A stretch of DNA of 63,685 nucleotides, counting the filler, from Hyphochytrium catenoides (taxonomy: Eukaryota > Protista > Hyphochytriomycota): assembly GCA_900088475.1 (NCBI GenBank). It is 7 parts of 7 records of this genome, joined end to end, with 100 filler letters (N's around TTAATTAATTAA, not from the genome) between each part and the next. Parts side by side here need not be neighbours in the genome. Positions count along the whole stretch, not along the records: positions 1 to 13,690 come from FLMG01003265.1; 6 more parts are not named here. One strand, 5' to 3'. Below, piece after piece: positions 1-63,685 of this stretch. Every line of letters begins with the position of its first letter. Position 1 is the first letter of the stretch. A model generated the notes under the pieces. The model did not search any database. It saw only the letters and a list, made by a program, of their open reading frames with translations, and was not told where the DNA came from. A program made the translations under genes and the position numbers.

Positions 1-735
1 GTTAACGTATGGTTCCCTGTCACGAAGCATCTAGAAACACGCATACCTCCGGAAAGCGTAAAGCAGGACGTTGTGCTATCTCAGGTTCTGATGCCACAAG
101 CACAGCTCGAAGAGCGTCTACTGATTATCACCGCAGAGGAAGCAGATCACCTAAATAGTCTAGCCAACGACTCTCCGGATGCAACGATGGCTGAGTGTTA
201 CAAGCTCACCCCTGGCCAAAGCAAAGAGCTTCCCTTGCCCTTGGGAGCTGGAGAGGAGTTCATGTACCAGCAGGACCAGGACATTTTCTTATTGGACCAG
301 GGAGTGGAAAAGGACCATGCACGACAATGTCCTGGACGTTTAGGAGCCTCGCCAGAATCCAGGAGATTCACTAAATGTCGTCGGCTTCAACAAGGGCTTT
401 TGAACCTCTTGCATTGGAGCTGCAACCTCTGCCCTTACGAGAAGAAGTGGGCTAACAGCCCCAAGGCCTGCCGTGACGAAAATGGCAAAAGCAGACGTCA
501 ACACCTTATCAATGTCCAAGTTCCCGCCGCTGCTTTCATGAGTGGTATGTCAGTCTCGCAGAGTCAGCAATTCCACGGCCTATCATCCGTTCGTCCCTTG
601 TCGAAAAAGACAGCTAGGCGGGGTGTGGACAAAACGAAGAAGGCAATCCAAAAGGAAGTGAATAAGAGTCTGGCAGAGAGCCGCGAGGAGTCTCGGGACA
701 AAGCAACATCTTCCATCACAGTGCAAACAAGAAGC
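1..735 (+). mobile_element. Possible truncated Mutator-like DNA transposase fragment
   Basis: Frame +1 is open from base 1. It carries GLLNLLHWSCNLC...KWANSP...INVQVPAAAFMSG...F...LSKKT...AIQKEVNKSL, which resembles the CxxC plus helical region preceding the first catalytic Asp of Mutator-like transposases (recalled pattern). It then runs into a GA microsatellite at about 735 with no catalytic core. Confidence 0.4.
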
Positions 736-2033
736 AGAGAGAGAGAAAGAAAGAGAAAGAGGGGAGAGAAAGAGAAAGGAAGAGAGAAAGAGAGAAAGAG
801 GGAGAGAGAGGGAGAGAGAACGGAGCTACAGGAGGCGCAGAGGAAGATAGAAGAGATAAAAAGACTGAAAAGGGAAGATTTATGTCCTATATTTCACAAG
901 GTACACTGAAAACTGCTCTTTACAGAGACTTCCACATACGACAATATACATTCTCTACAACGAATCTCTGCGATCAGTGAAAAGCGGAGAGAGAGAGAGA
1001 CATAGAGAGACAAAGAGAGAGAGAGAGACAAAGAGAGACAAAGAGAGAGAGAGAGTGAGAGAGAGAGAGAGAGAGAGCGCTGTGACTGGATGATTTCAAA
1101 ATTGAAAAATGCTTTGCTGGCAGCCGATCATCCAGCTTTTAATTCTCCTTCTTCGTAGCGTCATAGCGTGGGTCGGCGCGCGGGTCTTTCTCCGCCGTCG
1201 CTCAGATGCGCTGATGCTACGACTAGACAGTTAAGTAGTAGCGCTCGTTGTGGGCGCTGATGGAGCAGCAAGAGCATGAATAGAGAGTAGGACCGTTGAA
1301 GATCGCAGAGGAAGGAATGGAGCACCAGCAGCAGGGAAAAATGGAAAGACTAGCAGGCTGATGAAGTCTTCATCATCAGGAGATAGAAGTACCCAGCAGC
1401 ACGCCTTGAAGGATTATGGTCAGCAGGATGTGCGTCTCCAATAACGTTGTCCATCCAGAAGTCTTCCGTCTCGTCATTCAATCTCATCACAACGAGAGGC
1501 GGAAGAAGCTTTATTGAGATCTTTTGTTATCAAAAGAGCAAAATAGCTTTTGCCATGCCTTCTTCCTACTGAGTGACGACGGACGCTCGACCATCGATCG
1601 CTGGGTTAGGCCATCAGCTGCTGCTTCATGAGTGTTTCTTCTTCTCCTCCTCTTTTCCTTTCGCCCCACCTCCTTCTTCTCTTAGCCAGGATTGCTTCCG
1701 TCTCCGTCTCCTCTATGATCGCCGAGGAGGAGGTCATCGAAGAAGGAGCGTCATCCACTGAGCTGTCCTTGTCCATCTCTCTTTCTTTCCTCGGCAGGGT
1801 CATCATCTGAGTCTTGAGCTTGTTGATCATCATCCTCATCACTATTTAGGGAAAACATCTGCCATCCTTCTTCTTCTTCTTCTTTCTGCCGATCGCTCAT
1901 CATTCTGGACTCCAGCTCTGTGAGCTCCGTAAAGAGCTCCTTTGAACTGAAACTGAAGCTTTCGTAAGCCTTGAAAAAGCAGCAACATACAAGCGTTCTC
2001 AGTCTCCTCCCCGTTCCTCACCCTGGATCTTGG

Positions 2034-2439
2034 TTTTGGCCTGCTCATACTTTCGTCCCCTTTGTTTCCCGTTCTCCCTCTCTCTCTCTCTCTCTCCCTC
2101 TCTCCTCACTCTCTCTCTCTCTCTCATGCTCTCCTCTCCCTCTCTCTCTCTCCTCACTCTTTCTCTCCTCACTCTTTCTCTCCTCACTCTTTCTCTCTCT
2201 TCTCTCTCTCTCTCTCTCTCCTTTTTCGGTTTTGTTGTTACATTGGTCTCCTTCCTTCTCTCTCTTCCCTTTTCTGCTCCTTTCTTCCCTTTCTCCTCTT
2301 CTCTTCATCTACTGATCGCATCATCTTCTTCCCTTGTAAGAACTGTCAGTCTCCGCCCCTTCCTCATCCTCATCAGTCTCCCCCTCCCTCATCCATCAGG
2401 CTTTTGGCTGCTCATACTATCGTCCCCTTTGTTTCCCTT

Positions 2440-2445
<6 letters not shown>
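2034..2445. repeat. Degenerate direct repeat (about 368-bp spacing), each copy followed by a CT microsatellite
   Basis: ttttggcctgctcatactttcgtcccctttgtttccc at 2034 versus ttttggctgctcatactatcgtcccctttgtttccc at 2402. Confidence 0.7.
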
Positions 2446-2493
<48 letters not shown>

Positions 2494-3058
2494 GCTCTCT
2501 CCTCACTCTCTCTCTCTCTCCTCACTCTCTCTCTCTCTCTCTCTCTCCTCACTCTCTCTCCTCTTTTTCTCTCCTTTTCTCTCTCCTCTCTCTCTCCTCT
2601 CTTTCTCTCCTCTCTCTCTCTCTCTTTCTCTCTCTCTCTTTCTTTCTTTCTTTCAGCTACAAGCGTTCGTCTCCTGCTATTGCTGGTTCTGGTGCGTGCT
2701 GCGGCACAGCATCGACGTTGGTAGCACCGTGCGAAGAAGAAGAAGGAGGAGGAAGAGCTTCTCTTTTAGGGTCAATCAGTCAATGAATGAGAAGGATCGT
2801 CAGCTCTTTCTTCTCTCCGAAGAGCTCCTCATCCATCGAAGAGGATGAGTGAGAGAGAGAAGAGATTGAGGAAGACAAAGAAAGAAAGAAGATATGTCAG
2901 GGAGAGAGAGAGAGAGAAAGCGGCAATATCCCTCTAGGACGCGTAGGAACAAGGTGGTGAGATTCTGCAGCCTCCTCCTTTTTCTGCTTTTTGGAGCAGT
3001 GCCTCCCGCGCTTGTACGCTTGAAAGGCCAGCGAAGATGGCAGCTCCACGCCGCCATC

Positions 3059-3217
3059 GCCGCCGCTGGCCCTGGATAAAAAACCTTTGGGACTGAGATG
3101 GCTATGGCAAGGATGCTGCTAGCGCTGGAGACAAGAGCTCAGGGCCTGTGTGACATGAAATATCCTTGCCATCGCCATCTCAGTCCCTCAGCTTTTCTAT
3201 CCAGGGCCAGCGACGGC
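3059..3217. repeat. 56-bp inverted repeat (hairpin) with 47-nt spacer
   Basis: Arm 3059-3114 matches the reverse complement of 3162-3217 at 50 of 56 positions without gaps. Confidence 0.85.
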
Positions 3218-4170
3218 TTCTCATCAATTATCAATCCTTGCCCGCCGCTCAACGATCACAGCTGCTGTCAATGTTGATGTCTCAATAGCCAAGCTCTAGG
3301 AGCGAGGATCTTATACTTCTTCCTTAGTTATTTGATGATGTTCGGGCTCCGCCACCACCTGTCTTGCTGGCTTGAGGTTACTTTTCTGTCTCTAGTCGTA
3401 GGGGCCTGCGGTTTGCTGCTTGCGCTTTCGCTGCCTTCTTCCACTACCGGCATCGGGCTAACTCTTCTTCGATTATTGCCATCGTTGGCTTGTTCCTTCT
3501 TTTTCAAGGTGATGGCGGTGGTGGTGGCGTTGGAACCACCACCACATGGAGAAGTTATCACTACTGTTGTTACACAGCGAGAAGCCTTCTTACTGTCGCG
3601 CTGAGGTGGTAGAGGCGGTGCCGAGGAAGAAGAAGAACTGCTCTTTGCTGCTGCTGCTGCTGCTGCCGATACGGCGGCAAGCAGTGGATCCTTCTTCTTT
3701 TCTTGGTGTCTTCACAATGTTGTGAGCTGATTGGTGGTTGGTTCATCATCATCAACAAGAAGCAGAACCTTGAGAAGAAGACGAAGATTTGGGGAGAAGG
3801 CGTCGTGGAAGAGGAAGCCCTTCAGGGATTGGAGAAGAAGATGCTTCTGGCGGAGGACAATCCACTGATGTTATTGTCTTGCAGGTCTAGATGTGGGGGT
3901 ACGAAGCGTTCCGAAGGCTTGGCCTCCTTCCAACCAGAGGAAGTCAACTCGATGTTCAACTATTCTTCTTCTGCAATGAAAGGGAGAGGGAGAGAGCGCC
4001 ATCCCACAGGCTGCTGTGCGAGGAGTGGAAGGAGGAGGAGAGACTATCTTCGTTGGGAACCGCCCTTCATATACTTGAAAGACTTCTCTTGGCTGGCGAT
4101 AAGGAGAAAGGAGTTATTAGAAGATGAGCCAGAAGACTGGAGGCGCTCTTCTTCTTCTCAGCAGTCGGCG

Positions 4171-4284
4171 GTCTTGTCCGTCCTGCCACCGGATGTTCTT
4201 GACATCATGATGGTGCGCCTAGACCCGATGAGCCCTGCCTTGACTCAGCAGCGTTGGGTTCAGGTATCAGAAGATCCTCGCGTT
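4171..4284 (+). CDS. F-box-like motif fragment (gene model unresolved)
   Basis: VLSVLPPDVLDIMMVRLDPMSPALTQQRWVQVSEDPRV fits the F-box pattern LxxLPxDxLxxIxxxLD...RWxxV. No clear downstream domain. Confidence 0.3.
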
Positions 4285-5929
4285 GGAGACGAGACACTTA
4301 TTCAATTCTCGCTGCTGCCAGGGACAATTTCTGTCTCTCTTCCCGTCGTGGTTGGTCTCTCCTTTGTCTTTCTCCTCTCCTTTTCTCTCTCGTTCTCTCT
4401 CACTCCTAAAGGCTCAGTTCTGTTATCGTGTCCCGCTCTCCTCTTCTTCCTCGCACCTCTTGCATCACTTGGGTCGTTCGCCTTCGGCTGTGTAATGATT
4501 ATAACGTTATTCCTATTTTTTGGACTGAAAGAGACAAGATGTTGAAGTGCTGCGTGCTGTCTCGCAGATTTTGTCCCTGTGAGATGCTTCTTCTTCGTAG
4601 CCTGCTTTCTTCTTTCACACCCTCTTTCTCTGTTACTTTCTTACTCTCTCCTTCTCTCCGTCTCCTAAAATTCTCTCACCTCCCCCTCCCGCTCTCTCTC
4701 TCTCATTTCTCTCATCCGCCTCTCGCTCTCTTCCACTTCCCTAAAAGACCCTTCTTCTCTTAATATATGAGGAAGAAAAGAACATGAAAGATCCAGCTTG
4801 TTATGTATCACCACTAATCAGGAAGAGGGCGAAGTGGCCCCAAGGGCAATGATAACGCAAGTGCCAAGCCCTCGTCTAACCCTGAGCCGATGCGCCACAT
4901 TAAACAAGGCAAAGCAGCAGCGCCTTCGAGAGGACACGATGTTGAGACTGAGTCCTCCACGCCCATATCCCGGGGCGCACTATTAAGCAAAGGAGTCAAT
5001 CGGCGAAGCAAACTGAAGAAGAAGAGACAAAAGCATGGTGCCAAAGGATGTACCCAATCATCGAGCAAGCAGCCAGAAGACAGCATCGAGGGCGCTCAAT
5101 CCATTCTTCTCCGGGACGGAAGTAGAGGACGATAATAACCTTGAGGCCAGTATCCCATCATTGATAGAGGAATAATAAGGAGGGGCTTGACTTGACGGCA
5201 GCATCTGAGCCCTGACTTGTCGCGCTGACATCTCTAGAAGAAGGAGAAGCAGAGGAGAAGGAGGAGAGAGAGAGATGGCCAAGAAGTGCAGTCGCGGGAG
5301 GACTTCGAATGATTCCGATTTGTAACGGACGGCCGGCCCCGTCAGACCTCCCCCTGATGTAGTGGGCACTTAGTTTGTTAGTTAGGGTAACAATAGGTAA
5401 GGGAGCACTTTACACGCACCTTTGTTCAGGCTCTTAAGTGATAGTTCTCTTTTGATAGAAACGTCCCTTCTCTTCTTTCCTTGTGCTCCCTTCCTCGTCC
5501 TCCATCATCAGCTGGACCATCTGGAGGCCACCAACATCTGAGGAAGATGAGAAGTGGCACACACAGATGCAATGGCAAACACATAGCCTCACAAGTCTCT
5601 GTCTCTTCGGTGATTATCCTTAGTAGCCATCCACTGACACAAGCTTTAGTCTAACTCACAGACGCTGGAAGGAGATCAGCCTAGTTAGAGGATCAAACGC
5701 ACATTACAGCCTAGATTTGCTCATAGGTAATATTCCATCATGTTCAAACCCATCTCTCTTTCGTGCCTGATGGTCAAATAACACTGTTTACAATTAGCCT
5801 ACCCGTCCCCGTTTGCCCATGCTTAATATATAGAAATGCTTTAGGGGGGTTCGCCTACCCACTTTTGGAGGTTACATCTGCGTCAGCATTTGGAGTAATG
5901 CACCATGATCCTACCGAGTACCTCTTCTC

Positions 5930-5965
<36 letters not shown>

Positions 5966-6793
5966 TCTCTCTCTCTCTCTCTCCCCCCTTTCTCTCGCTG
6001 TGTCCTCTCTATTCGTTCTTCCCCTTCTCCCTCTCTGTCTCACTCTCTTCTTTCTCTCTCATGTCTCTCTCTCTCTCATCAAAGTGATGCCAATGACCCG
6101 ACAAGGGCTTCCCTGGGACCCCCCTCCTTTCTCTCTCTTTTTCTCTCTCTGTCTCTCTCTCTCCCTCACTCTCATCTCTATCTCTCTCTCTTTTCCCATT
6201 CCTACTTCTGCGTAGGGCTACCTCCTCCTACTAGATATCCCATCACACGTCTTCTTCTTCTTTCCGTGGTGGTCCCCTGTCTTCTCTGTCGTGGGTCCCA
6301 TGGCATCTACTACTGGCACTACTTCGGGTCCAACCCTTCTCTCTAGCGCGATGGCAGACCAAAGCATGGCACCACTGGCCCAGCCCTTCCTTCCCAACGA
6401 ACGAGCAGCCCTGTCTCTCTCTGGGGACTGGACAACTGCCAGGCCAGCACGCAGCCGCCTCCAATTGTCACACTCAAACCTCGATCATCCTCATCGTGTG
6501 CTTATCAAGCCTTCACCTGTGCAAGAAGGTGGATGTACTCAGTCATTCAACCTGTTAGCTGGGCAGAAGGAGAAGGGAAACGATCTCAATAGGTCGCACG
6601 GCTTGCGCCGTTCAACGGCTTAGAGTCTGCCGAGTCTCTGGCCAGCCGCAGAGTCCATCCATAGGTGACAGGACCGTAGTATAAGGACACTGCGAGCGGT
6701 TGAGCTTAAGGCAAAGAGCCGGTCTTCGGCTCCTCAGTCAGGCAAACGCTACGCGCCGCACGGCAGTAGAAGCTCAGCGAGCTTTGGTTCACG

Positions 6794-9700
6794 ATGCAGG
6801 CCATCAGCGCTCTCCACTTATGTTTCCTACTACTGCTGCTTATCAGTGGATGGGCGGAAGAGAGAGGAAGCAGCGCAGCTAGTCTTCCGCCCAGCGTGAC
6901 CTTACGAGGTGCAGGAAGCTTAATGTGCGACCGGCTGTTCCGGTCCTTGCACTTAGCCTTTGAGCAGCATACTCTCATGAGTATGGAAGAGGCACTAGCT
7001 ACGAATGCCACGCTGCCGCCGTTTGAGTCTGTCTCTATCGCTTACGATACGAGAGGCTCTGACTCAGCCNNNNNNNNNNNNNNNNNNNNNNNNNNNNNNN
7101 NNNNNNNNNNNNCCTTAGCGGCAAGTGCCATCGCGCCAATCTATAACGTACGCGGGCTATCCGCGCCGTTAATCCTCTCTCGTGAGGTGCTTGCAAAGAT
7201 CTTCCTAGGAGACATTGAATGGTAAGTCTCCTCCTTCTTCTCCTCCTCATAGTAGAAGAGCTTACGAGCTTATCGATGTCCATCTTCTTTTTTCAGGTGG
7301 AATGATGGAGCCATTGCCTTGCTCAATCCTGCCGCCAGCCTTCCTGCAGAGAAAATCAAGGTGGTTGTCCCGATGGAGCCTGCGGGCACCACGAAGATCT
7401 TTACGAGCAACCTGGCAAGCTTCTACGGAGCGTTCGCGTCCCGGGTGGGCAGTGCGGAAGAGCTGCCAGATTGGTGCGAAGGCGTGACAACGGGCGTAGA
7501 CAACTCCACGATCCACTTTGGATTTAACCGGCACATCTGTCAGAAAGCTGGCAGAAGCTGGGAACACTATCGTGCCCACGGTGTTGAGGGCATTGAGATC
7601 GCGGTAAGAAGAAGAGAAAGAAAAGAAGAAGAAAAGAGCTCTCTTCTTCCTCGCTGCTAACATATTGTCTGCCTCTCTCCGTGGGCACAGGTCAAGATTC
7701 TCGACTTCTCTATCTCCTTTATGGCGCTGAGTGAGGCCAACGGACGCGGCTTAGCTGCTGCTCACTTGTATAACAGGCAAAATGTCCTCGTCCAGCCAAA
7801 CAGTACGTCTCTGCAGTACAGCTTGCTAAGGACGGAAGCCATGTACGCTGGTGTCTCATCAAACTCAAGCTTGGAAGATATCCTTCTGGACACGGAGGCA
7901 ACGCTCGGTTGGCCCATCGCTGGATTCAGCTACTTCTTGCTTCGCCGCCTCACGCACACACAGGGTTGCTTGGCTCGCGCTGCGCTGCTGACCTATCTAA
8001 AGTGGTTCTACGAGTCTGACGCGGTCGCGACTCAAGTGGAGAGCGCCGGCTTCGTTCCCTTTTCTCGATTCACTCGGCTGATGATCAGCAACTTACTCAC
8101 TAAGGCCATTCTTTGTGTCCCTGCTTGCGATGGATCATCCGCTAAGCCCTGCGACTGCCGTGCAGATCCCACGCGCTGCATGGCACCAGATGTCTCACAG
8201 CAAAGAGCTCAGAGCACGCTAGCGATCAGTTACCCAGCGTCCATTGAGGAGCTAGCGCAAAAGCTCTTCTCCATCTATGGGCAAAAGCTATTAACTGATG
8301 TCCCTGCCTTTGAACACCGACCAAGGAGCTTGAACATATCGACGCTCTTCGTGGTGAGAGCGTGGGATGAGCTGCAGAGCGATGCAACTTTGACGGCCAT
8401 GGTCATGCCGTCAAACGTGCTGCAGCTCCAACTTCAAACAGCGGCACAGAGCCAACAGGAAGCTGCAGCAGCAGCTATTAACTCCATCGTTGTTGTTCCC
8501 TTCCTGGGCGTTCCTCTTGGCCTCGTGTACAACCTAGGCAATGCCGTGACAGACCTGACGCTGACCATCCAGGTCGTTGGCAAAATCTTAAGCGGGCAGA
8601 TCCGGAAGTGGTCCCATCCTGAGATCAAGGAGCTTAACCCTGGATCTCCCTTGCCGGACGTGACCATTGCCGTGCTCTGGAATGCTGAGGAGGATCTCCT
8701 CATCCCTGCCTTTGCAGCCTCGTGGCTGTCAGCAGTGGACTCAGACACCGCGAACAAGCTGAGCACGTTTAGTCAACTTTCTAAGCTGACAGACGCTGGC
8801 GTCTCAGCCTATCGTGCTGCTAGTCAAGATGAACTTGTCTCCTTTGTCACTGGCATCGAGGGTTCGTTTGGACTCATTATGTCAAGCGGAGGAAGGACCG
8901 CGCGCACCGCCAACTTGCGCCTTAGCGATGGGTCGGTGGTCGGCTTGGACGCCGCCAATATTCAGCAATGCTACCGCTTAGCTGCTCACTCTAGCTCTTA
9001 CCGCGTGGGCCGCTATATCTCTAGCCTTGTGACCGCTTCATCAGCTGCAGAACAGGCCACATCCTGCTGGCCGCTCATCTTGGGCATGGACCTCATCACC
9101 CGCCGCGAGTTCCCTGCCGGGCAGTCAAGCAAGGCATTAGCGATGGCCCAGCTCATGGACTGGCTAGTGAACGATCCCATGCTCACGCGCATCGGAGCCG
9201 CCACGGGCGTTGCCACGGTCTTTGAGGGAACAGTCAACAGCTCTTCAAGGATCATACGAGAGATACGGCATAACGGCTTCTCCGTGCTAGATCCTGAGAA
9301 GCCTTGCTCTCGAGCTGACATGGCCTTCAATCTATCAGCGTGCCACTCTGCGACAGGGACGATGACGGCGTCTTTCTATTGGAAAGACGGCGATGAACGC
9401 TGGTGCTTGGGAGGCGAGAGCTTACCTGAAGCCGTGGAAGTGGACTGTGATCACGTCATGCCGTCGTCTACGAGCGGAATCTTCCTCATTGTCTTCTCTC
9501 TTCTTGGCATGATCGTTGTTGTCGGTGTTACCGTGTGGACCGTCATCAATCGAACGCGGAGGATCATTATCATCTCGCAGAAGCTCTTTCTCTTTATCTT
9601 TCTATGCGGAGGCATAGCTCTAAACCTGACAGCGATGACTCTTATTGGAGAAAACGCCGAGGTTCTCTGTGGACTACGGCCAACGCTCATCTCTCTCTCG

Positions 9701-10342
9701 TTCTCGACGATGTTCGCGCCGCTTCTGATGAAGTTGAAGCGCGTGGATAGACTGTTTAACAATCCGAAGCTGCGCAAGGTGAAGATCTCAAACTTGCAAG
9801 TGGTTCGAGAGTCTTTGTCCATCATCCTGGTCGATGTTCTGCTTCTTATCCTCTGGATGGCGCTGGACAACTCACAGCTGGAGACTGTGGCAGAAGAAGT
9901 GAACGGAGTTGGCAACGTTGACCGCAGAATGTGCTCGTTTGGCTCTAGAGGATACTTCACGGCGGTGATTGTCTGGAAGTTTATTATCCTTCTTATCGGT
10001 GTCATTCTCTCCGTGAAGACCTGGAACGTAGACAGTGAGTACGCCGAGGCGCGGCATCTGGCGTTTGCTCTCTACAATGCGTTCCTCATGGGTGGCCTCA
10101 CCTTGACGCTTGTGCTGCTGATGGATATTTCCTATCAGTTGGCAGTCTTCCTTGCAGGCCTGACGTTCATCATGATCTCTACCATCTCCGTGGCTGCTGT
10201 CATGGGCCCCAAGATCTATCATGTCTTCAAATTTCCTCAGTCAGAGCTTAGTAAAAAGACCTCAGCGGAAGTCGCTGCTGCTACTGCTGGTGGAGGTGGA
10301 GGCGGAGCAAAGAACAATAGCGTTGTGCCCTCTCCCTCTTAG
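6794..10342 (+). CDS. Class C (7tm_3, GABA-B/mGluR-like) GPCR with signal peptide, two tandem PstS-like (periplasmic binding protein type II) domains and a Cys-rich linker; about 1130 aa
   Basis: Exons 6794-7221 (contains N gap 7070-7112), 7297-7603 and 7691-10342, with GT-AG introns and consistent phases. The N-terminus is hydrophobic (LCFLLLLLISGWA). PstS motifs: LRGAGS, PIYNV...LILSREVLAKIFLGDIEWWNDGAIALLNP, AGTT.IFTSNL, WPIAGFSYFLL, YLKWFY. Second copy: LVYNL...LTLTIQVVGKILSGQIRKWSHPEIKELNPGSPLP, CWPLI. Seven hydrophobic segments at about 9470-10225 carry class C signatures MKLKRVDRLF, VKTWNVDSEYAEARHLAFALYN and GPKIY. Confidence 0.9.
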
Positions 10343-13300
10343 TCGAGCATTAGCGGTCAACAAAGGAAGAGAGATAAGACAGCCAAACAAGGCGGGAAGA
10401 AGAGGAAGAAGAGCCTTTCTTCTTCTGCTTCGGTCGAGACAATATTGGTCCTCTAATTCTCCGTAGTAGGAACATAGAGACTAAAGCTTACTATCATCTT
10501 CTACATATACTTCCGACGCATATATTCTCCTCATCCTTCGCATTGCTGCTGGCGTGGCTCCCACTTGTAAGCGGCGCCTGAAGAAGGGCAGTATGGCCTT
10601 CTTTTTACATGCCGCGGCCACTGCGGTTGGGCGGTGGCAGGAGAGGGTCTGATGACCCGCTGACCTCATAAATAGAGAGTGAAGGGCTCTCTCTGATAGA
10701 CCATCTGTGGTCTGCTTGCCACCACCACGGCGTCTCTAATGATGTCTACTGCCATCATCAAGGCCACATCCTTGCATTCGCAACGTGAAGAGCCCCTTGC
10801 CATACCTGTTCGGCCACCGATCCTGGCCGTCATTTTGGCTATTAGATGGCGCTGAAGGCGGTCAATCATCACGTCCTTATCGTTCAGCTTTCCTAGGCTT
10901 CATGCGCTGTCCTCTCCTATCATAAAGCTTGTTACCACGTGACGTCCTCTGACCATCAGGTTGAGCCTTTCTGCACTATTATGTAATGTCAAGAATAAGG
11001 CTCTCTTGCGGCCGAGGGAAGACAGAGGAGGACTACTACTGAAGAAGAGCATTCTTTCTTCCCCTCCTCTATCTTCCACCGCGCTGTGCCCAGAATTGGC
11101 GAGAAGCCGCAACCGCAGCAGAAGGCAACTCGCCAACGAGGAAGGGCGTGTTAGACCCAGTGCTGATGGCTAAGTTAGTGATCAGCAAACGTCATCTTCT
11201 CTGCTCCAACACTTGCTACTGCCAGCAACATCATCCTACTAGTGCTGCCGTCATCTCAATCCAATCATGATGATGTTATGACTGAGCAATGATATCTAGT
11301 AGATCATCCTTGTTGCACCTCGCCTATGACAATGCTGCTGCTCGCTATGTGGCCTCATTCTCTTGGACTTCTTCTGAAAGCTGGAGATGACCTCCACCAT
11401 CTTTCTCGGAGGGCCTGGCGTCGACCACCTAGTGGACACTAATAATAGACCTCTTTCTGCTGACGAGCGGCACTCGCAGCTGGCTGAAGGCGACACTCTC
11501 AGCCAGGCAGAGCGCTGAGAAAGCTATTGAACGCTCTTATGGACCATCCCAGAGTCAACTAATAATAGGAACGATACTATGGACTATCTACTAGCTCATT
11601 AGAGCGCATCCACAGCCGCCCTTGAGCTCTTCTCATCGCGTCTTCTCGCCTCGCCGCCGCCACTGTCAGCAGCCGATGACAGAGACCGCGGAGATCTGCT
11701 AAGAAAGCTGCTAAGAAATCATCGATGAAGTGTGGAAGAGTGTAGACACAGGCATCATAGGGCACTACTGCTAGTCTGTCTCGCAATCGAGTAACGGTAG
11801 TAGTAATTTTCGGGCCTGCCTAGTAACAGTTAGCGTAGTACCCTTCGGATCCCGAAGGCTGGAGAGCTTAACGAAACTAGTTGCCAGGCTGATAGTATTA
11901 TTCGAAAAATAACAGCACTCCTAGTTCCCAACTTCACCTGTTATTCACAGCGGAAGTCTGGACTTGTGACCGAAAATAAGATGCCAGTGCGTTTATTCTT
12001 GTACAAAACAGTTGTCCTGCTTCTTCTTTCTTTCTTATGTACTTGCCCATAATCCGTAGGAAGTAGGTAGATAGGTAGATACTGGATACCAGGAAATACT
12101 GTCCTCGTGATTGCTGAGACATGCCGATACTTGTCCAGTAGCTGACCGAACCTGTTTGTACCTTGCTCCTTGATTGCGCTGCACGCAGGAGTAGAACTAC
12201 GGATCGTCATTTTGTCATCTGTGTAATCTCTGCAGTAGAACTAGTAGTAAGGTCATTTAGTAGTGTTCTACTTCCTATAAGCCAACAACCAGCTCAACAA
12301 AGACTACTGGTGTCAAAGACTATTCAGACAATGGAGCAGAGTCGGTAACCGTGGCAACGCTAAGAGACCAATGGGGAGGAGGACAAGGACGGCAGGCGGT
12401 AGTTCTATCACAACGCTTCTCTCGGAGTTCCTAGTTGAATGAACGTGAGATGGAGCACGTTGAGGCGGGCTATGGTTGTTATTACACTCCTCTACTTCCA
12501 AGAGCCAGCGCTGAACCAGCTGTGTTTCTGGGCAGCCATAGGCTTTTCTATAGCTTTTTGTCTCTTCGTCCTCTTCCTTTTTCTTTTCGTTCACCTTCCT
12601 CCTCCTTTTTCTTGTATATATGTATTTGTCCCCTCTAATAGCTTCAAAGTTCCTCGTACAAGTACAAGTGTCCTTTGATGAGTAGTGCGTAGTAGTAGTC
12701 ATGCTTTTTTATTGGCTCTTTTAACACGCCTACAAAAATAAGCAATAAAATAATCGAATGGCACTAGAAAACACAAGTAGTAGAAGTAGGGTTTTGTTGG
12801 TTTACAAAATAAATGCAGGCAAAAAGAAGCAATAAACTAATCGTCGAATACTCTAGAGTTATTTGACACCAATAGAACTTTGAAAACAAAGGTGCAAAAC
12901 ATAGTTCTACCACTCCGACCTTGTTATTACAAGGAAGAATGACCTTTCAGCCCATAAGGCTACGAGTACAAGTAATCTTGGGTTACATTTCAAGAATTAA
13001 AGAATTTAGTGCCGAATAAATATAAAAAAAAGGCTAAGGCCTTATGTCGTTTGATTCGTACATATTCTTTTGAAGCCACTTCTTTCTGCATTTTATTCTT
13101 CATCGAACGCATCTCGTCCAGTACCGTAAAAAACATTTCATATAAACTAGAAAAGAATGTTATTGGATATTTGGAGGGCCATTCCCACCAGTCAGAGCAA
13201 CAGCCCCTTCCTAGATTAGAACCTTATCTCATAGGCAATCTGTCACCTGTGCATGCTACATGACCTACTGTAGGCTGAAGTGGTCTCGTAATAAAGGATA

Positions 13301-13690
13301 GATATGCCCTTGCCTGGCCAGTGTGTGTAGTAATACGCCTATGCAGTATTGCCCCCGCGGGTGTTAAGGGATTGTATCCAAAACGTAGTAAGACGCTGTG
13401 AGGCCAGAATAGCGGTTGGTGCAGCTTACCATACAAAAACCACACAGTTGGACAGAGACAGGAGACAGACAGAGCCAGACGCCGCGAGACAGAGTGATGA
13501 AAATGGCAGACAGAGAACAAGAGATAAGCCATTGGCGGAGACAGACTCACCGGACAGAGAAGTGATCGATGAGAGAGAGAGAGTCTATAACATAAAGGAG
13601 AGAAAGAGGAGGAAAGAGAGAACATAAGAGAGAATGGGACCCGAGAGAGACAGAGAGAAAGAGTGAGAGAACAAGAGAGAGAGAGAGAGA

Positions 13691-13790
13691 NNNNNNNNNN
13701 NNNNNNNNNNNNNNNNNNNNNNNNNNNNNNNNNNTTAATTAATTAANNNNNNNNNNNNNNNNNNNNNNNNNNNNNNNNNNNNNNNNNNNN
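13691..13790. other. Artificial contig-joining linker
   Basis: 44 N + TTAATTAATTAA (stops in all six frames) + 44 N. Confidence 0.97.
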
Positions 13791-13848
13791 GAGAGAGAGA
13801 GAGAGAGAATAAGGAAGAGAGAAAGAGACGAAGAGAGATGTCCCCTAC

Positions 13849-14245
13849 CTCTTCTGTCTCTAAGATAGTTTTGTCTCCGTCGACGGCTGCGTTATTGACT
13901 AGAACATCCACTCTTCCAAACTCTTCCACAATCCTTTGAACTGCCGCCTCCACCTCAGCCTTCTTAGTAATATCGCAGGAGAGAAAAAGAGCTCTCTTCT
14001 CTCTCTTCTCTTCCTCCTTTCCTCCCTCAGAGGAAGGGGAGAGAGAGAGAGACTCAATGATGTCCAAGGTTCTCTCTCCTCCCTCTATCGGCGTGTCTCT
14101 CACGTCTAGAAGAGCCACCTTCGCTCCTTCCTTTGCGCATCGGATGCTGATTGCCTNNNNNNNNNNNNNNNNNNNNNNNNNNNNNNNNNNNNNNNNNNNN
14201 NNNNNNNNNNNNNNNNNNNNNNNGCTCTCCCGCGCTTGCCGTGGT
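13849..14245 (-). CDS. Short-chain dehydrogenase/reductase (SDR) exon, N-terminal Rossmann half; 3' part lost at contig end
   Basis: AISIRCAKEGAKVALLDV...FLSCDITKKAEVEAAVQRIVEEFGRVDVLVNNAA is typical of classical SDRs. The TGxxxGIG motif would fall in N gap 14157-14223. The exon ends at a GT donor at 13848. Confidence 0.88.
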
Positions 14246-14658
14246 CTGGACATCAAGTAGGACGATAGACAAGGAGAGAAGAGAAAGAGAGAGAGAAAAA
14301 GAGGGAGAGAGACAGAGAGAAAGAGAGAGAGCAGTGAGTGTAAAAATTGCGGCTGAGGAAAGAATTAAACAGCTGACATAGCAAAGGGAAAATCTGATAA
14401 GTGCACGACGCGGATGGAATAGTAAAGCCTTACATGGAGAAACACTAGCTTCGAAGAGAAAGAGAGAGAGAGAGAGAGAGATTATAGAGAGAGGGAGACA
14501 TAGGGGGAGAGAAGGCCAAGGGAAAGAGAGCCTTTAAAGACTGAAGGCGGGCAGAGAGAAGGAAAGGAGAAGGCCATAAACAAGAGTCTTTCAGCTTAAG
14601 GGAGCCGTCCAATGCCCTTAATACTGAGAACCCTGAGGAGCCCGAAGACTCGACATAC

Positions 14659-14937
14659 CTCTGACGCTCTCTCTTTTAAGCTAGCCTTCACATCAATCTT
14701 ATGACGAGGAACTGATGGAGCTGCTGAGGCTGACGAAGAAGGAGATGAAGACGTCGAAGAAGACGTGCTTGAGGACTTCTCTTGCTCCTCCGCTCGTTTC
14801 CGAGCCTCTGCCACCTCCTCTGCCGTGAGTCCTTTTTTCTCCAGAAAGGCTAGTCTCTCTGACAGGGGCGTGTTTTGAACCTTAGGATGGAGAAGAAACT
14901 TCACTCCTTGCTCAACCAAATGTGCTCTAATCGCCAT
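14659..14937 (-). CDS. Pex14 N-terminal domain exon (93 aa), probably exon 1 of the SDR gene
   Basis: MAIRAHLVEQGVKFLLHPKVQNTPLSERLAFLEKKGLTAEEVAEA matches the Pex14_N consensus (R..L...AV.FL..P.V...P......FL..KGLT..EI..A). It is followed by a Ser-rich linker and a phase-0 donor gag|gtatgt. Confidence 0.85.
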
Positions 14938-15523
14938 TTCCTTGAGTCTATTGTCTTTATTGCCCTTATGCACAGCGAACGGTAAACCTTCAAAGACCTG
15001 TGCTTTTATGCCTAGCGTCGCAGGGGGCGGCAGTCTTCCCTATGCGGGCTACGAAGTTCCACAGAAGGGCTCAAGAGACCAATTGCTCAGTCTTCCGAAG
15101 ATTCTGAAAGCTCAACTCTGTCTCTCGCTGTGATCTGCAGATTCTGATTTCTGAAGACCTTGAAGCTTATCGAGACCTCCAAAAGCGACAATTCTCGGGA
15201 AAGGAAACCCCTCAGTTCCTTGCCTTACTATAGATTGCTTTAGTAGATGGTTTAGTTTTGTGAAATCTTACTATATGACTGAGAAGTGTTGCGGGTACGC
15301 GAATATATCAGGCCGGAGTCTGGTCTCACTTCCGAGCAGACGTGAGGATCCAACGTGACTGTAAAGTCCTTTAAACCTCCTTTCACAGCCATTCCCCCAG
15401 GACCTTAAAGACTCTCTCCGGGTTACAGCTTCAGAATAAACGCCATCTCTTTTCTCCTATACAGGGCAGAATTGCAGATATGTTCTGAATATGACCGCCA
15501 TCCACTACCGTTTTGGCCCTGCT

Positions 15524-15914
15524 TCAGTTCCTGCCGCGAAAGAGCACCTGAAGCTCTTCCTCTCGCTCGTCCCCAGAATATCTCTTCCACATCTGTCCTC
15601 CTCCGCTCTCTCCCCTGTGTCTCCGTCTCTGTCTCAAGAGTAGGATGAGCGCGGCCGTGAGGATGAGACAGAGAGAAGTCATGGTCACGGCCAGAGTCAT
15701 AAAGGCCGTCTTCCAATAGCCGGCGGAGGTCTGCAGAAGGCTGAGCTCATCTGACTTCAGCTTCAACTGTGTGGAAAGAGGCAGGAGAGAGACGTTGAGC
15801 AGCAAGAAAGAAAGATGGAAAGGAAGAGAGAGAGTGATAGAGCGAGAGGCCTATAATAGTGAGTAAGAGAGCAAGAGGAGAGAGAGCAAACACAGAGAGA
15901 GAGAGAGAGAGAGG

Positions 15915-15949
<35 letters not shown>

Positions 15950-16771
15950 AGGGAGAGGGGGGTTCGAGTAGCTTAGGAGAGAGTCTGCCGTACAGGAAAA
16001 TGAAGGAAGAAGCCAAAAAGCTACGTCGCTGTGGAGCCTAGTCCGTTTTCTCTCTCTCTTCCTCTCTACCGCTCTCTACTTCGCGTCTTCTCTCTCCCGG
16101 TTCGGTGAAGAGCTTACCGTCCACGGCAGCGTGTTGACCTCATAAAGCATGGCGCCAGTCACCCAGTCAATCTCTTTGCCATTGATCCTGTCTGTCACTG
16201 TTATCGGAGTGTTGTCCAGAGGAAAGCGGTGTCCGTAGTGCAGCAGAGTGAAGATATACGTTCCTAGCCAGCACAACCTGATGAAGCAAACGCCGAGAAA
16301 GAAAAGAGAGAGACAGAGAGAGAGAGAGAGTCGAATAAGAACGGTTAGATAAGCTGTGGGCATTGACTGGGTGGCTTTTAAGAACAATTCTCCCCAATAA
16401 ACTAGGAAAAGAAAGACGGAGAGAGACGCCTAGTACCAAAGGACCGCTAGATGCAGGGAAGAGGGTAAGTGAGAAAGAGGTTTGGTGTATGTATGAGAGA
16501 GAAAGAGAGAGAAGAGACAGAAAGAAAGAAAAAGAGAGAGAGAGAGAGAAGAGAGAGAGAACACGGGCGAAAAAGGGAGAGAGAGAAAGAGAGGGGAAGA
16601 GTTTTGCCTAAATGGAGGATGAAAGCGATTACCTCTTCTTGTCCTTCCTCTTGACGTGCCCAAGGTACTTCTCTGTTTCGTCGGGAGTCATAGCACACAC
16701 TCGCTTTAGACGGGTCTGGGAGAGAAACAGCAAAGAGAACGCGAGGGAGTCAGAGGAAAGGATGGCTAAGA

Positions 16772-16823
<52 letters not shown>

Positions 16824-17604
16824 GAGAGAGAAAGGGATGGAATAGAGAAGAAAGCTGCAGGAGAGAAAAGCCATAAGATAGGAGATGATGTAGGGAGAAC
16901 TCTCTCACCCTTAGGAGTCTCAAACTAGCTGTAGACTGCAGTCCCAAATTCTTCCAGACCTAGAGAGAAGAGAGAGAGTCGGAGAAAGAGAAAGGCAGGA
17001 CGCACCGGAGAGCCTGTGAGCTGGCAGAAAGGAAGACAAGACAGGCACCCCGGAGGAGGAGAGAAAGAGAGCGACCGCAAGATAAGTGTAAGAGAGAGAA
17101 GAGAAAAGGAGAGGAGGAGGGGGAACAGGTTGATGCGAGGGAGGGAGAGAGAGGGAGGAAAGAGAGAGAGAGGGAGGAAAGAGAGAGAGAGAGTCGAACG
17201 CTCTTGCTAACAGAATAACCTTGACGTATCCAGAGAACGCGACGAATTGGCCAGAAAGCTCTGGCTGATAGACTCCCAGGAAAGAGCAGCGTCCGTGGTG
17301 AGAGTAGTTGCACCAAGCATTCATGTGTTTCCTAGGAGAGAGAGCAGCCACAGGGGCACAAGGACTAGTAAGAAGATAGACTACTAGGATCAAAGAGAGT
17401 GAGAGACAGAATGACGAGAGAGAGACACACACACAAAAGCAAGAAGAGAGAGAGAGAGAGAGTGGCCAAGGCCCTCTCCTGCCTCAAGCGTACACGCTTT
17501 GGGTTGCTGTTTAGCCTTTCTGATCTCTCTTCTCTCGTCTTCATGCCCTTGGACATCGCATGTGTCACTTCCTTCTTCTCTCTCTCTCGCTCCCCCTCTC
17601 CCTC

Positions 17605-17659
<55 letters not shown>

Positions 17660-18470
17660 CTCTCTTGCTCTCTCTCTTTCTTAGTACTTCATACCAGAAG
17701 AGAGGCTTGACCTGCTCATAGCACTCGTCCCATTTTCCTGTGCCAATCATCTTCACTCCCTGGAGCTCCTGAGTGTCATTGACCTGAGAGAAAGAGAAGA
17801 TAGGAAACCAGACCACGCGTCGGGGAACCAAGTGCGGGGAAGGAAAGGAAAGTGAGAGAGAGAGAGAGACAGAGAGGGAGAGAGCGAGGAGAAAAGTGAG
17901 AGAGAGGGGAAAGGAAAGGAGATTAACGCGGATGAATTTAGGGAAAGGAGGAGGAGGTACCGTTAGCAGTCTAGACTGTGTGAGAGAGAGAAAGGACGAA
18001 AGATAAAGGAGAAGAAAAGGAAGATGAGGGTAAGGCACCTGGAGACACGGGTTGGGAAAGGGACGGTTGCCATCCTTTTCAGAGAGAGAAGCAGCCGTAG
18101 CAGCAGCCTCCTCCCATCTGAGTGGAGAAAGGAAAGGCAAACAGAGAGAGAAAAATTGTGCCAGGTTAGGTCAACTGTTGGAGAGTCTAGACTGAGCTCC
18201 GGCTTTTTCTGTTTCTCTTCTTCCCCGCATATTGCCGCTGTTTTTCGTCCTGCTCCTTACTTCCTCTTTCTTTCTCTCTCTCTCTCTCTTATCTCTTTCT
18301 TCTCGTCTTCCCCTAGAGACCCTCTGTTACCTTCTATAGGCAGAGTTCCTGCCAAAGTGAAGAAAAGAGTGTGTGTAGATATTCCAATGTCTCTGATTTC
18401 CAAGCTGCAGAACCGGGGGATTGGGGAGAATAAACGTATATGTAGAGAGAGAGAGACAGAGAGAGACAGA

Positions 18471-18502
<32 letters not shown>

Positions 18503-19652
18503 CAGAAGCCGGAGAGACATGTTAACTAGTGGACCGAAGCAGGAAGAACTTCCTGTGCCTTGTTAGCTTTGGGAGCAAGAGCAGGAAGGGCAATAAAGAG
18601 AGAATATACCACAAGACCGCACTTGTTATTGGAAGAGGAGAGACACAAGTAAGCTTCAAAAGGCGTGAGAAGCAAGAAGAAGAGCCCAAGAGATAAGCGC
18701 ACTCTCCCGTGAAGAGAGAAGAGAAGCAGTGCCCAAGAGAAAAAGCTTAATGAGAAACGCACGAGAGAGAGATAGAGAGAAACACACACACACAGAAAGA
18801 GACAGAGGAAGAGAGAGAGGAAGAGAGGTGGAGAGGGAGAGAGAGAGAGAGAAAGGAAAAGAGGGAGAAAGAGAGACGATACCTGGAGTTTGAAGAGGTT
18901 GGCTTGGACGTCCTCCTCAAACCTAAAGAACCCAATCTGAGAGGAAGCGCCGCCGAGGTCTAGCGATCCATAAGTGTATCGCGCCTCCACCGCGCCGAAG
19001 CCTTCCATATAAGGAAGAAAGGTCCCCATCATATAGTTAATCGTCGTCCTAAAACGAGAGAGAAGACAGTCAGAGCCTTGAAACCGTAGAGAGAGAGAGA
19101 GGAAGTGGAGAGAGTGGAGGAAGAGAGACAGGGAAGGAGAGAGAGAGAGAGAGAGAGAAAGAGAAAGGATACGAGAAGGAAGACAACAATCTTCTGGCTT
19201 TCAAGCCATTGGGAGAGAGAACACTGCTTCTACGATGAAGGTCAGTAGAGAAAGAGAGAAGACGCTGTAGCCTCAAGTTATAGGAGAGAGATGAAGAGAA
19301 GACAAGAGAGAAAGCTCTTGTCCTCGGCAAAGAAAGACAGGAGAGGAGACGTGGCCGTACCATGCGTACGCCCCTTCCTCCTCTCCAGAAAGGATCCTCG
19401 CGTGCGCCAACTTGAAGGCGAAAGGGTTGCTGAAGTCATCGCTTAAGTAGTCACGCACACTGCGGAGGATTCTATGGGAAAGGAGTAACCAAAGAGAAAT
19501 GAGGTCAGAAATAGGAAGAAAGACAGAGAGAGAGGGCCAAAGAGAACTGACGACAAGAGTCTTTGGGTAAAAGACAGGTGAAAGTCAGAGTAAGGAAATT
19601 AGAGAGAATACAGACAGAGGAGAGAATAAAGGGGAAAGTGAGAGAGAGAGAA

Positions 19653-19696
<44 letters not shown>

Positions 19697-20540
19697 CAGG
19701 CAGACAGATAGATCGACAGACGGACCAAGAGAAAGAAAGAAGGAAGAGGAGGTCGGAGATCCAGAGGAACGTGTCCAAAGTAGAAAAATATAGAAATGGC
19801 TAGAAAGAGAGAGAAAGGAACACGAGAGAGTCAGCCTTACTCCTCTCTTGGTCCCTCAGCCACCTCTCTCAGCCCTCCCGTAGACTTGAGAAAGATGTTG
19901 AACTCTTTCCAGCGGCTCTCCACAGGCTTCAGAACGTCCTTCGCGAAATCAATTAACGGCTGTCGAGAGAGAAGAAATGTTAGTCCATCATTTGTTTGCG
20001 TGTCTCTTCCTCTTCTCTCTCTCTCTCCTGATCTCCTCCCTTGTCTGTTGCCCTATTACCTCTATGTACATAGCCTGCGTTTTCACCGTACGCCCCTTGC
20101 CGCTCTTCGTTCATGTCCCTCTTTTTTCTCTCTCTCTCTCGGAGACACACTGCCCATCTAAATTTCCCTTATCGCTCTCTCTCTCTATCTCTCTGTGAGT
20201 CCTTCTTTCTCTGAAGTTGCAGAGTAAAATCTCTGGCGTCTCTCTATCTCTCTTCTCAGTGGTGTCCGTTCTTCGCAAATCGCATATGAATGCTGCTGTT
20301 GGTCCTTCCTTCTCTCTCTCTCTCTCTCTCTCTTTCACATTCACTCTCGGTCCCTTCCCCCTCTCTGTCTCTCTTGCTCCCGTCAGTGGCGGTGACCTCC
20401 TTCTCACCTTGAGAGAGACGCCGGCATCATTGGGATGAGTGTGATAAGCGGCGATAGGAGGCCTGACTTCCATTCCCCACTCCGCCTTAGTGATTGGCTG
20501 CGACCAAGGAGGCGGAATCTTGTCGAACACTCGCCGACCC
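15524..20540 (-). CDS. GDA1/CD39 family apyrase (NTPDase) with C-terminal transmembrane helix; 5'-truncated
   Basis: About 12 GT-AG exons give IFLKSTGGLRE (ACR2), ARILSGEEEGAYAW (ACR3), GSLDLGGASSQI (ACR4), WNIYTHSFLHFG, NPCL, CSFLGVYQP and IDWVTGAMLYEVNTLPW (ACR5), then a TM segment AFMTLAVTMTSLCLILTAALILLL and a stop at 15524. ACR1 is not present before the contig end. Confidence 0.93.
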
Positions 20541-20627
20541 CTAGGAGAGAGAGAGAGAGAGAGAACGTGAGTAAGAGAGAGAGAGACAGATGTTGTGGCC
20601 AGGAAGAGGAACGAGTGAGAGAGAGAG

Positions 20628-20727
20628 NNNNNNNNNNNNNNNNNNNNNNNNNNNNNNNNNNNNNNNNNNNNTTAATTAATTAANNNNNNNNNNNNNNNNN
20701 NNNNNNNNNNNNNNNNNNNNNNNNNNN
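20628..20727. other. Artificial contig-joining linker
   Basis: 44 N + TTAATTAATTAA + 44 N. Confidence 0.97.
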
Positions 20728-21553
20728 GATGCTTGGAGCCATAGTTTTATCGTTGGTGGGACGAGACAGACTTCGCGCGCGCGAGAGAGAGAGAGAGAGA
20801 CTGAGAAGCTTCAGGCGGTTGTCGGCTGAAAGGTTTCTTCTCTCTTTCTCCTGTCGCTGGTGTGGGACCTGGGCGGCGCGTAGAAGATCTGGAAGTGAGA
20901 AGAGAAACGCTCTGAGATGTGAAGCCGCGACGCCGGAGGAGAGACCATCTTCTTGGCTCTTCCTCTCTCTCTCTCTCTCTCTGCTGGATCTACCATCTCT
21001 TCTCTCTACTTCTTCCCCTGCATCCTGAGCTAGAAGGTGTAGCTGGCTGCGATCTCCTTCTCTCTCTATCTCTCTCTCCCTCCCATCTTGGGCAGTGGAA
21101 TACTGTCACAGAGAGAGAGAGAGAGAAGAGAGGAAAGAGAGAGAAGAGAGAGAAGAGAAAAGAAGGGGAGAAGAGCAAGATTGCTTCTCTCTGGTTGACA
21201 ATCATCAAACGCGGCGCAGACGTAGCCGATGCGCTTATGATGCTGAGGCGTCAGCGAAACGCCGAGGGAGCGTCAGCAGCTTGAAGTTCTGCCTTCAAAA
21301 GGAGTGAGAGTCTCATGATGAACCGTCAAATCTGCAGAAAGAGGAAGAGAGAAATGAAGAGAGAGAGAGAGAGAGAGAGAGAGAGCATTGAGAAAGAGAA
21401 GGAGGCGAGAGAGATTGGAGACAACGACAGCACTTTGAAAGGAGGGAGAAAGTACCTCATGACCAGAGACAAGAAGGAGAAGGAGAGATGGCGGTAGAAG
21501 GAGACCACACATCTAGATAGACAGAGAGATATCAAGAGAAAGAGAGAAAGAAA

Positions 21554-21598
<45 letters not shown>

Positions 21599-22123
21599 AT
21601 GAAGGGCGGCTTAGTGGGAAGTTCGACGACTCTTAGTCCTCTTCCTTTCTTTTATCCGCTCGATTCTTCTTATTAGAAGACTGGACTTAGCTTTGAATGA
21701 AACGTCGTGACAGAGTGATGATGCGTGTCAATGCTTTTCCTCTTCCACAAAGAGAGAGTGAGAGAGAAAGAAAGAGAGAGAGAGAGAAAAAGAGAGAGAG
21801 AGAGAGAAAGAGAGAGAAAGAGGTTCTGTTTTGATTCCCCATCATCGCAAGCGTAATGGCTTCCCATTGTGTGAGTCAGTGACGAAGAGTTGTCTGACTG
21901 TTTGAAGATGAGAGCGCGCGGGCACTGGCCTCTCATCTCTCTTCCCTCCATGTTTCTTCTCTCTCTCTCTGTTCCAACGCCGTCCTCTCTCTCTCTTTCT
22001 CTCTCTTCTTCTCTGGGCTGTCCGTTTTCAAAAAAAAACTTGCAGGAAGAAGGATCGAAGTCACCGTCATAGGGATGACAAGAGGAGAGAGGAAATAGAG
22101 AGATACAGAGAAAAGAGAGAGAG

Positions 22124-22160
<37 letters not shown>

Positions 22161-23074
22161 GCAGAAGGAGAGGAAACTCCTAATTACAAGCTCCGTCACC
22201 AAGCGTCTGGCCACTTACTCTTCCCTTCTTCAACCTCTTTCTTCCCCTATGAGCTCCTCTTCTCTTCTTCCCGATATCTTTCTCACTCTCTCTTCGCCTG
22301 ATTATCTCTCTCCTTTCTCTCTCTCTCTCTCTTTCTCTCTCCTTTCTCTCCTCCTCGCCACGTCAGTTCAGACGGTTGAAGAGACTCTTGCTTTTTTCCC
22401 ACTATCTCTCCTTGTCAGTGCTCAGTCTCTTCTACTAATCCTCCAAGGGGAAAGGGTAAGGAGAGAGAGAGAAAAGAAAGGCAATTGGGTTCTCCCAAAG
22501 AAAAATGCTCATCAGAGAGAGAAAGAGAGAAGAGTGAGAGTGATGAGATAACGAGAGACAGATAAATATGACGTCTTTATCAAAGAGAGAAAGCTATGTG
22601 AGAGAGAGAAGAACGAGAGAAACAGAGAGAGAGAGAGAGCAAGAGAGAGAGAGAGAGAAAGAGAGAGAGNNNNNNNNNNNNNNNNNNNNNNNNNNNNNNN
22701 NNNNNNNNNNNNNGAGAGAGAGAGAGAGAGAGAGAGTGTCTTCCATCATGAGCAGCATCGTCTCACCTAGTCGTGGCGGTCAGCCGCTATTATTATGACT
22801 GATCGCCCTTTAACTTCGGCAGATCCTAGCAATATCAAGTACTTAGTAGTATTACTACTGAACAGAACCTCGTCACGTCGGAGCCTTCATGAAAATATCT
22901 CCACTTTCCTCTCTCTCTCTCTTTTCTTCTTTCTCTCACAATCTTTCTATCAACTTTCTCTCTTTCCTGTCTGTTTCTCTCCTTGTGCGTCTCTCTTTCT
23001 CTTCCTCTGTCTCTTCCCCTGCCCCCTAAAGTCCCCCCTAAGTCTCTCTTTCTCTCTGTCTCTTTCTCTCTGTC

Positions 23075-23113
<39 letters not shown>

Positions 23114-23471
23114 ATGTATGGTCGCTGCATCTTTCCCTTCAAGTCCTAAAAGATCTATTTCCTTCCCTTCTTGATTCCCAAGGTCGGACGCAGATAATGC
23201 TGCAGAGGTAGGACCAGACAGAGCCAAAGGTCTCATACTCTTTCTCTCAAAGCGCAGCCTATAGAGAGGAGGACGGCCAAAAGGGAAGAGAAAAGAGAGA
23301 AGGAGAGAGGGAGAGAGAGAGACTGAAAGAGAGAAAGAGAGAGAGACTGAGGGAGAGAAAGAGACAGATGATAGCAAGAGACTGGGAGAGGACAGGACCG
23401 TTGCCCATTAACAGAACTCACATGAAGGAGAAAGAACAAGGCATTGAGGGAAGAGACAAAGCAGAGACAAA

Positions 23472-23510
<39 letters not shown>

Positions 23511-23899
23511 TATGCCGCTGCTCTTCCGTCAGTTGGCCCTGTCTGACTCGCATCATCAGCGTATCATCTCTGCCATGGCAGCCCTTCAGCACAAGGAACA
23601 AGATCTTAGAAATCTAAGCTCTTTTCTCTCTTCCAAGCTCCTCTTCGTCGAGCTCTCTCCCTTCTCGATCTGATATTCTCTCTCTCTCTCTCTCTTCTCT
23701 GTCTTTCAATGTCAATCTTTCTCTCTCTCTCCTCTCTGCTCTTATTCTCTGGCTTATCCCTTTGGTCTTCTTAGTACTTATTCTCTTCTCTCTTCTTCTC
23801 CTGCTGCTGATGTCTCTTGTCCTTTGACTATAGTTATATGTCACAAAGGGAGAGAAGAGATATAGAGAGAAGAAGATAACGTAGAAGAGAAACAGAGAG

Positions 23900-23931
<32 letters not shown>

Positions 23932-24952
23932 CGAGAGAGAGAGAGAGAGGGAGAAAGAGAGAAAGAGAGACAGGGAGAGAGACAGACACGCGGGACTAGC
24001 GATCTTTATAGTAAGTCAGGGAGCGCAGACAGAAGTCATGGGCCTTGGAGAGACCAGCGCGACGCGCATCATCGAAGATAAGAGAGAAAGAGAGTGTGTG
24101 GGGTGTGGGAAGAGAGAGAGAAAGAGAGAGAAAGAGAGAGCTATTGCGGCTCTAGAAAGACACAGGTATCATCATCAACATGGCGCGCAGGCGACTCGAC
24201 AAGAGAGAGAGAAAGAGATGCTGCGTGTTTATGCGTCGACCAGATCCCTCTCTCTCTCTCTGTTTCTCTCTCCTTTGCAATGATTTGCATATCTCTCTCT
24301 CCTTGCATCTCGCCCTTCTGCAGACCTCTCTCTCAGTGCCCGTGTGCCGCAATAGAGAAAGAGAGAGAGAGAGGGAGAGAGAGAGAGAAAGACCAGACCT
24401 GATGATGATGAGCATCAAAGGAGCTTGTCAGCGAGTCTCACGCCCTGCCAGTGCCCGCCCTCTCATGCAAAGTCCCAAAAGCTCTGAGAAGAGAAAAAGA
24501 GAGAGAGACACAGAAGAAGAAGAAGAGAAGACAGAAAGAGAGAGAGAGAGAGAAAGTGCGGGGAAAGAGAGAGAGTGCTTGTTGCGGCTGTAGAAAGACA
24601 GAGCTATCATCATCAACATGGCGCGCATGCGACTCGACAAGACGAAGAAAGAGATGATGCGTGTCTATCCACCGGCCATGCTACGGAGGCCAACCAAGCT
24701 TTCCCTCTCTTTCTCTCTCTCTCTCCCTCTCTCTCTCTCTCTTTCTCTCTCTGTCGACCTTCTGTGTGACTCTATGCGCAATGCAGTGTATGGCATGAAG
24801 TGAGCGCAAGAGAGAGAGGCCGAATTCTGATGATGAGCATCAAGGAGCTTTTCATCAACGAGTCTCACGCTTGGTGTCGGGCTAGTCACGAGTCCGAAGA
24901 GCCCGAGAAAAAAAGAGAAAGAGAGAAAGAGAGAGAGTGAGAGAGACGGAGG

Positions 24953-24994
<42 letters not shown>

Positions 24995-25148
24995 CACCAG
25001 AAGAGCACAAAGCAGGACAGTTCTTGATTTTGATGATGACACGCAAGGCGTGGCTGTTTGGCTCCAAGAGTCAGGAAGCATAGACCGTAGAGCTCACGAG
25101 AAAGAGAGAAAGAACGAGGCAGACGGGGCCGATGTTGATTATGTTAGA

Positions 25149-25198
<50 letters not shown>

Positions 25199-26035
25199 AA
25201 CGCATGTCGTCCTGCATCTCTTCCGCCCCTTGGGCCTGACAAGCAATAATGGTCCAAATCATGTTGTTCCCGGTGGCATCTCAAGACAGAGCAGAAGGAC
25301 TAAAAGGCAGTCAGAGAGAGAGAGAGAGAAAGTCTCTACTGTCTTGAACAGAGAGTGTCTCTCTCTCTCTCTCTCTTGGTGAGCTTTACTCTGCCTCCAT
25401 ATATTTATCTCTTAGCTGACGCCGAGGGACATCTTCGTCGGTCTCTGATCTCTCTCTCTCTCTTTCCCTCTTTCAATCTCTCTCTTTTGTCTCCCTCCTG
25501 TCTCTCTCCCTTCGTGGTCAATTGATCTCTCTCTCTTTCTGCTTGTTGTCTTCCAACCTGACATTGCCTTTGAAAGAAGAGAGGAGTCGGTGCTGCGCCG
25601 CCAATTGTGATCTCTCCAGAGACCCAGCAGTAGTGGTCAACGTAGTGAGAAAGGAGAGAGAGAGGGAGAGAGAGACAGAGAGAGAGACGAAGAGAGAGGA
25701 AAGTATTAGGGATCAGAGAAGATCAGAAGTTGCACTACTAGCAGGACCGGGGCGGACCACGCATCTTCTTTATTTTCCATTGTGCGTCCATCCTCTCCTT
25801 GCCCTTACCAGCCCTCAATAACTCTCTCTCTCTCTCTCTCTCTCTTCATCTTTATTTCTCTCTCTCTCTCTCTCTCTATCTCTATCTCTCTCTCTCTTGC
25901 GGGACGACCTGCACCACCGAGGCGCGACCCGACAGTATTTGATAGAAGATAGAAGAATTGAGAAAGAGGACAGCGCTCACTCCAGTCATGCGGCCTATGA
26001 ATACTCGTAGGAGAAAGAAGGGAAGAAAGAAGCAC

Positions 26036-26070
<35 letters not shown>

Positions 26071-26674
26071 TTGATGGGCCTGTCCACCCTCTTCCAGTCT
26101 GCGTTTTCCTGCCTCTCGTGCCCGGAATGTCACGGAGATGTTCAACCCAAAGGACGCGGAAGAAGGCGGATCGACTGTCCCAAGAGACAGGATCTGGATG
26201 GAGAGAGAGAGGGAAAGAGGATCTCTCTCTCTCCGCTTCTCTCTCTGTCTTATTTTCTGCCCAATAGAGTCAACAATAAAAAAGAAAGATATGGCATGAT
26301 AGACTTCTTTATGCAACAGAGACAAGAGAGGAGGGGAAACCAAGAAAGAGAGAGAGAGATGAGGAGAGAGACAAGAGAGAGAGAGAGAGAGAGCGTGGAG
26401 CCACAGAGAAGAGGATCAGTCAAGAGATGGTGCTGCGTTCTCCTTGTTAATCGTCCCGCCATAGAAGACAGAGAAATAACACTGTGCAATGGTCTCCAAA
26501 TCTCTCTCTCTCTCTCTCTCTAGCACAATCTCTGTCTATCGCCTTTTGTCTCTTTTCACTCTTCACTTGTCAATCTCTTCTTCATCACGCTCTCTTGTCA
26601 CATCTTCTCTCTTTCTCCCTCTCTCTTCTCCGTCTTTCCCTCTCTCTTTCTCTCTCTCTTTCTCTCTCTCTCCC

Positions 26675-26708
<34 letters not shown>

Positions 26709-26830
26709 CCTCTTTCTCTCTCTCTTTCTCTCTCTCTCACTCTCTCTCTTCCTTTTCTCTTTTGGTCGTCTTTTCCTCGATCACTTCTTTTTTATTATTC
26801 CTCTCCCTATCTCTCTTTCACACTCTGTCT
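20728..26830. repeat. (GA)n/(TC)n microsatellite-dense region with no recognisable gene
   Basis: Dozens of GA/TC tracts in alternating polarity; the ORFs translate only to ER/LS dipeptide runs. Confidence 0.8.
24144..24870. repeat. Diverged tandem duplication, about 438-bp period
   Basis: ttgcggct.tagaaagaca...atcatcatcaacatggcgcgca.gcgactcgacaaga at 24144 and 24582; ctgatgatga..gagcatcaa.ggagctt...cgagtctcacgc at about 24400 and about 24828. Confidence 0.78.
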
Positions 26831-27355
26831 CAACTCCATCCGAGCCTTTATGAAACGTTTCCTATTCTACGCGACGTAATGATTTCTCTGTCTAGCAGGA
26901 TGGCCTGTCTCTTCGTCACTCTGTTTCTCACGTTCAGCAGCTGATGTCACCCCTTCTACACCTCGCGACCCACCTCTTGCAACCTCTCACCCCACACCCC
27001 GGCTACTACTACCCTAGGCGTTCCCCCCATCGTCCATACCCGATAGTTACTGTATACAAATATGGACCGTGTACCTTCGGCGACACTATGGCGGCGGCCC
27101 CCCCTTTCAGGTCCAGGTGGCCTATAGATAATAGCAGGACGTCGTACCCCCTGTCCCACCTGCGTAGTTGTACATAGTGTGTTGGTCCGTTTAGGGGGAT
27201 GCTAGCTATTTGTATGTAGTACTACGCTGGGATGCTGTGGTGAGGGTATGGAGCGGATCCTTGGCACGTCACCGCGCCGCCCGCTCCGGCTCCCCTGAGA
27301 CCAAAATCTATCACTCAGTGAACTTTCATTGGAGAGGCTCCTCTCTCTCTCTCTC

Positions 27356-27455
27356 NNNNNNNNNNNNNNNNNNNNNNNNNNNNNNNNNNNNNNNNNNNNT
27401 TAATTAATTAANNNNNNNNNNNNNNNNNNNNNNNNNNNNNNNNNNNNNNNNNNNN
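27356..27455. other. Artificial contig-joining linker
   Basis: 44 N + TTAATTAATTAA + 44 N. Confidence 0.97.
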
Positions 27456-28672
27456 CTATCCTCCTGCTCCAGAACACTATTCTTGTTTGCATTGTGCTAG
27501 AGTACCAGTTAGCGGGATTGTCAACCCTAACACCTCATGAGTGCAGCAGCAGTACTTGGCACGCGTATCTTTCAGTGAGAGACGCCGCTATTTGGGGCTA
27601 AGGTAGCTCCTTGAACCCACCAGATATGGTTGTCATGTACTGCAGTACGGCTGGCTCCTTTTTGGGGGATGGGCGTGATAAACCTGCTTTTTCCTGCCTT
27701 ACTCTGGCTATTTCACTTGGCGAATGCTCTATGTCAGTCAAAGCTGATGAAGACCAACAATCTTAGGACACCTTCGGAGCATCTTTGATGCCATGAGAAC
27801 AACTAGTTCTGAAGCTGGTTGATCTGACGAGAGTGCTCGCCTTCGTAATTTTCTGTGAGTTCGCTCTTTCATTTCTATCTTCATCTCATCCTCTCCAAAG
27901 CTTAACACCCCCTGGCTATGATGAAGCTACAGAGATGTGTCACTTTTGAGGTCCAACCTGTGAAACGCAAACTTCTGTCTGCCTTCCTACTGAGCCACCA
28001 ATCAATTGCTTGGAATCACCTTCCAAAGCCTTGCACAATCGCTTTACTTTAGCCTTATGTCAATAGCGTAAGGCGGCTGGATGAAGATATCAAAACCGCA
28101 TAGTTCACCTGATTGCAGCTCGCATGAAGATAAACTATCCATCTTTCGCTCCTATCTGACAGCCAATACGCTTACAACTGTTGCAGCTTTCCCTCTAGGA
28201 AACGCAGGAGTGATGATTTGATCAATGGGAATCTCTCTGAACGTTAGTGAAGAGAAAATTGTCATCCTTGTCCTGACCTGCATTCCTTCTCTTTTATAGT
28301 AGTTTTATTTATAGCCTTGTCTACTGTCTAGCTCGGGAAGGCGGAAGAAGGCTGAGCGCGATGATGAAAAAGTCCGAAATCCAACTCTTATTACCAGTGA
28401 AGATTCAAAACCGAGCTTTTTAATCCTGAGCGCTTGCCTCTTTTGTCTATTAAATATAATGACAAATCTGAAGGGCTGATCCTTCATAACGATCACTTAC
28501 TAGCGAACAATGAGCCAAAGGCTTGCAGAGATGCACATGTTATCAAACCTCAATGTATGGAGCACAAAAGGATAGTAGCAGGCCCCAGTTCCTTCATAGA
28601 ACTCCAGCCCGCGCCTTTTAGGTAGGTATCTTGTGCCTTCTCTTGAAAGAATAAAGTAGAGAAATCAGAACC

Positions 28673-31600
28673 CTATACGTCCACAGCACGGGACTGGCCG
28701 CTCCTTCTTGGGGCTTTAATCCGTAACCTAGCATCCACAATCAGGCAAGCAGCGGCCGCCAGCACACAAAAGAATGACCCGAAGTAGAATGCACCTGGAA
28801 CGAGACAAGACGGACAAGCGTAAGATGGTTGCTGTCCCTCGGATAGCGGGCAGTGTATAATGATTGTAATCACCAAAAAAAGCCCCTGGCAAGGAAGAGA
28901 TAGACCCTTTTACCTCGAAAGCATTGAGGGCCATAGCAGTCTTCTACCCGGGAACCAATGGATTTATCATGATAGAATAGGCCGGTGACTAACGTCGACA
29001 GCACCAGCCCTCCCATGGCCGGGGCAAAGTCCATGGCTCCGTAATTAGCTGCAAAGTGCACAGGTCCAAACAACTCTGCTGTGAGGGCAGGGACCATGGT
29101 GAACGTACAGCCGAAAGCGGCACCACAGAAGGCAATACACGGTGCGAGAGTCCAACTCTGTCCGGCTGAGAGAATGAACAACGCCACAGCCATAATAACG
29201 GCAGATACCGAGAAGAAGCCAAGTCGGTTGAACTGCTTTCTATAAACGTCTGACAGATAGCCTGAACAGAGACGCCCAAAGAAATTGCAGACTCCAAAAA
29301 GCTGAATCAACGCTCCAGGCTTGGTACTCCTGATAAAAGCCGAGGCAAGGGCAGGCGAACAAGAGAGAGAAAGATAGGATGAGGGAGAGACGTCGAAAAC
29401 CAACATGAAAGAATATCTGCTAAGGCTCCACCCTTCCGATTGTCTAGACACCTTACTGAAGCAGTTGTAGTGTCCTTACCTCTTGAAGGCATAGTCTATC
29501 TGAGCGATGTTATTCAAGATAAGCAGGCCAGAGCCCGAACAAGCAAAAAATGCGAAGAAGAGAAGGTAGAACTCCACAGTTCGAAACAACTCGTACAGCT
29601 CCAAATTAACTTCATCATCTTCCTCTGTGTCAGAGTCATCCGAACCCTCAGCAGTTAACTCTGGCAAGTTGGCGCCAACTAAAGTAGATTGACTTGTAGC
29701 GCTAACTACGCTGCAGTCGCTCTCATTGCTGTTGCTTCTAGGACGGCCAGGCGGTCGACGACTTTGAGGGTTGGAAGCCTCCCCGGTGCCAAGCACCACC
29801 TCCGCATAATCCTCGCAGTTCTTCAATGGCTGCGCGGCCCTATCGGAATCTGCAAAAGAGGGTGAGAGAGGGGTTGGCTTCTCGGCATCGTCCATTCTTG
29901 ATGGTTCGTCTCTCCGCACGATTCCTTCCGGCCGCTGTCTCTCTTCCGTATCAGCTTTTCTTTTTCGAGGGCTTGGTGTTGCTTCTTTGCTGGGAAAGCT
30001 TGCCTCATCGCCTTCTGTCGGACCCTTTTCATGGGCTGCGTCGTGCCCCTGCTTCTCAAGAGCACTCGGCTCCTTTTCAAGGTCACCTTCCGCTTCGGAC
30101 TCCTTGGGAGTTGCGGCTGCCTCAAACAGATTCCGAGCAAGAAGGAGGTGAGCTTCTTTTCTTTTTCAAGATGATGTCACAATTGAACCTGGTCGTAAAG
30201 GCAGACAACAAAGCACATCACAGTAGCCGCACGCAGAAACTACCGGTAGGTGTGGCATAACCAGGTCCTTAACAGGAGATAAGCATACCTTTATCCTTGA
30301 TGACAGCAGGAATATTCTCCAGGTCAAGATGCCTGGTGGATACTATCTGAATCTCATTCAGCTTCTTCTGTGTTGCGGACGCCTTCACAGACAGCTGTGC
30401 CCTTCGCGACATCCGAAACACTTTCCTCGTTGTCAGGCAGGGCAAAAGAGTAAGACCGGCCAACATCACAAGGAGGCCGACCGCCATCATGGCATCAGCA
30501 AAGACTGGCGGATCAAAGGCCAAATGTATGAGCATGCAAGTTGTGACATAGACAGCCATGGAAATGATGTAGGCTGACCACCTCCGAAAAACAGTAGAAT
30601 AATCCGGATAAGCCGACGTCGGCTTGACCACTCGGATAGGATACATTGAAAGAAGGGCTATAGAAGGCATGACAATCGTGATCAGCTTCTTATAGCCCCC
30701 TACGCGCCCATCAAAGAAGGCGTCAAATATGAGGGCCCACAGACTGGAGCCCAGTCCGAATGCAGCCTTTATTAGCCCCATCGCCTAGAGTAGAAGATGT
30801 CAACTGACCCATATGCCTAACACAGATGAAGAGGAGAGAATGGAGCGCCCTAACTAAGAGCTCGCAACAATTCTGACGCGGGATAGGGGGAAGGATCAAG
30901 ATGAGATTTTGCTGGAAAGGTAGCTAGTGTGAAAGGGATTGTGGAGCTGAGGTTTAGACCAGTGCCATGGCTAATAGACTGTACTCTCTCTATCGAGCCA
31001 ACCGTACCTTTCCATAATCGTCCGCTGAAAAGTTTCGCACCGTGACTGCGACAGCCGTCACCCCAAGAAAGGCGCACCCAAGGAGGGCGACTGCGAAGAT
31101 AGGCAAGGATTGTGTGATGGTGGAACTATCAGACGAACCTCAGCAGATCACAGAAAACCTGGCAACCTTACCGAAAAGACTTAATGATACAAAGAGGAGG
31201 GGTGGTGCCTCGTCTTCGTGGCCATTCAGTGTGAGTCCAGTAAATATTGCGAAGCCCGTCCCGGAAAGAATGCCTCCCTATTCATCATGACAGCGATCTG
31301 TCAGGTTTTTAGGTTGCAGGAGTCCACACGCATTTATTCCCTACCACTGCGAGAGTCACTCGAGGGCCACGACTCTCATATAGAAGACCTGTATGTAGAG
31401 CAAGACATTACGCTCATGACATCTCTGTCAATAAGGAGAGCGCTACATTGCTAGGGGTCTGACCTCCCAATACCGCCAGGTATTGACCGAATTGACCGAT
31501 ACTGCCTACAGCGTTGATGTCACTCTGCGTATAGCTGCGAAAAGGTCTAAGTGCTTTTGTCGCATATACTTGCTTCTGACGACGCACTTACTTCATTCTC

Positions 31601-31780
31601 TCCTTCAAGTCCTCGGTGATCAACCCAAACGTGTAGCCAATACCTTTAGGCCCGAGCCCGATAGCGTTAGTGCTTGCTTCAGATAAGAATTTTAAAGCTA
31701 CAGTTCTCTGGTAAATTCATACCTAGAGTTAGGGCTAGGCCTATTGCGCCCCCCATGGAAACCCATCTCCTGTCGGGCTC
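28673..31780 (-). CDS. Nodulin-like / NFD4-type major facilitator superfamily transporter (start exon unresolved)
   Basis: Spliced exons read RRWVSMGGAIGLALTLG-IGYTFGLITEDLKERM-YTQSDINAVGSIGQFGQYLAVLGG-LLYESRGPR...VTVRNFSADDYGK-AMGLIKAAFGLGSSLW, then a long loop, then LYELFRTVEFYLLFFAFFACSGSGLLILNNIAQI...CNFFGRLCSGYLSD...ELFGPVHFAANYG...CYGPQCFR. Stop at 28673. Confidence 0.88.
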
Positions 31781-32832
31781 CTGCAGACGTGGGACCCTCA
31801 TCTCTCAATTGTAGCGTTGAGGAAAGGTCCTATCAATCTAGTTATTAGCCTGATGTCCGGACCATAACCGCTAACCCGCCACACTCGGCAGCATGTAGAT
31901 CCCCTAAGAGACTGCTGTTAGCGCTAGAATACAGGGCAAGACCTTCTACGTAAGGCCGATGGGCTGCAATGAAGGAGCGGAGGATCTTTCCGGATCACTG
32001 ACAAAGAGACGAGCTCACGGTGGAGTCTGATGATGAAGCTTCGCTAATGATTTCTTATTACCATAGAAACGCGAGTTCCCAATGCGCAGAGGTTGTAGCA
32101 CTGTCCCCTTCTTCCCTTCCTTTTTGTGCCTTCAATCACCCTCCCCTCACCCTGATGCGAAAATCAAATCTTTGATAATCAATTGTGGGCGAGAAAGGGT
32201 GGAAGTGCTGTAGTCCTCCCCCCGTAGTTTCCTAGTAATAAGAATCAAGTGAGAGAGAGAGGGAAAAGAGTTTGGGCTTCCCTCCACAAGGAAGGAGGAC
32301 GGGAGGAGGAGCCAGAGAAGTGGGTGGTGGGATGGGAGTGGAGTGCGGTGTTCGGATCAGTTGCTTCCTACTCTTTCTCTTAGCTTCAGACCCTTTTCCC
32401 TCTCTTTTTATCTGGAGTGAGGCATATCTCTCTCTCTTGGTGCTGACCAAACATCTTCCTCGTTCTTCTTGCGTATCTCTTATGAAGGGTCTCTCCCCGT
32501 CTGCTGCCTCCTCTCCCTCTCTATCCGCTCAGCTCTCCCTCATCACTCTTCCTCGCCATCCTTGCCATTTCTGTCTGTCATCATATCCTCACTCTGACCT
32601 GTAGGACACACCGAACAATCATCTGCTGAAGTGTTCAAGAAGAGAGGGATTGACTCTTTCGGGTCGCCGATAAGCGAGGAAGGGACAAGACTGAGTCACT
32701 AAAGAGCAAAGTGAAGATCCTCTCAGATCTCAGACACGAGAAAGCGGGCGACAGAGGTCGTTGGAGTCAGCAGCATCGGGGATATCTACTTTGGCTGGCA
32801 GGGTATTAGATTACTTCCCTCGACTGCTCGCC

Positions 32833-34695
32833 ATGGCGACTCCTGACGTGGCGGACCAATGTCGCATTAAGGGTAATGATGCGTTTAAGGCTGCAGATTG
32901 GGACCAAGCTATCGAGTTCTACACTAAGGCTCTGATAGAGCTCCAAATTGATGGCAAGGCTGAGGACAAGCGGATATATTCTAACCGCTCCGCAGCCTAT
33001 GTTAAGAAGGGTCAGGTGCGATACGGCCGCCTAACCATAAAAGGTACTCATAACGCTGACGTTTGCTTTCGCTCAGTACGACCTGGCAATTGCTGATGCC
33101 AATAGGGCCACTGAGATAGACCGGCATTGGGCTAAAGCGTACTATAGAAAAGCTGTAGCACAAGCAGAGCAAGGGAACCATGTGGAGGCTCTGGAAACAT
33201 ATGCTGTGGGTCTAAAGAACTGTCCCGATGATAGCGATCTCCTAGCTGGCATGGAAGAAGTCAAGATGCGGCTGTCGGAACAAGGGCCTGCGCACTCAGC
33301 CCACGCCTATCAGACCAGGAGTAGCCGGCTCTCGCGAGGACTATCGGGAGGAGATGCAAAAGTTGTTAAAGATACGACTTTGTACGACATGTTAGGGGTC
33401 AAGGTGACAGCAAGCGATGCTGCGATCAAGAAGGCATACTATACCAAGGCGAGGCAATGCCATCCGGATAAGAATCCTGACGTAAGTGCCCTCCAAATGC
33501 TTGTCCAAAGCACCACGGCAGAAAAACATTCCACGTCTCCTTGGCACTAATTTACCTGCATGTGTAATCCTCTCAGGACCCCACCGCCACTGAGACGTTC
33601 CAGAAGCTAGGTGAAGCCTATCAGATACTCTCAAACGCTGAGGCTCGCGCCATTTATGATGAGCAAGGGTTAGAAGGAGTCAAGGAAGCGAACTTTGATA
33701 TGGTTGATCCAGGTGCCCTTTTCGCTGCTGTCTTCGGTAGCGATCGCTTCTCCCATCTTATTGGGGAACTAGCAATTGCTTCTCTTGCCTCTCATGTCGA
33801 TGATGAGGGCAATCCTCCCGCTGAGGAAGAGCTAGAAAAGCTTCAAGAGGAGCGTGAATCGAAGCTGGTAGAACAGCTTGTTAAAATCCTTGCCCCATGG
33901 GTGGAAGGGCGACCGGAAGACTTCGAGAAATGGGCGAGAGAAGAGTCCACGGAACTGCTAGACGCAAACTTTGGAGAAGCTATGCTCTCTACCATTGGCT
34001 ATGTGTATGAGACCAAAGCTAGCATACGCCTGGGTAAGGCAGGTCTTCTGGGGATTCCGGGCTTCCTTCGTCAGATTCAGTACAATACCCATAAGTTCAA
34101 CAGCCAGGTCAAGGCTGTAGGGGCAGCGGTAACCGTTATGTCGCAGCAGCAGAAGATAACTAAGACCATGGAAAAGGCCCAACTGGAAGGAAAAGAGCTC
34201 AATGAGGAGGAGCAAGCTAAAATGGCGCAGTCGTTGATGGAGAGCACAGTTCTCGTCATGTGGCAGCTGACAGTGCTTGACATAGAGCAGACCCTGACTA
34301 GCGTATGCTCAAAGGTGCTCAGTGGGGTAGATCTGCCAGCAGACCTTCCTGAAGGCAAGAAGAAGAAGATGCCGTCAATGTTCTCAAAGCTTCTGGGCTC
34401 AGGGCAGCAGAGCAAGGCTAGGAACCCAACCACCAAGCAAGAGATATGCATGGCACGAGCAGAAGGTCTAAAGCGGCTTGGGAAAATCTTTAAAGCGGCG
34501 GCGAAGGAGCACGCCAAGGCCAATCCACATGCATCCATCTTCAACTTCGCCAGGGCACCAAGTGATGAATTCAAAGGCTCCAGTCCTGATGATTCTTCAA
34601 CCTCGTCTGCAAAGGCTGAGACTTCCGCCAGCCCTAGTGGGCCTATTCCGTCTCCTGCAGCCCCGGCCTCCGCGGCCCCTCAGTTTACTAGCTGA
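32833..34695 (+). CDS. TPR (STI1/Hop-like) + DnaJ + DnaJ-X co-chaperone
   Basis: Exons 32833-33015, 33077-33481 and 33577-34695. TPRs: KGNDAF...YSNRSAAY...[10 protein letters not shown]-domain: [12 protein letters not shown]...[24 protein letters not shown]. DnaJ-X region: [17 protein letters not shown]...[13 protein letters not shown]...[14 protein letters not shown]...[12 protein letters not shown]. Confidence 0.93.
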
Positions 34696-35762
34696 CAGTT
34701 GAAGTCAGAAAAAGACATCGCCAGTAATCTTTATTATGGTTTTATAGAAATTGAGAAGAACGCCAACTACTTCCATTGCCTCCTGTGCCTTCGCTTAGAA
34801 TGACAACTTCTGAAATGACAAGTAGTTTTATAGCAGCTGGAAGCCTCACAATCTCTTTATAAATAGGTTCGATAGCATGGAATGCCGCTGCTATTCAAGG
34901 CCAGGAGCTCAACTAAACTAACAAACGAGAACCTTTAGATAGCTTAGCAAACAAAGATAGTAAGGTGCAATAGTTCCCTACAAAGCGAGCAAAATGTTGG
35001 TTGCTTGCTGACTTTCCTGAGTCCATTCCTTGATAAGGGTCAACACTCAGCAAGAGGTCAATTCAGAAGTTCTTCACGATCGTACCATGTCCTACCGTAG
35101 ACCAAGCTTCTCTACAGAGGGAGCCTGGGGAAGGCACAGAAGAGAAGACAACATAATGTCTTGGGGCCAGGAGGCCAAGCAAATGCCTGACAGAGTTCGG
35201 CACCTTCTACAGCATCCATTGGCTTGTCGAGTAAGGAAAGGCGATTTATAGATCCCACATGGAGTGCGTAACTTGCAAGTAAATGACACATTTCTCACTA
35301 CTACCCGCCGGGCCTCTCGCCTTTCAGGCTGGAGCAGTGGAGTCAAGCTGCTGCTGCTGCTGATGAGACGATGTTGATGATGATGATGGGGGAGGTGGGA
35401 GGAGGTAAGCGGCAGCAGCAATGCCAGAAACTGATGTAAGGGAATCAAGCCATGCTGCCTGCTGTTCAGGTCGAGAATGTATGACGCAGAAATCTTTATT
35501 ATTCCTTATCTGTAGGTTAAATATTCTGGAGCATGGAATCTTGGCTGGATGAAGATTGGAAGATCATCCAGATCAGAACTAAACAGGCTCGGACAGTACT
35601 CTTCAGGACTCAAAACACGCTGTCGAAGGCCATCCTAAATAAATAAGGGCAACTTGCATAGATACTGTCAGTCCCATTATTGCCCGCGATATGCCTTCAA
35701 GGGGCATCGGCTCTTTGGTTCTGTTCTGACAGCTTCTTGTCTAGTGGACTGGCAAAAGTCCC

Positions 35763-38700
35763 ATGGCGTCGCAGGAAGAAGGTCGTGCTGCACTAGGACG
35801 TAAAGGTACCACGACAATACCCTTCAAGGTAAAAGCAGTATCTAAAGAAGCTGCAGGAAGCAAAGCAGGACACTTGTTGGAGGTAAGGATGTACTTTCCG
35901 GCGTCTTAAATTGCTTAAAGTGAGCTAAACTTTGAGCCGCTAGGTGGACACAAGGACCTTCTGGTCTACTGGCACTAATGCTAAGGAGTTCCTCATCATT
36001 GAGCTGGAGGAGAGTTGCCTTGTGGAGCATATCCGGTACCGTGAACCAACCCTTCCTTTGTAACCTGCAGGAGACCCACCTCAGCGGACACTTATCAGTT
36101 TCTGCTGAAGGATCTGCAACAAGTCGGTTCTGGAGTGGGAGTTACTCACTGCACTCAAAAATCGACCAGAATGTTACGTGCGCCAGAAAGCCAAGTGCGA
36201 AGCCCCGCGGAAGGAAGTTATTTACCCTTTGAACTTTGCCCCTTGCCGTTATATCAAGATAAACTGCCCAAGAGGCAGCCCCATAGCCATCTATTTCATT
36301 GAGGTGAGAGCTAACGGACAAGGCAAGAAGCCGGATGGCCGTGTGTGTCGTTCTAATCGTAGGGCCGCTGCTGGTGGTTACAGGTGTCCGGGGTGGTAGT
36401 GCCAAATTTGGTAACTGAGCTGGCACCTGTTATTGCCTACTTATCTCCACACATTATTGTTGGCTTGGGCCAACCAGGAGGTCAGTATATGTCTTACAAG
36501 GCATGTAGTTATTGCGAATGAATAGGAGCGCGGTGGACACAGACAAGGTGACCCGGATAAAGGGGCATCATGGAAGAGTGAGGGAGAGAAAGTGCCATCT
36601 TGAGCGCATCTTTGACGCTGTCTTCCTTGGTCTCAGAATCAAGTCTGCTTCTCCTGCAAGAGATTGCTTCCCGCTTATCACCAATCGTTGAGCATTTGGA
36701 GCCAGAGCTTTCCGTGTCCAAAGATGTCGAGAAGTCTATTCAATTTCTGTCCTGCCTCTCCGGTCCCTTGTTTCCACTTATAGCTGCACTCACAACGAGC
36801 AGCTCTTCAGGTCGTTGTCCCTTACAATCGCTGAGCCACCCTTCATAAGGCACTCACCCCCTAATATTGTAGATTCAGATGCGGCAAACTCTGGAATGAC
36901 AGTAACCGTCTCATCCAACTTTGGTCCTGTCAGAAAGAAAGGCGCCGATGACAATCCCTTGTCCCAGCGGTAGGGTCGGAAGAAGAGGCTGAGAGCCTCA
37001 AATCGACAGCAAGAGACATCACTCAGATATTGGGAGGGGGAAACCGGGTGGAAGATGCGGAAAGCTACTAGCACTTGGCCCTAACGTGGATTTATCTGTC
37101 AGGTTTAGAATCGGAGATCTTCTCCCTATCTTGCGCAGAGCGTTTGAACTCGAACCTGGCCTTTTGGCGTTCTGCCGGAGGGTAGCGAGGGCAGTCCATC
37201 ATGTAACAACTCTCTCATCCGCCTCGGAGAGTCTGCTAGTAGAGGTGGAAGAGTTAGCTTCTCTTCCAACCTTCCACACATCAGCAATGCAATTGGATGC
37301 CCACACAGGTGCTGGGCTTGAGGGTCTGTTTTTGCTATTGCAAGCTTTCTCTTCACAACCCTACCTTTGCTACAAGTTAGAAGAAGGAAATCCCAATCTT
37401 CTTGTGGCCCTTCCTGTGATCCGCGGTCTCTTGGAAGAGTTACGGTATGTCTTTGCTGATTCGTGTCGACTCTTATTCTCTGAATCCCTGACCCTGACCC
37501 TATGCTAATAGGATGTTTAAGCCTAAACTTGCAGGGCCTAAAAGCCCAACAAATGCATTAGGGGGGGATGGGGAAAGGATTGATGACTGTGAGAAGAACT
37601 TGTCCCTCCTCTTCCTTCTTGCCCTGCTTGTCCAGCCAGGATATCAGCCAATAGTGAAACTAGCGGCATCGTCCTTGTGCTCCGGAGATGGTTCCATCGA
37701 GTCGGCTACAATCATTCTTCTCAAGCTTGCAGTCCATTCTTCTTTGAAAGAGTGCAAAGGTGACCTTGAGCTAAGGTGGGGCCCTGCCTTAGAAATGACC
37801 AGAAGGCTTCTAGCTCAGTTTCAGGTAGTCTTTCTTCCCTTCCACAGGGCCGTATCCTTCCGTTGCATTTTCTGCTGGGAATCCTAAACAACGCCCAAGG
37901 GTTCAAGGCGCCTCTTCACTTATCTCCGTTTGTTTGGCTTGCTTACTTATCTCTCCTACGTCCATGTCCTCGATACGCGCTCCACAGTAATGCATGACTT
38001 TTGCCACTAAATGCTCTGTGCCAGGGAATCACGCCAGCAAACAATGTTATGTCCCCGGAGTTCTATTCCTCCGTTCTGCTAGTGAAGCTGGCGGTTAGAG
38101 GGGTATTCGAGATAGAGGTCTCCCAGATAATAGAGGCTGCCCCATCCTTGCTTGGGCTCGTCTATCTTTTGTCTCCGATTCTGCACGATCTGCTCATTGT
38201 CTATTCAGGACATATACAACGTGACGGTGAGGCACCTAGGGTGTACCTACTCCTCGTGACACCATCTTCCGCCCGCGCCCGCTGAGTTATCTAACCTTCT
38301 CTGATAAGTTATCGCAATCCGATATTTAAGGAAAGCCTTGGAGATGCTGAGGGAGAAACCTGAGGCCTACAAAGTAGCGGTAAGGGTCATTAGACTGCAT
38401 GGGGCTGTTCATAAGGTCGAGCTGCCAATCTATCTGATGCCTGAAATGTCGTATTTTACTCCTCGAGTAGGAAACCAGAATGTTGAAGGGAGAACTTCGG
38501 CCTTCGTCGTTTCTGATACTTCTAGACGATGATCTTACGCCCCCTGTGAACGTTGACAATCTCCTGCCGCTATGGAAGCGCGGTCAAGGTAAGCCAGCCA
38601 CCACTAAGTTGTACCGTTTCTTGGTAGATCTTGGTTACCCAGCTACCTTATTTTGAAGGTTGGTAGCTTAGAGTGAATTGAAGTGCTTCTGTATTATCCT

Positions 38701-41700
38701 CTTTCCATGCCCTGACTGAAAGGTACCTAATCCCAAAAGCTTTTCGACTCTCTCTATAAGGCCATCTTTCGGGAACGCCTGTGGACTTACAAGCAAAGGG
38801 AAAGTTTAATCAGACTGATGAGGCTAAATCGAGTGTAGAGAACACTTTTCTTGTCTCACAAGAGGCGAAGGCTTTAGAGAGCTGGGCTCCTATCTGGAAC
38901 TCAGTCAAGCTGAAGGCCTACTCGAGCGATTCTCTTGCCAACTGTCTCTTGCGCTCCCCGTGGCAAGACCCCCTTGTGGAAGAGCTAATGGCTCTTGGAC
39001 AGTTCTACCTGGAGGCTGGAAATGATCGAATGAAAGAGGGCCAGGACAGGGATTCCCGAAAGTCTTTCTCTCTGGACTGTGCGATGATTGCTGCGGACTA
39101 CTGCTTTGCCGAGCCATACTGCTCGCGAGAGGTCTTAACGGGGGATGGAGGAGTCCGGACAGTGCTTGACCCCAGTCTTATACGTGGACTAGAAGAAGAG
39201 CGAGACAAAGCCTGTCTTTCTATCTTTCTTCGGGCCGCCAGGTGGCTCACTAATGGCAAGAGCGGAGCGGTTATAAACTCATCGCGCTTCGACTCCCTTC
39301 AACTTGAAGAGGAAGACGAAGATTCCCTAGATCTACTCTCTCGGATCCGGAAGCAGCAGCACATTGTAGTTCCTTTCCTTTGCTCCCAGCTGCAAGACAA
39401 ACGTTCTCGACTCTCTGAAGCAGCCCTAAGGACCCTTAAGGTCGTCATTTCGTCTATGTCGGGACAGGAAGGCACCTCAGGTGGGTTTCTTATTAATTGT
39501 AGTCAGAGACCAGCGGTTATTGGCGATACTACTTGTGCTCTTCTTTTACTAAGGAAAGGATGCAGACTTTGATCGAATTATATGGACACACGTCAACGCG
39601 GCTAACTCCCTGTAAATTTGTTAAGCGATACCTATCTCTGATACCACGGCACTTTCCTTAATATCCCTATTTTAGGAGGAGATCTGACAGACGAGATCCT
39701 TATGACGATTCTCTCCACACTGTCTAAGCTGCACAAAGCTGTAGAATTTGACGTTTCCTCCTTTGGAACTTTGTGTTCCCGGACTACGAGGTTATGGTTG
39801 ATAGTGCAGGAGGTAAACGTAGTTGTTATTCGCTGTTTGACATGTCAATGTCAGGCTATTCCTGGATATCGTCTCCTTCTGTTGGGTTGCCACAACGTTC
39901 CGTTAGCACTTGTTCCCTGTTTACCACTACAAGCTCTGGAATCTGCAAGAAAATGTTCTTATCTCTCGTTTGTAAGCATTTCTTCCCAACTTCCTTGTCT
40001 TTGTTCTTTACCTTATTTCAACCTTTTAATAGCAACTCACAGGTTCTGCTCTGCATGTTTCCCGAGCCGGGAGCTGATATCGATGTCTGGTCTGGTGTCC
40101 ATGGGGGCATCTCTCCATCTGTCTGGCTCTCTCTCCTTCCCTCTTTACTCTCATCCCCATATGACACTGTGCGCTGCCTATCCTGGTTGGGCGCCGCCCG
40201 CGCTGCTAGAAGGGAGCTTTGTACTTCCTCTGCCCCTGACTTTCAGTTGTGGTCCCTTCTCTTGCAAGCATTCTTCGATGAGGCTTTGGTCGGCACAGTA
40301 TTGAACACACCAAATGATGCAACGTTTGCTGGATACTCTCCTGCAAAGCTGGGAGGATTCTCTATGAAAAACATTGCTCCGCACTTACCGCATCTCCAGG
40401 TAAATGAAAAAAGGAGAGAAAGAGAGGGAGAGAGCCTCCCCCACGATCCTTTATGCTCCTTCCCTTCTCTTCCTCCTCCCTAAATTAGTATGATCTCTAG
40501 CGCTGTGTCTCCGTCGCTTTCTAGCTACTTCGATTTGTCGCTTACCAACCGCGGTACGAGATCTAGGTCGGAGTATAGAGACGCTTGTTACGATGCCCTT
40601 ACCTACGTCTTGCTCTACCCGTGGCCTCTAAATCTACCTCCCTCTCACAGGCTCAAGTTTCTTTATGCCTGAGAACAATCTCCGAGGCTATTTCATGCGC
40701 TATCGAGCAATGTCTGCCCTCTGAGGTTCCGAGCGTTCTAGCCTGGTTGCATTCCTTTCTTCTGCTACCTCTCCAGCTTGAGACTCCCGGCGTACGGAAG
40801 CTAAACGGGACTATCAACAGTAGCAGATCCCGAGAAGCAGCAAGTGCTCGATCTCTAGTGCTACATTTGTTTAAAGCACTAATCGTGGCGCACTGTGAGC
40901 TATTAAGGCCCGAGGCGCCTCGGTTGCTTTTGGTTTGTAGACTTCGCGGCTGAACCTTTCTCCCATTCGGAGTCTCTTGCTTGCTGTTCAGCTGGTTTGA
41001 CTTTTTTCTTTTCCACCGATGTTTGACGTCATCTCCATCATGTTGTCTCTCACATCTTCCATATATCGGCCGACTTGTCGATACAAGGCAGAGATGGCTG
41101 CGTTTGTGTCGGAAAGATAGTCACTTCCAACTTCTTTCTGTTTTTTGCTGTACGCTATCTGCTCTAGCGACCTTCATGTCCTATCGCTTACGTGACACTT
41201 GCTATTGGCTCAGGCTCTGACAGATTATGCTCAAAGAGAGTATACCACTCTGGAGTCGTTCAACCGGTTAGTGGCAATTATCGACCCCGTCCTCCAAGGA
41301 GGCGAAGGCAAACAGGAGAGGATAATAGAGGACGGACTCTGCTTGTCGCCCTCGTTCCTTGAGGCATATCAAGCGCTTTGTCTGCCCGCACTTCTCGCAA
41401 AGCTGCGAGAAGCTTCTTTTTTATCTCCCATAACCCTGGCATTAGTGGCACAACTTGTGAAAGTCACGGAACCAAGTGTAGCTGAACACCTCCTGGAGAT
41501 AGTTATCCCACTACTTTGCAAATCTTGGCCCCAAGATGGGGACACCGTTCAGCTGGAGGGGCCGCTTCCTCGTCTTACAGCAGTGAAGCTCCTTCTTGAT
41601 GCTGCGCTACAACAAACACTGAAGAGATCAATCCGGGCTCATGTGTCTTCCATAATCCAGGGTTTGGAGACGGTTGCTGCGTCCTCCTCTTCTTCCTCTA

Positions 41701-44358
41701 TGTCGGTATGCCGAGAAATCATTCTCTCTCTCCTGAGTGCGCTAGCAACGGAAAAGGAAAGGCCGCGACTGGTGTCTGCACAGCTAGCTCTTAATTTACA
41801 AGCGAGCAAACATTGGTACACTGCGAATCTGGTGATGGAACATGCTCTAACACCCGCATCATCTTCACACTGTATTTATCCCTCTACTGCACCCCTCCTG
41901 GAGGCGGAGAGAGAGGTGCACACTTTTGTTGCCACCCAAGTTAGGAGAGGTCCTTCCCTTGCCCTCCGAACAAAGGCCTTAATCTATTTGGAGAGAATAT
42001 TAACAGCCTGCAGGACAGCCGAAGACATTGAACGAACTCCAGCGGTAGACCTCGCCCGTGATTTGCTATTACACTGTGAGCCGGAGCTGCGAAATGCAAC
42101 TCTCTATGTGATGTTGCGGGTCATGGAAGGTGCGGAAGGAGCTGAAGAAGGTACTACTACCTCCTTCCCCCGCTTCTCTCATTTCTAGGTAGCCCTGTAA
42201 TCTTGCCCCCACGTACTTGCTTTGAAAAAACCCTTTCTTGACTGAGATATGTCGCCTCGTAGTCTACCGGGTAGGTCTGTCCAAGGGCTTATGTGACGCT
42301 GTTTGATTGGTGTTACGCCTGATCAGGTTCTCAACACGATGATTCGGAAAGGTCTCCATTGTCTCTTCCGCTTCTCAGCGAACGATGGTGCTCGACAGTT
42401 CTTTCCTGTGCTGTCTCCGATGCCTCCAGCACCAATCGCGCGATTGCGGTTCGGCTTCTTCGCGTTCTATCTCTTTCTCTGCCTAGCTTGGCAGCTTCAA
42501 CCCTTCTTGGCGAGCTGGAGGAGATATTGGTCCGCGAAAGGGTTACCTCATCTCCGCCGGGGATAGTTTCTCTATTTGAAGAACTGGGAATTCAGAATGA
42601 TCAGGTAGGAAACTCCTTAAAGCCATGGCGTGCAGCAGCACATCACCTTAACTTAAGCTTTAGAGATCAATTGAGAGGCTGAATCCCAAGAAAGGGAGGG
42701 ACGATGGGAAAGTGGTATATTTTAGACAAAAGAGCATCGAAAGGTCACCCCATGACTTAGCAGGACGAGTAGAGGGGCGATGAGAGCTGCAAAGAATTTG
42801 GGAAAGATATCATTGATAGTGAGTAGGATTGGGAAGCGGATGATGATGCACACCGGCCCTATTGCGCGGTCAGTCTCACCCTGTTCGTTCATTAGGTCGC
42901 GGTAAGAGTAGAGCTTCCAACTCTTCAGAGCCGTTTTGGATTCTTTGCAGTGCTTGCCACCCTCCTGGCTTTTCACCCAGATTTGGTCCAAAAGTTGAAG
43001 CAGACCACTTGGACCGTCATCCGAAAATATTCCTCTCCAGAACTGCCGAAGACCTTGTCCTCCTATTCTGTTCCTGGTCAGGAACTGAAGCAACAAGGGG
43101 AGAACGGGGAAGCTGGTCTCACCGGCCGCATGCAAGAACTCTGTGTAGCCCTTCTTCGATTTCGAGAAGGAAAGGAGGAAGGCCTAGAACTCCACGAGCG
43201 ATTGAGAAGGATAATCCCTTTTGGCTCATCTCCATCCACTACTCCTATCCCACTACGCCAGACGTTGATGAATGTTGCCGCATCCGTATTAGAGGAAGAG
43301 AAAGAGTTTCAGCATCTCCTCGGAAAGGTAGGCGAAGACTCCTACCTTGTTTTTACTGTCAGTTTGTTTCTGTTTCTCGTCCCCTTTATCTCTCTCTCCC
43401 TCTCCATTCTCTATTATCTTCTGGTTCCATCGAGCTCGACATTCCTATAACTCAATTCATTCGCCAAATCCCTCACTCGAGTGGTTTGCGGCTTCGTTGT
43501 AGTCCGCATCTGCCATGGAGGAGCTCGAGGAAGCTGGAGAAGAGCTTGAGGAAGCAAAGAGGGAACAAGCAAGTGACCCAGAGGAATCCAGTCTAGAACT
43601 CTTTCCAAAGTGGCAACTCCACCTTGATCTTCCCAAAGAGACATCGGAGAGGATCCGGTAAGACGAAGGAGAACTGCATTCCTCAAACAATGATCTGAGC
43701 GATACCTGGAGCTTTGTCCTTAGCTTACGTCTAACTCGGGCTGAGGTTACCCTTGTCTAATTACTTCATATTGGGCTCCGTCCCAATCTAAGCTACATAT
43801 ACTGGGAACTTCCTTCGGGTTCCCTCTGGTTGCGCTTCCTTGTACGTCCCTTCAACTCTAATCGGGGTTTACTCTCACCATCGTACTCTAGCTCGCTTCA
43901 ACAAAAGCTGGAGACCTCCCGAAGCCTTCTAGCTGAATATGAGAATACGATTAGCGAGAAAAGGCTTAAGCAGCGGAGAGTAGAAAGGCGGCAGAAACGG
44001 CTGCTAGAGGCTATCCTAGCCCAGGAGCGTAGGGCTGAGATGTACAGGCAGAAGATTGATGAACAGGTGAATGTGGAAGTGAGCCTAACGCTCGTCCAAG
44101 ACGGACAGATAATTCAACACTCAAGAGTTACGAAGCCGTTGGCACTAGAACCCAAAAGGGAGAAGAGAGAAAGAAAAAAATGGAAGCCAGCAAGGGAGCA
44201 TGACAGGCGTGATTGGATTAAAAAGAGAATCTAACCCTGACCCTATTCTAATAGAATCTCCTCCTCGAGCTCGAGAGAGAAAGAAACCAAGGGAAACTGG
44301 CGGAGCTGGAACATCAACGAGCGCTGGAAGAAGCGAGGGCTAGGACAAGAGAGCTTAG
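35763..44358 (+). CDS. Very large uncharacterised protein with N-terminal galactose-binding-like domain, ARM-type helical body and C-terminal coiled coil, resembling a conserved land-plant family; 3'-truncated
   Basis: The spliced N-terminus IPFKVKAVSKEAAGSKAGHLLE-VDTRTFWSTGTNAKEFLIIELEESCLVEHIR-ICNKSVLEWE...KCEAPRKEVIYPLNFAPCRYIKINCPRGSPIAIYFIE parallels my recollection of plant proteins (HWSTATNTKEWILLELDEPCLLSHIRIYNKSVLEWE...RCEAPRRDMIYPMNYTPCRYVRISCLRGNPIAIFFIQ). Further matches are FLSCLSGPLFP, TVSSNF and the final exon LLLELERERNQ...ALEEARARTRELR, which ends at a GT donor at the contig edge. Many internal exon borders are unresolved. Confidence 0.78.
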
Positions 44359-44364
44359 GTAAGA

Positions 44365-44464
44365 NNNNNNNNNNNNNNNNNNNNNNNNNNNNNNNNNNNN
44401 NNNNNNNNTTAATTAATTAANNNNNNNNNNNNNNNNNNNNNNNNNNNNNNNNNNNNNNNNNNNN
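44365..44464. other. Artificial contig-joining linker
   Basis: 44 N + TTAATTAATTAA + 44 N. Confidence 0.97.
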
Positions 44465-45786
44465 AGGACAGAGGCTCTAAAGGATATCTTCGAAAGGAGA
44501 AAGAAGAAAAAGAACCAGCAGGACATCTATGAGACAATCCTGATCTCTTCAATTCTCCAAAGCATCCCTCCGTCCTTTGGCTCTATAGTGAGCCACCTGT
44601 ACGTCCTAGGGACTTCCTCTCTTCCTTCAAATGAGGTCATCAACCGTATTATGGCTGATGAACAGAGAAGAGTGCCTAGCTCTGTGCACTTCCCGGATAC
44701 TCTACCTTCTTCAGAGATAAATGCTCTCTCTACTCCAGGGGAAAGGAGAAGGGAAGATCCCCCAGATCAGCGAAGACAGGAGAAACCTGCGCGTGGTAGC
44801 AGGCAGTGCGGCATCTGCCGGAAAAAGGGACATAACAGCGCAGACTGCTTCGAGCTTCCAGAGAATGCTGCGCGCAGGCCATCAAGGCTGGAAGCCTCGC
44901 TTCCACTTGGACAAGCTGCCGGCGCCACAACTGTCAACAGTAGGCCATGAGCAACTTATTAGTGCCTTGTTAGCTGCTCTCCTATCCTCCTCCTCTTCTT
45001 CTCCAGGAGGAGGTCAAACTAATGAATCGGGATTAGCCAATCAGTATACAAAGTCTTCCGTCGACTCCGGTGAATCCCTTACCCTAGCTTCTATCCAGCA
45101 GGCCGCAGCGAAGGCGAAAGCCGTTCAGAGTAGCCACAAATGGCTGCTAGACAGCGGATGCTCCAGTCACATTACTGGAGATCGATCACTCTTTCTCTCT
45201 TTCACTTCTATTGACCCTCTTCCTCTCTTTACCGCTGACAACCGGCCAGTCTTTGCCGTGGGAAAGGGAAGCATACCTTATCCCTGCTGCCAATAGAGCT
45301 ACCGCCCCTCTCTATCTGCCGAATGTGCTTTATGCACCAGGCTTTCCAAAGCATCTTCTCTCTATTGGACAATACATCCAAGACTCCTCTGGTGAAGCAG
45401 TGTGGTTTACCTCGAATGGAGCTTACACTCTCAGTCCTTCAGTGGTCAAGGACGTTGCAAAGTTAACCTCACAAGAACAAGTGAGACCTATTGGTTTGAC
45501 AAATGGAACCGTCTATTACTCCTCGGACAATGACGATGCACGGGGACAAAGTGACCCTTCTATTCCAAGACTAGCCGCAGCTACGAGCAAGCAAGAGCCT
45601 ATCACCCTGTGGCACAAACGCCTTAATCATCTTGACCACACAGATATTCGAAGACTAGCCTTCCGGCATAGCCCTTGATAGAGCTTCTCAGCAGCTCTGT
45701 CTTTGTGAGACCTGCATTCTTGCGAAGCTAACTCGTAAGCGTTACCATGCTCAGCCCCGTAAGACAACAAGACTGCTGGAACTTCT
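44465..45786 (+). mobile_element. Ty1/Copia LTR retrotransposon internal fragment (gag-protease-pre-integrase), frameshifted
   Basis: Zinc knuckle CGICRKKGHNSADC; protease WLLDSGCSSHITGD; LPNVLYAPGFPKHLLSIGQ; GAG-pre-integrase LWHKRLNH; then CETCILAK...TTRLLEL. The motifs lie in successive different frames. Confidence 0.92.
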
Positions 45787-45886
45787 NNNNNNNNNNNNNN
45801 NNNNNNNNNNNNNNNNNNNNNNNNNNNNNNTTAATTAATTAANNNNNNNNNNNNNNNNNNNNNNNNNNNNNNNNNNNNNNNNNNNN
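45787..45886. other. Artificial contig-joining linker
   Basis: 44 N + TTAATTAATTAA + 44 N. Confidence 0.97.
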
Positions 45887-46313
45887 TCTCTCTCTCTCTC
45901 TCTCTACGTGTCTTTATGTCTCTCACAACCAAATGTATAGCTTTACTCTCCACGTCTCTGTCCTCAGGCGTAGCCGTCCGGATTAACTTCTCTTTCTGTC
46001 ATCCTCTCTCTCCTAAACTTAACGCTTCCTCCTCTCAGTCTTTGCTCGGTTCATACCCCTTCTTTTCTCACTATTCCAGCGGCTTTTTCTCTCCCTCTTT
46101 CTCTTCGTCTCTCATCAACGCCTTCTCTTCCTCCTAACCTAGACATCTTTTCTATTGCGAAGAGCTACCTGGGCATCTATCTTTTAACTTCTTTCTCTCT
46201 CTGTCTTCTTTTCTCCTCTCTGTCTCTCTCATCGCTCTCTGGTGCTTTCTCCATCTCTCCCTCCCTATCTATNNNNNNNNNNNNNNNNNNNNNNNNNNNN
46301 NNNNNNNNNNNNN

Positions 46314-47121
46314 TTTGACTCTGCTGGCATCTTTCTCTCCTCCGCCTTATTGCTTGGAGTCGACCAGGATAACACTGGAAGCCTCGAGGCTCTTCCTTGG
46401 CAGTCCACACCGGTATGTTCATCTTACCCGTCCCTCTCTCTCTCAGTCTATCTCTCTCTCTCTCTCTCTCTCTCTTTCGGTCCGTGGGAGGCTTCTTTTT
46501 CTTCTCTCTCTCTCTCTCTATATATATATGCACCCACTCTAAATCTTGGTTGCCCTTCGTTTCCTCTGTCTCCGCCGGTGCTGTAACTTGATTTTCAGTC
46601 AATACTCTGTCTCTTCCTTTCTCTGGCTCTTCCTTTCCCTGGCCCTTCCTTTCTCTCGCTCGTCCTTCCTCTGTCTCTGCCTTTCTCTCACTCTTCCTTT
46701 CTCTCTCTCTCTTCCTTTCTCTCTCTTTTTCTTTCTCTCTCTCTATATATTTATATACCTTTTCTCTCTCTGTCTTTGATCTTTCCGCTCGAACTGTTAT
46801 CTAGTGTGTGGCTCAGTTGGCCCTGACTCTTTTCCTCTTTTCTCTAGAACGAAAGTCGTGTGAGCCAAGTGGCCTCTCCCTCTCAGGTTCAGGGCATGCT
46901 AGACGATATTATGGAGTCTCTCCCAGGTGAGTAGGAGTAGAGAGAGAGAGAGAGAGAGAAAAGGACTTCCATGTCCTTTCTTCCTCTGACTTGGTCGTCT
47001 CTCTTTCCCCAGCTGTCGTTCTCTTTGATTCTCTAGTCTCATCCTTTCAGGTGGTCTAAAGCTTTTCTCCTCTCTTTTGTCTCCCTCTTTCTCATTTTGG
47101 ATCCTCCCTCTTTCTCTCTCT

Positions 47122-47155
<34 letters not shown>

Positions 47156-47320
47156 ACAGATTACGAGGAGGCAATCCAACAAGCAATCCTACAATCTATG
47201 GCTGAGACCGCCCCGAACGATTCATCTTCTTCTCTTTCTTCTCTTCCTGCTGCCCCGTCTTCCTCTTCTCCAGCAGGAGAGACTCAGACTCCGTCTCTCC
47301 CTCCTGCACCTCCATCCTGA
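46314..47320 (+). CDS. 3' end of an unidentified gene with a C-terminal ubiquitin-interacting motif (UIM)
   Basis: Exons about 46314-46412, 46848-46926 and 47160-47320 join in phase. The last exon begins DYEEAIQQAILQSMAE (UIM pattern), followed by a Ser/Pro tail and TGA. Confidence 0.55.
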
Positions 47321-47497
47321 AAGTCAATTCTCCGTCTTTCTCCTATAGAACAAGAAGAGGAGAGAGTTGATTTCTCTCTCTGTTACCAGCGCTAGAAAGA
47401 GATACTTCGGTTTTGCCCTTTACCACTTTCTGTTTCCTTGTAGCCCAATGGATAATAGAAGTGGTCTGTAAGCACAGACTCTCTGTCTCTCTCTCTG

Positions 47498-47533
<36 letters not shown>

Positions 47534-47898
47534 CCGCGCGCCTTATCTCTCTCTCTCTCGCTCGCTTTTCCATTTCTCCTTCTTGCTAGCCCTTTTATCT
47601 CCTGCTTTGTAAATAAAATCTTTTCTAGGTACAGTTTGATGCTTCTCTCTTCTGACGGTAGGAATGGTTATTTTGAGGATAAGGGGGAAATAAAACTCTC
47701 TCTCTCTCTCTGTCTCTCTCTCTTTCTCTCTCTGACATCTGTGTCTTCCCCTCATTATCCCCCACACGTATCTATTACAATGGTTTTAACCGCTTTCTGG
47801 TCGCCTTCTTCTCTCTCTTCTCAAACTCTTGCTCATATCTATAACTTAGTCTCTTTCCGACTTTCTTTTCTCTCTTTCTCTCTTCTCAATCCTTTCTT

Positions 47899-48926
47899 TC
47901 ATCTCCTGCCTAAGGGTGTTCTCACTCCACCGAAGCCTCCCTCTCCTTTCTTACTCTTTCCTCCCTTTTCCCTCTTCTCTCCTCCTCCTGCTGGAAGTCC
48001 CTCATTCTTCTGTTGAGAGAGACGATGCGGTTCAATCTTCTTTTTCTCTTTCTCTCTCAGAATGTCTCGAAAGAGAAGAAGAAACTCTGAGAGTTCTAGG
48101 AGTCCGTTGGAGTCTCTGTCATACTCTCTGAACATCATGTACAGCTCGTCCTCCGTCAGACCGATACCTCGACCCATCGTGCGGGAATCGGAAAGAGTCT
48201 AAGAGAGAGAGAAAAAGAGAGAGAGAGAGAGAGAGAAAAAGAGAGAGAATAAAAATGAGAGAGAGGAAAAAAAAGAGAGAGAGGGGTCAAGACGTGTGAC
48301 AGAGTGGGCTTGATCAGGGCCAATGATGGGATAAGAGGGAGAAGCAAGAGAAAGGAGACGTAAAGGGGAGGAAGAGAGAGAAGATACACTAGAAAAATGA
48401 AAGAGAGAAAGGAAAAGCGAGAGAGACAAGCGCTAGTTAGTAGAGAGAAGAGGACCTACCTGGAGAATCTCAGGGATGGAGACGCTTCCGCTGTTATCCT
48501 TGTCAAACAACACAAAGACCTCCTTCAACTCCTAGAAGTTAGAGAGAGAGAGAGAGAGAGAGAGAATCGGGGACAGGAGAGAGAATCAGAGACGATGGGC
48601 GGAGAAACAAAAGTCCGCGGGAGGCAGCAGGAAAGTTGGAGAAGCTTTGGGGATAGCCAGAAGGCTTAGCTGAGGAATGCCCAACAAAAAGAGGAGCTAG
48701 GAAAGAGAAAGAGGGAGAGAGAGAGAGAGAGAGAAAGAAAGAGAGAGCGCACCGCTATTTCCCCTTCTGTAAGTTCTTTTCCCTTCTGCTCATCCCCTTG
48801 ATTGGCAGCATGTCTGGACCCGAGACTGTTGCTGACTTTCGAGAGCTTCGAAAGCTTCATCATCTCCAGAATTTCAGCCTTACGAAAGAAGAGAGAGTGA
48901 GAGAAAAGACACAGCGAGATAGAGAT

Positions 48927-48963
<37 letters not shown>

Positions 48964-49199
48964 TCTTGGAAATGAAGAGGAAAGAGGAACTATGTATGAG
49001 CGGTGAAGAGGGGGAAAGAGAGATGGTGGGTACGGCTTGCGATGAGGAAGGAATGAGAAAGGGAGGACGTGGCAACCTTAGTAGCGAGAGGAAACGCGAT
49101 GCCCAGGAGCTCCTTGAGAGAGACGTCGCCGCTCCCATCCCGATCCAGAGAGCGAAACACAGCCAAAAGGTCGCCAGAGTTTGAGACACCCGACAGTAG
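47899..49199 (-). CDS. EF-hand calcium-binding protein (at least 3 EF-hands); 5'-truncated
   Basis: Four exons with loops DRDGSGDVSLKE, DKDNSGSVSIPE and DRDSNGLLELSE; stop at 47899. Confidence 0.88.
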
Positions 49200-49256
49200 C
49201 TGCAGTGTAGTTAAAGAGAGAGAGAGAGAGAGTATAAGAGAGAGAGAGAGAGAGAG

Positions 49257-49356
49257 NNNNNNNNNNNNNNNNNNNNNNNNNNNNNNNNNNNNNNNNNNNN
49301 TTAATTAATTAANNNNNNNNNNNNNNNNNNNNNNNNNNNNNNNNNNNNNNNNNNNN
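49257..49356. other. Artificial contig-joining linker
   Basis: 44 N + TTAATTAATTAA + 44 N. Confidence 0.97.
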
Positions 49357-49388
<32 letters not shown>

Positions 49389-49968
49389 CGAAAGGTAACT
49401 TGCTCACCCCATCAGCAGCAGGAGGGGAATCGGTCACTGATCATCAATGGGACAGCATCAAGAAGTGTAGGCGGCGAATGATTGGGTAAATGATGGGTGC
49501 CCTACGCTATCAAGACACAGATATTTGCATTGATGGCGGCATAGGATGAGGATGGGGAAAATTCCCACTTGTGGAACCTATGTAGCCCTGGAGGGAGAGT
49601 ATTATTTTATCTGCCAAGCATTACGAAGTGTTGGGACTCTGGCCATCGCAATGAAGACCGTATTACTACTGTAGCGCTTAAGTGCTCATCGCCCAAACTG
49701 TCCAAAAATAGCCCTAATCTAGCTAACCCGGATAACTTAGGGGAGGAGCAGCTGGAGGAGCATTTTACCGGAAGCACAATAGACACAATCTGGGCCTCGG
49801 ACCCACCGGTTAACCAGGATTTCGAAGTTAACCTACTCCCGGAGGAGTTCTGTAGTCCATTCTGATCTTGGTTTTTCTGTTGGACGGAAAGATTCTCTCT
49901 CGCCTCCCTCTTCTCTGTCTCTGTCTCTGTCTCTCTCCCGTGCTCTTTGTTCGATCTTCCTCTCATGC

Positions 49969-50070
<102 letters not shown>

Positions 50071-50349
50071 TTCTTTCTTTCACGCGAGTGCGCTTCTTTA
50101 TCTCCTCTGCATGTCAGGCCGAGCTTCTACTTCTATAGAGTTATTAGATGTTGTCAGGAGCAGCTGCTAGTCGAAGGAGTCAGCTAGTTCCACGGATTGA
50201 TTGAAAAGCAGGATACCACGAGAGAGAGAAAGAGAGAGAGAGAGTCTCAGCGACAGCCTAGAAAGAGAAAGGGGCGTAGATGCAGAAGCAAGGTTAACGA
50301 ACTGAAAGGAGGCCGGAGCGAGCAGAAAACAGAGAGAGAGAGAGGAGGC

Positions 50350-51177
50350 ATGGCTGAGCCCAGTGTGACGCCGATGGCTGCGGGGCGGCAATGGATGTAC
50401 TTGGACGCTGAAGGGACCAAGAAAGGGCCCTTCCCGGAGCCAGTGCTCCTTCGTCTGCTGAAGAAGAACATTGTCTCCCACAACTTCTATGCGTGGACGC
50501 CGGTAAAGTTCACTCCCAGTCTTTCCTTTGTGCACTGATCCTCCCTTTCTATTGAGCTCCTAAGTCTTTCTTTAAACTTCCTCGCCTTTTCTCATTCTCT
50601 CTCTCTCTTTCTTTAAAGTTCTGAAGGGGCTTTCTCTTGTTGTTTGTCAACCTCTCTCCTCTCCCAAGTTGTTTCCTTCCTCTTTCACGTACAGGTGGCA
50701 GTTTGCGCTTTTGCTTTCGTCCTACGTTTCTGGGAGTCTCTCTCTTCTCCCTCTTATTGTTCTCTCTCGCTTGTCTCTCTTCTCTCTCTCTCTCTCTCTC
50801 CCGTCTCTCTTTCCCTGGCTCTCAGTCATGCTGCCTCTCGCTCACTCTGTCCCTCTCTCTCTCTTTCTCTCTGAGAAGTCTTCAGACATTTTGCCTAGAT
50901 CCACTACTATGCCACACCTTTCTGTCACTCTCCATCTCGTTCACACCTGTTTTCCCCGACTCACCCCTCCTTTATCTTCTGATTATAAAGTTTGTCCCTC
51001 CTAGAAAGCAAAAATCTTCTTCCTCCTTGACACTCTTCCCTTCCCGTTGGCTCTCTCTTTGAAGGGAATGACAGACTGGAAGCAATTTCTGGATGTGGAG
51101 CCATTCAAGGGAGAGATCGCACGTCTTAACACTGTATGGCTCTACATGCAGGATGACAAACAGCAGGTCCTTATTCC

Positions 51178-51208
<31 letters not shown>

Positions 51209-54200
51209 TCTCTCTCTCTCTCTGCCAGGTCCTCACAATGCATCCTTACCACTCAGCCAGTGGGCTCCTCTGTCTGTTTATATGATCTCCTGACTTAGGT
51301 CTCATTTCCCTCTTTGTTCACTGTCTGTCTCCCTCTGCCTGAGTTCCTCTCTCTTTGGTACCTCTCTCTTCTCTCTCTCTCTCTCCAAAGGGTACTCCTA
51401 TTCTTCATTGACCGTAACCTTTTCCAGGGACCTATCCCTACGGCGGGCCTGGTTAAGCTGTTTACAGAGGGAGAACTGGACGGCCTCTCTCTCGTCTGGA
51501 CCCAAGGGATGGGAGAGTGGAAACCTATTGGTAGATCTCTCTCTCCAACTGATCGTTCGTTGGTTGTCTCTTTTCCGTTCGTCCTGGACCGTGCACCTCT
51601 TTCCTTCTCTCACCTGTCTCTATTTTCTCACCATATCTCTCTTTCTTTCTTTCTCCCTGTCTCTCTCTCACATTTTCTCCCTCTCTCTCTTTCTCTCTGT
51701 CTCTCTCTCCCTCTCTTTCTCTCTCTCTCTCTCTCTACCTCCCTCCCCCTCCCCCTATGTTCCCCCAAATATTCCCGCTGTACTCGTTCCGTACCGGACC
51801 TGGGCATTATTGGGCCCGCCCTGCCACACTTCTGTTCTTGTGCGGCGTGGCAGCCCTTTCTTTCCCAGATCTGTAGTTGCACTCTCTCTCTCTTTTGCTA
51901 TTGCTCTCTCTGTCTCTCTGTGTGTGTCTCTCGTCTAACCTTCGCCATTTCTTTCTTCTTTCCGGTGGATGTTCTCAGCGGAGGTGGAGGTGCTGCGTGC
52001 TGAGCTGCAGGAGGCGAATCAAGAAGAAGAGAATGCAGAAGCTCTTCTTTCTGGCCAGGATAATAACATTAAAGAAGAAGATCAAGTCTTCCAACCAGAA
52101 AGGTAGGACTAGCAGAGGGATGTGAAGTGATGATTACATATTCGTCAATGCATATAAAGAGAGAGAGAGGAGAGAAGAGAGAGGGGAACGAGAGAGAGAA
52201 ATAGACGAATATATAGGGATATATGTAGTGAGAGAGATAAGTAGAGGAGGATTGGTAGAAAGAGTCAAAGAGAGACAGCTTTTCAAAAGGGGTTCTTAAG
52301 ATCAAACAGGATAGCTTGCCAAGGCCTGGCGTCACAAGGGATAAAGAAGCAGAACGAACGGCAGGGATAAAGAGAGGGGCGACTTAGGAAGGAAGAATAA
52401 GAAGAGAGAGAGAGAAAAGGAGAGAGACCAGGATGCTCAGTAAAAGACCTAGACCAACCTCGTCTCACATTCGACATTTTCTTTCAGTGAGCAGCCCCCT
52501 CTCTACTTCCCTCCCAAAGAGGAAGAAGAAGATGAAGACGAAGAAGAGAAAGAGAAGAAGAATAAGAAGGAAAAAGAGAAAAAAGAGAAAGAGAAGCATA
52601 AGGACAACGCAGGTGCAAACAAAATGCTGCCCAAGAAAGCAGAGGGAGAAGCCCCAAAGACAGACCACACTGCAGCGACCAAGGAGGACCAGAACAACAC
52701 CAAAAAGGAGGAGGAAGAGTTAGACGAGGAGACAAGAAAGAAAAGAGAAGCTGAGAAGGAAGAGAAAAAGAGAAAGAAAAAAGAGAGTAAGAAGCGGAAA
52801 AAGCAGCGATGGCAGGACCAAAAGAATGTACCGTGGATCTATGTGACTGGATTGCCAGAAGACATAAGAGAGAAAGAGATGCTGGATTTCTTCTCAAAGT
52901 GCGGAGTGATAGCGACGGATCTGACCACAGGAGAGCACAAAATCAAACTCTATAGAGACAAACAGACAAACATGGTCAAGGTAGAGCGATCCAGCAGTCT
53001 CTATTCTTGTCGTTGACCTCCGTCTCTCTTTCCCTCTCTATTTTCACACTCATATCCTCTGGTTCTCTCTCCACTCTCTCGCTAAGTCTTCTCTTCATTG
53101 CTCTTGAGCTTGGTCGTCAGTCCATTATCGCATATATCTTATCGTTCTTCAAGACCTCCTACTCCTTCTTTTTCTGTCACTTCTCTCCTCGCTCGTGGCT
53201 GCAGTTGAGCCTTTACCACTTCTTTCTGCGACTGTTTGCACATCCACATTTTCTTTGCTGCCGCTTCTCTCTCCTTGCGGGCTGATATTATAGGGCGACG
53301 CCTCTGTCTGTTATCTGCGCCCTGAGTCAGTGGAGCTCGCGGTACAGCTCCTCGATGGAATGGAGATACGGAAGGGGTACGTGGCATGGCAGAAATGATT
53401 TTACTTACTCTCTTCATCGTCCTCCTGCTCTCTCTCTCTCTACCTCTCTCTCTCTCTACCTCTCTCTCTATACCCCCTCTCTCCCTTTCTTCCGATAGTT
53501 CTATGTCTTTTGTCACAATGAAGAGATCTTCCCATTATCTCTTCTTCAGCATCTGATCTGTGTCATCTTCTCTCAACGTCTGACCAGCCTCCGTATCACT
53601 CTCTCTCTCTCCTTCCACCACTCTCTCTCTCCTCTCCGTCGCTTTCTTGTCTCGCTCACTTGTCATTACATTTAGCTTCACGCTCCGAGTCTCGCAGGCG
53701 CAGTTTGAGGCCAAAGGAGCGGCTCCGTTGCCTAAGAAAGCCAAGCCGCAGCTTACCACTGCGCAGAAGATCAAGCTGAGGGAACAACGAAAGGTTGAAA
53801 AGATGCCCTCGCTTCCTTGCACTTCTTCCAACGACACGCTTCCTCTGTTTTTCTCTCGCTACCTGTCCTTTTTTATCTTTCTCTGACTCTTGGTCTACTG
53901 ACTCTCTCTCTTTCCTTGGATGTCTATCCTATGTCCCCCGCCTTCTTCCTTTCTTGCGAACGTCTGGACTGCTAGCATCTTCTCCCCAATGTCTTCCTTA
54001 CTGCCAAGAGAAGGAACTCTAAGATCGGTAGTCTAAAGCTTTGACGACCTCTTTCTTGCGTTGCTCCTGCCTATTACTCTCTTTCTCTCTCACTCTCTCT
54101 CTCTGTCTCTCTCCCCCTGCCTCTGGCTTCCCTACTATGCTTGATTTAGGCTCTTTCCTGGGCGGACGAGGTGGATGAGAAAGAAGGGTTCCGGATCATT

Positions 54201-55608
54201 GTGCTAAAGAATGTATTCTCTCCCAAAGATTTCGAAGGTTGGACAACTTCCATCTTTCTTCCGAATCTCTCCCCTTCTATCTCTCTCTCTCTCTGTGTGT
54301 CCCTTCCACCCCTTCCGCGTCTCAGACTTCTGTGGTCACCCTGTCTCTATATCTCTTCTTTCAGCTCTATTGTCCTCTGCTATGTCGTCACTCTCACTTT
54401 ATCCTCCCTACACCTTGTAAAAAAGCTTCGTGAGATTTTCTCCCATCCAGTCTATCATTTGCTACGCTTGTCTTATCTCTCTCTCTCTGTGTCTCTCTTT
54501 CTGTCTGCAGACCCCAACTTTGCCAAGGAATTGGAGGAGGACATGGTAGAAGAGTGCAGCAAGTCAGGAGATGTTCAAAAGGTTACCCTCTTCCTCATAA
54601 CTGCTAAGCAATCCTCTACTCTACTCGACTCAATCTCTCTGTCTCTCTCTCCTCTCCCTCTCATTTCTTGCTCTCTCTCTATAGGAAGTACTGTCATGTT
54701 TGCTCCGTGAAACAGAACGACTTTCTCTCTCTCTCATCGCTCCTGTTCACCTTACCCTGACTCCTCCCTATCTCGTCTCACCTGACCTTCAAAGATGTCT
54801 TTACTCTCCTTTCTCTTGCCTTTGAGCTCTCTACCATTTTCTGTCTGCAAGTGCTAACTTTTTGCCTGGTTCATCTACTGACGTTTCCACTTGTTCCGTC
54901 TTTCTCTCTCTTACCCTCTGTCATGACTCTCTCTCTCCTCTTGTTTCTCTCTCCCTCTTTCGCGGTCCCTTTCAATCATTCGTTTACTTTTATGGAAGAT
55001 CACGGTCTTTGAGAAGAATCCCCAAGGAGTTATCATCGTAAAGTTTGCCACGGCTGCAGGCGCTGAAGACTGTGTTGAGAGACTGAAAGGAAGATTTTAT
55101 GCCGGGAGGACGCTCCACGCCGAGTTCTGGGACGGAACAGATTACTCTATCAAGGAGACTGAAGAGGTAGGCAAAGCTGTTGGCTAGAGAGAGAGAGAGA
55201 GCAAGAGAGAGAGAGAGACAGATAGACCCGGCAAGATGAGATGGAGAAGGACGAGAAAGAGAGAGAAGACAGAGCGAGAGGAAGAGCGACCGCTGTGGGT
55301 GACTGACAAACGTTACTCTTCTCAATCAAGTTGGGGTTGAGAGAGAGAGAGATACATGAGACAGGGGTTGAACTACCCAGAGAGAGAAAGAAGGTGTCTG
55401 ATGTGTCCCCTCGCTGGGGAGAGATCAAGAGGACGCTTTCTAAGCTTTTTATTATCTTTGATAGGACCAGCAGAAGCGTCTCGACTCCTTCGGCGCATGG
55501 CTTGAGAACCAGCAATCCTCAGCGGAGGAGGAAGAAGAAGAGGAGGAAGAGGAAGACCTGCCACCAGAGGAAGAACACGCCGGGAGAGCTCTCCCCACAG
55601 AGTGGTAG
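50350..55608 (+). CDS. HTATSF1: Tat-SF1/CUS2 U2 snRNP-associated splicing factor with two N-terminal GYF_2 (DUF4339)-like domains, RRM and UHM
   Basis: WMYLDAEGTKKGPF...YAWTP-GMTDWK; WLYMQDDKQQ-GPI...LVWTQGMGEWKPI; RRM WIYVTGLPEDI...FSKCGVIATDLTTGEHKIKLYRDK...GDASVCYLRPESVELAVQLLDG...VSQAQFE; UHM IIVLKNVFSP...NPQGVIIVKF...GRFYAGR...FWDG; tail KRLDSFGAWLE; stop at 55606-55608. Confidence 0.93.
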
Positions 55609-55812
55609 TTAAACAAAGCAGCAGAGACGGAGAAAGAGAGCGAGAGAGAGAGAAGACCACTCCACGCTGTGGTCCACGGCGACCTCCTCTTTCACCTAAT
55701 CTCGCGCCTCTAGTTGCGTGCCAAGTCCTCTCCTCAGTCAGAAAAGCAGTGGATTAGCAAATAGAATGAGCGAACGACAAAGAGAGAGAAAGAGACAACC
55801 CTGTGCTCGGCG

Positions 55813-57477
55813 TCAGGCTTCCTCACAACTCAGTGTCTGCTCCAAAAGAAGCTTGTCTCCTGGGCCAACCGATAGAGAAGAAGAGACAATTCCTAGGAGG
55901 AAATAAGGAAGGACGGCAATAGCAGGCGACAGAAACAGCGAAATGGTGAGTAAATTGTCAAGATTTTTGGCAAAGAGACGGAGAGAAGACGAGATTAAAA
56001 AAGAAAGAGTGAAAGACGGCCTTACGGACCAAGAGAAAGAGTGCAATAAAGGTCTCTGAGAGAGGCGAGTCAACTGAGCTGCTAACATCCTTCTTCTCTT
56101 CTGGTTCTTGCCCTCTTCCTTTAGGGACCCCTTTGTCTCTTGACCTGCTTCGCCTCTCCTTTTGTTTATCAAATGACTTCGAAAGATGAGCCAACCCGCG
56201 TCGTATTCCCTTTTGTCTCTCTCTATCCTCTGTCCACCTTTGTCTGGTAGACCTCCCAAACCCTCCTTTCTCTCTCTCTCTCTCTGCCCCCGCCCCCCTC
56301 CCTCTCTTTCTCTCTCTCTCTTCTCTCTCTCTTTCTCTCTCTCTCTCACACACACACTCTCTCTTTCTCGGCGCCCCCTCTGTCTTTTCTTTCTTTTCCT
56401 TTTGAGTCTGTGCTTCGCCTCTACCTACCGGGCTCTACGCAGATAAACTTGCTATAGTCTTCCTCCCCGAGGTCTGCCATTTTTTCATGTGCGCCTTCCC
56501 AAGGATTCCATACGACGCAGTCACTAGCCACATATCCCCTTGGCCTACTTGGGGAGACCAACGCTGGAAGAGAGAGAGAGAGAAAATTGATTAAGTCGAG
56601 AGAAAGAGTGTTGACGTCAGCAGAAGGGAGGGAGAGAATGAGACTGGAGATAGCCGGAGAGAGAGGGAGAGAGATAATAACGGAAGAGATACTCCCACCG
56701 AAAGAAAAGTAGGGAGAAAATAAGTCCCAATAGATGAGGTTCGCTAGACGGGAGCAGTCAGCAGCAATAGACAGAATACCTATTCATATGAGTCGGTTCA
56801 CACACAGGAGAGAGAGAGAAGAAGGAAGAGAGAGAGAGAGAGAGAGATTGCTTAAGAGAGAGAGACTGCTCTTACAAGCGGCTTTCGTCAAGTGAATGAC
56901 TGCGTTCCCAGTCTGCACTTTGATAGCGTCAGGGCTGTGGATGTAGACGCGATCGGTGGGGCTGTTGATTGACACAAACTCTGCCTTTTCCTCCTTCTTC
57001 TCTCCTCCAGCCATCTGTTAGAGAAAGGTGGGACCAAAGTCGAAGAGAAAGAGAACGGAGAGAAAAAAGCACAAAGTAGTGAGAGAGACAGACAGGAATA
57101 GAGAGAGAGAGAGAGAGATTAAAGGGGCGGAGAGAGTGTGTGTGAGAGAGCAACCCGGAAGAAAGTGAGACGCGAGGAAGGAGAGAAAGAGGAAATACCA
57201 GAGCGGAGTAGGAGGGAAAGAGAGAGAGAGAAGGGGGAAAGTAAGAGAGAGATCAAGGCACCTTGTCTACATAGCTAAGGCCCTTCAACCCTTGTACTCT
57301 GGCCTCTCTGATGTTGTCAATGGCGAGGTAGGTGTGCTGCAGCATCTGACAATCGAACGGCGTCCAGCCCGTGTTCTCAGCGCTTAGAACAGTGTGAAGC
57401 CGGTCCTCTGCAGTGTAGGGCAGGAGAGGCCAAAGAAGGACGGTGTCGTCAAGAGTGAGGGGACAAAGAGAGCGGGG

Positions 57478-57552
<75 letters not shown>

Positions 57553-57641
57553 AGACGGACGGAATGGAGAAGAGTAGCAAGACAGAAAACCTGCTACAAA
57601 AGGAACCGGGAAGAGGTGGGCATCGCTACCACTCTTATCTC

Positions 57642-57679
<38 letters not shown>

Positions 57680-58254
57680 TACTCTTTGTGCCATTCCCAT
57701 TCACTTTTTCGCTTACCCTCAAGGCGGACAGTGAGCCGCAAGGTGAAGACGTGCGGCCAAACTTTTAGAGTAGCCTCAGAGCTTCGCAGGACTAAGGTCG
57801 CGACAGCTCCTGAAGNNNNNNNNNNNNNNNNNNNNNNNNNNNNNNNNNNNNNNNNNNNNNNNNNNNNNNNNNNNNNNNNNNNNNNNNNNNNNNNNNNNNN
57901 NNNNNNNNNGAATGTTTGTGTTAAGGGAGGCACAGAGGGAGATAGAGGGAGAGACAGAACGAAGACCAGTGACTGACAAAAAGGAAATGGTTGAGAGAGG
58001 ATGGGCAAAAGAGACCAGAAAAGAAAGTGAAATAGGCACAAGCAAGATTATTTAGCCAGCAGGGAGAGAGACATAGAAAGAGAAGAGAGCAGTGAACAGA
58101 GAGGAGGGAAAAGGCGGAAGGAGGGGCGGAAGGAGGGATGGAATCCAAGCAGAATGAAAACAGTGTGAGGCAAGTACGAAAGGTACAACGAGATAGCCAG
58201 AAAGAGGAAGTGAGCCACAGAAAGATGGATTACAAAGAGAGGACGGGAAAGACA

Positions 58255-58297
<43 letters not shown>

Positions 58298-58603
58298 GAT
58301 GCCACACATGCTGTTTCTTGCAAACCCATGCTGAGGAAGAGGGCCAGGTCCAAACTGGGGGAAGACAAGAGGAATTCCTCCTCTAATGGCCTTCTTTCCA
58401 TCGAGGATTGCCTTGCTGGAGACGCGGAGGATCTCTCTCCCCTTTTTCGTCGTGAACGAGAGGAGAGTGGCCCCGAAGAGAGAGAGAGAAGCGCAGGCGC
58501 CGCTGGGATGAGAAAGAGAGAGGAGCGCGAGGCCGCTGGAGTGAATGAGTGAGTTGACCTCCGGCTCAGAAGGGAGTCGTCTGCCTGAACCGTGTGGGTC
58601 CAT
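55813..58603 (-). CDS. Glucose-6-phosphate 1-epimerase (aldose 1-epimerase family)
   Basis: LFGATLLSF...KAIRGGIPLVFPQFGPGPLPQHGFARN; VWPHVF; LQHTYL...VQGLKGLSYVDK; TDRVY; DCVVWNPW...MADLGEEDYSKFICVEPG; stop at 55813. Confidence 0.92.
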
Positions 58604-58776
58604 TATCGTTTCTCGTTTTCTCTCTCTCTCTTCTCTTGCTCCCGCCCTGTCAGTAGTAGGCGGAATGTTGCAGAATGATGAGAACCCTGGACTATAGTTC
58701 CTGCCCTTCTCCTGCCAAAACTCAGCGTGCCCACTACAATCTCCCTCTAGTGTTTCTCTCTCTCTCACTCTGATAT

Positions 58777-58807
<31 letters not shown>

Positions 58808-59162
58808 GGTATTCTCTCTCTCTCTCTCTCTCNNNNNNNNNNNNNNNNNNNNNNNNNNNNNNNNAGAGAGAGAGAGAGAGAGAGACAGGAGCAATGAGAC
58901 AGAGTGAGGGTAAGAAAGGGGAGCAAAAGGGAGAGAGAGAGAGCCAGAGAAAATCGGATCCTTCCCGTTAACGGCTCTACATCAGAATCTTTTCCCAATG
59001 GCCGTTACTCATACATTACTGCATCTGAAATGTAAAGTGCATGAATTTAACTTAGACGCCACGAGAATAGTGCTTCAGGTATAGAGGGATACAGGACTGC
59101 GTCACGAAAATTAGATACACTGGCCTAAAGTAAGTACATGGCAAAAGCGTAAGGCCGACATC

Positions 59163-59204
<42 letters not shown>

Positions 59205-59585
59205 AGAGAGAGAGAGACAGAGAGAGAGATAGATAGAGAGAGAAAGAATGAAAGAGAGAGAGAGAGAGAAAAAGAGAGAGAAAAAGAGAGAGAGAGAGCC
59301 ACGGACAACGAGAGAGAAGAGATACATTCTCCACTGGAGGTGAGACGGAAAGGAGAAAGACTCATTGACGGAGGACCGTTGAAGACGAAGCTCTAAAGTG
59401 GCTGGGCATATAAATTACTTTTCCAAGGAGGAAGCATTTTGGGTGCTTAGCATTCAGAAGTCGAAGATAGAGGCAGAGAGAGGCAAAGAGATTTAGAGAG
59501 AGAGAGAAAGCGAGAGCGAGCGAGCGAAAGAGAGAGTGAGTGAGAGAGAAAGAGAGAGATAAATAAGGAACCCTTCAAGGTCTGT

Positions 59586-59882
59586 CTATGAGAGAGCAAG
59601 CTCATAGTCAACCATGGTAAAGCTGTCAGTTCCCTTGCCTAGCTCCCTTCTTTCTCTCTCTCGGTATCCTCTTCTCTTGTACAGTCTGACCGCACTCTCC
59701 ATAGCACTCAAAGTACTGAGGACAATCCGCTTGTACCCAAAAAGAGAAGAGAACTCTTCCATTGTCCGACAGAGAAATTCACCGATGCCTTGCCCTTGGA
59801 AGCGAGGAGAGACAGCCATTCGACAGAGCTCTACCTCTTCTCCATCTAACCTCTCTCTTGCCGCTATACAGCCTTGTCGTTC

Positions 59883-59915
<33 letters not shown>

Positions 59916-60247
59916 AGTAAAGATTTTAAGAAAACCTTGAAAGAGCACCAAAAGTGATCCGCAAGGGATGATATAAGGTGAGTCGTGAAGGAGGATAAGC
60001 CAACAAAGCGGAGAATGAGAGAAAGAGATGTGCGATTCCAAGGTATATTGGGAGGTTCGGAAAAAGGAGCACAGCAGACCAGATGGGAAGAGAGAGAAGA
60101 GAGAGAGAGACAGAGAAAGGGGAGGAGGCAGAGGAAGAGAGAGACCGAATATTGAAGGGAGCTAAGCGGGAAAAAGAGAGATAAAGGAAGAGCCCATAAG
60201 GGAAAAGGATCGAGAAAGAGAGAGAGAGAGGGGGAGAGAGAGAGAGG

Positions 60248-60284
<37 letters not shown>

Positions 60285-62692
60285 GCGAGGACACTTGAAG
60301 GACAGCAAGTGTGAAAGGGCAAAGTTGGAGCCCATAACGGAAGGAGGCCGAATAAAGAGGGGACAAGAGTCTATCACCTATCACTTCTCCATCCAGCTCA
60401 AGCACCCAGAAGCAGCTCCCTCTCTTCCCCAAGTAGAGCCTAAATGTCACGGAGAGACAATGAGGAAAAGATGGTTAGCCAGAGGATGGCTTCTGGATGG
60501 AAAANNNNNNNNNNNNNNNNNNNNNNNGTACAAAGCAGAGTAGAGAGAGAAAATGAGACTGAGCTAGGAGAAAAGAGTTGCCTCCACGCCGACGGAACAA
60601 AGAGAAAGAGTGTGGTCGAATGGTAGATCAAGTAACAGGCGCAGGTGAGAGAAGCTGGGCGCAGGTGAAAGTGAGAGAGAGAGACCACTGGGAGAAGAGG
60701 AAGAAAAGAGAGATAGACAGCTCTCACTCTTCTATTCTGGAGAGTTCTTTCTTGATGATCGTCTTCACGAACTTCTCTATATATCTTGGCAAGAATGCCT
60801 CATGCGCGGAGCGATAGAGAGACATGACTCTCTCTTTATCCGACGTTATGTAGGGACGGAGAACAGCTTCCCTTGCTATCTCTTTCGTCTCGTCTCCCTC
60901 ATCTCTCCTGTCTTCTCTCACTGCAAAAGTGCAGGCCCTGGGGAAGAAGAAGGAAGAGGCCACGTTCTCTCCTCTCTCAGCTTCCCGAAGCTTGTTCATC
61001 ATACTTCTTTGCAGCCTTTGAAGAGGAACCGTTTTCATAGTCTCTCTTGACTCCTTTTCTCTCCTTTCCTTCAGTTCGCCCAGCTTAAAGCCACCTACCA
61101 GGGCGTAGTGCTGATGGAACAGGAGAAGGTCCGCGTGCTCATCAAAGAGCTCCAGCTTTGCTATTCTGTCGGACAAAGAGAAAGAGACACAGGAGAAGAG
61201 AGGTTTCCGAAAGAGACACAAGAGAAGAGAGGTTTGCGCGAAAAGAGAGAGAGAGAGAGAGAGATTTTAGCTGTCAGGCTAAGAGAGATGTTTAGACTTC
61301 AGCATGGAGTCCGATCATCAAAAGAAAGAGCAGATGGGTAAGCAAAGAGTCTCGCTTAGGAGTCGAGAGAGAGAGACAGTGAGAGAGTGAGAACAGGACT
61401 TCTTATACCTCTCTCTCTCTCCTCTCCCTCCATACGCTCGATGCCAGCCGTTCATATCCATAGCAAACTCCTGCTCCCATCCTCTCTCTTGGAACCTCCT
61501 TCTCAAGCTCTTCAGGTCGCCATAGACAGAGGAAGAGAGAAGCGCAATCTCTTTTCCTCTCTCTTCAAAATAGCGGAGTAGATGGTTGCCATAGAGCGTA
61601 GAGAAATTGGTAGGTTCATACGCGAGGAAGACAGAGGAAGAGAAGGTGGATGATGCCCATTCCAAGAGTGAGTCCCCATCTTCCGGACTCATATAAGCCT
61701 AAAGAGAGGCAAGGATCGAGAAAGAGAGTAAGAGAGAGAGCGAAAACGTGGAGGGGAGAGAGGGAATGAGGGACAGAAAGAAGAGAGGTCAGCAAGACGG
61801 TGTGTGTGTAAGACACAGAGAGAGAGAAAGAGAGGGAGAGAGAGATGAGAGTGGCGACAAGCAGCAGGATGTGATAATTGCAGTGCCGAAGCCAGTGAGA
61901 GGAAAGAGAAAGACAGAGAAGTGCCGGGACCCGGGCATAAATCAATACAACCCCACGGCAGAGAGGAGGAAAGTGAAGAGTCAAAAAAATAGAGAGAGAG
62001 AAAGAGAGAGTGAGAAGACACATATCCAGAGAAGAAGTGGGGCGTAGACACGAAAGGAGAAGGAAAGTCATGTGTGGAGAAGGATTGCCATGCAACAAGA
62101 CTATGGGTTTCCCATACCAGGACACATTCGGCAAGGAAAAAGGTGGGGAGAGAAGGGTCCACCCGCAGCTCTTTCAGCAGCTTCTCTCCTAGACTCGAGA
62201 CCTCAGAGAGGTCACATCCCACCAGTTCGTAGGTGGAAGAAAGAGACAGAGGCGAGAGAGAAGATACATCTTTCTCTCCTAGAAAGCGTCCAAGCTCTGG
62301 AGTCTCCTTTATAATCTTCGCCTTCTCTGCTACGACACTGGGATAGTCCACCTCGATATACCGACAGCTTCTTCTCTCTCTCTCCCTCCCATTGGCCGCA
62401 TCCTCCGGACCCTGCCTCTTTCCTTTAATTTCTTCATTTTCTTGGACTCTTTCTCTCTCTGGCCAGTCTTCTCTCGCTGTTACCTTGGTTTCTCCTATGA
62501 TGCCATCTCTCTTGAGGCGGAAGAAAGAGGTATCATAGCCCGCTCCCAAGGAGATGACCTGGCAGTCTTCCCCTTGACTGTTGCACTCCAGGAGAAAGTT
62601 AGAGAGCAGCTGCTGGATGATGAAACACCGGCAATAGTAGCCGCGATTTACCTGGTAGAGAGAAGAGAACAACGCCAGGATAAGAAGAGAGA

Positions 62693-62734
<42 letters not shown>

Positions 62735-63678
62735 AAAAGGGAGAGGGAGAGAGAGAGAATAAAAGGGAGAGAGAGAGAGAGAGAGAGAGAATAAAAGGGA
62801 GAGAGGGAGAGAGAATAAAAGGGAGAGAGACGTTAAGAAGGGAGAGAGACGATAAGAAGAGAGAGGGAGAGAGAGAGAGAACGAGACCATAAGAGAAGGG
62901 AGAGACACGTTAAAAAGAGGGAGAGAGTCGATAAGAGAGAGAGACACACAGAAAGACCAAAGGAAAAGTCATAGAGAAGAAATAAGGAAAAAGCGAGAAG
63001 ATCAAGAAGCAGAGAGATACAAGACAGTGATTGGACAAAGACGGTAAGAGATAGCATAAAGAGGCCGTGTTTTTGAAGAAGAGATGGAGAAAGAGACAGC
63101 TAGAAAGAGAGACACAGAGAGAGAGACACACAGAGAAGAGAGACCAAAGAGAAGACATAAGTGGCACAGATTAGATACGAGAAGAGAAAGAGCTTCGACG
63201 CACCAGCGGCGGCTGTCTCTGTATCCTAGGGCTGAAGAACTGCACGAAAGGATCGGAGAGATACCCGAGGTCGGCGCAGGACCTGGAGGAGACAAACAAG
63301 AAGAGAGACAGAGACAGACAGAGCACTGTGGGTTTTCTCCGTCGCCGCTGTACGATCGCTTGTCCATAGAGATGCATTCTCCCTCTCTACAAAATCTTTC
63401 TCTCTCTCTGTCCTCTAAGTAATTCTCTCACACATTCTCTCTCTTCCTCTCTCTTCTTGTGTCTCTCTCCTTGTGTCTCTCTCTTTCTCCCGTGTCTCTC
63501 TCTCAGAGAAAAAAAAGCTCATCAACACTGTCTTCCGGCACCTTCTCTTGCTCTCTTCCTCGTCTCCTCCTTCTGTCCTCTAGAGGATCATCCCGGGCTG
63601 ACTGTTATCCCACCTTTTGCATTTAGAAGCCTCTCCTCCTGTGGGGGCGGCATGTCCCGCAGCTTGAGGGGCGGCCAT
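59586..63678 (-). CDS. Leucine carboxyl methyltransferase (LCMT/PPM1 family) fused to a C-terminal NAT8/camello-like GNAT acetyltransferase
   Basis: Exon 1 63678-63614 (EASKCKR), then SCADLGYLSDPFVQFF..PPL-VNRGYYCR...QVISLGAGYDT...YIEVDY...VGCDL...PTFFLAECVL-AYM...YE. Exon 61165-60728 carries both the LCMT end IAKLELFDEHADLLLFHQHYAL and the GNAT start VLRPYITSDKERVMSLY. Then GSCFWVLELDGEVIG...VELCRMAVSPRFQGQGIG...IVLST...AVRLYKRRGY, with a stop at 59586. Confidence 0.88.
62734..62930. repeat. Intronic minisatellite, TAAAAGGG/TAAGAAG + (GA)n units of about 20-30 bp
   Basis: Repeated taaaagggagag... blocks separated by GA runs. Confidence 0.6.
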
Positions 63679-63685
63679 GACCGAG

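Follow-up and report, generated by a model that had tools for sequence, protein, structure and literature searches.

A divergent tandem-PstS class C G-protein-coupled receptor gene of Hyphochytrium catenoides with a remodelled first binding domain

External phosphate sensing by eukaryotic cells is still poorly understood, and a GPCR with a true PstS domain readily suggests itself as a candidate phosphate sensor. Bacterial PstS, the periplasmic protein that serves the PstSCAB ABC importer, is represented by structures of E. coli (1IXH and 1PBP), Y. pestis (2Z22) and M. tuberculosis PstS-1 (1PC3). Its R135 gives two hydrogen bonds to phosphate, and backbone NH groups contribute part of the anion binding (structures such as 1IXH). 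Several systems are close to the gene reported here. Among the class C receptors, CaSR is able to sense phosphate (PMC6795806). A protein with PBP_like_2 and 7tm_3 was described in Spizellomyces punctatus (SPPG_06488; Krishnan et al., 2012, PMC3251606), and fusions of the same two domains in Plasmodiophora brassicae were read as "phosphate transporters" constituting a new transporter class (Rolfe et al., 2016, PMC4815078). In addition, anaerobic gut fungi commonly possess type II SBP-class C GPCRs (Seppala et al., 2016, PMC5168858). These proteins, together with the OpuAC, LysR_substrate and SBP_bac_1 fusions of Allomyces (PMC3251606), follow the same principle as our gene, in which a bacterial-type binder replaces the flytrap on 7tm_3. 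However, their ectodomains are similar to sugar or osmolyte binders and not to PstS, and the tandem arrangement is unreported for them (PMC5168858, PMC3251606). No functional study of tandem-PstS/7tm_3 receptors was found in the literature searched, in agreement with the first-pass annotation of this DNA, which knew of no receptor with such an architecture whose function had been characterised.

The analysed window is a stretch of 63,685 nucleotides of H. catenoides DNA. It contains a spliced gene encoding a signal peptide, two PstS-like domains, a Cys stalk and a class C 7TM (Table 1), as had been observed in the first-pass annotation, whose limits for domain 1 (about 6899-8115) and domain 2 (about 8215-9290) were correct within about 10 nt. 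The intron/exon structure is a prediction from homology, frame and polymorphism. The same order of parts, with a degenerate second PstS-like domain, is found in the PBP_like_2 and 7tm_3 proteins SPPG_06488, PBRA_005806 and its paralogues, and in those of Heterosigma, Mallomonas and Batrachochytrium, whose size, about 1000-1150 aa, is also similar. The architecture, already known since 2012 and 2016, is not new, and by itself the gene adds a new and very divergent member to a known, uncharacterised family.

Table 1. Features of the H. catenoides gene, in positions of the window
Feature	Position	Strand	Basis
Whole gene, three exons	6794-10342	+	Direct reading of sequence
Exon 1, part 5' of the gap: ATG, signal-peptide-like N-terminus, start of PstS-like domain 1	6794-7069	+	
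Hydrophobic signal-peptide-like N-terminus (in exon 1)	about 6794-6862	+	
Onset of PstS-like domain 1 (in exon 1)	about 6893	+	
Assembly gap, 43 N; true content 103 letters	7070-7112	.	Bridging contig
Exon 1, part 3' of the gap; frame from 7115; PstS strand AIAPIYNV to IFLGDIEW	7113-7221	+	
Intron 1, 75 nt, GTAAGT...CAG; GT at 7222, AG at 7296	7222-7296	+	
Exon 2: C-lobe of domain 1	7297-7603	+	
Intron 2, 87 nt, GTAAGA...CAG; GT at 7604, AG at 7690	7604-7690	+	
Exon 3, 2652 nt, TAG at its end	7691-10342	+	
First part of exon 3: remainder of PstS-like domain 1, to a near-invariant Cys (exon-3 aa 142)	7691-8116	+	
Inter-domain linker, 4 Cys; pLDDT <50	8117-8203	+	Model
PstS-like domain 2, complete type II PstS fold	8204-9289	+	Sequence and structure comparison
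Stalk, 4 Cys, short beta strands	9290-9442	+	Model and profile search
Class C 7TM domain (7tm_3)	9443-10255	+	Profile and structure comparison
Short cytoplasmic tail, disordered in the model, with a Gly run; then TAG (10340-10342)	10256-10342	+	

Both units of the ectodomain are homologous to PstS, whose fold is complete in domain 2. The model of domain 2 (exon-3 aa 174-533) was superimposed on residues 1-321 of E. coli PstS (1pbp) with a VIA Z of 27 and an rmsd of 3.3 Å over 312 of the 321 residues, so that the type II clamshell is the same over the full length; Foldseek gave TM values by target of 0.67-0.74 against PstS, and the sequence of this domain matched PstS of the PDB with an E of 6e-8. 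Domain 1 scored 196 bits with a PstS HMM built ad hoc, which is a comparison of sequence and not of fold, and exon 2 alone matched PstS of the PDB (E 5e-6). The K-W-N-D-P-x-I-x-x-L-N-P helix motif is common to both domains and bacterial PstS, appearing as WNDGAIALLNP in exon 2. The first-pass claim that two PstS-type (type II) domains stand in place of the type I flytrap is therefore borne out by the HMM and PDB sequence matches and, for domain 2, by the fold. The profile matches that it anticipated were obtained in part. Whereas 7tm_3 was found (E 4e-36), PBP_like_2 of Pfam (PF12849) stayed below its cut-off on exon 3 (23.6 bits versus 27), and the sole NCBIfam matches, the PstS equivalog models TIGR00975 and NF008171, were also below cut-off: for TIGR00975 (cut-off 205), domain 2 scored 52.8 and domain 1, which was scored in pieces, 36.7 and 23.5. 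Pfam gave no match on the short exon pieces, but these were recognised by NCBIfam and by the PDB sequence search. A further difference from bacterial PstS is found in the arrangement. Bacterial PstS is free and docks on PstCA, whereas the domains of the H. catenoides protein are in tandem and fused to a 7TM. Compared with the PBP_like_2 and 7tm_3 relatives, the C-lobe of domain 1 has in exon 2 an additional Cys-containing insertion of about 35 aa, otherwise present only in P0008 and P0013.

A search of 1.84 billion protein representatives yielded 578 matches. The best one was 28% identical, the aligned relatives ranged from 17 to 29%, and none of the representatives reached 30%. The 7TM was present in 41 of the 157 relatives fetched, most of these with two PstS-like domains and belonging to several eukaryotic supergroups, and Pfam confirmed PBP_like_2 and 7tm_3 in six of the eight top matches. 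Two PstS-like domains with 7tm_3 were identified in Plasmodiophora, Heterosigma, Mallomonas and Batrachochytrium, the proteins with this layout including P0006, P0007, P0012 and P0015; Atlas clusters came from Chlorophyta, Discosea and Chytridiomycota, and some of the relatives with the same layout were derived from transcriptomes. Homologues of the kind that, according to the first-pass annotation, might exist in databases were found. The family extends to chytrids, one of which is an amphibian pathogen, to Plasmodiophora, which causes clubroot, and to raphidophytes that form blooms, green algae and amoebae. In a domain tree (FastTree), domain 1 of the H. catenoides protein was placed among the first domains, and domain 2 fell into a group of 35 second or third domains that contained no first domain; first and second domains separated cleanly in the topology, although the supports of the deep nodes were only 0.13-0.87, with weak ones of 0.13-0.26. 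This grouping suggests that the common ancestor of the family already had the tandem layout. Since the same layout occurs in relatives across several eukaryotic supergroups, the ectodomain swap, for which the first-pass annotation had mentioned horizontal acquisition as a possibility, is old, and it is not an event of the H. catenoides lineage. A scan of metagenomes for close relatives gave 90 pattern matches, of which none was confirmed. Exon 3 gave no match in a word-index protein search, a blank that is uninformative as the index is too coarse at such identity; queried with the family alignment, this same coarse index returned only a PstS-kinase and an animal mGluR.

The residues that bind phosphate in PstS were then located in both domains. 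In domain 1, RGAGSLM corresponds to the PstS GAGATF loop, with T10 replaced by Leu and F11, which contributes its NH, by Met, and YDTRGSDSA to the Y-x-x-x-G-S38 motif, in which the Ser is kept. The loop VVVPMEPAGTT has Pro, Glu and Ala at R135, D137 and S139, respectively, while G140 and T141 are kept; position D56 is unread (see below). In domain 2 the phosphate loop is replaced (R135 by Asn, S139 by Asp, G140 and T141 by Leu) and the whole C-lobe motif is lost. The motif R-x-[DE]-x-[ST]-G-[TS] was present in 16 of 29 first domains and in none of 25 second domains of the 7TM-bearing relatives, and domain 1 of P0006 and of the Plasmodiophora protein P0007 passed the PstS equivalog cut-off of 205 (205.4 and 212.8). 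In PBRA_005806 and about half of the other relatives the phosphate site of domain 1 is complete, whereas in the H. catenoides protein it is substituted. Because many relatives have a complete PstS site in domain 1, orthophosphate is most likely the ancestral ligand of the family, as judged from these motifs. From this comparison a family rule emerges, by which the distal domain is canonical or remodelled and the proximal one always degenerate; the canonical members, and not the H. catenoides protein, are therefore the first choice for phosphate-binding trials. Partner subunits blind to the ligand are a further possibility suggested by the comparison.

The first-pass annotation had proposed a phosphate-like ligand, which is doubtful here. 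If the H. catenoides protein were itself a sensor of extracellular orthophosphate or a close oxyanion, binding in the PstS-like cleft would be signalled by the 7TM to G proteins. Both domains show homology to nothing but PstS, the full site exists in many relatives, and in domain 1 the change of D137 to Glu is conservative. Moreover, as S38, G140 and T141 are kept and PstS binds partly through backbone NH groups, some anion binding is possible. Against this, R135, with its two hydrogen bonds to phosphate in bacterial PstS, is replaced by Pro in domain 1, which also lacks T10 and S139, and all of the C-lobe residues are missing from domain 2, which makes of phosphate a weak guess for this protein; in addition, its pieces scored far under the PstS equivalog cut-off that domain 1 of canonical relatives surpasses. 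We consider this possibility rather unlikely.

On balance, the H. catenoides gene probably encodes a surface class C GPCR of the tandem-PstS family whose remodelled domain 1 most likely does not bind phosphate in the manner of PstS, and which has either changed its ligand or become a ligand-blind or modulatory subunit. The remodelling of the site comprises T10 to Leu, R135 to Pro, S139 to Ala and D137 to Glu, with D56 unread. In the proposed mechanism, a small solute would be captured in the cleft of domain 1, which is distal to the membrane. The closure or re-orientation of this clamshell would be relayed via the degenerate proximal domain 2 and the Cys stalk to the 7TM, probably inside a dimer, and the 7TM would then activate a heterotrimeric G protein, the G-protein genes of the organism lying outside the window. 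As a ligand-blind or modulatory subunit, the protein could be paired with a canonical paralogue, by analogy with GABA-B2 and GABA-B1, which requires that such a paralogue exists in the H. catenoides genome. The more ambitious proposal that tandem-PstS class C GPCRs would be dedicated extracellular orthophosphate receptors of unicellular eukaryotes, with the H. catenoides protein as a heterodimer partner that is ligand-blind or of altered specificity, like GABA-B2 or T1R3, seems to us unlikely.

The membrane part is a genuine class C 7TM, as the first-pass annotation had read it. The Pfam 7tm_3 match covers profile positions 5-251 of 251 with 125.4 bits (cut-off 33.5), and the AF2 model shows seven helices with a pLDDT of about 85-95, superimposable on mGlu3 (9ii3) with a VIA Z of 30 and an rmsd of 2.2 Å over 267 aa. 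The fold is the same as in the characterised class C GPCRs (GABA-B1/B2, mGluRs, CaSR, T1Rs and GPR156/158; Z 28-30, rmsd about 2 Å), and by sequence GABA-B2 (E 2e-11) and mGlu5 (E 1e-10) were matched. The hallmarks common to these receptors are conserved: the Cys of TM3 and of ECL2, the TM3 Lys, the TM6 acidic residue (YAEAR) and the TM7 PKxY motif (GPKIY). The TM3 Lys, the TM6 acidic residue and the PK of TM7 align with their GABA-B2 counterparts, and C660, C748, K681 and P840 vary little or not at all across the family alignment. Also as in those receptors, a large bilobed ectodomain, here predicted to bind the ligand, is N-terminal to the 7TM. However, it is of type II (PstS) and not of type I (ANF_receptor), it has two tandem clamshells and lacks NCD3G, and the protein ends in a very short C-terminal tail of about 30 aa. 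A profile search of the protein gave no match to ANF_receptor or NCD3G, and the stalk is not the nine-cysteine NCD3G domain, its ELAPOR1_C match being weak (E 0.027). In GABA-B and GPR156/158, too, one or both of these domains are missing, so their absence does not exclude a class C receptor.

As bacterial PstS works with an ABC importer, the protein could be imagined as a solute (phosphate) transporter, in which the binding domain would feed a seven-helix permease. This has been proposed for its Plasmodiophora homologues (PMC4815078). Both sequence and fold, including the conserved TM3, TM6 and TM7 residues, make the membrane part an unambiguous class C 7TM, and no PstC/PstA-like permease or ATPase domain was detected by Pfam search. 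In addition, we know of no 7tm_3 protein that transports solutes, and this explanation is very improbable.

The gene is intact and unbroken, and purifying selection acts on it. The spliced coding sequence 3' of the gap gives 1021 aa free of stops, with GT-AG introns, and the end of domain 1, the entire domain 2 and the 7TM lie in a single open exon, in accordance with the earlier reading of one gene whose fusion is contained within one exon. The junction 7069|7113 was bridged by a 927-nt Logan contig of run X1 with 103 letters instead of the 43 N. Together with positions 7113-7114 they add up to 105 nt, that is, 35 codons, so that the frame opened by the ATG runs on without a break into the one downstream. 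Of the 103 letters, the first 30 were read, the other 73 being unread, and translate without stop into KLALLAGASP, the expected PstS helix, which accounts for 10 of the 35 residues; the spacing to the PstS HMM agrees with this length within one residue. The D56 motif (F-x-x-S-D) should be located in the 73 unread letters; besides D56, 24 more residues of domain 1 are unread. The gap thus conceals 35 residues and not about 14 as formerly assumed. A nominal gap of 15 residues in a MAFFT alignment had placed YDTRGSDSA on the D56 motif and seemingly supported a gap of 43 nt; this placement was rejected on the basis of the bridging contig and the read-derived KLALLAGASP, YDTRGSDSA being the S38 loop.

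Among the DNA runs of the species, 33 coding differences were found, 27 synonymous and 6 non-synonymous, when a non-synonymous share of 76% was expected (binomial P = 7e-12), and the synonymous excess was spread over all exons. An artefact of assembly or of the gene model, or a pseudogene in decay, whose ectodomain and 7TM would not form one functional product, might be suspected from the assembly gap inside the gene and from a search for RNA runs that returned none, but it is already largely refuted and barely credible given the single open exon, the in-frame bridging by an independent contig assembly, this synonymous excess and the dozens of relatives with the same layout, transcriptome-derived ones included. 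Of the first-pass interpretation as a whole, the single gene, the PstS ectodomain and the class C 7TM were retained, and the phosphate ligand was judged doubtful for this protein.

Two minor observations were also made on the polymorphisms. Four of them are clustered at 7282-7290 in intron 1, and the stop codon TAG is TAA in one allele.

The continuity of the reading frame across the assembly gap in exon 1 (7070–7112) was checked first. A 927-nt Logan contig from X1, a DNA run of the same species, covers 6675–7069 and 7113–7542, with 103 letters between both segments versus the 43 of the N run. Since a codon ends at 7069 and the downstream frame begins at 7115, the hidden part comprises 103 + 2 = 105 nt, which are 35 whole codons, and therefore the frame is kept. 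X1 is possibly the source sample of the assembly itself, so the bridging contig represents an independent assembly and not independent DNA. The first 30 gap letters, taken from the loose ends of contigs of X2 and X3 (the other two DNA runs of the species), translate as KLALLAGASP and extend YDTRGSDSA as the PstS helix Y-x-x-x-G-S-G-x-G-i-k-a-l-a-a-G. With a gap of 35 residues, the spacing relative to a PstS HMM is correct to within one residue. The nominal gap of 15 residues was rejected, as the MAFFT alignment made with it misplaced the segment and the bridging contig gives 35.

At both predicted exon junctions, each internal to a motif, alignment to PstS showed the motifs rejoined without indels. 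The first junction restores IFLGDIEW|WNDGAIALLNP and the second GVEGIEIA|VKILDFSISF, the latter aligned to PstS G-N-D-G-I-A-A-F-V-Q-R-L-P-G-A-I-G-Y.

Gene model and ectodomain features of the receptor
Feature	Position	Strand	Basis or remark
Exon 1 start	ATG 6794	+	frame enters N gap 7070–7112 and resumes after it to GT donor 7222
Intron 1 (predicted)	GT 7222 to AG 7296, 75 nt	+	read from sequence
Exon 2	ends 7603, after AG 7296	+	read from sequence
Intron 2 (predicted)	ends AG 7690, 87 nt	+	read from sequence
Exon 3	7691–10342, 2652 nt, stop TAG	+	read from sequence
PstS-like domain 1	about 6893–8116, spliced	+	PstS structures, TIGR00975, ad hoc HMM
PstS-like domain 2	8204–9289	+	PDB PstS E 6e-8; TIGR00975 E 3e-14

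The listed differences between the window and the contigs of the three same-species DNA runs fall on 33 coding sites. Synonymous changes account for 27 of them and third codon positions for 28, and as 76% of random changes in this coding sequence would be non-synonymous, the binomial probability of such an excess is 7e-12. Together with the gap bridged in frame, this establishes the receptor gene as sound: it is a real gene under selection. Over 60 single-base differences between the window and the contigs were found across the gene, and the indel allele behind 8895 is an in-frame 3-nt GAC insertion, present in minor contigs of all three runs; both observations suggest two haplotypes or strains. 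In addition, a 253-nt contig of the rhizosphere metagenome X4 matches 9624–9876, in the 7TM region, with 3 differences, so this organism or a close relative is present in soil around roots.

The first-pass annotation had described a class C GPCR with a tandem PstS ectodomain, and this architecture was correct. Pfam 7tm_3 covers its full profile on the protein (125 bits, E 4e-36), and the PDB sequence matches of the 7TM are GABA-B2 (E 2e-11), mGlu5 and GPR158. For exon 3, AF2 was run with 31 relatives; in the resulting model (mean pLDDT 76.5; 85–95 in the 7TM blocks) the 7TM superposes on mGlu3 with Z 30 and rmsd 2.2 A over 267 residues. The TM3 Lys, the TM6 acidic residue (YAEAR) and the TM7 PKxY (GPKIY) align with their counterparts in the class C GPCR GABA-B2, which has all three in common with the receptor, and the family alignment shows the cysteines of TM3 and ECL2 as invariant or near-invariant. 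With regard to the ectodomain, exon 2 alone identifies domain 1 against PstS structures (E 5e-6) and TIGR00975 (E 2.5e-9), and the whole spliced domain reaches 196 bits against an HMM made from single-domain PstS-like matches. The domain 2 model aligns 312 residues with residues 1–321 of E. coli PstS (Z 27, rmsd 3.3 A) and gives Z 27.5 on M. tuberculosis PstS-1. A Cys-containing linker of low model confidence joins both domains, and a stalk of ~50 aa with four Cys lies between domain 2 and TM1; it is not NCD3G, for which the profile search gave no match. The ectodomain carries seven N-x-S/T sequons and follows a hydrophobic N-terminus, features consistent with a secreted orientation. At 7455–7590 (exon 2), a Cys-containing insertion of ~35 residues in the domain 1 C-lobe separates the PstS 'W-P' position from the 'G-N-D-G' helix; the receptor shares it only with the metagenomic relatives P0008 and P0013.

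A HMMER search with the ectodomain against 1.84 billion representatives gave 578 matches, the best only 28% identical, and no near relative among them. The layout itself is already known and cannot be claimed as new. A 7TM is present in 41 of the 157 fetched proteins, mostly with two PstS-like domains ahead of it, and Pfam confirmed PBP_like_2 plus 7tm_3 in six of the eight top matches. Named sources are Plasmodiophora brassicae (PBRA_005806), Heterosigma akashiwo, Mallomonas annulata and Batrachochytrium salamandrivorans; further relatives derive from transcriptomes and metagenomes. Clusters combining 7tm_3 and PBP_like_2 also occur in AFDB and, for Chlorophyta, Discosea and Chytridiomycota, in ESM Atlas. 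In a FastTree of the domains, whose deep supports are weak, all second and third domains separate from all first ones, those of the receptor included in each case, and single-domain PstS proteins adjoin the first domains. From this grouping and the layout of the relatives, the tandem arrangement looks ancestral to the family rather than newly arisen in this lineage.

A 7tm_3 protein with PBP_like_2 was already on record for Spizellomyces SPPG_06488, and fusions with OpuAC, LysR_substrate and SBP_bac_1 for Allomyces (PMC3251606). Rolfe et al. reported that seven Plasmodiophora proteins join 7tm3 to SBP or PBP_like_2 domains, with transcript data in favour of single coding regions, and interpreted all seven as new transporters, with phosphate as the proposed substrate of four (PMC4815078). 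In gut fungi, roughly one class C GPCR in two has type II SBP domains (PMC5168858), and PBP_like_2 is among the domain abbreviations of an Amoebozoa GPCR survey (PMC10445921). CaSR is a class C receptor able to respond to phosphate; it does so by way of a type I flytrap (PMC6795806), whereas the ectodomain studied here is PstS-like. The earlier statement that no functionally characterised receptor of this layout is known is supported: the literature search found neither ligand nor signalling work on any member of the family, although most subscription journals lay outside the search and absence is not proven.

The residues of PstS that bind phosphate are known from its structures.

Residues of the receptor at PstS site positions (numbering of E. 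coli and Y. pestis PstS, from pairwise alignments)
PstS position	Domain 1	Domain 2
T10	L	not aligned
F11	M	not aligned
S38	S	not aligned
D56	unread	not aligned
R135	P	N
D137	E	E
S139	A	D
G140	G	L
T141	T	L

The D56 motif should lie within the other 73 gap letters. In the relatives that carry a 7TM, 16 of 29 first domains but none of 25 second domains contain the C-lobe motif R-x-[DE]-x-[ST]-G-[TS], and every checked position is kept in 11 of the 19 complete first domains. Moreover, domain 1 of P0006 (a 7TM-bearing relative) and of the Plasmodiophora protein score 205.4 and 212.8 against the NCBI PstS equivalog cut-off of 205. The motif distribution and these scores point to a family that probably senses phosphate through the distal domain, and the degenerate proximal domain 2 would act as a relay between domain 1 and the 7TM. 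Pieces of domain 1 of our receptor, scored separately on the same model, gave 36.7 and 23.5, and its residues place it in the minority of members with a predicted remodelled distal site. The proposed role as phosphate sensor is consequently plausible for the family and weak for this copy, given the changes at T10, R135 and S139. The receptor is best read as a divergent class C GPCR within the tandem-PstS family, with a distal ligand site that has been changed or lost; speculatively, it might be a partner subunit.

Other relatives, outside the window, carry different combinations: P0158 (668 aa) joins a protein kinase to PBP_like_2; P0004 (1360 aa) has two PstS-like domains, WWE and PARP; and P0001, from Chromosphaera perkinsii (2386 aa), combines four PstS-like domains, of which three are canonical, with Ephrin_rec_like repeats and a weak TRP-channel match that stays below threshold (27.7 bits, cut-off 28.5). 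By their predicted domains, PstS-like ectodomains in eukaryotes are also wired to outputs other than the 7TM.

The window is eukaryotic, with ~50% G+C and many CT/GA microsatellites. Long intergenic ones occupy 736–819, 987–1077, 2073–2220, 2440–2651 and 5922–6191; spurious SLSLSL ORFs arise from these repeats, and GC and AT are locally strongly skewed at 2001–2500. Finally, a 278-aa ORF at 73–909 (+) matches the Mutator-like transposase PF20700 over ~100 residues (E 1.6e-7; 31 bits, cut-off 26.5); this ORF, which precedes the receptor gene, is probably what is left of a MULE.
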